From the NCBI GenBank assembly GCA_017499595.2, contig CM039001.1, positions 3,472,001 through 3,536,000 on the forward strand: 64,000 nt of DNA. Direction: 5' to 3'. Shown here one piece after another: positions 1 through 64,000 of this stretch (its first letter is position 1; each line of letters starts with the position of its first letter). Under the pieces are notes generated by a model. That model saw only the letters and a list, made by a program, of their open reading frames with translations. It made no database searches and had not been told where the DNA came from. Position numbers and translations under genes: made by a program. This DNA comes from Psilocybe cubensis (Eukaryota).

Positions 1-415
1 AAGTTCATGTTGAGTTCATGGCGCTGTTGGCTACTGAGCAACTACTGAGTTGGAATACGGTTGGAATTTAGGAAAACGAGCGGAGTTTTAACGGAGTTCA
101 CAGGGCCCGGTATCCTCCGGTCAAGGCTTCACTAGAGTTGCGTTCAAGTTCGTGCAACTATCATGTACAAAGTCACGCATCCTGACAACTTCTACGCATA
201 CAGAAAATAATAAAACACAAAGCATCAGGTATATTATCGTCTCAAATCCCCTAAGTTACATTTATCAAAAGCATTTACCAAGCTATGTACATAATAGTAT
301 AGAAAAATAGAAAAGCAGCCCCGCCAAACAAACAGGAAACCTTACAACAAATAGACAAAATGTCCATCACCACTCACAGCAAATTCCACATAAATCACCC
401 AATCTACACCCATTT

Positions 416-2855
416 CTAATAATCGACTTCTTCTAGAGATCGCATAGCTTCTTTATTCCGAATGGACGCGGCAATCTTTAGGCGGTCTCTATACCCCGCC
501 CATATACTCAGGAGAATAGCGGTAAACGTCGCAGCGGTCGTTAAATAGATAGTCGAGACGTAACACTCCAGTCCTAACAAACACTGGGGAGCAGATGCAG
601 TGACAGTGGCAATGGATGAGGGTGATTGCTTGGACCCATCGTGGGCGTCTAGATTGTGCCCGAACACAATGGAAAATATGTTGCCGGCAATCATAGGTGA
701 TAATGATAGATATCCCCAGTTTTCAGAAAAGTGGGCTGTAAGCACAGAAGGCGTTTCGTCAATACGTGCCTTGAAATGTAATGAAAGGGGTTTGACTTAC
801 GCATTCCAAACCATTCAAGACACACAGTGGGGAAGAGTGAAAACACGCTCCCATGTGCAAGCCCCAGCAAAGAGCTCGCAACCCACAGGTTCTCAATCTT
901 ATCTTCCATAGAGGCCACAACTTGGGATATGAAGAAGAAAAACGAGACGAGCACCAGAGAATAAGACCGTGGCATTTCGTACTTGTTTTTCGCGAAATCA
1001 GACACCAAACCTATCGGATATCAGGCTGTGTGGAGCTAGTCGTCATACCGTCACATACCAATGAATATTCTCCCCAAGAAGTTCATGAGACTGATAGCAG
1101 AAACTTGGGTGGCCTGCCAACTTGAAGCTTCTATTTCATCGTATTTGGGATTCTGATGCGCATATAGCGCCTGGGACATGGAGCCGACGTTATTGATATC
1201 TATGTTTGCATTAGATGAATAATGTCAAATAGAGATATTCCAGACTTACACATGAGACCAGTCCCACTCACTTAACATTTACGCCTTGAGCTATGTGCAC
1301 AAAGAAATGAAGAATACGACTTACGAATTGATAGAATGCTGAAAAGTAGCCAAAAATCGCTACTGAGCCAAAGCTTAACGCCGTGCAAATTCGGCAGGGC
1401 GCCAACAGACATCGCAGCTCCCCTGCTCAAACTTCTATGTCTCGCCGAAGCAGCAAGCAAAGAGCTTACTTCTGGGGTGTGTTGGGAATCCAGTTCAACT
1501 TCTTCGTCGACACCAGACGCCTCATCTTCGTCCTCCTCTTGCAGACGACGAGCATAGCGCGTTTGGCGTGGTTCCACAAAGTCATGATCTAGCAGACGAG
1601 TCCGACTCGTCTGGCGAGTGGTAGACGACCGGCGGGGCACCTCCTCTACGCAATCTTCTACAATATCATACGCATCCTCAGAGGGTAGTGGAATGGGCCG
1701 AACAAGGAAGAAGCCCATTATCATAGGAACCGAGGTTCCTATTGCAAGAACAAATAGGAATGATGATGTGTTGCCCGCAAAAAATAGATTCGATAGACTC
1801 GAAAAGAAGAAGGCGGATAGACCAAAGCCAGAGATGACCAAACCCGTAGCTGAAGCTCGCTAAAAGAAGGATATGAATATAGACACTGCTTAATTTAGAA
1901 CGCTATCCTTACCGCTCTGTCAGGAAATGTCTTCGCAGTCGTATTCACAGAGCTGACTAAACCTCCATTCCCTCCTGTCCCTGTCATATAGCTGAACAGC
2001 ACTAAAAGAATGAAGCCAGCTGTTGACAAGCTGGAGACACCACTCGGGAGTCCAGCGTCGTATAGATATCGCATGCCGGAATAGCCTCCCAGCAAAAAAG
2101 CAAAGGCACACCCCAGAAGTATCCGGGGCCCTCTAGAATCTACTATACGCCCCCATATCGGACCGCTGCTATACACCCCAACTGAAAAAGCGTCAATCTT
2201 CGAATTTAGAATAACAAATAAAGTCGGTTAGAACGTACCATTGCCAGCCAATGCAACAATATTTAGTTTTGTATGCGAGATCCCCAACTTTGCTCCCAAC
2301 TGTGGAGAGTATGCTGATCGAATAGTCAGCACATCGTTCAATCAACATGTTTAAGCCCTGCACAGAAAAAGAGACTAGAGCTTATGACAGCTGCCATCGT
2401 CCCAACCAAAAAATCACCGCCCATTCGAAACCGTACTAAATAGCCGACGGAGGGGCGCCCGCTCTGGCTATCACGGACTTCGGTGGTGACGCGTTGTCCT
2501 CCAACGGTCCCGCAATGAGCAGTGAAGGAGGGTTTTAGAGTCCCAAAAGACTTCATTCATTCATTTCTGAGCTCTGCATCTCTGGTTATGAATGATCGTC
2601 ATCACGGAACACTGAGCTGCAGAGGTCGCTCGTTCTTCGTGATCCCATTGACTCTGATTGTGGAGTGACCCCTTTCCATTCTCACCTGAATAAACCTTTG
2701 AACGCAAAACAGTATTAGCAACCCACAGACACCCTCAGAAACGAACAACGCACATAATTTGTCCCAGAACTCAATGCAACGATCAAAGACGCAAACAAGG
2801 TCGTTATGCGGGGTACACTGAGAAGGGATGGGGGTAGTGGTGGATTGCTGGCCAT
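416..2855 (-). CDS. MFS transporter, MCH1/nodulin-like, multi-exon
   Basis: Spliced start MASNPPLPPSLLSVPRITTLFASLIVALSSGTNY (ATG 2855), 10-nt microexon 2686-2695, then AYSPQLGAKLG..GVYSSGPIWGRIVDSRGPR, ..ISGFGLSAFFFS.., FSENWGYLSLSPMIAGNIFS; many hydrophobic helices; GT-AG introns. Confidence 0.9.
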
Positions 2856-3364
2856 GGTCGCGGTTGTAAAGAGAAGAGGTTGGAGGGGAGTATGAGGCCA
2901 ACTATCTAGTTATCATGCATTAGAACCACCTGCCAAGGCGTCGGATGGCACAGTGGAAGTCGGAGGTCGATAAGTAAAGGTCATGTACGGCACCCATTTC
3001 AGGGGGGGAATTGCATATTCTCACGATAACACACCGCCACGTTTGTCTAACTTCGCTCAAATGCCTCTTCTACCGAGAGCGTCAAGATAATCGTCTATAC
3101 CGTATGATATGAGTGCGGATACAAGAAGTAAAAGCATGCCCAAGTAAAACAAAAAAGAAAGAAATAGTCCAATATGCCGTATAATGTCCGATGAAAATGA
3201 TTGTACAAATGATGGATATGCTGGAATCATGGGTAAAAAATGAATGTATGTGCGAAAGAAAGACAAGACGGGAAAAACAACATAGAAAGAAAGAAAGAAA
3301 AACTTTAAAAATTGACAAGTAGAGTAAGGGAAAGAGAAGACAGATATAAAAAAGAAACACCTCA

Positions 3365-6300
3365 TCAGATGAGCGCCTGTTTCACATAAAACGATGTCAC
3401 AGCTGCCAACAGCCGTTTTTGTTCGTTGGCCCACTCCGCCTCAAGAGCCGCCTTGGTCTTCTCTCGTGTCTCCCTGTCGTATGTCTTGGCTGTAATCGAA
3501 AAGGCCGCAGATATAGGTCGATGGTCCGACACATTGGCCTCGTACCGGCGGTAATGCAGCTGGCGCACTCGGCTCATAACCCGTGTTTTCCATAAGATAC
3601 GGTCACACCATGCAGGTGACCGATGCTTTTCCGAAGTATCATACTCGTTTGAGTACGGATCGTACTTGTAGGTCGGGTTGAACGTAAGAGGGCCCTCAGC
3701 AAACCCGCGCAGCCTACACCCACGATTGAACTTGATCTCCCGAAGCAGCTGATCATGAGATAATAGACTGGCGAGATCGCCTGCATGGATGGATGAGATG
3801 ATGGCATCTCTACGATGGTCGATTCGATAGTTCAAATCCCCATTCAACTATTGGGACGGGATAGAGTTGACATCAGTACCGCGGCGATTTGACGATCGAA
3901 ATCAAATTAATGAAAAGGCACTTACGATGACGAATTCGTGATCTAGAACCATAGATCCATCTCCTCCACCCACATACGCTAAACTATGGTCAGCAGGCGG
4001 AAAGACCGCCTTCTCCTCTAGCATTCCGGCAATATCTGCATTTCGTCTTCGTACTGCACTTTGGCCAGCAGCAAGATGACAGTTAATAAAACATATTGAG
4101 GAATCGCCAACTACAAACCGAGCAACAATGCCTCCCTAAGGTGGATATACGTGAGCATTGTTGGAAGAATTATTTACATTAATAAAACATACCTTGTTGC
4201 CATACCGCCCGCCCATGCCACGTTTAATGGTTGTGACTGCCACATCATCGAATGTAGACCTCTCTGAACTCTTCACGAAAATGCAGGAAAACAGGCCAAC
4301 CAAACTCTCCGTATGGACAACACAATATGTAAGGTCACTGGGCATCGCAGCCTTGACCGCCAAAATCAAGCGATCATACCACCTCTTATATGCACCTGTG
4401 ACTTTCTCCGAGAGCCCTCCATCTTCAGGCTTCTTTTTTCCTCCCAATAACACATTCTTGGCGACCATCTTCCGGCTCTCGAGATCGATGACCTCTTGGA
4501 ACCCAAAGGCAATGACATCAGGAGGACTATTGACGCTATGAAGGACGTCGTGCAAGAACGAGAAGTTGGCATCAATGCCATTCAGCGAGTCTGGACGAGC
4601 GGAATCGCAGTTCCATGAACACACGAGCACTGTCAGATCGCGGAAAGTGCTGAAGGTTGTTTCCACTTTAACCAATTCCTTGTCTAAACGAAGAAAGATG
4701 CTGGTCAGACCATAAAAAAGTCAAGTAATGACAAAAAACCCACCAATCCAGTCCAAACCCAGCAGACCGTCCCAAAGCCTCAATTGCTCATCTCTTCCAA
4801 TGCTCGCAACACACAATCTTCCAACGCTCATAACAGCGTAATGGTTCATCAACAGCTTTACCACTGGCAATCCAGGGTGCGCATTCCAACAATTCGTCAC
4901 CAGCCAAGGTTTCTGCGACACGTCATACGCAGAAATCATTCCGTTCCGACTCCCCGCCCACAACCGATTATTCACGCCCTCCAAGCTCAAAACATCCGAC
5001 GACGATACCTTCATCACCTCCACACACTTCGGGAACCCATCCTCCGTGTCCAGCTCCCACATGGATATAAATCCCTCCTCATGCCCCACATACACCATCC
5101 GCGGCTGGTTCGGTATAATCGTCGCAGACGTCACAGGCCCAACATGTTCGCTGGGCATGAGAGATCTGCCTGTACTTGCCGGGTTGAACACGTCGTAGAC
5201 GCGGATGATCGGCAGCCTTTGTGTCGGCGCTGTCCCATGATGCTCAACCCGCGCCGCTGTCCACAATTTTCCATCCAAAAACTTGACAAAGTCTTGCTTC
5301 TCCGTCGTCCTGATCACCCGTGGCACCGTCGCGTGCAGAGTGATGTCCTCCTGGTTGTCCGGGTCTGGTGAGAAGACGAGCGCCTTCCCTGACTCATCCA
5401 GGGTGATCATTGACCGCGCGTGACGAAACATATGCGTGATGGGGTGCATGTGTGCGGCGTACTTGGACCCACATGCATGTCCTGTACGGATGTCCAGCTC
5501 GAAAATATGTCCTTCCTTCGTTCCAATCCAAACAAGGTATCCTCGGTCGACCTTCGACGCAGTAGGACGAAACTCCATACATGTCACTTTTGTATCCTTC
5601 ACTCCAAGCGATTTGGTATCCAAATTGAAAGTAGGCTCCGGAGAGATTGCAAGGTCGTATATTTTGATATGATGTCCATGGGCCACGACAACCTGGGATC
5701 CGGACAGAGCAACAGATCCGCTATGAGGGTTGACATGGACGCGAGGTTCAGGGTATCCGTCTCTAAATCCTAAAGTAGGTGGCCGCCGTGAAGATGTACT
5801 GGTATCTGGCATTAAATCGATAGCTTGTGTTTTCGGCTCGTCTTCTTCCCCGGACTCCTCATCAGAGGAAGGCGTAGACGACCGACGAGCAGGCGGAAGT
5901 TTATCACCCAATGCAATAGTTCGAGTTGGTGGTGGTGGAAGCTTGCTTGAACCAAAGACTTTTCGTTCATTCGTTGGTATCTCTATAACATTGGCAGGTG
6001 ATATCTGAGAACGAGTGGGCAAAGGCGGTGGGTTGGAGGACCCTGCCGCAGGATGATCTTGTGTCATGATTGTGCTTCGGCGGATGGGGAGTGGAGGCGG
6101 GGGATTAACAGTTGTAGTGGGCACTGAAGAAGCAATCGCACTACGTTCTCCGTGGTTTGGTGATACAGATGGTCGACTGCGTGGTGGTGGTCGGGGAGGA
6201 GGGACGGCCGTTATTCGAGATAGCCTTTGCGGCGGTGGCGCCTGACTGGCGTCACTATCGTAAGAAGACTGACTGGAGTCATTGAAGTGCGCCCCAAGTT

Positions 6301-7110
6301 GCCGAATGGAGCCGCTTTCAATGCTATTTCCGTTTCCATGACCATTTCCATTGGGATTAGCATTTACATTGACATGAGGCTGCCGCTGGCGAATGGGAGG
6401 AGGTGCAAATTTAGACGTGCTCGGTTCGGCGTTTTGTCCTTCGTCGTCAGAAAAAGGGCTGTGAACAGAACTTGAGGATGGAAGACCTTCTGGACTTGCT
6501 GTATTGCGGGAAGGTGGAAGATAGCTTGGTGGTCGCGGGGGTAACGTAGGTTTAGACTCCACTTGAAGGGCAGGATACGCGGTAAGACTTTGTCGAGGGC
6601 TGTGTGTCCGAGATGGTGATCCTGGTGGGGTAGGTACACTGCAAGAGATGTTAGAAATTAAGAACAGTTGGTTAACGCATGTACCACGCACAGTCTGGCT
6701 TTCAGGGATGCTATACTTGGTGCGAGCGCTGACTCCTTTCCCGCGGAATTACTGACTGGTGGTAAGGGAACAGGCCGCAAGAGCGGTGAGATAGACGTCG
6801 AGGGCGAAGCGGTGGTGGTTGGAACATTCAACTTGGAGTTGCGCGAAGGCGGCGGCGGAGGAGGTGGTCTCTTCAATGGAGACCTCAGATCCGATGAGGA
6901 CGAAGAACTTCGTAGACTGATCGCCTCGGCTGGTGTATTTGTATGCGAACCTGAGGCCGCTCGAGGACGTGGGCTTGGAGGCGTGCTCACCGCCAGAAGT
7001 TCTCCTTGCTTGTATGTGCTACTGGTCGTATCCAACGCCAATTTTTCGAACTTGGACTTGAGACTGCTGACAGCCTGCAAGGACTCGGAATCGATGTCAG
7101 AAGACTCCAT
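3365..7110 (-). CDS. Inositol polyphosphate 5-phosphatase with Pro-rich N-terminus and WD40-like propeller
   Basis: IPPc motifs VCSWN, FGFQE, GNK, GDLNYRI, PTYKYD, PAWCDRIL, SDHRPI across ORFs 6658-7110, 4721-6691, 4136-4675 and 3365-3847. Confidence 0.93.
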
Positions 7111-7505
7111 GTTCAGCGGATCCGGACACTTCTATAGGCCTCCCCGCCTGATGCAAACAATGTTAGACCGCAATTGTGGTGACTTCTAGGTTAATTAGGC
7201 GTTTAGAGGGAAATTATGTCGTCTTCTGCGCCCCTCGAGGTAGATCCTGAGAAACCCTGTAAAATGAGGAGAAATGGCGTGGATGGCGGTATGAATTGAG
7301 ATGTATTATGGCACCAGGATGGTTCTGAAGTTTGAGTGGCTGCGCCCAGCCGACAACCCGGCCCTGTGCCGTCAGAAACAAACAACGCCAAGCTTGTTCA
7401 TGTTAATCTAAGCGAGATCTACGCCTCCTCATTCTGACCACTGGCAACCAATTTGAAGGCTGAAGCGACAAGCTTACAAGAACAACCGCGTACTTATATA
7501 TATCA

Positions 7506-7988
7506 AGTAGTTGAGTTTCCATGTCTCGGACTGCCTCTTCAACGTGTATTCATGTTGACTACTAGTGAACACCGCTCATGAAGTCGAAATTTTGAAGAGT
7601 GAGCCATTTGGCTCTCTTCTCTGAGAAGCATGAATGATGATGGTGTCTCGTGTTCTAACTCTCGCCGTATAGAGGCAATTAAAGAGCATGGAACTCTTAA
7701 TAGTGATGGTTACAGTAGCATACCTTACGGTGTATTGTTTGTAAAGACGGAACATACCTGTGAGTTTCTATTCCAAGCCTACGCTCAAATTTAACTGACA
7801 TATTTGCAGTGGAAGCCCTCAACGGTACCCTTCGCTCTGCCAAACGTCAGAAGAAGGTATTTGCAAAAATTTTAGGCATTTGATAGATCTTATAATGGTG
7901 CGATTAACCGTTGCAGGTCGCGTTCAATGCAGAACTACTCATGATGCCGAGAGACAAGGACGTTGAAGTTGTCTGGCTCGAGAAATAA
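7506..7988 (+). CDS. Costars/ABRACL family small protein (missed by the ORF track)
   Basis: Spliced: MNTAHEVEILK|KAIKEHGTLNSDGYSSIPYGVLFVKTEHT|LEALNGTLRSAKRQKK|VAFNAELLMMPRDKDVEVVWLEK*; fits the Costars pattern (HEV..L, GVLF, EAL.GTL..AKR.K.V...ELL). Start inferred as A|TG split by intron 7507-7565. Confidence 0.85.
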
Positions 7989-8351
7989 CTGGATTTAATA
8001 CCCCTATCTATACCACTACATATATGGATGATATAACCATGGGGATGTTATGTATCACCATCTCGACGATGCTATGGAACTCACTCAGATGTTAGAGAAG
8101 GATGACCTGGAAAATAGCTGGATGGGTGTGTAATATTCACGAGGGAGCAAGTCATTCGATATGATATTTTTGTCTAGCTAATGTTTCCTAGGCAAACGAA
8201 GATGGATAACTTTCTTTCCAACTTGAATTCTATACAATGATAAACCCATAATAAAAGATACTATCGGACGCGAACCCAGACTCCGTAGGCGAGGTAACTG
8301 GCATACACATATGGCTTCTGAGGTATGTACAAAACATAAAACAGTGCTGGA

Positions 8352-10614
8352 TCACTCCTTCGGTCCAAAGTTTCGAGGCACGACTTTAATGGTGTCCATG
8401 AACTTCTCAAAAGTCAAATTTCCATGACCCGTAATGTATCCAGCTGCGTCGTCATTTGTCCGTGCGTTATGGCAACATCGGTATCCCTCTTGGAACAAAA
8501 AGTAGAGCGGTTCGATCCAGTCAATCCAAACCCCCTTCCATTCCGGACGGATTCCCTGTTTCAGGGATAACATCATTGATTTTGTAGGGATTTTTATAGA
8601 GTAGCCTTTCCCTAGTGTGCCATGGCACCAGTCCAAGAGAGGTGAATTTTCGGGCAAACTGCGTTTTTTGCCCGCGGCCAGATCGTAGCGTGTCGCTGCC
8701 CAAATAAGAACGTAGAAGAATGACTCAAGGTCATGGCGATAAAGGTGGAAATCTGGCAATGTAGGGTGTATTTCTTGATAGAACCGCCGTAGAGTTGGTG
8801 ATGTCAGGAGGTCGCGAGCCATGAAAGTCAAAGTGCCTATATTGTGGGGTTCTCCAGGGCAAGTGGAGATAGGTTTATCGTCCGGGCCTAGCATGGCTGC
8901 CATGTCAAAGTCATTGAGGATTCCTCGTGCTCTAGGCTCATCATCGTTTTCCAGAGTCGACTCCGTGGTATGCGAACCGTCTTGGAGAAAACTCTTGTCT
9001 GTTTTTTCAGGCTGGTATATCATCAAATTCTTTTCGCTGATGTCACGATGAAGCACACGCCCAGTTTTATAGGCGTGGTAATGGCCTGAAAAATATCAAT
9101 CAGCGTCTAGTCTACTAGATATAGCCAATCTAATCAACCTTACATTCCACACAGTCTAGGAAAGCCTGCTTAAACTCTTCTACATCTTTGGCTTGCCAAA
9201 GGGGCTTGCAGCGGCTTGTGGCGATGACGTGAAGGGTGTCGCGTTCCTCAGTAGAAGGATAGTTAGATGGACTCCCGGATTTTCGGACTGCCTGTCTCGG
9301 CATGGAAAGTTCAGCAGCTGAAACTGTCGTATGAAAGACTGGTCCTGGAAGGTGGTCGCGCCAGTCGAGGAGAACATTCCTGAGGTGTTTGATTATATCC
9401 CCTTCATGTCTCCGTGTTATTTGCTGCCAGCTGAGCTTGAGCGCATACAAGTTGTCTGAGAACTTCTGTCCAGAAAGGCTATGACGAGCGATGACCGCTA
9501 CTGTTCCTCGACCATGGATGGCCTTCGGTAAACAGATAATTTTCTTAATGAAAAATAAGTGCTTTTCACCACATCCCTTGGTAAATTTGTAGCATTGACC
9601 CATTAGGTCAACTGCAGGTCTTATCAACAGCGATATTTCAGATGATTTGACTGGCAGATCAGGATCTCCCCTGATGGCATATAAAAAAGGATCAAACCCA
9701 GCATGCTTCATATCGCTCTGACTGGGCGCAAAAAGGGCGAGCGCCAGGTTCGCCATTCCCAACCGCTCCGAAAAATTGTGACCAACGCAGCGCATAGCGC
9801 CAGAGCGATCATAATACCAGAGCCAAAACTCAAAGCCGTCGATGAAGATGCCAGTTACATAGTGTCGATACCCTGTGGCTAGACACTTCTGGGCGTAATC
9901 GGCAAGCTGCAGCTCATACTTGGGTATGATTTCAGAGCTACATCGCTTCTTTGCGTCTCTGTTCTCCATCGACAGGTCAGAACTTTTTGACCGCTTATCT
10001 CCCGCAATTTCGCTGTCATGGGTGGTTTCCGAGTGAGAGGTTGTCGATAACTGGGATTCGTCGCTATCTTCGCTCGAACAGATACTAGAGACTTCACCTT
10101 CTTCTAAAGAAGAGATTTGGCTTTGCTTAAACTCGATAAATGCGCGGACCTCGCTCCACTCTGGTATAGATGTGCCCTCAGCAAGATCACTGTCTTCAAG
10201 TTTAGGGCTCAAGGCACCAGCGGTCGCTTTCCCCACCGGTATGTACACATTCAGCAAGTCGGGCTTTCCATCTTTCGCTGTGTCCCTAGTTTCATATCCG
10301 TCCAAAAACCGCGTCTTGACTTCCTTGTGGTCGATAGAAAGAATATCACAGACGTCCTTGATTAGAACAGTTGCCATTTCACGAAATAACTGTCGAAGTT
10401 CTGGCCAGCTCTGGATGCCTGCATCAGACCTACGGTCCAAGGCTTTCTGGTATTGTCTCAACGAGCACAGTGAAGGCTTAAATTCTTTGTTCAGAATCAT
10501 GTGGCATTGCTCAGTTTCCACGCCCCAGACGCGCTGGACGAAATCAAGGACGGACACGTTCTTGAGGATGTGATTGGAGTCGGCATCATCGGGTGTTGTG
10601 GTGGTTCGTGCCAT
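8352..10614 (-). CDS. Fungal-specific protein kinase (FunK1 / Pkinase_fungal)
   Basis: WYYDRSG, GRGT, ALKLSW, HRDISEKN, LNDFDMA, GTLTFMA, HLYRHDLESFFYVL; one intron near 9088-9140. Confidence 0.9.
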
Positions 10615-13600
10615 ATCGTCACCTGTAAATAAAAGTTTATCCCCTACAAAGAGATTGACAGGAGTCTAGTAGGAGAAGGTGGATGAGAGATAAACGATGT
10701 ACTTCAGGGGTCAATATGCTAATTACCGTGGAAAACTAGCTACGCGATGGCCCATCATTTCACGTGATCGTGATCGCACCCTTAATTTCTTTCTCACACT
10801 CGGCCCGATACTGATGTTTGTTGCACTAAATAAAAAAATAAAGAAAATGAAAAATTCCCAAAATGGAAGGGAGGAAAGAAGGGGAAGAGAGAAGGATGGG
10901 TCGTTCACTTTCTACCATACTGCTTACCAACGCACTTCAAAATGCCACTTCAATTCGCGTTTTCCACGGTTTACGGGCTGGCTCAGCTCTAGACTGTGAT
11001 ACTCGCTTAGATGCACTTCAAATGCCCGAAAAAATCAAAGATGGTAAGAGCTCCGGTTGCATAATTTTTAGCACATCTGATACTCGCCTATACCGCGTAG
11101 ATTTTTTTAAGCGTCGGTTAGATTTGAACAACGCACATCTCCGTGGCTGCCAAGCCAAGCACTTGGTAGAAATCTCCAAAGACGCAAGGAACACGGTTCA
11201 GCTGTGACCGGGTGCGTGGAAGTGTTTACGCACGCTCGTTATAAGAAAAAACTGCAAAGGTACGTTGAATGCAAGTCTGTTAATGATTAACTGGCTAAAT
11301 TACTACAGGCGCCCCCTCTTTTTTTTCACATTAGGGCGGCGTGCTGGGTCAACTCCTTCCCAACCACTATAGCAAGGCTTGTTGGGCTGCTTTGTATTGC
11401 GACCATCACAATCAACATCTCCGCAATCGCGACACGGTGACCTGCAAAAGAGCACCTGCCCACGGCCTGAGCAACGTTCTGATCCGCATTTTGCACAGGT
11501 ACGAGGAGCTTTCTTTTTTTCCAATGCTTTTGACCTTCCAATCTGTTCACGTACTCGTTGTTGAGCTAGCGCCTCTCGTTGAGCCCAATTTTGCAAATCA
11601 AGACCTATTTCATAAGCAGGCCGACCAGGTATTCCAATAGAAAGGTGTGTTTGCGCTTCGTTTGTGCTTCTTGATGCAGAAACATTGAAATTCGGACGTG
11701 TTGGCGGGTTTGATAATGTGCGTGATTGTGATTGAATATTTGTTCGGACTGTGCTGCTGTGCTGATCATTTTGCAGAGAATGTTGGGGAAGATTGAAGAA
11801 GTTACCCAGCGAAACAGATGTTGGAAGGAGTCCACTGCTTATACGTGCCGGTTGGAGGGAGGTTTGGGGTACACGTGGTGCCGTTGAGGAGCGTGTAGGA
11901 TCTGTCAACTCTAATGCAAGTGGTCGGCGGGTATCGTATGTCATCGTTAATGTCTCTTTTGAATTGACAAGTGTTTTCCATTTTGAATAGTATGACTTTA
12001 GCTGCTCGATTAGCTATCAAAACAATTGTATAAGTGTTTTACAACAGTGTGGTATTTGATTAATTGAGGCTCTCACCTTGTAAGATATGGTAGGCTCAGT
12101 ATCAGCATAGTGATTCCATACTTTGACCGCCTCTTTCCATATAGGTCCAGATGAAACTGAATTATACTCGGGATTTTTTTGCATAAGATGCCGAAAAAGT
12201 TGTTTTTCATCCGGATTGTGTACTGGAAGAATTGGTTTTCGGGTCTTCTGCATTTGTGCTAGGAATGCATGTTTTTGCCGCCTATCGAGACTTGGCGTAT
12301 ACTCAGTCATACCAGCCGAAGTGCGAATTTCAAGTGGGATGGGAAGTATTCCAAGGACCTCGGAAGTCTGCATATATAGATTACCATTTACCCACCCAGT
12401 TAGTTCGAGCGGATTTATAAGAACATCTCGCAGATATTCCAATCGTTCTTGAATACTATTAGTCAACCATATAGAAAAATGGCCACGATATCTTTGACCC
12501 GTGCTATTGAATGTGCCAACCTAACAAACAAAATATTGAAAAGACAACTTGAACAATTTCAATAAGCAAACTTACAATGAGATTGTGTCGCAAAACAAAA
12601 TCAGATATGCAAGAATGGACATGTTCAACGGATGCTCCTGATGTTGGAAGATGAGATCGCAGATGTGTGTGTACTCCACCTTCTGTCATATTTGTTCCAC
12701 GCAGACAGCGATAAATTGTGAGGCCTGGAGCCTTGCTATCCACACAAACCTCGACATAGAGTGGAATTCCTGGAGGATCCGATAGAAATCCGCATCGAGC
12801 CAAGTCAAGTACATGGCCACATGTTTTCCAAGTACTAAAATTGAACAAGGCAACGCCAGTGGTGGCATCTTTAAGTGGTCCAAATGTCTGAAAAACCTTC
12901 TTGAGAAGATCATAAAGTATGTCGGCCGAAGGTATGATTCGTTTACACCGCCGCCATAGCCATTTTGGTCGTGAAGATCGAAGTTGCTCAAATGTGACTG
13001 GAGGGGTTTGTTTGGCTCCCCAGGCATTTATATTGGCTCGGTCATTGGCATCTGGAATAAAAATGGCATCCCGGAGTTGACGAGCAAATTCAATGCGTAA
13101 ACCGTGGTTGGAGACAATGTGGAACATGTTGAAAACGTGAAAAATGTCCTTGATAACACGACTGCAAATTGTAGAATCCCAGCTTTTTGGATACTGCGAA
13201 AAAATCTGTTCTCCAATAGATGCACTTTCTTGATCAATGTCATGAGATAGTCTTTCAATGGATGGCTCTGAATTTCCTCCAATAGATGGCTCTTCTATAG
13301 ATTGAAGTCCCATTACCATTTCCCCAATAGTTGGTGTTAGAGAGTCCGAGTCATTGTGTAGTGAGTTAACATCTAGCATCGACCCGTCCATTTCTAGAGC
13401 ATCAAGAGCAGATTCAGATAAGGTAGGCACAACTGAATCTTGGGCAGAATCCGAGTCCATAGAAGAGAACTGAGTCCAAGATGCTGGAGAAAATTTTCAA
13501 AGATGGCTACGCAAGCAGACGAGAGAGAAAGGAGGAGAGCCAAATGATAACAATGTCTGCTTTCGGTGGGAAGTGATAATAGCTCCAGGAACAAGAACAT

Positions 13601-15024
13601 CTTCAATATCCACTACAGTCCTTGTCTTTGTAACATTGATGCCATCGTATAGACGGTTGTTGAAGTGTGCAGAAATCTTGCCACGAGCAATAACCGTACG
13701 GTCAGTGCTGTATACAAGAACAGGAATACCAGGATATATGTTGGATGGGAGGGGCTGTGGAACGTCAAGACTAGAGAGCTTTTCATAGATGCATAAGCAT
13801 GCATAAGCATCACAGGCAGCATATTTAAGCTGTTCTGCTGTGAGTACTTCATTTTGCCATGCATTGCTGATCCGTTCAGGAACGTTCTTCTTCAAGCACT
13901 TGCCTAGCACCTTTGCGCAAAGATCAGCTAAGCTGCATTTTGCGGAAGAAACAACCATTCGATCTTTTGCAAAGCTAGCAAGATCGAGATCGCCAACAAA
14001 CGGCTGTGATGATTGGCATGAACTTTGTAGGTGCTTCAAGTCTGCGGAAATGAGTCGGCCAGCTTTAATAACTTTTGGGTTTGCCAATAAAAGCTTGAGT
14101 TGGGATGGCAATATTCCTCCAGCAAGCATATCGCCAACCTAAACAATTCATATAATTTAACAACATTTCAATAAAGATAGCATAAAGAATATATAGCGTA
14201 CCTGTAGGATATACACCTGATCTTTATAGGCAATTTGAATTATTGCAGTTTGTCCTCGGTTAAGCACATGCCCATTTGATGACACTTCAACGTTCCATTC
14301 CGAATCAAACCCAATGACTATCTTGCTATTGGGATCATTGGGGTCTAAATCATCCATAATTGCGTCCATGGCCGCGTCAATCGAGGAAGCTGTATTTTTG
14401 ACAAAAATTGATACTGAGGATGTGGGAATGTCAAATGCATCAAGATTAGAATACTTCTCGATCGGGACCACAGACTCTCGGAGGGATGGAAAGCAATCTT
14501 CGAGAAACTGTTTGTCCGACATGTTGTCGGTAAAAACAAGTTTGGGTAAGGGAAGACCATATGTTTTCAGGGATTCTTGAATTCCTTGTAGAGCGAGTTG
14601 ATACTGGGAGTGTGATTTTGTGGCAACAAGATTACAAGAGCGGATTTCCCCCTTTTCATTGGTGACAGTAAGCAGAGCAGTAAAAACTGCTTCACCGTTA
14701 ACTTTGGCAACATGTTTAGTCACCTGTAATTGAGTTTTAGCACTTCAGATAAACATTATCAATCATCGAGAAAAGGCACCTTGTGACTGTGGTCAAGCGC
14801 CAGAATTTCACCACCAAGCATTGAAGTATGTTGATTGATATCACTAAAATGTGATTCAATGAATTGATCGTACATATTGCGAATCCACTGTGCACTTGGT
14901 GTAAAGCCATGGCGCCCATCAGGACCCTTGGCGTCAAAAGACGGAAAGGCTGTATACTTTTGAGATGTCCACTTGTCGAGTGTACGTCCAGCAAGCTGAT
15001 TTAAATACTGAAGATGGAGCGTGT

Positions 15025-15474
15025 TGTCAGGGCAACACTATAATCAGTGTGACAAGGCCACCAACAAAGATTAAGCAAGAGAGAGAGAGAGAGAGCAGAG
15101 GGAGAGTAAGAGAGCAAAGAGAGAATAAGAGAGTGAGAGAGATTCAATGGTTCTAAGAGATCACACCAATGATAGTGGATATCCTAAGAGATTGAAGCTG
15201 AAGCTACAGCTACCTACAAGTCCAGTATTTATACTCTACAGCTATTCTAGAATATTCCCTACATTACATCATAAAGGAAGGTTAAAGAATAAAAGTGACA
15301 TCATATAGAAAAAGGATGAGTAAGACTAGGAATCATATAGAATTTACTAGAAAGAAGTGGAGCAAGAAGGCTGTGATGAAAGAAATAAACTATCTAATCA
15401 GATAATTGATAAGATAATGAAAGAATAAGATAATTCTGTGAAGATAAAGAGGGGAAACTGGAGAAACCCTGACA
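15025..15474 (-). repeat. 3' LTR (450 bp)
   Basis: TGTCAGGG...CCCTGACA terminal inverted ends; differs from the other LTR only at 15188 by my reading. Confidence 0.97.
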
Positions 15475-15489
15475 TCACCCCCTCTCTAA
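15475..15489 (-). promoter_or_regulatory. Polypurine tract
   Basis: Minus strand TTAGAGAGGGGGTGA directly before the 3' LTR; it also encodes the last Pol codons. Confidence 0.85.
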
Positions 15490-18400
15490 GGCACATTTTC
15501 CACAATGTGCACATGGATGGGTTAGTTTAGAGGGTTTAAGAAGAGGAGGAGGTTCAGTAAAGTTAATAATAGGAGTGAAAGAAAGTCTATCAAAGGTCAC
15601 AGCAGAAATCCTTCTAGGTGCTGAAGGATGTTTGGCATGGAAGTCCTTGATAGCCTTAGAAGCATTTTTCAAATGCTCTGCAGGCTCCCAAGTGCATTCT
15701 TCATTAGGATAGTTCTTCCACTTGACCAAATATTGAAGTTTGTTTCTAAAAAGTCTGCTGTCCTTGATAAATTCAACTTCCCACTCAGGATTTTCTCCTT
15801 GAATGACAGGAGGTGGTCTAGAAGGAGGCTTTCTTCCTACAATATCTGGGTGATAAGGTAGAAGTTTAACCACATTGAACACTGGATGGATTTTCATGGT
15901 AGATGGCAGCTTAAGCTCATAGGCATTAGGGCTAATAACTTTGGTAATTTTGTAAGGCCCATATCTTTTATCATCCAATTTCTTGGAGGGCCTATCAGTT
16001 TTGAGGTCCTTGCCATCTAACCATACCAAATCCCCAACTTTGTACTGAGTTGGAGTACCTCTGTGTCTATTATAGAATTTAGCCATATCATCAGCAGCTT
16101 TTCTAAGTGCAGACTCTGCTTCTTTCCTGGCTTCTTCCATATTTTTCACAAAGGTATCCACAGTGTCCATTTTACTATCTCTAAGGGGTTCAGTGCCCAT
16201 TCTGGGATGTCTGCCATTATTGAGCATGAATGGTGTCTGCCTGGTTGAAGCCTGAACTCTATTGTTATAAGAGAATTCAGCTAGAGCTAACCATTCAACC
16301 CAATCATCTTGTCTATGGTTTATAAAGAGTCTAAGATACTGCTCAATTTCTTGGTTAACTCTTTCAGTCTGACCATCAGTTTGGGGATGGTAGGCTGTAG
16401 ATGAGGCTGTCTGGATACCAAGTATTGAGTTGAGTTCTTTCATAAACCTTGAGACAAACTGTGGACCTCTATCACACAGAATTTTAATGGGTAAGCCATG
16501 GTGTTTCCAGACATAATCTCTGTATAGTCTGGCTGTCCCTTCAGAAGTGACTTCATCTGTAGTAGGGATAATGTGGATCATTTTACTAAGTCTATCCACA
16601 ACCACCATAATGGCATTATACCCTTGACATTCTGGTAACCCCATAATAAAGTCCACAGAGATGCATTGCCAGACATCAGAGGGAATCTCAGTAGGAATTA
16701 AAAGGCCAAGAGGTTTGGCTGGAAAGATTTTGGTTCTGTTGCATCTATCACAACCTCTGGTATAGGCTGCAATAAAATGTGATATTCCTGGCCACCAATA
16801 ATTCCTAGAGACTAGCTCAATTGTCTTCCATTTCCCTGGATGTCCAGCAATGAAGGCATCATGGTGCAGTTCCACAATCTTTCTTCTAAGATCTTTGTCC
16901 TTGGGAACATACACCTTCCCCCTGTAGAGAATAAGGCCTTGTTCTTCTGACCATTCCTGTCCTTCAATCTTCTTGGTAGAAGATTTCTTGAGCTCCTGAA
17001 CTGCCTTGACCACCTTTTCATCCATCTCCTTAGCTTCTCTAATCTTCTTAAGAAGATCATTTTCTGCACCAGTAATGGTAGCATGACCCTGCTTGAGAGC
17101 CTGGATTTTAAAGTATGAAGGTTTGAGGAGAACTACATTTTGGTTATCATTCTCTCCCTTTTTATGATCTGGTCTCCTAGACAAAGCATCTGGCTTAAGA
17201 GATCTTTTACCAGGCCTATGATGAAGAGTAAAATCAAATCTGGACAGGAAGAGTGACCATCTGGCTTGCCTTCTGCTGAGCTTTTGGGCAACCATAAAGT
17301 ACTCTAAGTTTTTGTGGTCTGTCCAAATCTCAAAGGAATGTTGGGTTCCTTCAAGATAATGTCTCCATTCATCTAGTGCTCTGATAATAGCCAGCATCTC
17401 TTTGTCATGGATCTCATAATTCCTTTCTACTTCAGATAGACTCTTAGACATAAAGGCTACAGGATGCCATTTCCCATCTGATCCTTCCTGAGATAAAACA
17501 GCCCCAGTAGCATAATCTGAACTGTCTGCTTCAACTTTATATGGCTTGTTATCATCAGGGAAAATCAAGACAGGTGAAGAAGTGACTTTCTTCTTTAACT
17601 GGTCAAAGGCTTCCTGCTGTCTAAGACTCCATCTCCAGACTGTTCCTTTCTTTGTCAATTCATGAAGAGGCTTAGCAATGTCTGCAAAATCCTCTATGAA
17701 CCTTCTATAAAAATTAACAAATCCCAAGAATGATTGGACATCCTTGACATTTTCAGGTTCAGGCCATTTAGAAACTCCCTCTACCTTGACAGGATCCATC
17801 TCAATCCTGCCTTGTGAAATGATTAGTCCAAGATATTCAATCTTTTCCTTTTCAAATTCACATTTCTCTGCTTTAAGGTAGAGTTTGTTCTGTTCTAAGA
17901 TTTGCAGAACTTGCTTGACTACCTCTCTATGATGATCAAGAGTCTCAGTGAAAATTAAAATGTCATCCATGTAGACAATGACAACATTTCCATCAATGAG
18001 CTCAATAAAGATATCATTCATCATAGTTTGGAAGGTAGCAGGACTATTGGTTAAACCAAAGAACATGACCAATGGTTCAAACAGCCCTCTATTGGTTCTA
18101 AAGGCTGCTTTCCATTCATCTCCCTTTTTGATTCTGACATTGTTAAATCCCCACCTAACATCAAGTTTGGTAAAGTATTTGGCTTTGCTGAGTTTGGTGA
18201 TGATGTCAGAAATCAATGGAAGGGGGTAGGAGTTCTTGATGGTCATTTCATTCAGTTTCCTATAGTCCTGGACAAGCCTAAGAGATCCATCCTTCTTCTT
18301 GACAAAGAATACAGGGGAGGCCATAGGTGACTTGGAGGGTCTAATCCTGCCAGACTTCAGATTTTCCTCTAAAAAGGCATCAAGTTCCTTTTGTTCATTG

Positions 18401-19344
18401 GGAGAAAGAGGATAAATCTTGGATCTGTAAGATTCAGAACCAGGTTTCAGCTCAATAGCATGATCCCAAGGCTTTCTGTCTGGTAGCCTATCAAAAGATT
18501 CCTTTGAAAAAACACCTTTAAACTGATGATAGTGCTTAGGAACAGTTTCTTCAAAGGTTTTCTTAGGGGAATCAGCTTGCTGATGAGACTCTTCTGCTAA
18601 TCTTTGAGACATAGTAGAAGTAGCATTAATAGACTGCTTCTGAGGATGAAGGTATGAGATAAAAATTCTATCCTCAGGCTCAATCTCAGAATCAGAAGAA
18701 TCTTCAATAGAATCATCTTCTTCTTCATCAAATTGAGGGAGTTTCCTCCTTTTGACTGCAGCTATTCTCTGCCTCTTTCTTCTGGCTCTTTTGGCTTCCA
18801 TTTGGCAGTCAGAGGGACATCTAATAAACTGGACATCCCCTGTCTTCCAATCAACATCTGGATTATGGTGCCAAAGCCAAGTATGTCCAATGATAGCAGA
18901 TTTGTCTCCCAAGTCACAAACAGCAAAGGTGGCCCTTTCTGTATGGTTTTTGTGTACCATAATTAAGTCTACTTCCTCATGGATAGAACCACTCTTGTTG
19001 AGAGTACCATCAACATTATAGACTGGAATGGCTCTAGGAAGTTTCCTTGTGTTGAGATTATGATACTTCACAAAACCAGAATGCAGAAAGAGGCCAGTAG
19101 CTCCAGAATCAAGCAAAGCATCAACAGATAACCTTTTCTCTGTGTCCATTGTCTTTAAGATGACAGACAAATGGGTAGAGGTTTTAGGATTATGGTTGAG
19201 GATGTAGATCTTTTCAGGGAAGGTAGAAAGAGAGGAAGAAGAAGACATGATTTCTGCACCAGAATCTGAAGACTGAGGATCAAGTCTGTCAATTTCATTT
19301 TCTAGTACATTAAATCTATTCCATTGGGACATGTCTTTCACCAA
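15475..19344 (-). CDS. pol: Pol polyprotein: protease, RT, RNase H, integrase, chromodomain
   Basis: LLDSGA, YMDDIL, ADSSDYATGAVL, HH-CC zinc finger, SVDFI..CDRG..TERVN, C-terminal EWEVEFI..YLVKWKNY..TWEP chromodomain; the stop codon abuts the 3' LTR. Confidence 0.97.
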   Translation of the reverse strand: MVKDMSQWNRFNVLENEIDRLDPQSSDSGAEIMSSSSSLSTFPEKIYILNHNPKTSTHLSVILKTMDTEKRLSVDALLDSGATGLFLHSGFVKYHNLNTRKLPRAIPVYNVDGTLNKSGSIHEEVDLIMVHKNHTERATFAVCDLGDKSAIIGHTWLWHHNPDVDWKTGDVQFIRCPSDCQMEAKRARRKRQRIAAVKRRKLPQFDEEEDDSIEDSSDSEIEPEDRIFISYLHPQKQSINATSTMSQRLAEESHQQADSPKKTFEETVPKHYHQFKGVFSKESFDRLPDRKPWDHAIELKPGSESYRSKIYPLSPNEQKELDAFLEENLKSGRIRPSKSPMASPVFFVKKKDGSLRLVQDYRKLNEMTIKNSYPLPLISDIITKLSKAKYFTKLDVRWGFNNVRIKKGDEWKAAFRTNRGLFEPLVMFFGLTNSPATFQTMMNDIFIELIDGNVVIVYMDDILIFTETLDHHREVVKQVLQILEQNKLYLKAEKCEFEKEKIEYLGLIISQGRIEMDPVKVEGVSKWPEPENVKDVQSFLGFVNFYRRFIEDFADIAKPLHELTKKGTVWRWSLRQQEAFDQLKKKVTSSPVLIFPDDNKPYKVEADSSDYATGAVLSQEGSDGKWHPVAFMSKSLSEVERNYEIHDKEMLAIIRALDEWRHYLEGTQHSFEIWTDHKNLEYFMVAQKLSRRQARWSLFLSRFDFTLHHRPGKRSLKPDALSRRPDHKKGENDNQNVVLLKPSYFKIQALKQGHATITGAENDLLKKIREAKEMDEKVVKAVQELKKSSTKKIEGQEWSEEQGLILYRGKVYVPKDKDLRRKIVELHHDAFIAGHPGKWKTIELVSRNYWWPGISHFIAAYTRGCDRCNRTKIFPAKPLGLLIPTEIPSDVWQCISVDFIMGLPECQGYNAIMVVVDRLSKMIHIIPTTDEVTSEGTARLYRDYVWKHHGLPIKILCDRGPQFVSRFMKELNSILGIQTASSTAYHPQTDGQTERVNQEIEQYLRLFINHRQDDWVEWLALAEFSYNNRVQASTRQTPFMLNNGRHPRMGTEPLRDSKMDTVDTFVKNMEEARKEAESALRKAADDMAKFYNRHRGTPTQYKVGDLVWLDGKDLKTDRPSKKLDDKRYGPYKITKVISPNAYELKLPSTMKIHPVFNVVKLLPYHPDIVGRKPPSRPPPVIQGENPEWEVEFIKDSRLFRNKLQYLVKWKNYPNEECTWEPAEHLKNASKAIKDFHAKHPSAPRRISAVTFDRLSFTPIINFTEPPPLLKPSKLTHPCAHCGKCALERG

Positions 19345-19352
19345 TGGTGCTT

Positions 19353-20462
19353 CTAAAAATTTTTCTTTTCCTCATCTTTCTGCTCCTTGCCTTCCAAGAT
19401 TAATTTCCCAAAGTAGTCAGCCAGTTCTTCATGGGTCATAGCATTGATGTTAACTGATGACCTGCAGTTTACAGCCTTATGACCAGGCTTTCTGCACTTG
19501 AAGCAAACAATTGGCCTAACTGACTTCCATCCAGAGTCAACCTCCATGGGAACTACATCTGATTGCTTTGCCTGAGCACCAAAGGTCCTTGAGCTGCTGT
19601 TGGAAAAGACTGGAGGATTTGGAGTAAGCTTAGGAACAGCCTTGGGAGTTGGGGCTTTAAGGAAGGGAGAAGAAGAGGAGGAGGAAAGAGACTTGGTAAA
19701 GGCCTCACTCTGTCTCCACTGCCTATCTAGCCTAGTACTCCATTTAATCCATCCATCCAAGGTTTTGGGCATGTCAGGAACATAGTAGACTGCATTCCTA
19801 AGATTTTCATTAAGCCCAGCCTTGAATTGGTCTACCAAAGCAGCATCATTATACCCAGTATCTGAGATCAGAGCCCTGAAGCTAGCAACATACTCATCAG
19901 CAGTCTGTCTGCCTTGCTTGAGCATGTGCATTTTATGCTTAGCTGTGTTGGAGGGGTCTGGATCTGCAAACACTTCCCTAAATTCATAAACAAAGTCAGC
20001 CCAAAGACCTTCTTGGGACTGAGCATTGTCTATTACTTTAGTCTTCTCATATGCCCACTTCCCAGCAGTACCTCCTTTCATATGAGATAGAGCACAAATA
20101 ACTTTCTGAAAGTCATCTGTAATCCCTTTCCCATAGAAATATAATTTAAGCTGACTGAGGAAGTTTTCTGCCTTTTCCATAGAACCATCAAATGGATCTG
20201 GAGGTGAGACTTTAATGGCAGAGTGTGAACAGGAAGGGGCAACATGAGGGGTAGGGAAAGAGTGAATATCTAGAGCAGCAGGTGGTGGTGGTGGTGGTGG
20301 TGATGGTGACTGACTGACTGGTTGCTGAGGGTGTGGTGGAGTGGATAATGACTGCTGCTGCTGTCTAAGAAAATTCAACTCTTGGGTAAGGAGCTGGACC
20401 TGATGCATGAGCTCTTCCACAGAAGGAGTGGTGGGAGGCAATTGGGAGGGGTCCATGTCCAT
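19353..20462 (-). CDS. gag: Gag with CCHC zinc knuckle
   Basis: PDPFDG, LKQGRQTADEY, VPMEVD, CFKCRKPGHKAVNC. Confidence 0.95.
   Translation of the reverse strand: MDMDPSQLPPTTPSVEELMHQVQLLTQELNFLRQQQQSLSTPPHPQQPVSQSPSPPPPPPPAALDIHSFPTPHVAPSCSHSAIKVSPPDPFDGSMEKAENFLSQLKLYFYGKGITDDFQKVICALSHMKGGTAGKWAYEKTKVIDNAQSQEGLWADFVYEFREVFADPDPSNTAKHKMHMLKQGRQTADEYVASFRALISDTGYNDAALVDQFKAGLNENLRNAVYYVPDMPKTLDGWIKWSTRLDRQWRQSEAFTKSLSSSSSSPFLKAPTPKAVPKLTPNPPVFSNSSSRTFGAQAKQSDVVPMEVDSGWKSVRPIVCFKCRKPGHKAVNCRSSVNINAMTHEELADYFGKLILEGKEQKDEEKKNF
19356..19362 (-). promoter_or_regulatory. -1 ribosomal frameshift slippery heptamer A-AAT-TTT
   Basis: Gag ends AAA AAT TTT TAG; the -1 frame continues TTA GAA GCA CCA TTG GTG AAA GAC ATG into pol. 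Confidence 0.8.
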
Positions 20463-20954
20463 GGGTAGGGGTAGGTAGGCTCTCTGATGTGTGTGTGGGA
20501 GAAGCTATCTACTGAAAGTGCCCTTGAAACTATACTAAGTATTCTAAAAAAAATATCTATCTACTGGATACCCAGTTGTCACACCACTCAGGGCTCTAAA
20601 CCTAGGATCACAGGGTTACTGGATATTTCCTAGACCACCAAAAACAGAACACTAGTAGGACTGTGTCTGCCCCAACAGTTGGTATCCCTATCTACTAAGT
20701 TCACACACAGCACACAACAGAGAGTAGGAAAGATGATGAGCCAAAGGTCTTGAGGAAAGGTCTTGAGGAAAGGTTTTGAGGAGGATGTTGAAGATTGGTG
20801 GAGATGTAGAGATTGGTAAGAAGATTGGTGAAGAGGTTGATGAAGAGGTTGGTGGGTTGGAAGTGGAGGAAGAAGGTTGAGGTGATGGTGTTGAAGAGGT
20901 TGAAGAGGTGAAGAGTTTGGTGTTGAAAGAGAGATGGTGGAGTTGTCTTGAGAG

Positions 20955-20966
20955 AGCTTCAATCTT
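20955..20966 (-). promoter_or_regulatory. Self-priming primer binding site (Tf1/sushi type)
   Basis: Minus strand AAGATTGAAGCT just inside the 5' LTR, complementary to AGCTTCAATCTT at LTR 21131-21142; no TGG tRNA-type PBS. Confidence 0.8.
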
Positions 20967-20967
20967 C

Positions 20968-21417
20968 TGTCAGGGCAACACTATAATCAGTGTGACAAGG
21001 CCACCAACAAAGATTAAGCAAGAGAGAGAGAGAGAGAGCAGAGGGAGAGTAAGAGAGCAAAGAGAGAATAAGAGAGTGAGAGAGATTCAATGGTTCTAAG
21101 AGATCACACCAATGATAGTGGATATCCTAAAAGATTGAAGCTGAAGCTACAGCTACCTACAAGTCCAGTATTTATACTCTACAGCTATTCTAGAATATTC
21201 CCTACATTACATCATAAAGGAAGGTTAAAGAATAAAAGTGACATCATATAGAAAAAGGATGAGTAAGACTAGGAATCATATAGAATTTACTAGAAAGAAG
21301 TGGAGCAAGAAGGCTGTGATGAAAGAAATAAACTATCTAATCAGATAATTGATAAGATAATGAAAGAATAAGATAATTCTGTGAAGATAAAGAGGGGAAA
21401 CTGGAGAAACCCTGACA
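20968..21417 (-). repeat. 5' LTR (450 bp)
   Basis: Direct repeat of 15025-15474; TATAAATA on the minus strand near 21168-21175. Confidence 0.97.
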
Positions 21418-23787
21418 CGTGTCGTACTTCAATAAATGATGAATCCGGATGGTGTCTGATATTTGTTTGGCTGCCATGCCATTTTGAAAGCCAGACCGTA
21501 CAATTTCAAAGAGAGGCTTTGATATCGCACTACGATGACTGAGAATGGCGGGAAATTCTGCTGCAAGATCTTGAGGAAGCATTGAAAGGATTCGACTATC
21601 CCAAGAGTTGAAAGTGACAGTGTGCTTTCCTGATACAGGATGAATGCATACGCCGCACCTATAGCGGAAGCCAATAATGTAGAACTCAGAGTCGATATCG
21701 ACAACCCGACGAGGACGGGAAATATGCCCGTGTCGTCGTAACGGAAACTTGCACTTTGGACAGCCAATTCTAAATAATGCTCGTGGATCCCACAAGCACA
21801 TCCGAGGATTAAAGAGCTTTGATGGCGAGGGTTCATTTTGCAATAATAGAAAGTAGGGGGACGGTTGGGGAAACCAAATTGTACGATGTTTTGCATATAG
21901 CAGGGGGAGGCCATTTTCATCACGATTTTCAGACGACGACTCGGAAATCTTAGAATTGAAGGCTTTTTGAAGCCATGCAGGTGGGGCACAATCTACACAA
22001 GAAGACTCTTGTAACTCGCTGTTTTGATCAAGAGGATCCACCTCGTCACCCCGCTCATCTTCGTTCTGAGCAAACTCAAACTCCTGACCAATTCCCTCGC
22101 CCAAACATTCAAGGTCTACTTCATCCTCATCTTCATCACCCCAATCAACTGCTCTCGAAGGATTTTCTTCAGGTATAATTTGAATGTTTGATGTTGAATG
22201 CTGAGATAGCAAGTTTGGCGGATCGTGTGATGTTGACGAAGGTAGAACAACAGTATGTGGGCTTCTGGTGTGGCCAGTTGTTGGGTTGTCAGAGTCGTTA
22301 GATATGTGCATGTTTGATAGGTCTGATACAGAGAATTCACGTTGAATATTGGCCGGCCGTGTCGCACTCGTATTGCCTGCAATAATCTGTACGTATGCAA
22401 AAGTAAGTGCAAATCTGACATATAGGTGCATATAAAGACAGAAAGTGGCATACCATGCTTCCCAATTCAATTGAAACCGGAGGCACAACTGTTCGCGGCC
22501 GTCCAACAGGCCTCTTTGAAGCCTTTACAACACCTCCATTTGCAACTGCTTCTCGAGCTCGTTGCTTTGGACCTGATCCCCTCGGTCGGCCAACTGGACG
22601 GCGCTCCATTGGGGTCGTCGAATCTGTGTTCCGATTCTTGCTTGTACTCCCTAATGGGCGTCCACGTTTTCGAGGAGGTTCCGAGGCATTGCTGGGCACA
22701 TCAGCATCCGACGATATGTTGTAACACTACGCGCAAGAATTCATTTTTGATGGTCACAAATGTAGAAAAAATTTGATTAGGAATATTGATTAAACGACGG
22801 GCGAAAAAGTGTTCAAAAATTAGTTGTTAAAATTCGAATGTGACAATGAATTTACACGATCAGTGAAAATGACCACATATTTATACTTTTCGATCCGAAC
22901 TAAGTCAATATTTAGTATTAAAAGGCTTAGTTAGGACAATTAGAAATCCACGACCACCGAATATATTATGTGTTGCAATTGTTTCTCGCTTGTGATGAAG
23001 ACAATTGAACATTCAATATAAATTGATTCTTTTGTGATATCTACAAAAACACTCGTAAATTTTAAAGTTATGAACTTCATAAAATAATAAACAAGTACCT
23101 GTCTTGTACTGCGCCTGTACTTAACTCGTACTGGTCCCAAACTGGTCCAATAGTTGTCTACTCTTGAGCCTTTCGCCGACTGATCCCACGTGATGTCCGG
23201 CTATCGATCCCCGCCATCCGTCGGCTGGATTAGGACCCCTTAACCTACCTAAAGAAGTCCCAACCGGTCAGATATCCGCCCTTCCAGATATCCCCCCGAC
23301 CGTCCAGAACCTTCTCATTTGGATTTCGAGATATCTATCCGTGCGACCAGCCACCAGCGATATCACTGCGATATATCGTACGTGATTATCTACTGACGTA
23401 ATCCATGGAATTAGACTGATGATCCAATCTAATCGTATGTTGGTATGGTCACTTAAGCTATGTAGTTTGTAGTTTGAACGGAAATTGGGTCTGCAATTGA
23501 TATGTTGGTATGTCACTAGAGTAATTTATTTTTCCGAGCTCGTCCGAGTGCGACAAACAAATTAGTTACAAGTCTTTTGTAAGTATGCTGGAACAATTCA
23601 CCGAAATGCCCACTTGAGCCTTCATCCCGATGATACTAACGCCACAACGTCGTTTTCGTCACCACCTTCATTTACTGAGGCTTCGTGTTTGTCGGCCATC
23701 GGTCCAGGGTTGTACAAGTTACATAGCGTGAAGGCGGCCATTGCCCCCGGTCATTCAGCCATGGGTCTACGCAGTCAGTTTTTTTAA

Positions 23788-23888
23788 CTGGATTATCTAA
23801 ACCTCCATATGTGGTACTGATGTGTTCGCGCTCATTCGCATCTGGATTAGCTAAACTTCCATATGTGGTACTGATGTGTTCGCGCTCA
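23788..23888 (+). repeat. ~54-bp tandem duplication with a partial third copy downstream
   Basis: CTGGATTA(T/G)CTAAAC(C/T)TCCATATGTGGTACTGATGTGTTCGCGCTCA twice. Confidence 0.85.
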
Positions 23889-24146
23889 GTCGCGTTGCTC
23901 TGTGTGACCGGATTTAGTAATGAATTATCTAAACTTCCGTTTATGGTAGTCGTGGTGGCCGACGTTCAGTCGCGCTGTTCTGTGTGGCCGCGTTAGGTAT
24001 TCCATCAATAGTTAATCAGACAGGAGCATGAGTCAATGAATTTAAGGCGAAAAATACCAATAATTCGATTAAATCTCTCGTTCTTCATCCTCGTTATCGT
24101 CTTTACTCTTCGTTCTTCAATTCGTTCTTCGAGTCGCGGTTACAAC

Positions 24147-24956
24147 ATGGATTCGATGAATATAAGTTCTCCACCGAAGTCTTCTGGTACGTGAATCTTC
24201 TAGCTCTTATTTTTCTACTTACTGACATCCGATTTATAGAACCGATGCCCGTTGACGCCATCGTAGACGGAGAAAATGGAGTCGAGTTTGGTGAGTTTGT
24301 AGTCTTTCTGCGGTTGTTCGTTTGTCGAAGGGTTTTGATTTAATTCATTCTAGGTTCAATTCGTTTGTCCGAGGGCGACGACGGTATTCAGACTGAGCAG
24401 GGAGTCGATATTGGTGAGTTTGGGTTTCTCTCTGGTTGTTCGTTTGTCGAGCGCCTCCGTTTCACGTTCTAGGTCTGCTTAATGGTTCCCAGGCCGATGG
24501 CGGTAGACAGACTGGGCAGGGAGTAGACTTTGGTGAGTTTGGGATTTTCTGTGGTCATTCGCTTGTCTAACGCTTCCTTTTCACCACATTTTAGGTTTGT
24601 TTAGTGGGTCGCAGGGCGATGGCGGTAGAGAGGGTGCACCAAACGACCCTACTTTAGGTGAGTCACTCTTTACATTTTATTCTGCGTATCTTACACACCG
24701 TGAAGCCTATCAGCGTAACCAAGCCCTCTTAGCGATGGCCCAACGCATCTACGCTGAAAACGAAGCCATTGCATGTCCTATCCGCGCATCGTCGAATTCC
24801 GATGGAAACGATAACATTGCAGACCATCTTCGCTCTTACCAATGTGTTGCTATCGATGCGGCCGCGCTTGCGAGGGCTGGAGGCTTGAAGGGCATTATGG
24901 AATTAAACGACGAGACTGCGATACAAGTCATGAGGGATATTGAGATTACCTTTTAG
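24147..24956 (+). CDS. Hypothetical protein built from tandemly duplicated ~60-nt exons
   Basis: ATG 24147; repeated exon-intron units ending TTG|GTGAGTTTG; last exon AYQRNQALLAMAQRIY..MRDIEITF*. Confidence 0.6.
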
Positions 24957-25201
24957 TGTTTCTTGCACTGGATTGTAGTGCTTGGCTTGGCAAATTACAT
25001 TTTCTTACTTGGGATATGTATTATAAGTGATCATCAAAAAGGTAACATTTTTAGATTGATGTTCTCAAATTAGTGTTAGTGTACAATGGGTGGAGAAAGC
25101 CGAGTGATTGATTGCCTTGGGCTGTTCGCTCGATTCCGTTCATTGCATTGTTGGACGCGTTCAGTCGTGTTGCTGTGGTTGACAATCGAAATATAATGTT
25201 T

Positions 25202-25530
25202 GAGACTTCTACTTATAGAGCCATGCAGAACCTTGTAGAAGTTTGGTAGAAGTGAGTATCCTTAGCCTCACGCTCAAGCCATTACTTTGTTTCTCACAAT
25301 GACAGGTACTGTGGTCTATCCGGCTGTCCGAGACTTATCCTTACAGAGCCATGCAGAACCTTGTAGAAGTGAGTATCCTTAGCCTCACGCTCAAGCCATT
25401 ACTTCGTTTTTTACACTGACAGGCACTGTGGTCTATCCAGCTGTTTGAGACCTCTACTTACAGCACCACGCATAATTTTAATGTAGTGAGTATCTTTAAC
25501 CTCGTCCTCAAGCCATTACATTGTTTTTGT
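25202..25530 (+). repeat. Three ~117-128-bp tandem units, each resembling an exon plus intron
   Basis: GAGAC..AGAGCCATGCAGAACCTTGTAGAA|GTGAGTATCCTTAGCCTCACGCTCAAGCCATTAC..TGACAG repeated; third copy more diverged. Confidence 0.85.
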
Positions 25531-26115
25531 AATGAAAAACACCGTAACCGCGGATTAAATTGGCACTGTGAGTTCAACGAATTTTGTACCCACTTTTATA
25601 AACAATGCAAGTATGCATCGTCGTTTTCGAGCTATGTGAAATGTCACCTGACCGCGTCGACGTGAACAGTGACAGATATGTAATCAGGAGTCCGTCATCG
25701 TGACATTTTTTCTTATCATCTCATTTCATCATCTTCATTTTGCTCCCAAATACCGTCTTACTGGATCACGACGCCTACACTTTGCCTTTGTCTTGGTGTT
25801 CTGTGTTGTTCGTGCTCTCTCGCGATTCGCGAATCACAGGTGAGGCCTAGCTTCTCCCGGCCCCAATCTTCTTTCATCTGGATCCGAAGACTTTTGGTGC
25901 TGCAGGAATGTTCGGGCACGGACATACACTGCAGCGCCGTTTGTGCCTTTGCCAGAGATTTTTCCCCCTCCCCGTCCTCCCCATTTACCGACTACATCCA
26001 CACTCAAAGCGTTTATTTAGTATATTGATTTTTCTTGAAATGTGGGGTCTCGTCGTCCTCGATGCGTCGTTCAACCTGGTGTCCAGCCTCATTCAAGCAC
26101 TCACGTGGGAGGACA

Positions 26116-27650
26116 TGAGCGAGAATGTTTCGCCACCACCCAGTCCTAAACTGTGTGCTGCTGTACACATCACAAACCCCATTGTGTCCTCCCCATCGAC
26201 CTTACCCGCACTCGAATCTTTCCCAACCACCCCTCACTTTGTTCTTGGTCCACCATCTGCTACTCTTGATCCCTCATCCAGTACCCTTGATCTGCTGTCC
26301 TCGGTTGATGCCGCCAGTTCCAACACCATATCCAGTGCCCAGAAAAGGAAACTCAAACGTAATATGTCCGCCAAGAACGCGCGATCGAAACGGCGCGAAA
26401 AGGCTGCTGAAGCTTTGTCGTACCGTGTACACGCCTTTAGGGCATCGCAGAAAGCTACATCCCAGAAGACCCCCGTTTCGACGTCGACCTCGGTACACTG
26501 CGAAATCAACGTCCACGATCTTCCTGTCACGAGCACCGCTTTTACCGCCTTGGATCCGCCGCCCAATACACGCAAGCGGAGACGGGCGGTTCTGAAATCG
26601 CGTACTCGCCGCAAGCCGCAGCCGGTCTTTACCCTGGCTGACCTTGTAGGCCCTGATTCCAAGTTTCGGTTCAAGCTAGTGAAAGCATCCAGGTCATATT
26701 GTGTCTGCTTCTTGTTTATTAATTTTGACATTATGGTTGTTAGCACACCAACTGCTATCGTTGACTCTGACGACCGCATCATCGGCGTCGTCGCCAACCA
26801 CCCAGATGACAAGGATTGGGCCCAACTAATGCAGGAGGCCGCTGATGCTCTCGAGTCACATCGAGATAGTGTTTCCCAGAACGACCTCATTCATCGACGT
26901 GGCGCTTTCAAAGCTCTTCGGTGTGGAGTTTCGTACGGTGGCGGTCAGGAAGTGCCAGGAAATTTGGTTGATGGAGACAACGCCGACATCTTAAAGGCAT
27001 TGAACAGTATGAAGGCGTTCAAACGTCTCGCGAGCTTTGCTTCCTGTATGTATTCCCGCTTGTTCGAAACTAAATTCTTCTCATCTTCTATTCGTCTAGC
27101 TGTTATGTGTACCTGGGCCTCGTCGCTCTTCAACTACTATGCCACGATGCTCGACGGTCTCCACAACGAACACCGTCATCTTGTGCGAATTTTCCGCGAC
27201 AGCATCTTCAGTGCCGTTTCCTACAACTTCGGTCCAAGGACTGTTTGCTACAAACACAAGGATTATGCCAATCTGGCCTTCGGATTTTGCGCCATCACGG
27301 CGCTGGGCACATTTGATTATACAAAGGGCGGTCATCTTGTTCTGTGGGATCTCCAATTAGTCATTGAATTCCCTGCCGGCTGTACCATCCTTATTCCTTC
27401 GGCTCTCATCGCCCATTCCAACATTCCTGTGGCTGAACACGAACGTCGATATTCATTCGCCCAATACACTGCTGGTGGACTATTTCGGTGGGTTTCACAC
27501 GGATTCAAGACGCGGGAAGATTACCTCGCGACACTTTCCTGCGAAGAACTCGCAGCGCACAAGGAGAACGACAGCAAAAGATGGGAATTTGGACTGTCAA
27601 TGTTCTCCAAGTGGCAGGACATGAAAGGACCCCGTCATTCGGAACATTAA
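26116..27650 (+). CDS. TET/JBP-family 2OG-Fe(II) dioxygenase (CcTET-like)
   Basis: HRRGAF, GVSYGGGQ..PGN, NFGPRTVCYKHKDYAN (HxD), GGHLVLWDLQLVIEFPAG, HSN, RYSF.QYTAGGLFRW; probable introns 26693-26743 and 27046-27099; start at MSENV inferred. Confidence 0.9.
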
Positions 27651-28009
27651 CTACATGTATATATTATTTCTTGTACCCATTTCCTTGTGTGTCCAAAAAA
27701 AACAGCGTTTTTGTATCTTGTTCTATTTCGGGTGCTGATTTCGGGCAAGGCCAGCTAAGCTTTAAACGAAGCTGTAACACTCAAATCTGCAGCTATATAT
27801 TGATTAAGCATATGTACAGATAAGATTCAGAATATGATCATCGTCTATATACAGTATGCTACGTGGTCTCGTGGAAAATTTTAATCGGGGCGCGCGTCTG
27901 GTATTTGTCCGACACGCGTCCCCAGATTTTGGCTACACCGCTTGCCTGAAACCCAGCGTGAATCGTCAAAGAGCAATTGGTTTTTCTTAATAAGAATGTC
28001 CGGTCCATA

Positions 28010-29650
28010 CTACAAATGCAATTTCCAGCGCCCTCCGTCAATTGACCATATTCTGGGTTTGCTATCTATTATTGCCCCTGATTTAAATAAACGCAGGTTT
28101 TTACAGCATTGAGATTGGAGATGTTCAAGCGTCGCTTTCTCGGTAAGCTGAAGGTTACCAGGAAGCCGATCCACGCAATGGGATATGGTAAGGGACATCA
28201 GGTCCGGAAACCAGCGAAGCCATTTTTGAAGGTATAGCTATCGTACATGGCTGAGTAAATCGTTATATTCAAAAAAACATAAACGTACATGGAGATCTGA
28301 AGTAACAGCATAAACATATATGCGTAAGTCCTGAATGTTGACCGCCAGATCTTCGCTTACACCAGCAAAACAGGTGCATGTTTTCTGGGATAACATGGTT
28401 GTATGTTCCGAGAGAAACGCTGGAAAGTCAAGTACATGGGAGTAAGGGGGAGCGGGGGTTCCCTTATAGCGATTTATTGGCACAATAAGTGACCTGATAG
28501 CAGTACAAATTGCACCACTAGACGAGGGGATAATGGTACTCAAGGGGTGCACTTCGATGGAAGCTAATGAAGATACGTCAGTCATTGACCAGTTAGAGTA
28601 GTTTGCAGAGAACACGGCTGTAGTGAGAGGGGGGAGCTCAAGGACGGGGCGTTCACTGTATGGAACGGGGTTTGTTGTCAAAATATCCACTTCGTTCAGG
28701 AGGGAAATATGTCGCACGCGTGGATGTCGTGAGGAGAAATGAGGTGGGAGTATAATCGAGTGAACGTCGTTAACTGACACTGTCAACGTCTTCATGAAGG
28801 GAAGATGAAGATCCTGCAACGCATCATGGATCATTGAGTTGGTAGGAGAGGTCAACTTGAGCTCAACGATGGAGGTGGATCCCTTGAGTAAAAATGGAAC
28901 AAGTTTCTGCATTGCATATGGTTGGAATAAGGACAGATCCAAGTCAAGTGATAGAAACTGGTTCATTGAGTCTTTCGCCTTAGACTCGATAAGACGGTGC
29001 CGACGATGAAAGGAGTTGAGTTTCGAAACCCGTTTGCCCGACTTGCCAGATGGAGAAAGAAGTCCTCTCCTCGCGCACCGGTTTGATCTGGCGGCATATT
29101 GGGAGGACTTGCTACGAGAGCCATTCTTCTGGGCCTCCACATTAAGCGACGTGCAACTTGTTCCCAACGATGCAAGAAGGGTAACAAAGACGGAGGGTAA
29201 CCGCTCGGAAGTGCTGAGAGTCGGAAGGTCGTGACAATTAAAATAGAGGGAAAGGCTGAAAACATTGATGCGAGATTCCAAAAAATGACATATAAGGTCC
29301 AAAAAGTCAAGGAGCGAGACGACGTCCATGTCAATGCTCGCATGAGTAGCTTGCGAGAAATGATTTTCAGGAATCGCTGACAGTAGGATATAGATGGCTA
29401 GAGGAATGACGCTATCCAGGATTTTAATTCGGACGCGAGATTGGCTGGTGTGGGTGACAACCTTGTGGCGAAGCAGATACATATCAATACATCTAAAGCG
29501 GAGGCCTTTGCATGTGCGTGCCATTGACAAAATGTCGTCAGACTCAAGATATTCGTCCATCAATAGGTGTTGTATATCGTGAGGAAGGGACAGAAACTTG
29601 AAAGATGATATGACTTTACGCCTCTGAAATTTGGGTTCGGTTGAGCTCAT
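28010..29650 (-). CDS. F-box protein with LRR-like C-terminal region (paralog 1); upstream exons possible
   Basis: FLSLPHDIQHLLMDEYLESDDILSMARTCKGLR; last exon LYLQKWLRWFPDL..SQCCKNL. Confidence 0.8.
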
Positions 29651-30417
29651 GTCAAAGACATAGAATTATCTTTATCAAACATACCTTCACCAACAAAAAC
29701 GGCACTATTGACTCATGATCAGGTCCTTCAGAAGTACACTGTGATGTTGTCAAGAACGAATATGGTAGTTGATTGGTGATAGCTTACTAAGTTGTGCTTG
29801 CGTTTTCGGGAATTCGACGTAACCTTGAAGTAGCGCTTGAGAGGAGCAGATGGATTCATTGCAACGGTCTGAATTTTGATTTTTGAGTTTCAAGACGAGT
29901 ATTCTCAGTCTTATAACGGCTTCAAGACAATAAAATACCAAGGAATAAGACAATAATTTCTTTACTTCGAGCAACGAATGCCGCCGCCGTACTCCTTGTA
30001 TCAAAACGTCATGGGCTCCGAGGATACCGGGTACTGTAAATTCAGCTATCATATCATTGCCATTGTTCGTTTTGTCTGTTTCTTAAGCAAGGGTCGAAAA
30101 CAACACGACAGCACACAAAAAGGATGTGGTAAACTAGGAAACTCACCCTATTGTGTAGCCAGCGGTGCCAGGGAGAGGATGACAGCTGTCCGAGTGTAAC
30201 ATTTTCAGTTGGTTTTTCTTTATTTTATTCCATGGATACTTTGAGACTAAGAGTCGGTTTGCAAGCGCTTCTCGTGCCGGAATGAGTTCAGTTGTCAAAT
30301 TTCAAGAATGATGCATTATCCAGTATTATTGAATTGGGGGGATGAGCAGAACAGATTAGGTTATTGGATGTGATAATGACGCTTTCGTGGTTGTTCTCTT
30401 TATTGTACTACATATAA

Positions 30418-31231
30418 TTATCTGGCCGCTACTCTGAGATAACCTACAGTTCCTAACAGTAACTGAATCAAGCACGGGTCGATGCACCCATTACTGGGCA
30501 CCGCAATTGGTTTGTGGCTCCTTGGATGTACTATCTTCGAATTTTAAAGGAGGTTCAATCAATCCGAGTTTAATTAGGATCTGTGTGTAAGTCTCACCTG
30601 AGCTGTATTGGACCCCAACATGGCTTTCAAGTCGCCAATCACGATCCCAACTGCGTGGTGATACGTTATCTCCATCTCGTCGAGATATTCTGTGCAGTAG
30701 TCGCGTGCGTTGTTGTAGAGTCTAACTTTGACGCAAGCTCGGCTGTTTGCATTGGTTGGTGCGTCGGGCAGCAGCTGAATCTCACTGTCTACCTCCATGT
30801 CAAACTCTTCGGCTTCAGGTTCATCCTTCTGAAAAGATATGGAGTGCAGTGTGTTAGATAGTCGTTACTTAGAAACTGGGTGTACAGGGCATGCCAATCA
30901 TACCAGCCGAGTCAGGTGCGTTAATATGCTGTCAATGTAGTCCTGTTTGATGTGGGTTGGTCGATGAACACCGCCGCTCTTTTCAACGTGAAGACCAAAC
31001 ATAGCACATATACGCTTGAGCGCCCCCACTTTTACACCTCGAAGACTCCCTAGACTGTGATCGAAGTTGTCACCAATTTCTTCGCAGAGCGCCTATAAAA
31101 AAACCGACATTTTAATACTGTAATTAATTGATGTATGACACCGCTATTGCAAATACCTTTCTGAAAACTTCATTTTCATTCTTCGATCGTTTTATGCCAT
31201 CTATTTGGACTTCGTGATGTTTGCGTTTCAT
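30418..31231 (-). CDS. Hypothetical nuclear protein with a SAP-like motif (4 exons)
   Basis: Spliced MKRKHHEV..|ALCEEIG..LRGVKVGALKRICAMFGLHVEKSG..IKQDYIDSIL..|..|..VAAR*. Confidence 0.55.
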
Positions 31232-32095
31232 GGCTTCTCCCGGTCAGAGATAGATACAGGTTTGATGGACTTTGATGGACGAACAATCAGCTGGGGAACC
31301 GGCCTTTTGCTGAACGGTTTTGAGCTCCGCTGTTTCCTCAGAAAATCCTCGTCCGGATTCGGGCCTTTGATTGATCATGAGTAGTATGTAACAACACTAA
31401 ACTATTAAAGATCTCTTACGTAATTTACGGTTAACAGACAAGCTTGCTGAAGAATCAGCAGTTTCCTAGCCGGAGGGTCCAATTCCTGAGGTGAGATCTG
31501 GGACGCGAGCCGGCTAACTGCCAGGCGCGCGCCCCGAAATGAAATTACGCGGGGAGGGTTTAAAAAGAAGGCGGTTTGCTATGATACTGTTGAGGCAATG
31601 CTGAGGTAGAACCTAGACTCGTTGCACTTCATGATTATACGACTTTCACATAGTCTTGGCTTGGCACAGGAAGAACACCTCCCTGTGGCTCCCTATTTTC
31701 ACTCTTTGTTCTATATCCGGTATTGGACCCTACCCCCATTCCACTCTAAGTTATTATATTAGTTATGCTTTGATCCCCATTCGTGCTTAAGGCTCAAAAT
31801 ACAATACGATCAACCCACACAGTTGCGTGACTTCCATTGGCTCCACTGCTACGGTCCCGGGTCACCTTTAAAAAATCATTTTGACAACGAAACACCCGGT
31901 CTGGCTCTCATATGTTACAGTTATGAATTGTAGATCCTGATCAGGGCTTATTTTGTAGCACTGTCCTTCTTTACGTCCGATAGAAACTACGGCCAGTCAC
32001 GCGATTCTTTTCACAATGGACAAGCGGGGAAGCCACTTCGCAGGGTTTCAAACACTTTAAAGCAGAGCAACCAAAACAATTGTCTGGACTTCAAG

Positions 32096-32686
32096 ATGAT
32101 GCCTATCACATATGGACTTAACACTGTCTTTCCCATGCCTTCGCGCACACCGGCGCCCATATTCTGTACACTGGTGGTGGGCGACTTAACCAGCAACCAA
32201 TCCGATTGTCCTGCGGTGGACTCCCATAATGTGGCATATTGGCAGCAGGCGTCAATCCATAGTTTGATACCTAGGCCTAAGGGTCAGGCCGGGTCTCCAA
32301 GTAGGGGCGGATATAACCTACAAGAAGTGCTTGGATGGCCTCCCTCTCTATACAAAGAGGTCCAAGTAAGGACGAATTTTGTTTTGTCTGTTTAAGCATT
32401 TCTCACTTCTCCCAACCTTGAAGGTTTTTATTCAGGATCAGGCAAGATCATGCCTTCTGAATGACTCTTTGCGACGAGGTAGAACGATCACGCAACAGCC
32501 ATCCGATGTTGTCAAGCACATTTTGGATGAGGTACGTGATCTACGTGATGAATACCGTAGGTTTACAACTAAAATGCTACACAGGCATGTAATAAATTCC
32601 AACATCTGGCCAGATATGAGCACAATTGGCCTTGTTTGGATATGCTAAAGACATTTCTTTCCAATGCGTCGACGGGAAAAAGATAA
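32096..32686 (+). CDS. Small hypothetical helical protein, 'IPxP..LxW..YExxW' family (paralog 1)
   Basis: LIPRPKGQAGSPSRGGYNLQEVLGW..YKEVQ|VFIQDQARSCL..ITQQ..ILDE|ACNKFQHLARYEHNWPCLDMLKTFLSN. Confidence 0.7.
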
Positions 32687-33144
32687 TAAGAGCAACGTCT
32701 TAACTTAAATAGGAATGGTCAAAAGAATAACAAAATCCAAGTCTACAGTATAGGGTTGATGGAAACCGGTGACCCTAAGCTGAGCACCAGAAGCCAATTG
32801 GTGGAAATTGCATATTTGAATTAGACCGCAAATGAGCATAAGCCTACTCGGAGCCGTATCTACTAGGCTATTACTATTAGTGAAGCTGTAAATGTTGTTA
32901 TAGCGGGGCTGCCAAGACAAGTTATTGACACAGGCTCCACCCACGAACAACGCCTATTGATTGTTAGGCGCCCTGGGTGGGAAAGATGATTAAGTCCCCA
33001 TCATATCTGTCATATTTGACAGCGATGACATACAGGATCAACGACGGTCTTTAATTGTTCAGGCTTGTATAAAATTCCGGTAAGGTTCACATTGGAAACA
33101 TACCACACATCATTTCTCTACAGTTGGTTGATCTTCCTTTCCCA

Positions 33145-34511
33145 ATGAAACGACCGCAATCATCAACCGCCATTGCTAATCATGTAGCTTAATGATGCTT
33201 TAGGTGCTTCTGGCGTTGGTGTTGACTTCATTTTTCTGGCAGGCACTTGGACTCAAACTTCAACATGTCTACCACGCAGAAGGCTCCGGAGACTTCACTG
33301 AGATTAAGTTACAGCCAGCAGGGCGCTTGGTGGCAGTTTGTGGTCCGTACCCATACCTCTTTATCTATGATATAACCTAACCAAGTAAACGCTTGAAGAT
33401 AACGACGGTGGATTGTTTATCTACAACATTTCTGACGTCAATCTTACCGACCTTGCCGCTATGCGACCAAACTTGAAGTGCGAGGCTGTATCATCTTTTC
33501 TTTGGATAAACGATAATGTCATTGCTGTGGGAGGCACTGGTGGAGGGATATTCTTGCTTAAATTAGAGGACAATCTGGTAATTTATCGAGCTGTCTTTCC
33601 AGTGTTGGTCCTTAACTTGCCGGTTTTTATTAGCAATTTTTGACAGAGATTTGCCACACACATGCCGACAAATACGGAGTGTGCACACGCCCCATTATTT
33701 CCATGGACTACTGCCCGCAAACAAGAAAATTGACCGCCTTCAACGGGGTTTGGGTTCGGTCGTGGGTCATTACTCGATCGGTCATATATGGTCTGTCCTG
33801 CATAGTATCACACTGTTCAGTATATCTGATCTTGACATAGGCACAACACGATTAATCCCCTCTTCGACATACCATGGGATTTCTGTCGCAAATTTTCGCA
33901 TCAATCAAAAACTCTGTACGTTGGAGGGCGGCAAATACATTCTATGCCCCTCCTACGCCAAAGAAAATATGGTCGATATTTATAACAGCGTGAATTGCAA
34001 GATGGTTGGGGCGCTCGCAGTTCCAGGTATTTGGCACAATATTCTATGCAACGTGCTTCTCATTGATGGCATGAGATTCAGACTTTGACCGCGGCGTAGT
34101 TAGGGCTGTACATGTCTGTAAAATCAGTTCATTCTTGTCAGCGTGTTTTGACATCATCTTTTTAGTCAACAACTAATGGTTTGGGAGATAAATATGTTGC
34201 CTGTATCTTCCAAAATTATGATGAGGCAGCAACCATCTGTGTTTGGACGGTATGTACATTTGTACATTGTTCAATTTGTGTATCATGGTGTAATGTTTCA
34301 TAAGGACAAGGAATACCGGCCATGACAGGGCCATGGATATAAAGCATTAAATACTTTTATAGTGCTGTTCATCATCCTTCACGCGGCAGTGCTGACGGGC
34401 ACCCGGGATACCCTACATACTGGGCTCCCTTCTTTATGCCACCAACTTCTCCCGGCTGATGCCATAATATCTGAGTCCAATATCGATAGAACTTGTGCTA
34501 TGTCTAGTTAG
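33145..34511 (+). CDS. Divergent WD40-like protein with C-terminal hydrophobic helix (copy A); probable premature TGA at 34323
   Basis: Exons EIKLQPAGRLVAV, GGLFIYNI, FLWINDNVIAVGGTGGGIFLL, IISMDYCPQTRKL; tail LNTFIVLFIILHAAVL. Confidence 0.6.
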
Positions 34512-35736
34512 GCGTAATTAGGATCCTGAGCTACTATACGCTATACAGTACGCTCATAAAGGTGTTGCATAGTATAGTCCTCTTTTCAATGTCATTCTCT
34601 GTAGTGTTTCATCCTCTAGCTATCTTGTGACAACCCCACCAAGACTTGAAGCTTCCTAGACCGAGGAGTTTGCAAAAAGCAAAATCGCCCTGATACGTAC
34701 TGCAACACTCCGCATTTTACATCCTGAGGTACATGGCGGGGTCATTATTTACATGTTTTTTTTTTTAGATTGGAGACCATCGCCGTGGTATGAAGGACGC
34801 ACGCACCTCGCGATAGCTTTCCTGGATTCTCGCTTCACAACTGTGGTGCGGCATTATAGACGCACTTAGATTGCACGGGAACCTTTGCTGCTCCATCTCC
34901 GTGAGTTGGCCATTAGAGAAACTAACTTTTTGACAAGAATTACATTTCAAATAAGTATTTACACACTACTCCACAGTACGGCCACTGTGCAGTCACTCAG
35001 GTGACTACACTATGTTTTTTCACACTTCGACATGCACAGTGTATCCCAGTCACTGGCATGCAACGGGGCTCTCACTGTTGGGTAGTTATCTGGTCGATGC
35101 CAATGCCTTTCTCCCCGATGGGCTGCAACACATAGCACAGTGGCGGCAGCTTGCGCCTGGGTCATCCCGGGTTTCGGTTGATCACTTACTTCGGCCTGGT
35201 GTTCAAATTTTTGTCGTTGAGGGCTAAGATATTTACTTATGTACTCCGAACCTGTAAAACCTTTGTAAAAACTACCCAAGATGAGGATGATGTGCCTATG
35301 GGCTTTTTGTAGTCAACACGCTCTGACTGTCCAAATGTTCCAGAATAGATGCTGAAGTAACTCACGTCATAGACAAGATATCCAAACCAACAAATAAACG
35401 TACTACGAACCTAATAACACTAAGATGTCCATCTTCTAGTCGATTACACATCACTAACGGGTACCAATGGGGCCTTGACACCGGGTGTATGCATCCATCG
35501 CGGAGGCGTAAATCACATACGATATATTTCCAGTGCTTCTTCTTCCCGGAAGTGATGGTTCTCATCTTCGTTCAAAGGAAATTATCAGGGCCAAGGAGAT
35601 ATTGTCAGCGCAGAGATGTCGGGCCACGGTATGAATACAACACTGTCGGAGGGTACCAATGGGAGGAAGGGATCAGGCCGTAGGTTTCCCACCTCCCATC
35701 ACCCACATCCTTCTCGTCGGAGAAAACAACAGCATA

Positions 35737-35905
35737 TACAACGGCACCAAGTTCGATGTTCGCTTCGCCCTCAACCCTCTGCCTCGCCGCAGGATGCACC
35801 AGGCAGTGGTGAATAAAGTCAATGCGAAGAGGTTGGTATTCCCGGAACCAGCACACATCCAGGGTGTAACAAGGGTGTCTGCGAAAAAGATGGCGGACAT
35901 ATTAG
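35737..35905 (+). pseudogene. Fragment of a MOV10/SDE3-like SF1 RNA helicase
   Basis: YNGTKFDVRFALNPLPRRRMHQAV...RLVFPEP resembles the region upstream of Walker A (V.F..NR.P.R..H.AL..LFP); no helicase core follows. Confidence 0.65.
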
Positions 35906-36129
35906 GATGCTCACCACGGTCAGCTTCAGAGAATGCGATGGACGAATAGCGCACCGCGTCCGTATCCTTCATACACGAGTGGTGCGGCTGTTCATCACCA
36001 CGAACAGACCGTGTTAGCGAAGATGGATGAGGGGGTTGCGGCTCAGTAGACCGTTCACAATCGCCATGGCCTGGCATTGTATTGCCATCGTCACGGAAGG
36101 AGAGAGATCAGTAAACCAAATGACGTGAA

Positions 36130-36445
36130 GGGGTTGGGTGCCTTAGGCAAAGGCTCAGATGTTCAAGACAGGTCGCAGTGTATGTCCGTGCCCGAACATT
36201 CCTACGCCCCCGTCTGAACATCCACAAAAGGGGATGCAGAGGACCAATGTTCAAAATCGGTTGCAGTGTATGTCCGTGCACGAACATTCCTGCGCCCGAG
36301 ATCTACAAAAGAAAAGGGGGGATGAAGACAGTAGGCGAAGACTTACTAGGAATTGAAGCGATCCTCCGCAAGATAAGATTGCAGCAACTTGAACCGAGGC
36401 TGCAAAAAAAGTGACGGACAATCACATTGACGACACTGGTGAGAA
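36130..36445. repeat. Dispersed repeat, copy 1 (internally duplicated); copy 2 at 59070-59297
   Basis: GATGTTCAAGACAGG.CGCAGTGTATGTCCGTGCCCGAACATTCCTACGCCC..GAAGACAGTAGGCGAAGACTTAC..GATAAGATTGCA..GGTGAGAA shared by both copies. Confidence 0.85.
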
Positions 36446-36598
36446 TGTTTGTTTGTTTGTTTGTTTGTTTACGAGATTGCCAAGATAGCCCTCAACAAGA
36501 AAGTAATCGAACGCATTGCATATTGTGCTGTCGAGCCCTCTTTTGAAAACCAAGGGAGGAGCTTACCGTGGTCTAGGTTATGAACGGAAGAGTAGGAG

Positions 36599-36963
36599 AA
36601 TGCGGGCGTGAATGGAGTGGAAAGAGATGTGTGGAAGTGAGTGGGACATGCAGCCAAAACAAAAAAAAAGTCTGATGTTATCTACCCGGTGTCATTGCAG
36701 TGAAACGTACCGTGAGCTTCTCGAACACCCACTGCCCTTTTCCATGATCACACGTGTCGGCGGGAATGAACGTGAGGCATAATGCGGGTGTGAATGGGGT
36801 GGAAAGAGATGTGTGGAAGTGAGTGGGACATGAAGCCGAAACAAAAAAAAAAGTCTGATGTTATCTGCCCGGTGTCATTGCAGTGAAGCGTACCGTGAGC
36901 TTCTCAAACACCCACTGCCCTTTTCCATGATCACAGGTGTCGGCGGGAATGAACGTGAGGCAT
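36599..36963 (+). repeat. ~182-bp tandem direct duplication
   Basis: AATGCGGG..GAACGTGAGGCAT at 36599-36780 and 36781-36963 with few substitutions. Confidence 0.92.
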
Positions 36964-38116
36964 AAATAGTGACAGCATATTCCGCTCACCCTCATCCTTG
37001 CAGTACTGGCCGTCGTCAACGAGGCTCAGACGACGTGTGGAGGAACTAGTCCTGCGTGGTAAACTCTGCGGCGAACTTCGATGGTCATAGAGAGGCAGTG
37101 GTAATGGTCGGAAGAGGAGTGAGAGCAGGGTAGGTGGTGGGAGATGCATTGGCGGACTGGGTTATGTACACGAGCCAAAATAAAAGACAACATTCAGGAC
37201 CCTGCAGAACGGAGGGGAATGATGAGCCACAAGCACATGGGTTAAATGCAAGCTGATAATCGGAGAAGTGGATTGAGAGGTTTCTCATCTTGCGCTCACC
37301 TGCATCTTTTTCGAGCTGTCGAAAAAGATCTGGCCTGGCGAGTGCGAGGAGCACAACGACCTCTTCGCACAGCTTATTTCTCCACCTTAGTCATTGCATC
37401 CGGCGCCCCAATGGTCATAGATCGCGGAAAGGGGAGGAAAAGTAGGGTTTGTGCTTGTGGCTCGCAGAGCGTAAGTGTCGGTCAGGGGACATGTCCTGCT
37501 GTGCGCGCGTCAGTGTACAGGGTTGAAAGACGATTTTGAGAGCCTCTGTGGCTTCTGGTGAGAAAGGCCTTCCGTGTGAGGAAATATGGGGAAAATTTGA
37601 CGAAGCCGATAGGGGATGCTGATGCTGGGAAGACGAAAAGGCAGCCGATGGAGTAGCCTCGCGAGCCAGGCCTTCTGTGAATCTCGTCTCTTTTCTGGAT
37701 AAGGCAGGTACCGAGTGATATGTTTGTACAAATGTTGTCTTTATTTATGTCGTCAAACATTGATCGGAGTGCGAAAAGAGAGAGATTCACGACCGAGCGG
37801 AGCTCGAAATATGCTGAGTCAGAAACGACTGGTGTACGAGCCTACCGATGGAGGCTTGAAGCTTGAAGGTTTCGAGCGGAGATTGAACTGTCCAGGTCGC
37901 ATCTTATATTGGACTCGTCACTGGCAGTACACTCAGGAATGGTTATGACCCGTAACGTACTTGGAGGACGTTGATCACGTCTGCTCAATGAACAACACAA
38001 TCACAGGGTCTCTCTCTCAGTTGGCCATGAACAAATTCTTTGACGATCAAGCGTAAAGAAAATTGTAAATTGTTCCTAGATAATACATTGCCTACTAACC
38101 TCTATATTTCGGTGAG

Positions 38117-39905
38117 CTACGAGTGATGTTTCAGAGGTCGGTTGAAGAACGAACGCGATCCCGCCAAGTCAACAGCATAGGGAAATAAAAGTATGCGACG
38201 GCGCCCCCAATGATGGCAAAAATGCTTACAACAGAAAAAATTGTGATGCTTATCATTTTTAGAGGTGACATAGTGGAAGTTTCTCCTGTCGCTTTGACAG
38301 CATTGCGAGATTTTTTGTCCTTTATCTTCTTGTTCTACTCCATTGATTTAGCAGTGCTTCTAATATTAAGTGGAATTTGACAAACTTACAGTCCAAACAT
38401 GAATTTTAGAAGGCCTGTTGTCGATAAAAGACGTTGAAATGACCACGTCCCCTTGGGATGCATGAGATTTGGACTGAAAAACTGTTAGGAGGACATTATT
38501 GGTATATTGAGCGCTTACATGGACGGCGATAACATGTTGTCTACCTGTAACAAGAGGAATTGGAGGCGATTTCAAGAGGTTAAAGTGGAGACATACCCAA
38601 ATTCAATCTTCCTATAGGCAATGTCCCTTGCGTTCTATACAGGTTAATGCATCCTTTCGCTGATGGAACAGCAAGAATTTTTCCATCTTGGAAGGAAGAG
38701 ATTGCCTGAGAACAACAAGCCTCTATCTGAAATCTGATGCTGTCGGTCTTGTTGAACTGTGTGTCGTAGAGGTCAACTCCATCAAGTAAATTGAAGACAG
38801 CCAAACGATTCAAATTCTTTATGAAAATGGCGTATCCCCTACCAATGCGATGACAACCTCAGGTGTTAGCACGAAATGGATCAACAAACCAACAAACATA
38901 CAAATTGACTTACATATGGCGATTGTCAGGGGCGCCGTCTTCGTGGCCGAGCACAATCTCCTCCGTTTTTGACAAAGAGAGTGTATTTGTAGGCACATTG
39001 TCGTCGCCAATGTTGTTAATGGCATAACATTGTCTGCCATACTTAAACATCAGCAGAATAAAAGACACATAGCGGAGCTGGGACGTACACGCATGAATTT
39101 TCAAACACCCCAACTAACAGGTGTGAACCCGATGCTAAGAACGAGACAAACCTGGGCTCAGAGTAGCTGTTTGGGCTATCTAATAAATTAATTGAGGTTA
39201 AATTTCCTATATCGACGATGTCATTTTGACGAGCCAAATATCTGAATCGGAAGTTGAATGCACCATTGTTAGAAACACTCCACAGGGAAATGCACTTCAA
39301 TCCCTGTCCGAGTGACACAAGTCGCTTGGTTTCAGGACAGTAATCCATAGATTGCACAGGAACCCGTGCCGCTCCATCTCCGTGAGCCTTTTTCTTACAC
39401 CGTTCCACAAGCTAAGCTTAAGTAAATATAACAAGTTATAATCGGCATAGAGCAAAACACCAGACCTTGTTTCCCTGAAGCGCAAGTATAGCGATCCTCC
39501 CTCTTGTTGATCCCACTGCCAATAATTCCGAAGTAAGCCAGAGTAGCTCGGAAACCCCACCAAACTCCATGTCGAAGACCAGATAGTGTTGGAACTTGAT
39601 AGCATCTGAGCAATAATCATACAAAATAAGAGTACCGGATTCGGCTATGAATAGGGAGAGGTTAATGCTTTGACCAATCCCGTAAAAGATTATTGAAGCA
39701 TACTTGCGGTGACAAAAAAACTACCGCTTCCAGGTTGTATTTTTAATGTGGTCAGTCCTTGATATCGGGTGTCATACACTTTCGAGAGTGTTAGATTAAG
39801 GTCCTACAGAACACACCCCAGTTGTTAGGATTGGTTATGGTACGTGGTGCTGCCTGTACTTACATTCCTCGAAAACAAGTTAATCGCCGATAAATATTGA
39901 CCCAT
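38117..39905 (-). pseudogene. Divergent WD40-like protein with C-terminal TM helix (copy B), probably degenerate
   Basis: MGQYLS start; LKIQP, LLWLTSELLAVGSTRGRIAIL, VQSMDYCPETKRL, NLLDGVDLYD; tail ISITIFSVVSIFAIIGGAVAYFYF; stops or frameshift seen in my splice model. Confidence 0.6.
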
Positions 39906-41134
39906 GTCGAGCTCGGATTCACAATAGGAAGATACAAAATTGTTTGGGAAATTTGATGCGGGAGCACATTATGACGGGCGAGGTTCAAAAGTATAAGTAT
40001 GGATCTCAGACTCAGAAGTTATCGGACTCAGAAGTTATGGGAAGTTCCACCCTTATCCGGCACAGGGAAACGGTGCAACTAGTAACCTCCTGGCACCAAA
40101 GCGACAAAGGGTCAGGGAACAATAGCTCACAAGAACAGATCATCTCACGCCGCAGTGCCAAGCGGGCGCCTTGAATTTTCCCCACAGGTATAGGTGCGGT
40201 GATTGGACTTGTGTCCGAAAAGGAAATTATGTAACCTGCGACTTAGGTTGTGCGCGACTTACAGGCCTCACGACATCGGGGATGTGTTTTCAGACCAAAT
40301 TTTCTCTTAGGACATCATTAATTTCTTAGAAAATTCTTAAGGTATGATATGGGGAGTTTTATTTCATTGGGTCTCTCAATTTTCACTAATCGCTATACAA
40401 GTTTTGAAGCGAGCTTGAAGCAATCATAGTGGCAATCATAGTGGCAAGGTACTGTGACCCTGCCCCGCTTTTGCTCCACCTCCACCTGTGTCTTCTTGCT
40501 GACAATCCCATTTAATTGGAGCACAACGCTATCGGTGTTCTATCTTGCAGTCCTTACTGAAACTAGACTTCTTGCTTCTGAGACTAACCGTCTTCACATT
40601 GCAGATTGTGCCATGGATCTAGAAGCTGACACAATCCTGATCCAATTGAATCAAACGCCGTGACAATGCGGCCGCCTATGAAAAAGATCAAACCATTAGA
40701 ATGCACATAATATCGGATCCCTAACAATCCGTGAAAGCAGACAATTGACTTGCCTGATCAATTTTGTCCGTGTTCATTTGTTTCATTACTTTGATTGAAT
40801 TTACAGCAGTAGCTCGACCCCGCAAAGTCATTGTTCTGAAAGCAGATATAAACAACAAAAGCTGAGAGTATGCGACTTGGTTCTTTATTAAGCCTTTCTG
40901 TCCTACTCGTCCCAAATTTATCAACTTATCCACCTCCTAGAATGACATCATTTTTGAAACACCTTGTAAAGACGATAAACACCTACATCGCACTGCTAGC
41001 GGTAAGCTGAGCGGTAGGCTGACAAAATACGGGGCTCATTAATTTTCTGGCAGGAAAATTCAGTACCGGATCAAAGCCCCTTAAAAGGCCAGGTCTTAAG
41101 AGAACCGTCATCGGTTTCTCAAAAACGAAAGAGG

Positions 41135-42838
41135 ATGGACGGAGAGAAAAAAGAAATTCTACGCAAGGTATTTTAATCGTTAAGTCGTAGCTGAACTATT
41201 GTGAAGTAACACATCTTTTCAGAAGTGTCGTGTTACATCATCGATATTACAACCGGCGGCGGAGTTTCTAGACCTTCCTCACGACATCCATCATCTTATC
41301 ATAAGCCAATTTCTTGATCCTGTCGATATTCTGTCGCTCGCGCATACCTCCAATGCTCTCCGAGCTCTTTGTTATGACCTGTACCTAGAACGTCAAGGCG
41401 TCCTTCAAATTGGTATTTGTTCTGAGTCCGACATCTGCAAGCGCCACATGACTATCAGGATCACAGAATACATTCCTCGCTTAGCTCTTTTCATCCTTTT
41501 GTCGGCCCTCTCCTCTGACCATTTTTCCCGAGTTCGCGCTTGCTTGTGGATTGATCTGGCCTCTCTATATTACTTCGAAGACATGATATTCAACTTTCTT
41601 GAGGAATCACAGCTTGTTGTCGCAGGTCTTTATTTCTCATACGGCTGCAAGTCCCTTCAGGCGCTTTCCTCCGAAGTCCCAGGACAAATGAGCAGACTTT
41701 TAGCCTCAATCGGTACATCCTGCACTCTCCTGCATATCTGGGAACGATCAGAAAGCAACCGAGCCATGACCGCTATGCGTTTTTCCAGGCCCAACTCCGG
41801 GTCTAATCGTATACACAATATTCACCGTGCAGCAGACTCTGTTCTATCTATGGATTTGACACTGTCCATTTTTGATTCACCCTCAACCCGTACCCTCGCG
41901 CCGCTGTTACTCAAAGGATCATCCATCACGTCTTTAGTGCTATCTTGCGCCAACACCGCCATGCTCCTCAACATCCTTGATGAGGTACAAATGCCAGCGC
42001 TGTTGACGATGGGCCTTTTTGTTTTATCAGATGTGTCTGGAATCTCTTTCCCATCCCAATTTTTCTCTCAACATCCAACTCTACAGCGTCTAACTGTAAC
42101 AAACAGCGGCAGTGACTCTGTCAATGGCGTCCCTCAGGAATCTATTCTCAACCTTCCCCCTCTTCGTGCCATCACCATTTCATCCAATTATTATGGTTGG
42201 ACAATGACTGACGAGTCACTGCTGTCATCCGTCGTTGTTAAACCGACCAATTTTCTTTGCCCCAATAACCACATTTTCTGCGATCAGGTCCGGTTGCTTG
42301 TGAAAGCAGCCACCCGTCAGTCAAACTCATCAATCCCACACTTCCCGTTTTGTCTACACTTCCCTGGAAGGATTAGATATCATACGCGGTCATACGACGA
42401 CTGTATATGCTTTCCCCAGAGCCATGAGCAACTCGCATTCAACATTTATGCTCTGATCATTCAGCTCCCCTCCATCGTCGTTGATAATTCCAAGTCAGAG
42501 GACTGGGCAGCTTTCAGTGTATGTCCTAATAATATTTGTTCTTTAACAGTGCGTTGACACTTTATCCGTATTAGATCTACTTATCAAAGTGGCTAAGCTG
42601 GTTTCCTGACCTAAGGTCGCTTCGAATCACCTATATCAACTCTTCGGTCGACGCGGGCTCCCAACTATTGTTGGCGCAACGCCTGAAATCTCAATGTTGT
42701 ACGAATCTTCACGAGTTCGAATGCGGCACAGAAGAGGACTATACCTCATGGCATTTTCAACACAGTCATTGGATTCAAATGAGCCGGTCTCACCTTGGTA
42801 CGGTGTCGTTGCCCATGTTTGCTTGCCGTATTGAGTAG
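41135..42838 (+). CDS. F-box protein with LRR-like region (paralog 2); start uncertain
   Basis: FLDLPHDIHHLIISQFLDPVDILSLAHTSNALR; last exon IYLSKWLSWFPDL..SQCCTNL matches paralog 1. Confidence 0.8.
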
Positions 42839-43109
42839 TTACGGTTTATGGGCCGTGGTCGTCTTATCGATTTTCGCAAATCCATAAATTTTCTGCAAAC
42901 TTTTTAAAATTTATAATAATGTAAACCAAAAGTTCACTTGTGAGCGACATGACATGCGTGTTACTAAACACAAATTTCGAAAGATACTGTGGGACGAGAC
43001 GAGACTCGAACAAGGTGAAGGTACGAGCGCAATTTTGCGACTGCAGGACGCGCAGTTGCAGGAGGTGCGGGCCCTACAGCGATCTGAGCCACAAGAGGGG
43101 TGGCGAGCA

Positions 43110-43530
43110 AGGCAGAGTCGGGGACAGGAGGAAGGTCTGGGGTCTGGTGTGGTGACTGGTGGCTCCACTAGTTCTGCAAGTCGGAACCGGCTTACGGTGG
43201 ATCGGGACCCTTGGGCAATCCTCAATCTTGCGGTGGAGATATTGGGGGACAGAAGTACGAGCCTTTCCTGTGAGACCGTCGACGGACGCCTTGTTCAGGA
43301 GATCGGCATGGCACACCTGAACTGGAATGGGTAAGTTGGCACGAGCCCACTTTAGGTCGCTTAGCCAGCAATATTCCCCTCTATTTAGCAAATCCAAGGA
43401 CTGGGTGAGCGTGGTTTTTGCCAGCCTGTTATCGGGAAGCACAAGTAGGTATTTGAGATATTGCAGGACCATGAGTATCCTTCTGTACTGGATTGGCATG
43501 ATGCTCAGTGGTGCAAGTCGTGACAATTCT
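43110..43530 (-). mobile_element. Degenerate non-LTR retrotransposon fragment (post-RT region)
   Basis: IMPIQYRRILMVLQYLKYLL.LP..RLA...L..S..L...G..CWLSDL resembles Agaricomycete LINE ORF2 downstream of RT. Confidence 0.6.
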
Positions 43531-44303
43531 ACAAAAAATTGAACACTTGACTGGGATGAAAGCCTCCTGGCTGATCGAAGGTGAGCTAAGAATCATTGAG
43601 AAAACAAAGACACATTGAGAATGTGGAAAGAGGGTCTATGATCAGCGACGAGATTATCCTGAACTAGCTCAGGCTCATGAGTCGCCAGCTCTATCTAATC
43701 TGGAAATTTTATCTAATCTACTCGCAATAGAACAAGTAATTATACACAGAATTGGCTAGTCTGTACCCGTAATTTCTAGTCACATGGGTGCTAATCAGCG
43801 AGCCGGGTGCCTGTAAAACGGCAGGTCAACCGTTGCATAACTGCGTGCCCTATGATGACTTGTGTAGGACAGGGTGAGGGTCGGGTCCTTACTGCTGCTA
43901 CACACCGGGTGGCTCTATGGACTCGCAGCGGTAACGGACACCGACGACGAAGAGTGAGATCGCACCTCCTCCCTTCGAACACCCTAATAACGAGTCGTAG
44001 GGGATGTTGTATGCTAGTATATAAACTTGTTTGAGTAGATTAACCTACTATCCATGACTCTCAGGTTGTGCTTGGCCCGAACGACGTGCATAGTCGAGTC
44101 CCAGTCAGTGCCGCATGCCATTTGTCCAAGTTTCTTGGGGATAACTCTTACGAAGACTATGCACACCAGAGGAGTGTGGTTATCCCGTCATCACGACGAT
44201 AAAAAATCATCGCAATCGCCTTCGGAAGAGCTTCGCCGTCGTTGGAACTTGCACACGCCCTAGGGAAATATAGTCTGTGAGTACGTCATACATGCCACTA
44301 CGG

Positions 44304-44830
44304 CTATGCCGTACATCTGCTGCCCTCCCTCGCCAGACTCAATGAAGAAGACGCGGACAGTCTTGTTGAATGCGGATTGCATGAAAAGCCAGGATCTGTC
44401 CCGTACATTTCGGCTGGGTACTCCGGACACGGAATGCCTCGAGCATGCGCTTGGTGTGCGTTCAGTGCAAGCACTGTGTCCATTAAATATATCCATGTTG
44501 GCCTGTTAGGTGCGTCGCTCAGGTTTGTCTTGAGCTTCATAATGTTTATTGCCTTGTTTCGGGCACTTATTATAATGTCGAGCAGCTTGCAACCTCCCAG
44601 ATTAACTGATGCTAACAAGGTGTCCTCGTTCACGTTGAGGAAGGTTCTTCTTCCCCAGACGTACTTTCTTATCCGTTTTTTTATGCGAGTCTGCACTAGG
44701 TTGAGTCTGCACCCTTCGTCTCCCAGTGGTGTTAGGACCGTCTTTTTCATGTTGAATTTCGCTGTCGCAGCCGTACACCATGTGTCCAGCAGATCCATTA
44801 GCGCCACCAGGATGTCAGATGCGGCCTGAG
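44304..44830 (-). mobile_element. Degenerate L1/Tx1-like LINE RT fragment with internal deletion
   Basis: WCTAATAKFNMKKT, IRKYVW, GGCKLLDI..ARNKAINIM.LK..RPTW. Confidence 0.7.
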
Positions 44831-44983
44831 CCTCTTCAACACATTGGAAGAGCTTCGATCTCGTAAATTTGACACTCCCATGTCAACTTATGATAGGAAC
44901 TGTGTAATTATGTGGTACATACGTCTAAATAATGTACTCAAAATTAAAAAAATTAGCCCTTCCATGAAATGTCGCAGTACGTA

Positions 44984-45735
44984 TCAGGGCGTTTTTGCTT
45001 TTTGCGAACTCCTTGGCCTTGATCTCGAGGAAGTATTTTTCAACAGCCTTCGAAGAAATTCTTTAGTAGCCCAATCTTCTTCATATTGAGCCAACACAGG
45101 GCAGATATTCGTTGCCTGGTATGAACAATGCCCGGATCACGTCAAAAGTCTTGTACATGGGGGTAATCGGTGGCCAAAATCACCTCTTTCGTCAGAATAG
45201 CTAGCTGTTCTTTCTTCTGATCCTTGAGCGGCATTCCAAGGTCTAAATGCTGTTCCGCAAGGGATTTTATGGTAGCCTATTTCAACGTAAGTCAATGGAA
45301 ATAAAATGTAATTTATTGTGGAAAACCTGCCTTGACACCTGCATAGTCACCTTTAGACCATTGCAGAAACGGCTCGAATCGACCGATTGTTAAGTTGGCG
45401 GGTTTCGGGATTGACTTCATTTCGATATATTGCGCACCAGAGGTTGGCATTGACTCGTTTGCGTCGTTATGGCTCAGACCCCGATTTGTAGAAGCCGAGT
45501 TGAGTGTAGTTGCCGGTGGAACTGGGGAGGCAGTTGGCTTTGAAGGCGAATATGAAAGTGTGATGATTCTTGCTCTGGAAGGTGTTTCCTTTTCTTCTGC
45601 AGTACCGCACTGCTCGACAGACGGTTGCCTGGGCATTGAGTACAGGAATCTGTTCTTGAAATCAGGTTTCTGGGCCGATTTCCAACGAAGCATTGCAAGG
45701 TCGACGTGTCTGGGAGTTGAGTGGGCTTTGGGCAT
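44984..45735 (-). CDS. Small hypothetical helical protein, 'IPxP..LxW..YExxW' family (paralog 2)
   Basis: SIPKP..FLQWSKGDYAGVK|ATIKSLAEQHLDLGMPLKDQ..SDE|ATNICPVLAQYEEDWATKEFLRRLLKNTS; same two intron positions as paralog 1. Confidence 0.7.
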
Positions 45736-46749
45736 AACTATGTGTGTCTGACGAAAGTTGCACTGTACATTTTAAACTTTGCGATGCTATTGTTGAAAAC
45801 TTTTACTTTATTGTGAATTTTTAAGAAATAAACGTAGTGTCGCACTGCAACCTAATATTCGTCATTGCTTTGTCGACAACCATACAATAGGAATGCGCCA
45901 CCTACCGGTTACCTAGGAACCAAATGACTGCTGTAGTCTAAAAGCGTCATAATACAGATCCTCATCAGCCGGGGTACAATCCTACCACCGCCTAGCTAGT
46001 CATATACCTCCGAAACAAACATCGAGCCATGATGTCGTCAATTGATCTTTTTTAGAATCCTAGAATATTCGGAGCGGAGGCTGTGGGTACATACTCGGGC
46101 TTGAAAACCTTGATAACCTTTTGGGCACAGCTTTTGTTCCAGTGCCAAGTATGGGCGGGAAATATATACTAGTAGACCATTCCTAATAAAATAACCTTCA
46201 TATGGCTTCGACTTCGCTCTCTTCTCCTAAATCTCCAGATGGCGGGACTCGACATGATGTCGGATTCTTGATCGTTTCTAGGCCATATACGACCACATTT
46301 CAAACCATAGGAATGTATCATAAACTCGCCTACTTGTCACCAGTAGGTCGGTGGGATTTGACGGTCGACAAACTGGTTGTTTGCGTTTGGCTTGGACCCG
46401 GTTTGAACCACATTATTATATTTACAGTGTAACCTAACCTAACCCATACAAAATCACAGAACAACTTACAATCGACATCCCAGACACGACTGTATTTCTC
46501 ATATGGCCGGAAAAGAAGATTATTGTGCGGATTTCTATGTAGGTGCAGAATGGAGTGTAATGCAAGGCATATTTAACCGTATCGTCTAGCCTCAGCTTCG
46601 CAAACCCGTCAGACTTAACTACAATCGATTTGCAAAAGTCCACTCACGAGAATACGATTACACCAGACTCCAGCGTCATTTTTCATGAGCTTGTCAATAT
46701 CAACACAACACCCTGCCTCCTGTTCATCAGCCAAGTCAACAATACCAGC

Positions 46750-47151
46750 ATGGATCAAATATTCAGAAAATCAAGCATTTTCTCATTTTCAACCTATGCA
46801 CTCAACACCGTGATTGATTGTATAGCATTCTTTGAGGGACATATCGCTGATGGAGATGCACTTCATTCAGAAATTTTGAGGAAGTGGTTCGCTAATACTT
46901 CGAAGAAATTGGATGAGCAGGATCCGTCAAAATATCTATTCGACCCCACCGTGCTGCTAGTAGGTATTATAAACCACCTTAGGGCCGCCATTATCGAAAA
47001 CCATACGTTCGACATACAAGGAAAAAAGTCCATTTTGATCCCTTTCATTTTTATTCGTGGTTGGTTTAACATCTTGTCAGCTTTGCTCAAAGGCCCGGAG
47101 AAGGATAATACCGTAAAAAGGTTGCTTGATATGGGGAAACAAGATAATTAG
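46750..47151 (+). CDS. Hypothetical protein
   Basis: Protein-like ORF MDQIFRKSSIF..; no recognised motif. Confidence 0.35.
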   Translation: MDQIFRKSSIFSFSTYALNTVIDCIAFFEGHIADGDALHSEILRKWFANTSKKLDEQDPSKYLFDPTVLLVGIINHLRAAIIENHTFDIQGKKSILIPFIFIRGWFNILSALLKGPEKDNTVKRLLDMGKQDN

Positions 47152-48302
47152 CATTGAATACATGTTATTGTGGCTTCGTAACTTAAGAGCCTGAATAGCG
47201 TTATATATAGCGGTATCTTTGGTCTGATGCAAATGGCGGATTAACAAATCACACCCAAACCCGTCTTCTCCCACCCGAACTCGTGAACCTGCACAAAATG
47301 TCATACACAAGAATGCAACGCGGTCGGTTGTGGCAGTTTCAATGATACACATCTCACTTTCCATTCACCCCACTCAATAAACAATCATGCTCCACAGACA
47401 TTTTCGGCACAAGTAGTATAAAGCGCGCAGTGGATGCAAAGAATTAGATTGGTGGCGATCACTAAACCAAGAATAGACAGACCAGGTCAAGAGATGCTGG
47501 AATAAGCAAATGCTTTGATGATGGTTTCACGCAAAAATGATCCTTCAAAAATTATTGACGGCCTTATCATGCACTGAACCGATTTCGAATCTTATTGTGA
47601 TTGGCTCAATTACTATTCATACACTGGATTGGTACGCACAACCCCGATATGCGAGCCGAAACTGCTACGGTTCTCACCAGTTCTGTAATTGTTTGCATGT
47701 TTGGATATTACTGACCCTGCAATTTTTGGACCGTCGCACTAGGCTTGGTCCGGTGAGTTTCTGAGGCGTTCAACTAGAAGGGTGCAATGTGGCTGTCGGG
47801 GGCCACAGGCGATGCTTGTCATTCACCCCTGTGGCCGCTTGGCTAGCAAAATTATACACCCCTTAGTTTTGGTGAGTATGCAGTGAGAATTCCTTTTTCT
47901 AAGTGTTCTTGCCCTCTAGGTGTTCTTACCCTGTATGGGTCACGCAAATTGCAAAACTGCTGTCTGGCATGATTTCCTTTCAAACTATACATCAATGCTA
48001 GTGAGCACTGAGTAGATCTGAACCAAGGGCCGATTATAAGAGAACAGATGACTTTTTTTCTCGGCCGGTGTGTTTTGAAAAAACGTTGCTTGCGTTGGAT
48101 TAAAGCACGAGAACAATGTTTTTCTTACACGTTCGCACTAACTTGTTTCCCTGAGTTCGCGCACGCTTAAACGCAATGGCAGCGCTTACCTCATCTGGAC
48201 AAATGCACCACTAATTTGATCCTTGGGCACAAAATCATCTAGTGATTCTGAGGACATTTCCGACCCCATACATCCACTTCTCCACCACTCACTGTCGTGC
48301 CG

Positions 48303-49915
48303 ATGGACTCGGAGACTGTTCTCTTCAGACAGATATCGTCTTTTGATACGAAAGAGACCATCCAGAGCTGTTGTTTAACGTCAGATGGGTCTCAAATACT
48401 TGCTGGAGGTGTGTCCTATATTTAAATGTTGATCTGGCTTGCCATCGCTACCCACCCAATGAACCACAGGAAAAAAATCAGTAAAGGTGTGGAGAACATC
48501 CACTGGCACACTTGATCAAACCATATTTGTTGGCTCAGAAGTTACAGCGTTACATTGGGCAAATATGAGCGAACATTTTGACTCCATTTGGGTGGGATCT
48601 ATCGATGGGTCGGTCAACCTATATTATCGTCGTCGTTCAGCTCGGTCTGTCTTCAAATTTTGGACAAAGGCATGTATAGAATCTGTGCCCCATTGCCCTT
48701 GTTGACATACATTTTTCTCTGTTACAGGCTCAGCAGTTTCCTCAGTTCAACTTGGCTTTGAAATGCTCTATGTGTGGTCCCATCGAAGGGATTTCTTCAG
48801 GAGAGAACCTTGTTGCCGCGGTTGGAAATATGAACTTACAGCTATGGGAGGTCGGGGTTCGCCCTTTGGCGGCGTCTCAGCCCGAGTCCGTCTTCACTTT
48901 ATCGACACTGGACCAAATACAGCTGAAGAACCAAAGCGTCACGCGTAGTGAGATTCCCATTGGACTTTCATATTCCGTTTTAGAGCATAAGCGAATTCAT
49001 TCGGTTCATTGCCTCCGGAATGCAACACTTCTGGTGTCCTTCGTCGACTCCCATCCAGCAGGACAACAAAGTGCCTTGTGGGTGACGCGTTCTCCGGCAA
49101 ATATTTTGCTGATATTACCTTTTAGAGCCCTGTACCGTTTACGACCTTGGAGGTTTCTGCGTGCCATTGTCATTAATAGAAGGATGTGATGATACTTCTC
49201 TCTGGTGTATTGACCTATCATGCTAATGGTCTTTTTTGTAGAGGAAACTTGGACGTTAGTGAAGATCAAAGCAAAGTTGCCTTTACAAATCTTCTCAATG
49301 GCGTCGAAGCATTTTCTCTACCGATGCTTAACCACATTGTGTCGATACCACAGGACATTATTGCGAGATTTAACGTAACTATTGGTATCAATTATTTTGA
49401 CAACGAAACGGTGGTTGTCGGAGATGGTGGTTGTTTGTCTATTTATCACATTTCCACGAAGACCGTAATGCATCGACTACAGGGCCTCTTGCAAGAAGGT
49501 AAGACCTGACTTTCATGGTTAAGTGGGTGTACTCACCAGGCCATGGAATGTCGACTGATTTTGAACAAAGATGTCTATCGTAGCATTGATGTAAGTGTGA
49601 CTTTGCCACAACTCTATTATAAATTATCAAGTCGGCTCTTTACTAGGTCTCTTTTCAACATCATACTCTCGTCGGGGGATCGAATTCGGGGATGATCACG
49701 GCCTGGAGGTGGGAAAAGGTGCTTCTTGATAGCACGTTGATCCCGTCTGTGAACTGACAACATGATAGATTTCTCCAGTCAAAAATGAGGGGATAACGGT
49801 GTATCCCAAAGGCTTTTTTACTGCTTTGTTTTGTTTTTGCGCCACTGTTATTTTTCTGTTCCTATTTCCAGCAGCATCTGCTTATTACCTACACCATATG
49901 TTAGGAATCTCATGA
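48303..49915 (+). CDS. Divergent WD40-like protein with C-terminal TM helix (copy C)
   Basis: VKVWRT, VTALHW, IWVGSIDGSVNLY, LQLWEV, TNLLNGVEAFSL, GGSNSGMITAWRW; tail GFFTALFCFCATVIFLFLFPAA. Confidence 0.7.
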
Positions 49916-52911
49916 CAATCCATGCCTTGCTTCAAAACCTCTTCAGGGTTTCGTCTATCGGCCTCGCCGCGCGCAACGCCAGTTTTTTCTAGCAACATGT
50001 GGCCCACCTTAGTCCATCCCACGCTGTTAGTTTCATCGAGGAAAAGGTGCGTGATAGGCCGTGACTGCTAGTGGGCTATGAAAGGAAAATTCCCCAAATC
50101 CTGGTAGGTAGCTAAGCAGTTGTACGGACCCAAAGCCATGTAACTTAGGGACTCCGATGGCATTCGCCGCTCCCGCACAAATACAACCGAACCGCCAGAG
50201 ACTTCTCCAGCAGACGATCTCCCTGGTACGGGAGACATTTGAGCCAAGAAGTTTATACAGGTTTTTTCGTCTGTTCCCACGGCGCCTCGCGGTGTGAAGC
50301 CGCTGGCGACCTGGCTCGCCTTCCGTCGTCAAGTTGAGCGTGGGTTTGCTATGGCACCAATACCCGTGTTTGTAGAACCACTTTGAGATACGTATTGTAC
50401 AGCAGGCTCACTCGGTACATACCTGTCTATTGCACTCTTGATTTCTGCACACCCTCTCTGCTTTATGAAACCACGCTCCAGAATCAGCTAGATTGCATCC
50501 TCCGTGTCTGTCAGATCGTCCACCTCTTGATTGTCTAGACATACAGCCCCTCTGTACACTGTATGCCGGAACACCTCCACTTCTGCAAATTCTTTGTGGG
50601 TGTGAGATGTGTAACGCGGGGTAAGCCTGCTCCATTTTACTCAGAAAAGCTGAGCGCTTCGCTTGTAGCGCTTCTGACACTTTATCGCAGCCCAACAGAG
50701 CGTGAACCTAGTCCTCTACCTCCACTCTGCAAAGCCTGTAAAGCCTATGGGGTCTATGGATCTTACTCTGCCTCCCATCTACATGTCTGAGCACTTCCAC
50801 TGCCGGCCCGTGCCCAGCACATATCAGACGCGTCAAGGCCAGGTAATGGTCAGGAACTGTTACTTGGGTGAGGTACAGTCGCATCTTGCACACCGCGCCT
50901 ATGGAACACAATCCGGGGCCCTGCCACCTGGCTGGTCAAACAAGATTTTTGGAAACGGATAGCTTGTCACATACGTCCCCTGACGCGACCCAGAGCGATT
51001 ACATCACGATCATAGTGCCTTGTTTATTGTCTGTAGTTGTGTTAAGATTCTTGTCATCCGAAGATACACTCAAATATTAAGAAAGTAGGTACAAACTCTA
51101 CGTAATCAATGGCCGACATATGGATTTAATTGCATTCCTCCGGATCGTTTTAGAGAGATGAGATAGTTTCCCAGCATATATAGAAGAAACGATGCCGGTC
51201 ATTGTATTTACAGGTTTTTACCTTTCAATAAAATGTACAGACGTTCTGGAGCAACTCGAAAAGAAGCGAGACGATCTTTATGTGATTTAAAGGCCTCAAG
51301 AGAGGAGAGGAACATAGACATTGTTCAACGAGCATTTGTTTACATAACTATCACTCGGTAAACAAACCTGTTATTCAAGACATGGATGTGTGCTTAGAAG
51401 CAATCCTCTCTTGATCAAGGAATGCAAGGTTTGCTGCAAGCTCGGAATACTTTGACAGTTTTTGAGGGGGTACTGGGTGATGGGTCGACTCAAATGACAA
51501 CCTTTCCTCAGATTCTTGTCTACTCTGGTATGAAGAAAGTCAAACAAGTTACAAAGTAATATTCAGCACAATTTTTGAAACCTACCCCATCGCTAGAAGC
51601 CGCGGAGTGCAATGCGAAACCAAATCTTTGATGATACACGCGACGACTACCATGAAGCTTTGCCATCTGCAACAATCGCCGTTGTATAAGTGATGGAGGA
51701 CGGGGCTATGAGAAAAGTTGAAGTTGGTTTAAGTGAATTTTAAACATATACTGTTAAACATACTTTTTTGTCAGTTGAAGAAGTCGGATGATCCTCAAAG
51801 CCGGCCCACTTTAGAGATAGTAAATTAGCAACGCTATACCATGGAGCAACAAAAACGGCGCACGTCAAATGGTGGATATGCGGGCAAGTATAGACGAGTT
51901 GGAGGATACGGAGGATAGACATTGAAGTCTATATCGAAGCGTGATTGGGACATCAGATAGAGATATTCTGCAGCCGTGGGGGGTGCATATCCCCTAGGCA
52001 TAGGAAATTGAGAGGGGGGCAAAGAAGAAGGGTCTGTAAAGAGTGGAAAAGGAGGGGGAGGGGGGGGATAGGTTCTAGGAGGAGTACCACATAGGTAATC
52101 AAGAGTCTGACAAGGCATCATGCCCTGGTTTACTGATTGATCCATATGAAGGTGAAGAGGCACCTCTCCCCCGTCCACTGATTGATGCCTGTGATGGGAC
52201 GACATGCTTGAAATTGAAGAAAACGGTAGGATTGTTTAAATAGAAAAAGCAGGAATGGCTACAGGTGCTTTCTGGCGCCGCCTCAGTGCAAAATAGCTAT
52301 GATGCAGCTTTGATCAATTGATTTCAGGATACTGTTTATGTTATTGACTTGCTTCGACCAACTGAAGAATCTCGAATCTCGTACGCGGCTGCCTTGAACA
52401 GTCTTATCTCAATTGAGCAGCGTGGGAATTATTGGAATCCAGGACGCGATTTCATTGGCTCATGATTCAATATCTCCAAAACGACGCGCCATTGGTCAGA
52501 TCACCTCGTTAACCTAACCTAACCTCTATGCGTGTGAATTTCTAGCACTTAAGTTTGACAGCAGGCTTTCTCACCCAACCTGCCTCATCCGTCCTCAATC
52601 GCTCGTAAAACCATACAGACATTCGGCTGTGTTGGAGTAAGGTCCGTGATAATCCTCCTTGTTGGGTGCATCGTGCTATACTTGTCCCTGCCTATCACTT
52701 CTTCCTCGCCCTGCCCGTCTTCATCCTTACCGTCGACTCTCGCGAGTTTAAGCACCTAATGTGCTTTTCAGGACTCGGGTATTTCGCCAGATGGTCATCT
52801 GGCATAATCAGTCTAGAATAAGCTAAAGAACCTAGCTTTACGTATATAGATCCCCTGAACAACTTTTTTGTTGTGCGAGTTCTTTTCAACTTGATCTCTG
52901 ACCACTCTAAA

Positions 52912-53583
52912 ATGAATGCTTCCCCCGACATGAAAATCCTCAGCTTTGAGGAAATACTAAAAATCGAGGCCGAAGTATTCCAACCATCCTCCCCCCATTC
53001 TTTCCACCCATTTTCCTGTTCAAGTTCGGGCACGGAGTCCGAAAACGCACACAGTGAAGATCAGTTTAATGCGCATATTAAGGCTACGGTGGAGATTACC
53101 AAATCCAGGTTGGAAAAATCGGCCCTAGCTCTATTTGATTTTGTCGTCGACCAAACGAACTGGGATATGGACTCAAACCTGCTTCAGCTGGGTGAGGACA
53201 AGATTTCGGAGGTGCAAATGTGGCATGAAAAGCTCGAGGTGAGTTTATGCCGATTCTGTTTTGCTACGGTGTCCTTACTTAAATTCACCCGTGCATAGAC
53301 ACCACTTCGGGACTCTCCAAAGTACACACCGATGCACTTCGCGTCTTATACAACAACCGCCTGGACATTCATCCACGAGATAGAGGTGAATACTCCATTC
53401 TCTTCAATAAATAAATAAATACCTATGTCTCGACTCAGAGTCTGCTAGCACAATACCAAGAATGGAAGGATAAAGTATCGCAGTCCACCCAAAACTCGAA
53501 ATTCCAGACTTCCTCCACAACTCCTGGCTCAGTTTCAGCAATTTTGCCAACTGCCGAGCCCAACAGCCTAGCTAGAGGATAAT
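52912..53583 (+). CDS. Hypothetical protein (multi-exon)
   Basis: ORF MNASPDMKILSFEEILK.. with GT-AG junctions near 53239 and 53387. Confidence 0.4.
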
Positions 53584-56342
53584 GGACATCAAGTGTAACA
53601 TCGTCGGTCGGGTTTTCACAGTGCCATATGAACCTCTCCACGTTCCTTCACCTCCAATTTTTTACAATTGTTAGCCGAGTACCCTTGAATCATGTTACTT
53701 TTCAAAAAATCAAGTCAAATCAAATGTTTGTGTTTTCATCTTCGTGTTGAGTGCGATTGTTTGCTTAATGAACATTTGTGGAGCGTAACCGCCTGATCTT
53801 GCGGTTCATTTGCGTAATACGATTGGCATGCCACTTACTACGGAAAATACGGCGCCGTAACTGGGATTACCTTCTATGTACTGTGCTCAATATATTTCCA
53901 TCTACCTTCCGATTCACACCCGGTCCGTCGACGACCAAATTGACAAGTGACTGAACAAAAATTACAGATTGTATATGGCGTTTTTTTGAGACGGCGGCAT
54001 GGCGGCGATCGACACGAAACCCTTTCAATTGGCCGTATGAACTCTGCGGTGCGTCCTCCACCTGCCCAGCCTCCTTTTCCCACCGCCCCAACACCACCCG
54101 CACGACGCGGACCTACGCGCATCCGCGTGCGACTTCACTCGTTACATGGTGGGCTGGCCTGAAACACCTTCACCTACCTGCTGACAGACATGTCTTGCGA
54201 CTCGGGTGTTTGGAGGTGCGTGCATGCTGAGGGACGTGCGCGAGTGGCTGAGAGATGCGCATGAACGTGCATGGTGAGGATGAGGATGAGGGTTCGAATC
54301 GTGTTGAGAGCGGTCGTGGTGATGGAGCGTGGGAATTATAACTTGTACCACAATTTGATCTCTTTCTTGGACTCATCGGTCTATACTGGATAGGGCTTGT
54401 ACCACTAAGGCTTGAAACAAGTCCCTGTCGACTTTCTCTGAGACAGTTTGTTCTGAAAATCAAGCTACACGGGCTACTTCGATAAGGCGGTCATCAGAAA
54501 GGTCTGAAAACTGTGGATTTTGCTTGAGGTGACATGCAATATAGAGTGAATGCGTGGGCGAGAGGTGGAAGATATCTATTAATCCGTTTTCTATGATTGT
54601 TGTTGGAAGTATTAGCAACGGCACGGTCCATCAGTTAATTGCGATTGGCTCTGAATGTTGATTGGCTCTCTAGTTTAGCATAACCAGAGTCAACCGATCC
54701 TGGATTCCCGAGTAAAAGCCTCAGAGTTTTGCAGGTCTTGAAGGCGGCAGATGGACCGGATCGCTAATGGCACGGGTCTAAACAGGATATGTTGGCGCGG
54801 ATAGGTTGGCCTCCACGACGTTCCACAGCTCGAAATACCCTTGTCGAGGATGTCGTCATTCTCGGGCTTCGGTACATGCTCACCTATTCCATTAACATCT
54901 TGATTACCTTGCAATTTTGATGTTCTTACTTAACCAAACCAACTCAATGAATGTCAAGCAAAATAGCTTCTCATTTTTGCCATTTTGACTCCTCTCATCA
55001 GCAACCAAGCTTTAGGCCCCCATTTCTAGTCACAGGTCTTCGCCTCATGCATGGATCACAGAGACTCGGAGCTTGGAGACTACAGGTCATAAGGTTGCCG
55101 TTGCATGCTCAACCGGCGCCCTTATCCTATATTGTGTGCGAAATTGGCGTTAAAGCGGAATTTGATAATAAGAAGCCTGTCAAGCATGTGTTGATAAGTC
55201 TAGAAAATGTGTGAGATACTAGACTAGTACTATAGCTGCAGAGCTTCTCGTTATAGTTGCATGGGTTGCCAAATGGTTCTGCAAAATTGTCAGGTGACTC
55301 GTGACAATTTATCGTATATCACCCTGTTTGCTCATAAAAACTTGCCAAAGTCGAAGGATGCTGGAGAGTTGGTGCGCTCTGCTTTGCGCCTGGTCAGGCA
55401 CGCAATTTTAGAAAGTAAGCGTTTCGCAACTTGAAAGAGCGATGTGATTATGTAGCCCTGGCACCCCTTTTGCCGAACGTTTTGTACTGGATTTTCCCAC
55501 AGGTAGACCGATAATGGGCCCAATGTAGGATTGCCCGTCGACGACGCTCTTCTTGGCTCTGTGTTGACTCTCACTATAACTTATAATACAGAGCTTCTGT
55601 TCGCCTTAACTTTTGTTCGCGCAAAAATACTTAGGGTCTGTCATCATCGGCATCCTGGATCACAGTGTGAATGTTACGAAATATCCTGGGTGCTTGTCCC
55701 CGCAGCTCAGGATCCTAAGAGAAGTGATGTGGGCCTAGATCAAACGTAAGATAAAGGCGGGTCTTGATTAATGATTTGTTAGGTTGGTCCCAACGGAGTT
55801 TTCTTCCGGATCGAGCTCCGCTACACTGCATTGCGCCAAACAGCTGACAAAGCCAACTTAGCTTTGACAGTTGTGTAGTTATGTGATTGTGATCCACACC
55901 CAAGAAGGGGGTTCATTTGAGTGTTTCGCGTCCCTTGATTTTTCATACCCTTAATCTCAACCCAAATTTGCCCAACTGTGCTTAACACCATCACATTTTT
56001 TCATGTCGCCGCAGCCATCCACTTATCATGGTCAAGTATTTTAAAGATAGACCTACTAAAAAATGTTTGAGTCGATTTAAACTTTTGTTTTTTTTTATAC
56101 AGGAGCAAGTTCTGATTTATGAACCTGTCGGGAAAGTTGGATTATAAGGTAGGACCATGAATTAGGCTCGGGGCTGCCGGACGGGGCTGCCTCGTCCGGA
56201 AAATACACTTAAGTTATAACCGACTCTGTACGGGAACAACACTATAACTTGGTACTGTATTTCTCACGCGCCGATGTTTCCCGCTCTTCCTTGCACATAC
56301 ATCTGTGTATCCGGTCTATAACTTGTTCCCACCAGTTAAGCC

Positions 56343-57582
56343 ATGGACTGTGTCGTTTGTCTTGATGTCATTGAACAAACAGGATTTTGTTTTCCTTGTG
56401 GTAGAGCACTTCCAATAGTTTCATTTCCACTGTGATTAACAATCGTGTTAGGACATATCTACTGCGAAAGTTGCATAAAAAATCACTGGAAATATAATGC
56501 CACGGAATCTCAAAGTCTCTTATGCCCTACCTGTCGGTATGAGGTGGCTCTACCGAGTACGTCAGGATTGGGTTGAATTCTATCGTGTTGTAGACCGATG
56601 ATGAGTTCCAGGAGAATCTGTGGATTGCATCCGGAAGGTTTTCATAACCAGCGTAGCCCGTTCGAAACACCCCCTCCCTTCGCCATTAGAGGAAGCATGC
56701 TTTGGCGAGATGCGCAATTTCCGGGAGGCCCTGGGCATAGTCAAGGAAGAGAAGGAAAAGGCTCTCAAGGAACTGGCTTTGATCCGAAAACACAACACTC
56801 ATTTGGTAGACTCACTCGATAAAAGTGTCGACTCGATAATGCTCAAAGACAAACAATTGAAGGATCTCCGATTTCAATTGGAACAAACGCGGGGGGCACT
56901 TGAGTGTGCAAAGATGGAGGCAGCCGTACGTCAAGCCTGCTCTGAGAATCGGGTCAAGACTCTGCGAGAGGAAATTGAAGCTCAGAAAGCCGACATTGAA
57001 GAACTTCGAGGTTCAAACGAGGATCTGAAGAGCGTAGTCCAAAAGCTTTCGAAAGAGGTTCGACACCAACAGGATCACATCGCTCTCCGATACATAGAAC
57101 CAGAGTCGGCGGAGAATCATGCTATGGAAGCATTGCGAAAGGCGATCAAGGAAAGTCAAGAGGCTAAACGTGGTAAGTATGTCTCTGTGGCCCGTGAACG
57201 AAGTCTCAATAACCTTGATGGTCATTCAGAGCGGCATCGGATCTCAAAAGAACGCATTTGCGCCATTGTGGATGTACCAACAGGTTTATATCACTCCTTG
57301 AAAACCAAGCTTCTCCCCGAAGGCAACTGCCTTTCAAACAAATCAATTTCAGACAAACCATCTCCCGCAGCTGTATCGACCAATTCCTCTAGGATACTGA
57401 GGAAAGGCAAAGTCGTCGAGCACACAGGCTTTGCATACCCAAAAGAACATACCGTTCCGGATTGCATTCCAGAGCGTAATGGGCGCCACCACTTTTCTGG
57501 GGCTGGAAGCAATGCACATTATGCACATTTCACCTGCAAACACTGCCACTTTCGGTGCAGGGAGCGCAAAGCTCTAGCATAA
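56343..57582 (+). CDS. RING finger plus coiled-coil protein with C-terminal Cys/His motif
   Basis: MDCVVCLD..FPC|GHIYCESCI..LCPTCR (C3HC4), long heptad region, C..HHFSGAGSNAHYAHFTCKHC; needs a weak-donor intron near 56638-56689. Confidence 0.75.
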
Positions 57583-59069
57583 TTTCAAAGGGTATCACTA
57601 ACTCAATCATTATTCACTGAATGCCGTGCTGATCACAGCTACGTTCTCATTTAGAGATCGATGTAGTATATTTTGTCCAATAGCTGCTGCAATAGTCGTT
57701 TGTTCATTGCAGTGTGGGTTTATCCCAAATGTTGAATGCAATACATTTTTTCCCGGCCTCACATTCATGGATTCATCCGCCGCCCGTCTCGTTGCTTGAA
57801 TTGTACTGCGCAACACGAACGCGTTTCTGTAAAGATGATTTGAGCGCAATATCCTTCAGAAATAGAGACGAGCAGCTTGTCTCTTGTCTCAATACAAAAG
57901 TACTCATTCTTATCGGTACTTTCGGCAGCACTGAACACAACCTCTGCCATGAATCTACCTTGAACGTTATATTCTGTCAGTCACTGACTCTTTTAAACTT
58001 TACAGTTACTTAACGAGTCAGTTCTACCTCGCCAAATGGCAATTGCATCGAAGCAAATGCGAATACAGCAGGGATACCGTGGAGTTGACACTGCGCGCTG
58101 ATCCCTGCTGCGCTGTGCTTACTCAAACCGAACTCATTAGCAGTTGGTACCCTCACAGCAACCGCGGCACCCAATAAAGTGTTGAGTGGCGATGGCGTTG
58201 TGGTAGAGAAAACCACAGCAGAAGATCTCCTGCTGCGTCACCTACTCTCGAACCGCTGCTCGAGCACCGCGGGAGAACAGCAACAACGGTGGGCTGCTGC
58301 CCACAACACCCTGCGTGGCGTTGTCAACACAAGGAGTAGCGGCAGCGGGGTAAAACGCACAACGTGCTGCACCGCAGGGCAATGGAGAGTGGTGGGGGCG
58401 GCTCAAATGCGACACCACACAACACTTCACTTCATTGGAGACGCAGAGCGGCAGATACGCAGGGTCGGTGAAGAGGGTTGCAGCGGCGGGTGGAGAGCAT
58501 GCCACGCAAATGTTGTGGTCAGCGTAGAAGGCAGCGGTGGTGATTTGGATGCCAGCACAGGCATAACGCTGTATGTCGTGGCGGGCAGCAAGGCTTCGTG
58601 TTAACTCTAAAGGCAATCAGGTGCAAAGTGTAGTGTAAATAGATATACAGAGAACATAAGTCAGAGACAAAACCACGCACCTATGGGTCTCCCTCTGCAG
58701 GGTCTCCCCTTGAGTTCCTACAACCCCACTTGCTAACTAGGACACTGCTGACAGCGTCGAGGCGTGTTGCATTACCAGGTGCCAGCAAGGCAGACAGTCA
58801 TTTGAACTTTGAAGCACCGCGCGGCGGCTTGTTTGAACATTTCGCATCGCCGTGTAATGTGTATCCATTGCAGCTTCGAGTAGTTGTGCTGTGTGGGAGC
58901 AACGCAAAGCTGAAGCGTCGAGGACAAGACAAACCAGCAGCCATGAACTTCTGGTTGTCGAGGGGGTGGGGGCCGGGGGTGAATGTAGTACAGACCAACA
59001 GCCCGAAGCTGCTGGACATTGGGAAGCCGCTCGAAGGTGCTATGCTGTTCAGTAAACTAAATAACATAA

Positions 59070-59297
59070 AAAGGTTGGGTAGCTGAGGCAAAGATTTAGA
59101 TGTTCAAGACAGGGCGCAGTGTATGTCCGTGCCCGAACATTCCTACGCCCGAGAAGACTGGACCAAAAGAAAAGAGGGAATGAAGACAGTAGGCGAAGAC
59201 TTACGAAGCGATCTGCGGCAAGATAAGATTGCAACCGAGACTGTAAAAGAGTGGCTGTAATGTTACATAAGTATGGACAGTCACTTGACAGGTGAGA
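59070..59297. repeat. Dispersed repeat, copy 2
   Basis: Aligns by eye with 36130-36445 in the same orientation. Confidence 0.85.
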
Positions 59298-59324
59298 AAG
59301 TAGATTAGATAAGTTTTCCAGATT

Positions 59325-61145
59325 CTACGATGACCAGTTGCTGGCTCGTCTTGCCGCCGCCGCCACCTTCCTCAACTTTGCCATTCGTGAGTTCACCCTC
59401 CATATTTTCTTAGTACCAATTGGGTCCTTCGGAATCTTAGCAGTTATGTGCACTTCAGCAGCGAAGACATGTGAAAGTATTTCTATTCCTATATACAAAT
59501 AGTCATATGAAGACTGAATCATACTTGTACTTATCATAGTTTAAGTAAGAAAGCAGGAAAGCATGAAAGTGGGTGGGGGGGGGGGGAAGCAAGGTACCAA
59601 AAATAGAATCTAAAATCTGACGGATTTCTGCTTATATCAGCGGCTACTGGCCCAACATTCAGATTATATGCATTCCAGAATCAGTGCACGTAAATTGGCC
59701 ATCTTTTGGCAGCGTGGACATTGTGGGACTACAAGGACGATGAGATAAGTTGTCGAGCAACTGGTTTAACAACTTGTAAAACCACTCACTGGCATCAATC
59801 TCAGCATTCCTACCCTCATTATTTTCCACGTTAACTAAAGTTTTTGCCGACAGGATTTGCGATCCGATGATTCCAGAAGACAATACTTCTGATACTATAA
59901 CCTTGAGGTCCCTTTGCAAGGTAAGGAGCTGATTCAACAAAGGCGACTCAGAAGCCATTGTTGACCACTCCAGACCATCAGAGGGAGCGGCTGCAGTGGT
60001 TGGTGAAACATAAAGCTTCCCTGCATGCTGATTATCGATGGGGGAGCTGGCGGCTATGGTAATGTGGGTAGAGTTGGGGTGCTGGCTGGTTATCTGTGTA
60101 TCCACGGCGATACTGGAAGATACGCTTGAAGAAGCAGAGGCCCGGGAGCAAAGGCTAGAGTCATATTGGTTACCACGTTTACGTTTCAACGGCCTCTCCA
60201 ATGATGCGCCATTGTCAAAGAGCTCAACGGCGGTGTTCTGTGTGGTAGAACGTGACTGCCCGTGCGGGCGAGTGACTGGTGAATCGCCTGGAATGCATGT
60301 CATTTGCGAGGAGATCGCCCGTGGCTGCGGCTGTGACGATACCACATGCGACGTCAAGAAGCTGCTTTGTGGTGGTGGAGATTCCGTCGATGAAACCGGG
60401 CAGTGAACTGGCTCTAAGGTTGAGACCCATGGTAGAGAGGATGTCGTCGGGGTGTGAAAAGTTGGCGACAAGCTTGGGATATTGGGGGTCGGCTGCTGTA
60501 AAGGGCCCTGCTGAAGAAAAGATAATGAAAGTGGTTCCATAACTACCTGCGGTTTAAGAGACTTTCGTCGTGAACTTTTAGAAGACCTTGACGACGGTGG
60601 TGGGGCTTTGAATTGTGGCAAAGATGGCGGGGCAAGGGGCCGTGGGGCAAGGGGCCGTGGGGCAAGGGGCCGTGAGGAAATGGGTGGTTGTGAGACAGTG
60701 TGTTGCGGGACAGTGGGCCGTTGAGATTCTGGTTCTTTGGAACCTCGCTCGTTGATTCGTGATGCTGGAGCTTGGGCCATTGGATTCTGGGGGCTCGATG
60801 CCGAAACTGTAACATTGGGTATCGAAGTCACTAAGATGTTGGGATGTGGGGGAAAGTCTAGAGCGTTGGATAATGAGGAGAGGGTCGAGCCATTGGGAAC
60901 ACTTGGAATTTGCGATGGAGCCTTAGATGTTGTGATAAGAAGGACGTGGGCTAGAAAGGACGAGAAGAAGAACGTACCGGCATTTTCTGGGCGTTGGGCC
61001 TGGGCAGCTCATGCACCTGTGAAAGGAGTGAATGATAAGTGGTTTGTTGGGGCCATGAAGGGGGGGAAGGATCATCTGCGGGGTAGCGAGGTGCGGGCGT
61101 ATCATGGTAAGCGCTCTCCAGCGATATTGGATTGTTTTTTGGCAT
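59325..61145 (-). CDS. Pro/Ser-rich hypothetical protein with (RPLAP)x3 repeat
   Basis: Exon 1 MPKNNP..KMP, intron ~60923-60977, long open exon, probable basic last exon; 15-bp tandem repeat at ~60629-60673. Confidence 0.55.
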
Positions 61146-62394
61146 TGAGAACGACCATTCATGCAAACTAAAACTGATTTCGCTCATTCTGGGGTAGGAC
61201 TAAATGAATGCCAATTTGTGTGAACGTTGTCAAATCAAAATGTTGTTGTTTGTTTGAAGGCTGAAACCTATCTACCAACCAAATATGCGCAAAGTCGTTG
61301 TTTCCAACATGATGTATAGTGATCGATGAACACGCCGACCGCACCAATCGGCTTGCTGCCACTGGGGTCTCCACGTTCTCAAATAGCAAGCTATCTACAA
61401 AATTTAGCAGACACTGTGCATTCTCAGTCAATCTAATTATACTTATGAATATGATAGAGTTGTAATAGTCTGTGATTGTGTATCACATAGATTTCCTAAA
61501 TATATGAACCATCGTACGTGAAATCAATTTGGCAAGTCTGTGGAGAAACTGGCTTACATTATTTTGATATTGTCAACATGAACCCCAACCACTCAAATCA
61601 AACTCGAAAAGGCGGCTTCGCCGCGATTATTTGCCATAATTGTGTTTACCGTTGCTTACTAGCGTCTGGCACCATCATCCCTGTCATCTATGACAGCACA
61701 ATTTTCATTGCTATGTCGCTTCCACATGATACTGGCCTTAAGGAACCTATCAGCGTCGCGCGAAAAGCAAAACCCATTAGACGTCGGATTCCATGGGTGA
61801 AGTTCGACGATTTGTCGCCTCCCACTTCGACGGACCCATCACTATTTATGGGAGCTGTTGCTCCCTTGTGTTGCTCGAGAGCAACACTCTACACGTAAAT
61901 GGATTAAAAATGGACAACCTACCTCGTTGAAAAATGTATAAGAGGTGACAGGATTGTTGGAAGAAGGTACAAAGTCCGCTGTGTATGTACCTTGAACATG
62001 GAGTAACCGGCTGACGTCAACTGGCATTGTCGACATGAACTCTCTCACCCTCCACCAATCTTGTACCAATCAATGCACCAAATATTCGTTGCTGTCAAAC
62101 TGTGTCAAACTGTTGGGCCATCCTATTGAGTAGCGCCACATCAACGATCAATGTTAAGAATAACTACTGCAATTCAGGGTGGCAACCAATAGTACACCGC
62201 CAGACAAAGAGGGTCGATCACAAAGGCGAATAACCAGCCCCATTTAATAACAAGGTTTCCTTGGTAGCTTGGTAGTCATTGTTCCACCACCGATGCAAAA
62301 ACAATAATTTGGCAAAGAGAGCAAGATGCGGAATACATTTGATAAACATTATAAGCATCCATGTTGGACGCCTTCATCCCCACTTCAATTACAA

Positions 62395-63923
62395 ATGCCA
62401 TTGCAGTGGGCGCGACCCTCCTTCCCACTCTGGGAGGATGATCCAACTCCATCTGACCTCGAACCTTTAGGACCTGCACATGGCACAGCGCCAGATTCCA
62501 ACGAGTAAGATGATGTTTCTTTTCTAAATCAGGACCCACATATTGATAGAAACCAGAGCAAATGCGATGCACGTAGACGCCGATCAGCACGAGGAGGAGG
62601 AAGTAGTGGTGGAGCTATCAGTAGAGGGGGGAGAGGTGGATGTGAGGATGCGGCGCCCACCTGCTGCAAAACGGGGCATAAAAAGCAAGGAGGAAAATGT
62701 AGTTCATGTGAGTTTGACCTTTTAAATTACGTCCAGTTATTCATATTCAACTATTTATTACAGTCGCTTATACGGGCGTTTCTTACCGACAAGAAGCTAA
62801 TTAAACAAGATGGTCAAGAAGATCACTGTAACGAGGATGAGATCAACCCCCTTCCATCTTTCCCTACCTCCCCCGATGATTCTACAGTAAAATCATTCAT
62901 GGCAATGCAAACTAATACGGGACCGCATCGACACAACCCATTGATCCTGTGGACCAGTCCGATGTCGCACCCATGGAACCAACAAGTGCTCTCTCATCTT
63001 CTCGACGACTTCCCACATTATGTCAAGGGAAAAAAGCTCCTCGAGTTAACCCAGTTGTTGAAAAAAAGTATCGGCGCAGACACCAACATATTGGAAATCC
63101 TAGACGCCATTGTGTCCCCTAGCAGTGTGAGGCAGATCCTGGAAAAGAAACTGGATGCCAGACGACAGGGAATGCAGGCTGCTATAAGACGGACCCACAG
63201 GATGCAGAGGCCCACGCCAATGTCTGTTCCACTTACAGATATCGAATTGCGTGCTCAAGTCAAAAAGCTCAAGATTGAAAATGATAGGCGCAACCGACGT
63301 AGAGAGCGAAGAAACATCGTCAGTGACGTTTTCTTTTTCTCTATCCTTTTTTTCTAACTTTATTGACAGAGGTATATTCGTCGCTTTGAAATCATAGAGG
63401 AACAAATAATGCTGGCGGCGGACGACGAAGCTCGTGATTTATGGCGGTCAATTCAGAAGTTCTATGCCCATTTCAGGAATGAGGATGTAAGCTCGGATGA
63501 ATCTGAAGGAGAATGTCGCCCACCGCTGGTTAAAGGTATAAGGCGTATCAGGCGGCATTGGATCTCCCCTGCCGTATCTGCAGTATGTCAACGTTTAGGC
63601 CTCTATTCGTCGGAGGAACTTAATTAATCATGCAAACTTAGGTTTTTCATTTCATCGACAAACACTACACATCGGAACATAGTACAGGGATGAAGAAGAG
63701 AGGGGCAGCGCCTTTGCCTCGTGATTTGGTGTCAACCACAGTGGATTTTCTTTCGAAGCCAAGGCCTGAACTTCCCGTCAATTTTTATTCATCCGAACTA
63801 ACGGCTGTGATCCTTCGTGGGTTGCGTCCCAAACCTGTGTTTCAAATCCCTCAGGTGAGATCTGTGACACTTCAGTGTTTGTACAAATTTGACGACTCCT
63901 AGATCCCTACTGGTGACCAATGA
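62395..63923 (+). CDS. Hypothetical 'SSDES' protein of a type I recall from fungal TE-rich regions
   Basis: HPWNQQV..LLDDF, RRNRRRERR, EDVSSDESE..RRIRRHWISP, LPR..P..LPVNFY; multi-exon. Confidence 0.65.
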
Positions 63924-64000
63924 CTTCATATCGTCTGCAGAGTTATTGGACTTAGGTAATTATTAAACTAAACTTGATTGCATTCGGACCTTGTATCCTA

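Follow-up and report, generated by a model that had tools for sequence, protein, structure and literature searches.

Complete absence of CpG dinucleotides from an intact Ty3/gypsy chromovirus of Psilocybe cubensis

Repeat-induced CpG methylation was reportedly described in Coprinus by Freedman and Pukkila in 1993. According to excerpts of PMC6191308, methylation in Pleurotus ostreatus is found mostly at CpG and is concentrated in transposons, with Gypsy families being 26–59% methylated and repressed; small RNAs are also used by Agaricomycetes. Loss of CpG from methylated transposons of CG-methylating hosts has been described for vertebrate Alu, L1, and ERV sequences and for fungal repeats (excerpts of PMC7431005 and PMC3318451). 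The discussion of PMC3318451 also states that Microbotryum elements carry few TpCpG targets at places where mutation would be nonsynonymous, that is, that transposon lineages there are depleted of the motif attacked by the defence where mutation hurts, and it describes no clear RIP-like pattern for three Agaricomycotina species. The lack of symmetric sites for stable maintenance methylation in the plant Ty1/copia element ONSEN was read as epigenetic escape, the absence being stated, in PMC3907296, for the promoter/LTR and for a host that still methylates CHH. As for replication, Tf1 and Tj1 are self-priming elements whose primer-binding site (PBS) is the complement of part of the 5' LTR (excerpt of PMC4600332).

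The element at positions 15025–21417 (6393 bp) of the window, which is the whole 64,000-nucleotide stretch of Psilocybe cubensis DNA analysed, proved to be an intact chromovirus of the Ty3/gypsy group; its LTRs, leader, open reading frames, and the transcription and priming signals given below all belong to the minus strand. The 3' LTR (15025–15474, with ends TGTCAGGG...CCCTGACA) and the 5' LTR (20968–21417) are 450 bp each, begin and end with TG...CA, and are identical at 449 of 450 positions, the one mismatch being at 21131 versus 15188; the 5-bp target site duplication (TSD) CGTGT is present at 15020–15024 and 21418–21422, as is typical of an LTR retrotransposon. The TATA box TATAAATA (21176–21169) and a (GA)n/(CT)n tract (21021–21085) were found in the 5' LTR, which is followed by an untranslated leader of 505 nt (20463–20967), C/T-rich on the sense strand, with a 13-nt tandem repeat (20743–20782) whose copy number differs among family copies.

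The gag ORF (19353–20462) encodes 369 aa plus the stop and contains a Ty3 capsid-like domain (Ty3_capsid, E 3e-10), a retrotransposon gag domain (Retrotrans_gag, 3.5e-9), and a CCHC zinc knuckle (zf-CCHC, 3.3e-4). The pol ORF, counted from its first ATG (15475–19332; 1285 aa plus the stop), belongs to a stop-to-stop frame that opens at 19371, lies in the -1 frame relative to gag, and overlaps it by 19 nt. Tf1 has a single ORF; unlike Tf1, this element keeps gag and pol separate, and a -1 frameshift at the candidate heptamer A AAT TTT (19356–19362), read directly ahead of the gag stop, would connect them. The Pfam domains of pol, RVT_1 (residues 344–505), RNase H (568–699), Integrase_H2C2 (812–868), rve (889–983), and SH3_Tf2-1 (1100–1161), place the integrase after reverse transcriptase and RNase H, as in Ty3/gypsy elements, and a chromodomain at the C-terminus (PF00385 Chromo, residues 1184–1233, E 2.5e-15) identifies a chromovirus. 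Upstream of the reverse transcriptase no protease family was matched in Pfam at E<=0.001; a protease-like motif, LLDSGATG, occupies residues 72–79 (DSG at 75–77), and L73, D75, G77, A78, and G80 are shared by 90% or more of 41 aligned homologues. A probable polypurine tract AGAGAGGGGGTGA (15475–15487) adjoins the 3' LTR and overlaps the pol stop codon. The claim of the preliminary description that both ORFs are intact and the LTRs nearly identical thus holds, neither gag nor pol having internal stops.

Downstream of the 5' LTR no tRNA-type TGG PBS was seen, and neither tRNA genes nor Rfam families were found in the element or its vicinity, so priming by a tRNA was rejected. A putative PBS at 20955–20966 is instead a 12-nt perfect complement of 21131–21142 in the 5' LTR, that is, of the putative first 12 transcript nucleotides AGCTTCAATCTT, which start 34 nt downstream of the TATA-box start. 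Within the window this 12-mer is confined to the LTRs and the PBS, apart from one site with a single mismatch at 2189, and in the predicted RNA fold the PBS pairs with 21131–21142 (dG -40.2, z -2.16). Judged from these sequence features, the element is probably of the Tf1-like self-priming type.

The insertion lies in an exon of a host gene. The downstream part of this gene, on the minus strand at 11303–15024, includes a 3'-5' exonuclease domain in the ORF 13500–14138 and has a CpG observed-to-expected ratio (O/E) of 0.75, and the upstream part, on the same strand at 21423–22524, carries a DUF6729 domain and has an O/E of 0.85; in silico removal of the element with one TSD copy yields a 455-aa open frame across the insertion point. 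FunK1 kinase genes were also observed in the flanks and, together with the named homologues given below, point to an Agaricomycete host. Pfam searches of 30 other window ORFs of at least 130 aa revealed no other transposon domains, and therefore the window offers no comparator family.

The main feature of the element is that it contains no CG at all, although its base composition predicts 266.3 (O/E 0.000); the Poisson chance of zero at a mean of 266 is about e^-266. The zero that the preliminary description had claimed for the LTRs, UTR, gag, and pol was found in each of these compartments, for which the expected numbers are 13.4 (each LTR), 21.2 (5' UTR), 57.1 (gag), and 156.2 (pol), and the two LTRs and the leader are in this respect what would be expected of the promoter region of a 'stealth' element. 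Since the GC dinucleotide occurs 215 times, the absence is specific to CG. Directly outside the element CG is back, as had also been claimed: the nearest ones, at 15020 and 21418, are formed by the first bases of the two TSD copies, both flanks have a CpG O/E of 0.88, and each 1-kb bin outside the element holds 28–71 CG. The CG-free gap comprising the element measures 6398 bp, whereas the runner-up in the 64-kb window is only 197 bp long. The dinucleotide comparison of element and flanks called for in that description gave no TpG/CpA excess, the O/E of TG and CA being 1.21 and 1.15 in the element versus 1.16 and 1.15 in the rest of the window; for TA the values were 0.69 and 0.72, and the G+C content was 40.9% in the element versus 45.6% in the window. 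A segment beside the element that is repeated two to four times has a CpG O/E of 1.14.

At the codon level, all 91 arginine codons of gag and pol are AGR, while the host ORFs of the window encode 216 of their 267 arginines by CGN; the codons TCG, CCG, ACG, and GCG do not occur at all, and no C|G codon junction is present versus 88 expected (21.5+66.6). Recoding with host codon usage introduced a mean of 54 CG into gag and 202 into pol, and the element's own codons placed in random order still gave a mean of 21 and 73, the lowest of 1000 draws being 9 and 52. The third base of four-fold codons before G was T in 99 cases, A in 72, G in 13, and C in none, whereas a model allowing only C-to-T changes would expect 32 A and 140 T. 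Positions facing CGN codons of intact relatives are mostly occupied by arginine in the element (33 of 54 in the comparison with relative L001), followed by lysine, and few are occupied by cysteine, tryptophan, histidine, or glutamine. The proteins of the element are ordinary, and the CpG absence in its coding parts is achieved entirely via synonymous choices.

Read data indicate that the absence extends to the whole family. In raw Illumina DNA reads of run X18 the depth was about 1500 over the element versus about 31 over the left flank, and in contigs of run X1 it was about 530 versus 17; the raw reads correspond to a family of about 30–50 near-identical copies. None of the 24 element variants listed (of 198 variant places in the stretch of element plus flanks, with copies below 5% frequency outside the view) creates a CG, although 18 of the 24 are A>G or T>C changes and about four CG-creating ones would be expected by chance (calculated p about 0.01). 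The differences of this copy from the family majority are almost exclusively C:G-to-T:A transitions. Of 71523 placed reads, 45413 are at least 99% alike to the sequence, and contigs of independent runs agree with it. Six contigs of 152–231 nt from run X14 lie on the element; this run is only guessed to be RNA, and they were not counted as evidence of expression. The family is best regarded as active or as having been so very recently.

The search for related proteins gave 6450 homologues with identities of up to 88%, the closest being at 77–88%; the closest named ones are from the Agaricomycetes Lyophyllum shimeji and Phellinidium pouzarii. Relatives for which DNA was compared are all from other hosts and show at most 60% protein identity among the metagenome matches listed. 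Scans of viral_contigs with queries P0001, A2, P0007, and P0013 gave relatives of at most 53% identity, and the scan of genome_contigs gave no match with P0001 and, with A2, nothing but contaminating contigs, none of them above 59%. Each of the 128 related loci listed (1500 bp or longer) contains CpG, and their stretches without CG reach 1845 bp at most. The 30 intact relatives in this set, those with an ORF of 1000 aa or more, all fall within a CpG O/E of 0.61–1.22, while none of the 18 relatives with an O/E under 0.3 has an ORF longer than 530 aa; the lowest O/E among the broken relatives listed is 0.068, and several of the CpG-poor broken ones use AGR far more than CGN. A tree was built from the element and 21 of 94 loci, the other 73 having been dropped because no unbroken HSP of theirs reached 300 aa; in it the sister group of the element (87/87) is a clade whose CpG O/E is 0.88–1.0.

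In its TG..CA LTRs, 5-bp TSD, CCHC gag, PR-RT-RNase H-IN order (with PR as a candidate), SH3_Tf2-1 domain, chromodomain, and putative 5'-LTR-complementary PBS, the element resembles Tf1/sushi Ty3/gypsy retrotransposons; unlike the 30 intact relatives listed, it has no CpG. With ONSEN it shares the lack of symmetric sites for stable maintenance methylation, and unlike in ONSEN, the absence spans the whole 6.4 kb, 4.97 kb of it coding, and the host is a fungus with relatives that methylate CG nearly exclusively. The depletion of a motif attacked by the defence recalls the Microbotryum transposons; however, in that member of the Pucciniomycotina it is partial and concerns a trinucleotide, whereas here it is total and extends to synonymous as well as non-coding positions. 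CpG-decayed repeats are old, have broken ORFs, and gained TpG/CpA, unlike this young and intact element without such an excess. A literature search on CpG in transposons yielded no report of a CpG-free fungal transposon.

Taken together, the family-wide zero, the intact ORFs, the codon architecture, and the normal CpG content of the nearest relatives with DNA imply a lineage-level purge under purifying selection rather than decay. Post-insertion loss of CpG was ruled out on the basis of the flank-like TG/CA ratios, the intact ORFs, and the lack of any restored CG among the 24 variants listed, and no signature of RIP-like hypermutation of TpCpG or CpA targets was seen in the TA ratios (0.69 versus 0.72) or in gag and pol, which are free of stops. 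The earlier reading, an intact, young, functional lineage without CpG rather than post-insertion decay, is thus kept and extended by the AGR-only arginine codons, the absence of a TpG/CpA excess, the family-wide extent, and the finding that the CpG-poor relatives are all broken. The 'stealth' step of that reading is carried here as a proposal. We infer that selection, rather than mutation alone, is behind the CpG absence, and our preferred interpretation, with a probability of roughly 0.55, is that the lineage is kept CpG-free by selection, with a CpG-directed host defence as the most likely agent. CpG would have been removed from the coding parts through encoding arginine by AGA and AGG, avoiding NCG codons, and avoiding C-ending codons before G, and from the LTRs and leader through sequence turnover. 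The selective agent could be CG-specific cytosine methylation of transposons together with the associated silencing and the mutation of 5mC. An element with zero CG would present no symmetric site at which methylation could be laid down or maintained, and for this reason its copies are proposed to stay transcribable and free of CpG decay.

An unlikely alternative is that the absence is a mutational by-product: long CG methylation or RIP-like CpG hypermutation would strip CpG, with purifying selection only saving the proteins and no escape from silencing. Over-representation of CpG transitions in Agaricomycotina repeats, ascribed to 5mC deamination (excerpt of PMC3318451), and CpG-biased hypermutation reported in Rhizoctonia solani (excerpt of PMC4014442) show that such pressures occur, and the related loci form a depletion gradient, with broken relatives down to an O/E of 0.068 and several AGR-biased ones. 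However, not one of the 91 arginine codons has been retained as CGN, a considerable share of the gap ahead of G is filled by A-ending rather than T-ending codons, zero CpG is reached by no dead relative listed, and the repeated neighbouring segment has a CpG O/E of 1.14. The element contains 910 CpG precursor sites (TpG+CpA), and in a simple balance over them, zero of about 266 would be likely only if CpG transitions outpaced the reverse change by a factor above about 150, a ratio far exceeding that of the decayed relatives with their minimum O/E of 0.068. The lack of a TG/CA excess over the flanks points in the same direction; since long-term mutation pressure could erase such an excess, it weakens a mutational origin rather than disposing of it.

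The pressure could also act on RNA or cDNA, through a CpG-sensing host factor of the ZAP type or a deaminase editing CpG in each replication cycle, leaving CpG-free genomes as the only efficient replicators, which by analogy is conceivable and which we regard as improbable. Vertebrate RNA viruses and lentiviruses that evade ZAP likewise avoid CpG via synonymous choices and have AGR-rich arginine coding; unlike here, their suppression is partial, and the sensor acts on RNA. ZAP-driven CpG suppression has reportedly been documented in primate lentiviruses (PMC12012506). Everything transcribed from the element (R-U5, leader, gag, pol, and U3-R) is CpG-free, in keeping with such a pressure, and the C:G-to-T:A differences of this copy reveal deamination-type change in the lineage, although these transitions are not necessarily in a CpG context and are therefore uninformative on CpG targeting. 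We know of no CpG-sensing RNA factor in fungi, and the U3 part above the putative start, which enters a transcript only as part of the 3' LTR, likewise lacks CpG, an observation that suits both models. Inheritance of the composition by horizontal transfer from an extremely CpG-poor donor, too recent for CpG to be regained, is less probable still. It would accord with the lower G+C content of the element (40.9% versus 45.6%) and with a near-identical element without flanks in contigs of X11, a run labelled as another organism; however, the word depth of the element in X11 is 3–7, at which single-copy flanks are too shallow to assemble, so this run provides no evidence of another host. Moreover, the TA, TG, and CA ratios agree with the host flanks, the closest named homologues are Agaricomycete, CpG content is normal in the nearest relatives for which DNA was compared, and no genome with CpG at zero is known to us. 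Finally, some long-read basecallers make systematic errors at modified bases, and miscalls at methylated CpG or another artefact of sequencing or assembly could in principle erase CG. The sequence is reproduced by the Illumina reads of X18 and by contigs from independent runs, no CG is restored among the 24 variants listed, and miscalls would not give AGR-only arginine and unbroken ORFs, making an artefact barely credible.

Returning to selection by a CpG-directed defence, escape from methylation would fit the 30–50 near-identical copies, although a large number of copies is correlative evidence. Integration into heterochromatin is suggested by the chromodomain, and Agaricomycetes use small RNAs as well (excerpt of PMC6191308), so a lack of CG need not equal a lack of silencing. 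With these points in mind we propose tentatively, at slightly less than even odds, that the element may be a 'methylation-proof' autonomous retrotransposon, whose total CpG avoidance in the LTRs, the leader, and some 5 kb of coding DNA would be a counter-defence to CG-only DNA methylation, maintained by ongoing selection on about 900 precursor sites, and which would have been amplified to tens of identical copies, including exon insertions.

The control of transposons by cytosine methylation is usually approached from the host side, and where transposons have lost part of their CpG, this is normally taken as a passive scar of methylation. A complete scar, written into synonymous codons without harm to the proteins, suggests that the element itself has evolved in response. 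Should the family prove active and free of methylation in nuclei where families with CpG are methylated and silenced, CG methylation would be directly shown to limit mushroom transposons, escape of a transposon by recoding itself would be shown, and the strength of lineage-level selection would become measurable. A practical handle is that the natural element and a CpG-recoded one are comparable in a transformable Agaricomycete. If the methylation-proof reading holds, the family would offer a ready natural experiment on the causal role of CG methylation in the control of transposons in Basidiomycota.

The retrotransposon at positions 15025–21417 (6393 bp, minus strand, 40.9% G+C) contains no CG dinucleotide at all, against 266.3 predicted from its base composition. 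The absence extends over each 450-bp LTR (0 vs. 13.4 expected), the 505-nt leader (0 vs. 21.2), gag (20462–19353; 0 vs. 57.1) and pol (19332–15475; 0 vs. 156.2), all read on the minus strand. The CpG observed/expected ratio (O/E) is 0.88 in both the left and the right flank, where all 1-kb bins carry 28–71 CG. The longest CG-free run in the 64-kb window measures 6398 bp and the second longest 197 bp. The nearest CGs, at 15020 and 21418, each open one copy of the target-site duplication (TSD) CGTGT, so that the preliminary description, which had claimed zero CpG over the element and its return directly at the TSD, proved exact. Since the GC dinucleotide occurs 215 times in the element, the absence is restricted to the 5'-CG-3' order.

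By type, the element is an ordinary chromovirus with putative Tf1-like self-priming. As previously claimed, its reading frames are intact and its LTRs nearly identical: the 5' LTR (20968–21417) and the 3' LTR (15025–15474), both 450 bp, on the minus strand and ending in TGTCAGGG...CCCTGACA, differ by a single mismatch (21131 vs. 15188). The gag product (369 aa) has Pfam matches to the Ty3 capsid, retrotransposon-gag and CCHC knuckle models, and the pol product (1285 aa counted from the first ATG) carries RVT_1, two RNase H models, integrase zinc and core domains, SH3_Tf2-1, and a C-terminal chromodomain. No Pfam protease model passed the threshold in pol; residues 72–79 form the motif LLDSGATG, and L73, D75, G77, A78, and G80 are conserved across 90% or more of the 41 homologues aligned. 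Because pol lies in the -1 frame relative to gag, its open frame overlaps the gag end by 19 nt, and a heptamer resembling canonical slippery sites (A AAT TTT, 19362–19356) immediately precedes the gag stop, pol is probably reached through a candidate -1 ribosomal frameshift. The purine tract AGAGAGGGGGTGA, read from the sequence, adjoins the 3' LTR on the minus strand. In U5, each LTR also has an imperfect (AG)n stretch some 65 bp long (15078–15142 and 21021–21085), which reads (CT)n in the sense direction.

A tRNA-type primer site was not found next to the 5' LTR, and neither Rfam families nor tRNA genes were present in or near the element. The 12 nt adjoining the 5' LTR (20955–20966) are a perfect complement of positions 21131–21142 within the LTR, which begin 34 nt downstream of the start of the TATA box TATAAATA; the same 12-mer lies at 15188–15199 in the 3' LTR, and its last base is the lone LTR–LTR mismatch. 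In the predicted fold of an RNA starting from 21142, the first 12–13 nt pair with the primer-binding site (dG -40.2 kcal/mol, z -2.16), with a further stem in U5. As in the equivalent self-priming arrangement described for Tf1 and Tj1 (PMC4600332), the primer-binding site is complementary to the element's own LTR sequence at the putative transcript 5' end, a layout corresponding to putative Tf1-like self-priming and not to tRNA priming.

The element interrupts a minus-strand gene with DUF6729 and 3'-5' exonuclease domains. The upstream part of this gene (21423–22524) is represented by an ORF with the DUF6729 domain running from 22524 into the LTR, and the downstream part by minus-strand ORFs with the exonuclease domain within 11303–15024. 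In silico excision of the element and one TSD copy restored a 455-aa open frame across the insertion point; therefore, the insertion struck an exon. The window also contains two fungal-type (FunK1) kinase ORFs, one F-box ORF, and others. The adjoining segment 22425–23258 has a CpG O/E of 1.14 and 2–4 times the depth of the single-copy flank in two public sequencing runs, X18 and X1.

The coding regions avoid CpG at the level of codon choice. Arg is encoded 91 times in gag and pol, always by AGR (58 AGA and 33 AGG); TCG, CCG, ACG, and GCG are never used, and codon junctions contain no CG, against 21.5 + 66.6 expected; in host ORFs of the window, CGN accounts for 216 of 267 Arg codons. Recoding with host usage gave on average 54 CG in gag and 202 in pol, and shuffling the element's own CG-free codons still produced 21 and 73 junction CG (lowest values 9 and 52 over 1000 draws). 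At Arg positions common with the element, the intact related loci L001, L002, and L017 use CGN in 33/49, 35/44, and 32/38 cases, while the element has AGR every time. Thus, the protein is conserved and the avoidance of CpG is synonymous.

A deamination scar was considered and rejected. The comparison of element and flanks that the preliminary description had proposed showed no TG/CA excess accompanying the loss of CpG: the O/E of TG and CA is 1.21 and 1.15 in the element vs. 1.16 and 1.15 in the rest of the window, and the dinucleotides in excess are AG, CT, GA, and TC (1.23–1.39). Many third bases of four-fold codons before G are A (T 99, A 72, G 13, C 0), whereas C-to-T change only would predict 32 A and 140 T. 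Where relatives have CGN, the element mostly has Arg, followed by Lys; there are few cases of Cys, Trp, His, and Gln, which deamination would yield.

The stretch or part of it was found in public sequencing runs (15 rows from seven studies). In the raw Illumina DNA reads of X18, depth is about 31-fold in the left flank (both directions summed) and about 1300–1680-fold in the element interior, corresponding to roughly 45–50 copy equivalents at no less than 90% identity; 45,413 of 71,523 mapped reads are at least 99% alike to the sequence. Word depth in the contigs of X1 (17 in the flank, about 520–550 in the element) gives about 30 copy equivalents. These contigs cross from both flanks into the LTRs without any difference; therefore, this run has this very insertion. 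Loose read ends at the LTR edges agree poorly, which matches the expectation of many different insertion sites. None of 24 element variants, among the 40 listed of 203 variant places in a 12.5-kb stretch, creates a CG; 18 of them are A>G or T>C, and about one quarter of these 18 would create a CG by chance (P of none about 0.01). In X11, a run labelled as another organism, the element interior is present at about 99% identity without flanks; this is not read as a second host, since the word depth of 3–7 is that expected from a trace of the same fungus with tens of copies. Synonymous avoidance, the lack of a TG/CA excess and a multi-copy family with no CG among its listed variants uphold the earlier claim of a functional lineage rather than post-insertion decay, and support the CpG purge as a lineage-level trait of this family.

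At about 16 places this copy departs from the majority base of the family, almost always by a C:G-to-T:A transition (13 A where the majority has G, three T where it has C, and one transversion), several in the sense-strand context C-CTT. The places span 15424–20175 and 21367, and no reverse-direction change at high frequency is among those listed. The changes at 15424 and 21367 are the same at the same position of both LTRs, and at least that one therefore predates insertion. Variation within the family is greatest in the 5' leader (at 20743–20935). There, a tandem unit of 13 nt is present in 3.1 copies in this element, with one unit fewer in the contigs of X1 and X11 and in 601 of 1444 reads of X18, and several deletions of 104–139 nt are visible as read joints.

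Among 8000 scored candidates, 6450 pol homologues had E ≤ 0.001, the best being 88% identical and many lying on 5–6-kb metagenome contigs; named ones come from Lyophyllum shimeji and Phellinidium pouzarii and, together with the window's FunK1 ORFs, suggest an Agaricomycete host. The DNA-level comparison covers relatives more distant than the 77–88% identical ones, from metagenome contigs (at least 80 loci), viral contigs (18), and bacterial genome records (33). The last group (L099–L131), filed as isolates or MAGs, codes for chromovirus pol of the fungal type and is almost certainly eukaryotic contamination; among its members are low-coverage contigs from Shewanella, Neobacillus, and Oceanobacillus assemblies and contigs from several soil MAGs.

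Within the regions matching pol, CpG O/E of the first 80 loci ranged from 0.054 to 1.21; among the 128 loci that reach 1500 bp, O/E over the whole locus fell as low as 0.068 and CG-free runs reached 1845 bp at most. O/E is 0.61–1.22 in the 30 loci whose longest ORF encodes 1000 aa or more, while in the 18 loci with O/E below 0.3 the longest ORF does not exceed 530 aa, so low CpG here accompanies broken copies. Among the loci compared, the element alone is both whole and CpG-poor, at zero. In several broken CpG-poor relatives (L053, L047, L054, L028, L030, L026, and L010), AGR codons far outnumber CGN (e.g., 17:1, 24:1, and 44:7), a bias not due to deamination of CGN, which cannot yield AGR. 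The once-active ancestors of such copies may already have been CpG-poor, and partial CpG avoidance may exist in other lineages. On a maximum likelihood tree of 22 sequences (of 94 loci, 73 had no uninterrupted HSP reaching 300 aa and were left out), the element is sister to L001/L002/L003/L017 with support 87/87. The O/E of these loci is 0.88–1.0, which places the purge on the branch leading to this family, relative to loci more distant than the 77–88% identical relatives.

As a phenomenon, the element extends three known ideas: the lack of symmetric methylation sites proposed for the ONSEN promoter (PMC3907296), the scarcity of TpCpG targets in transposons of Microbotryum (PMC3318451), and the CpG decay of methylated transposons (PMC7431005). 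Compared with each, as described in these sources, the loss here is total, element-wide and synonymous, and the family is intact and multi-copy. Full-text searches on CpG in transposons, covering few subscription journals, turned up no description of a fungal transposon free of CpG.

These observations require a force that eliminates CpG from, or bars it in, an actively replicating lineage whose proteins are under purifying selection, while sparing neighbouring host DNA. A passive end-point of extreme CpG-directed mutation, with no escape involved, is the main rival, though an unlikely one: the element contains 442 TG and 468 CA, each one transition from CG, and for zero CpG to be a likely mutational equilibrium, loss would have to exceed gain more than about 150-fold, in a calculation that ignores coding-site selection. 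Less likely than this is a CpG filter acting on RNA or cDNA, which we consider improbable. A composition inherited through horizontal transfer seems very improbable, with normal CpG in the sister loci, and an artefact can practically be dismissed, given the matching Illumina reads and the contigs of independent runs.

The leading candidate for this force is the transposon-directed, CG-specific methylation of Agaricomycetes; the CpG absence would plausibly be its evasion, a "stealth" reading to which we assign a probability of roughly 0.55. In Pleurotus ostreatus, methylation amounts to 4.0% in CpG vs. 0.5–0.6% in other contexts and falls mainly on repeats; among Gypsy families, the most invasive are 26–59% methylated and repressed (PMC6191308); repeat-induced premeiotic methylation in Coprinus cinereus is cited in the same source. 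If such host methylation were the agent acting on the element lineage, a copy without CG would offer no possibility of symmetric methylation, and for this reason should evade both silencing and accelerated mutation.
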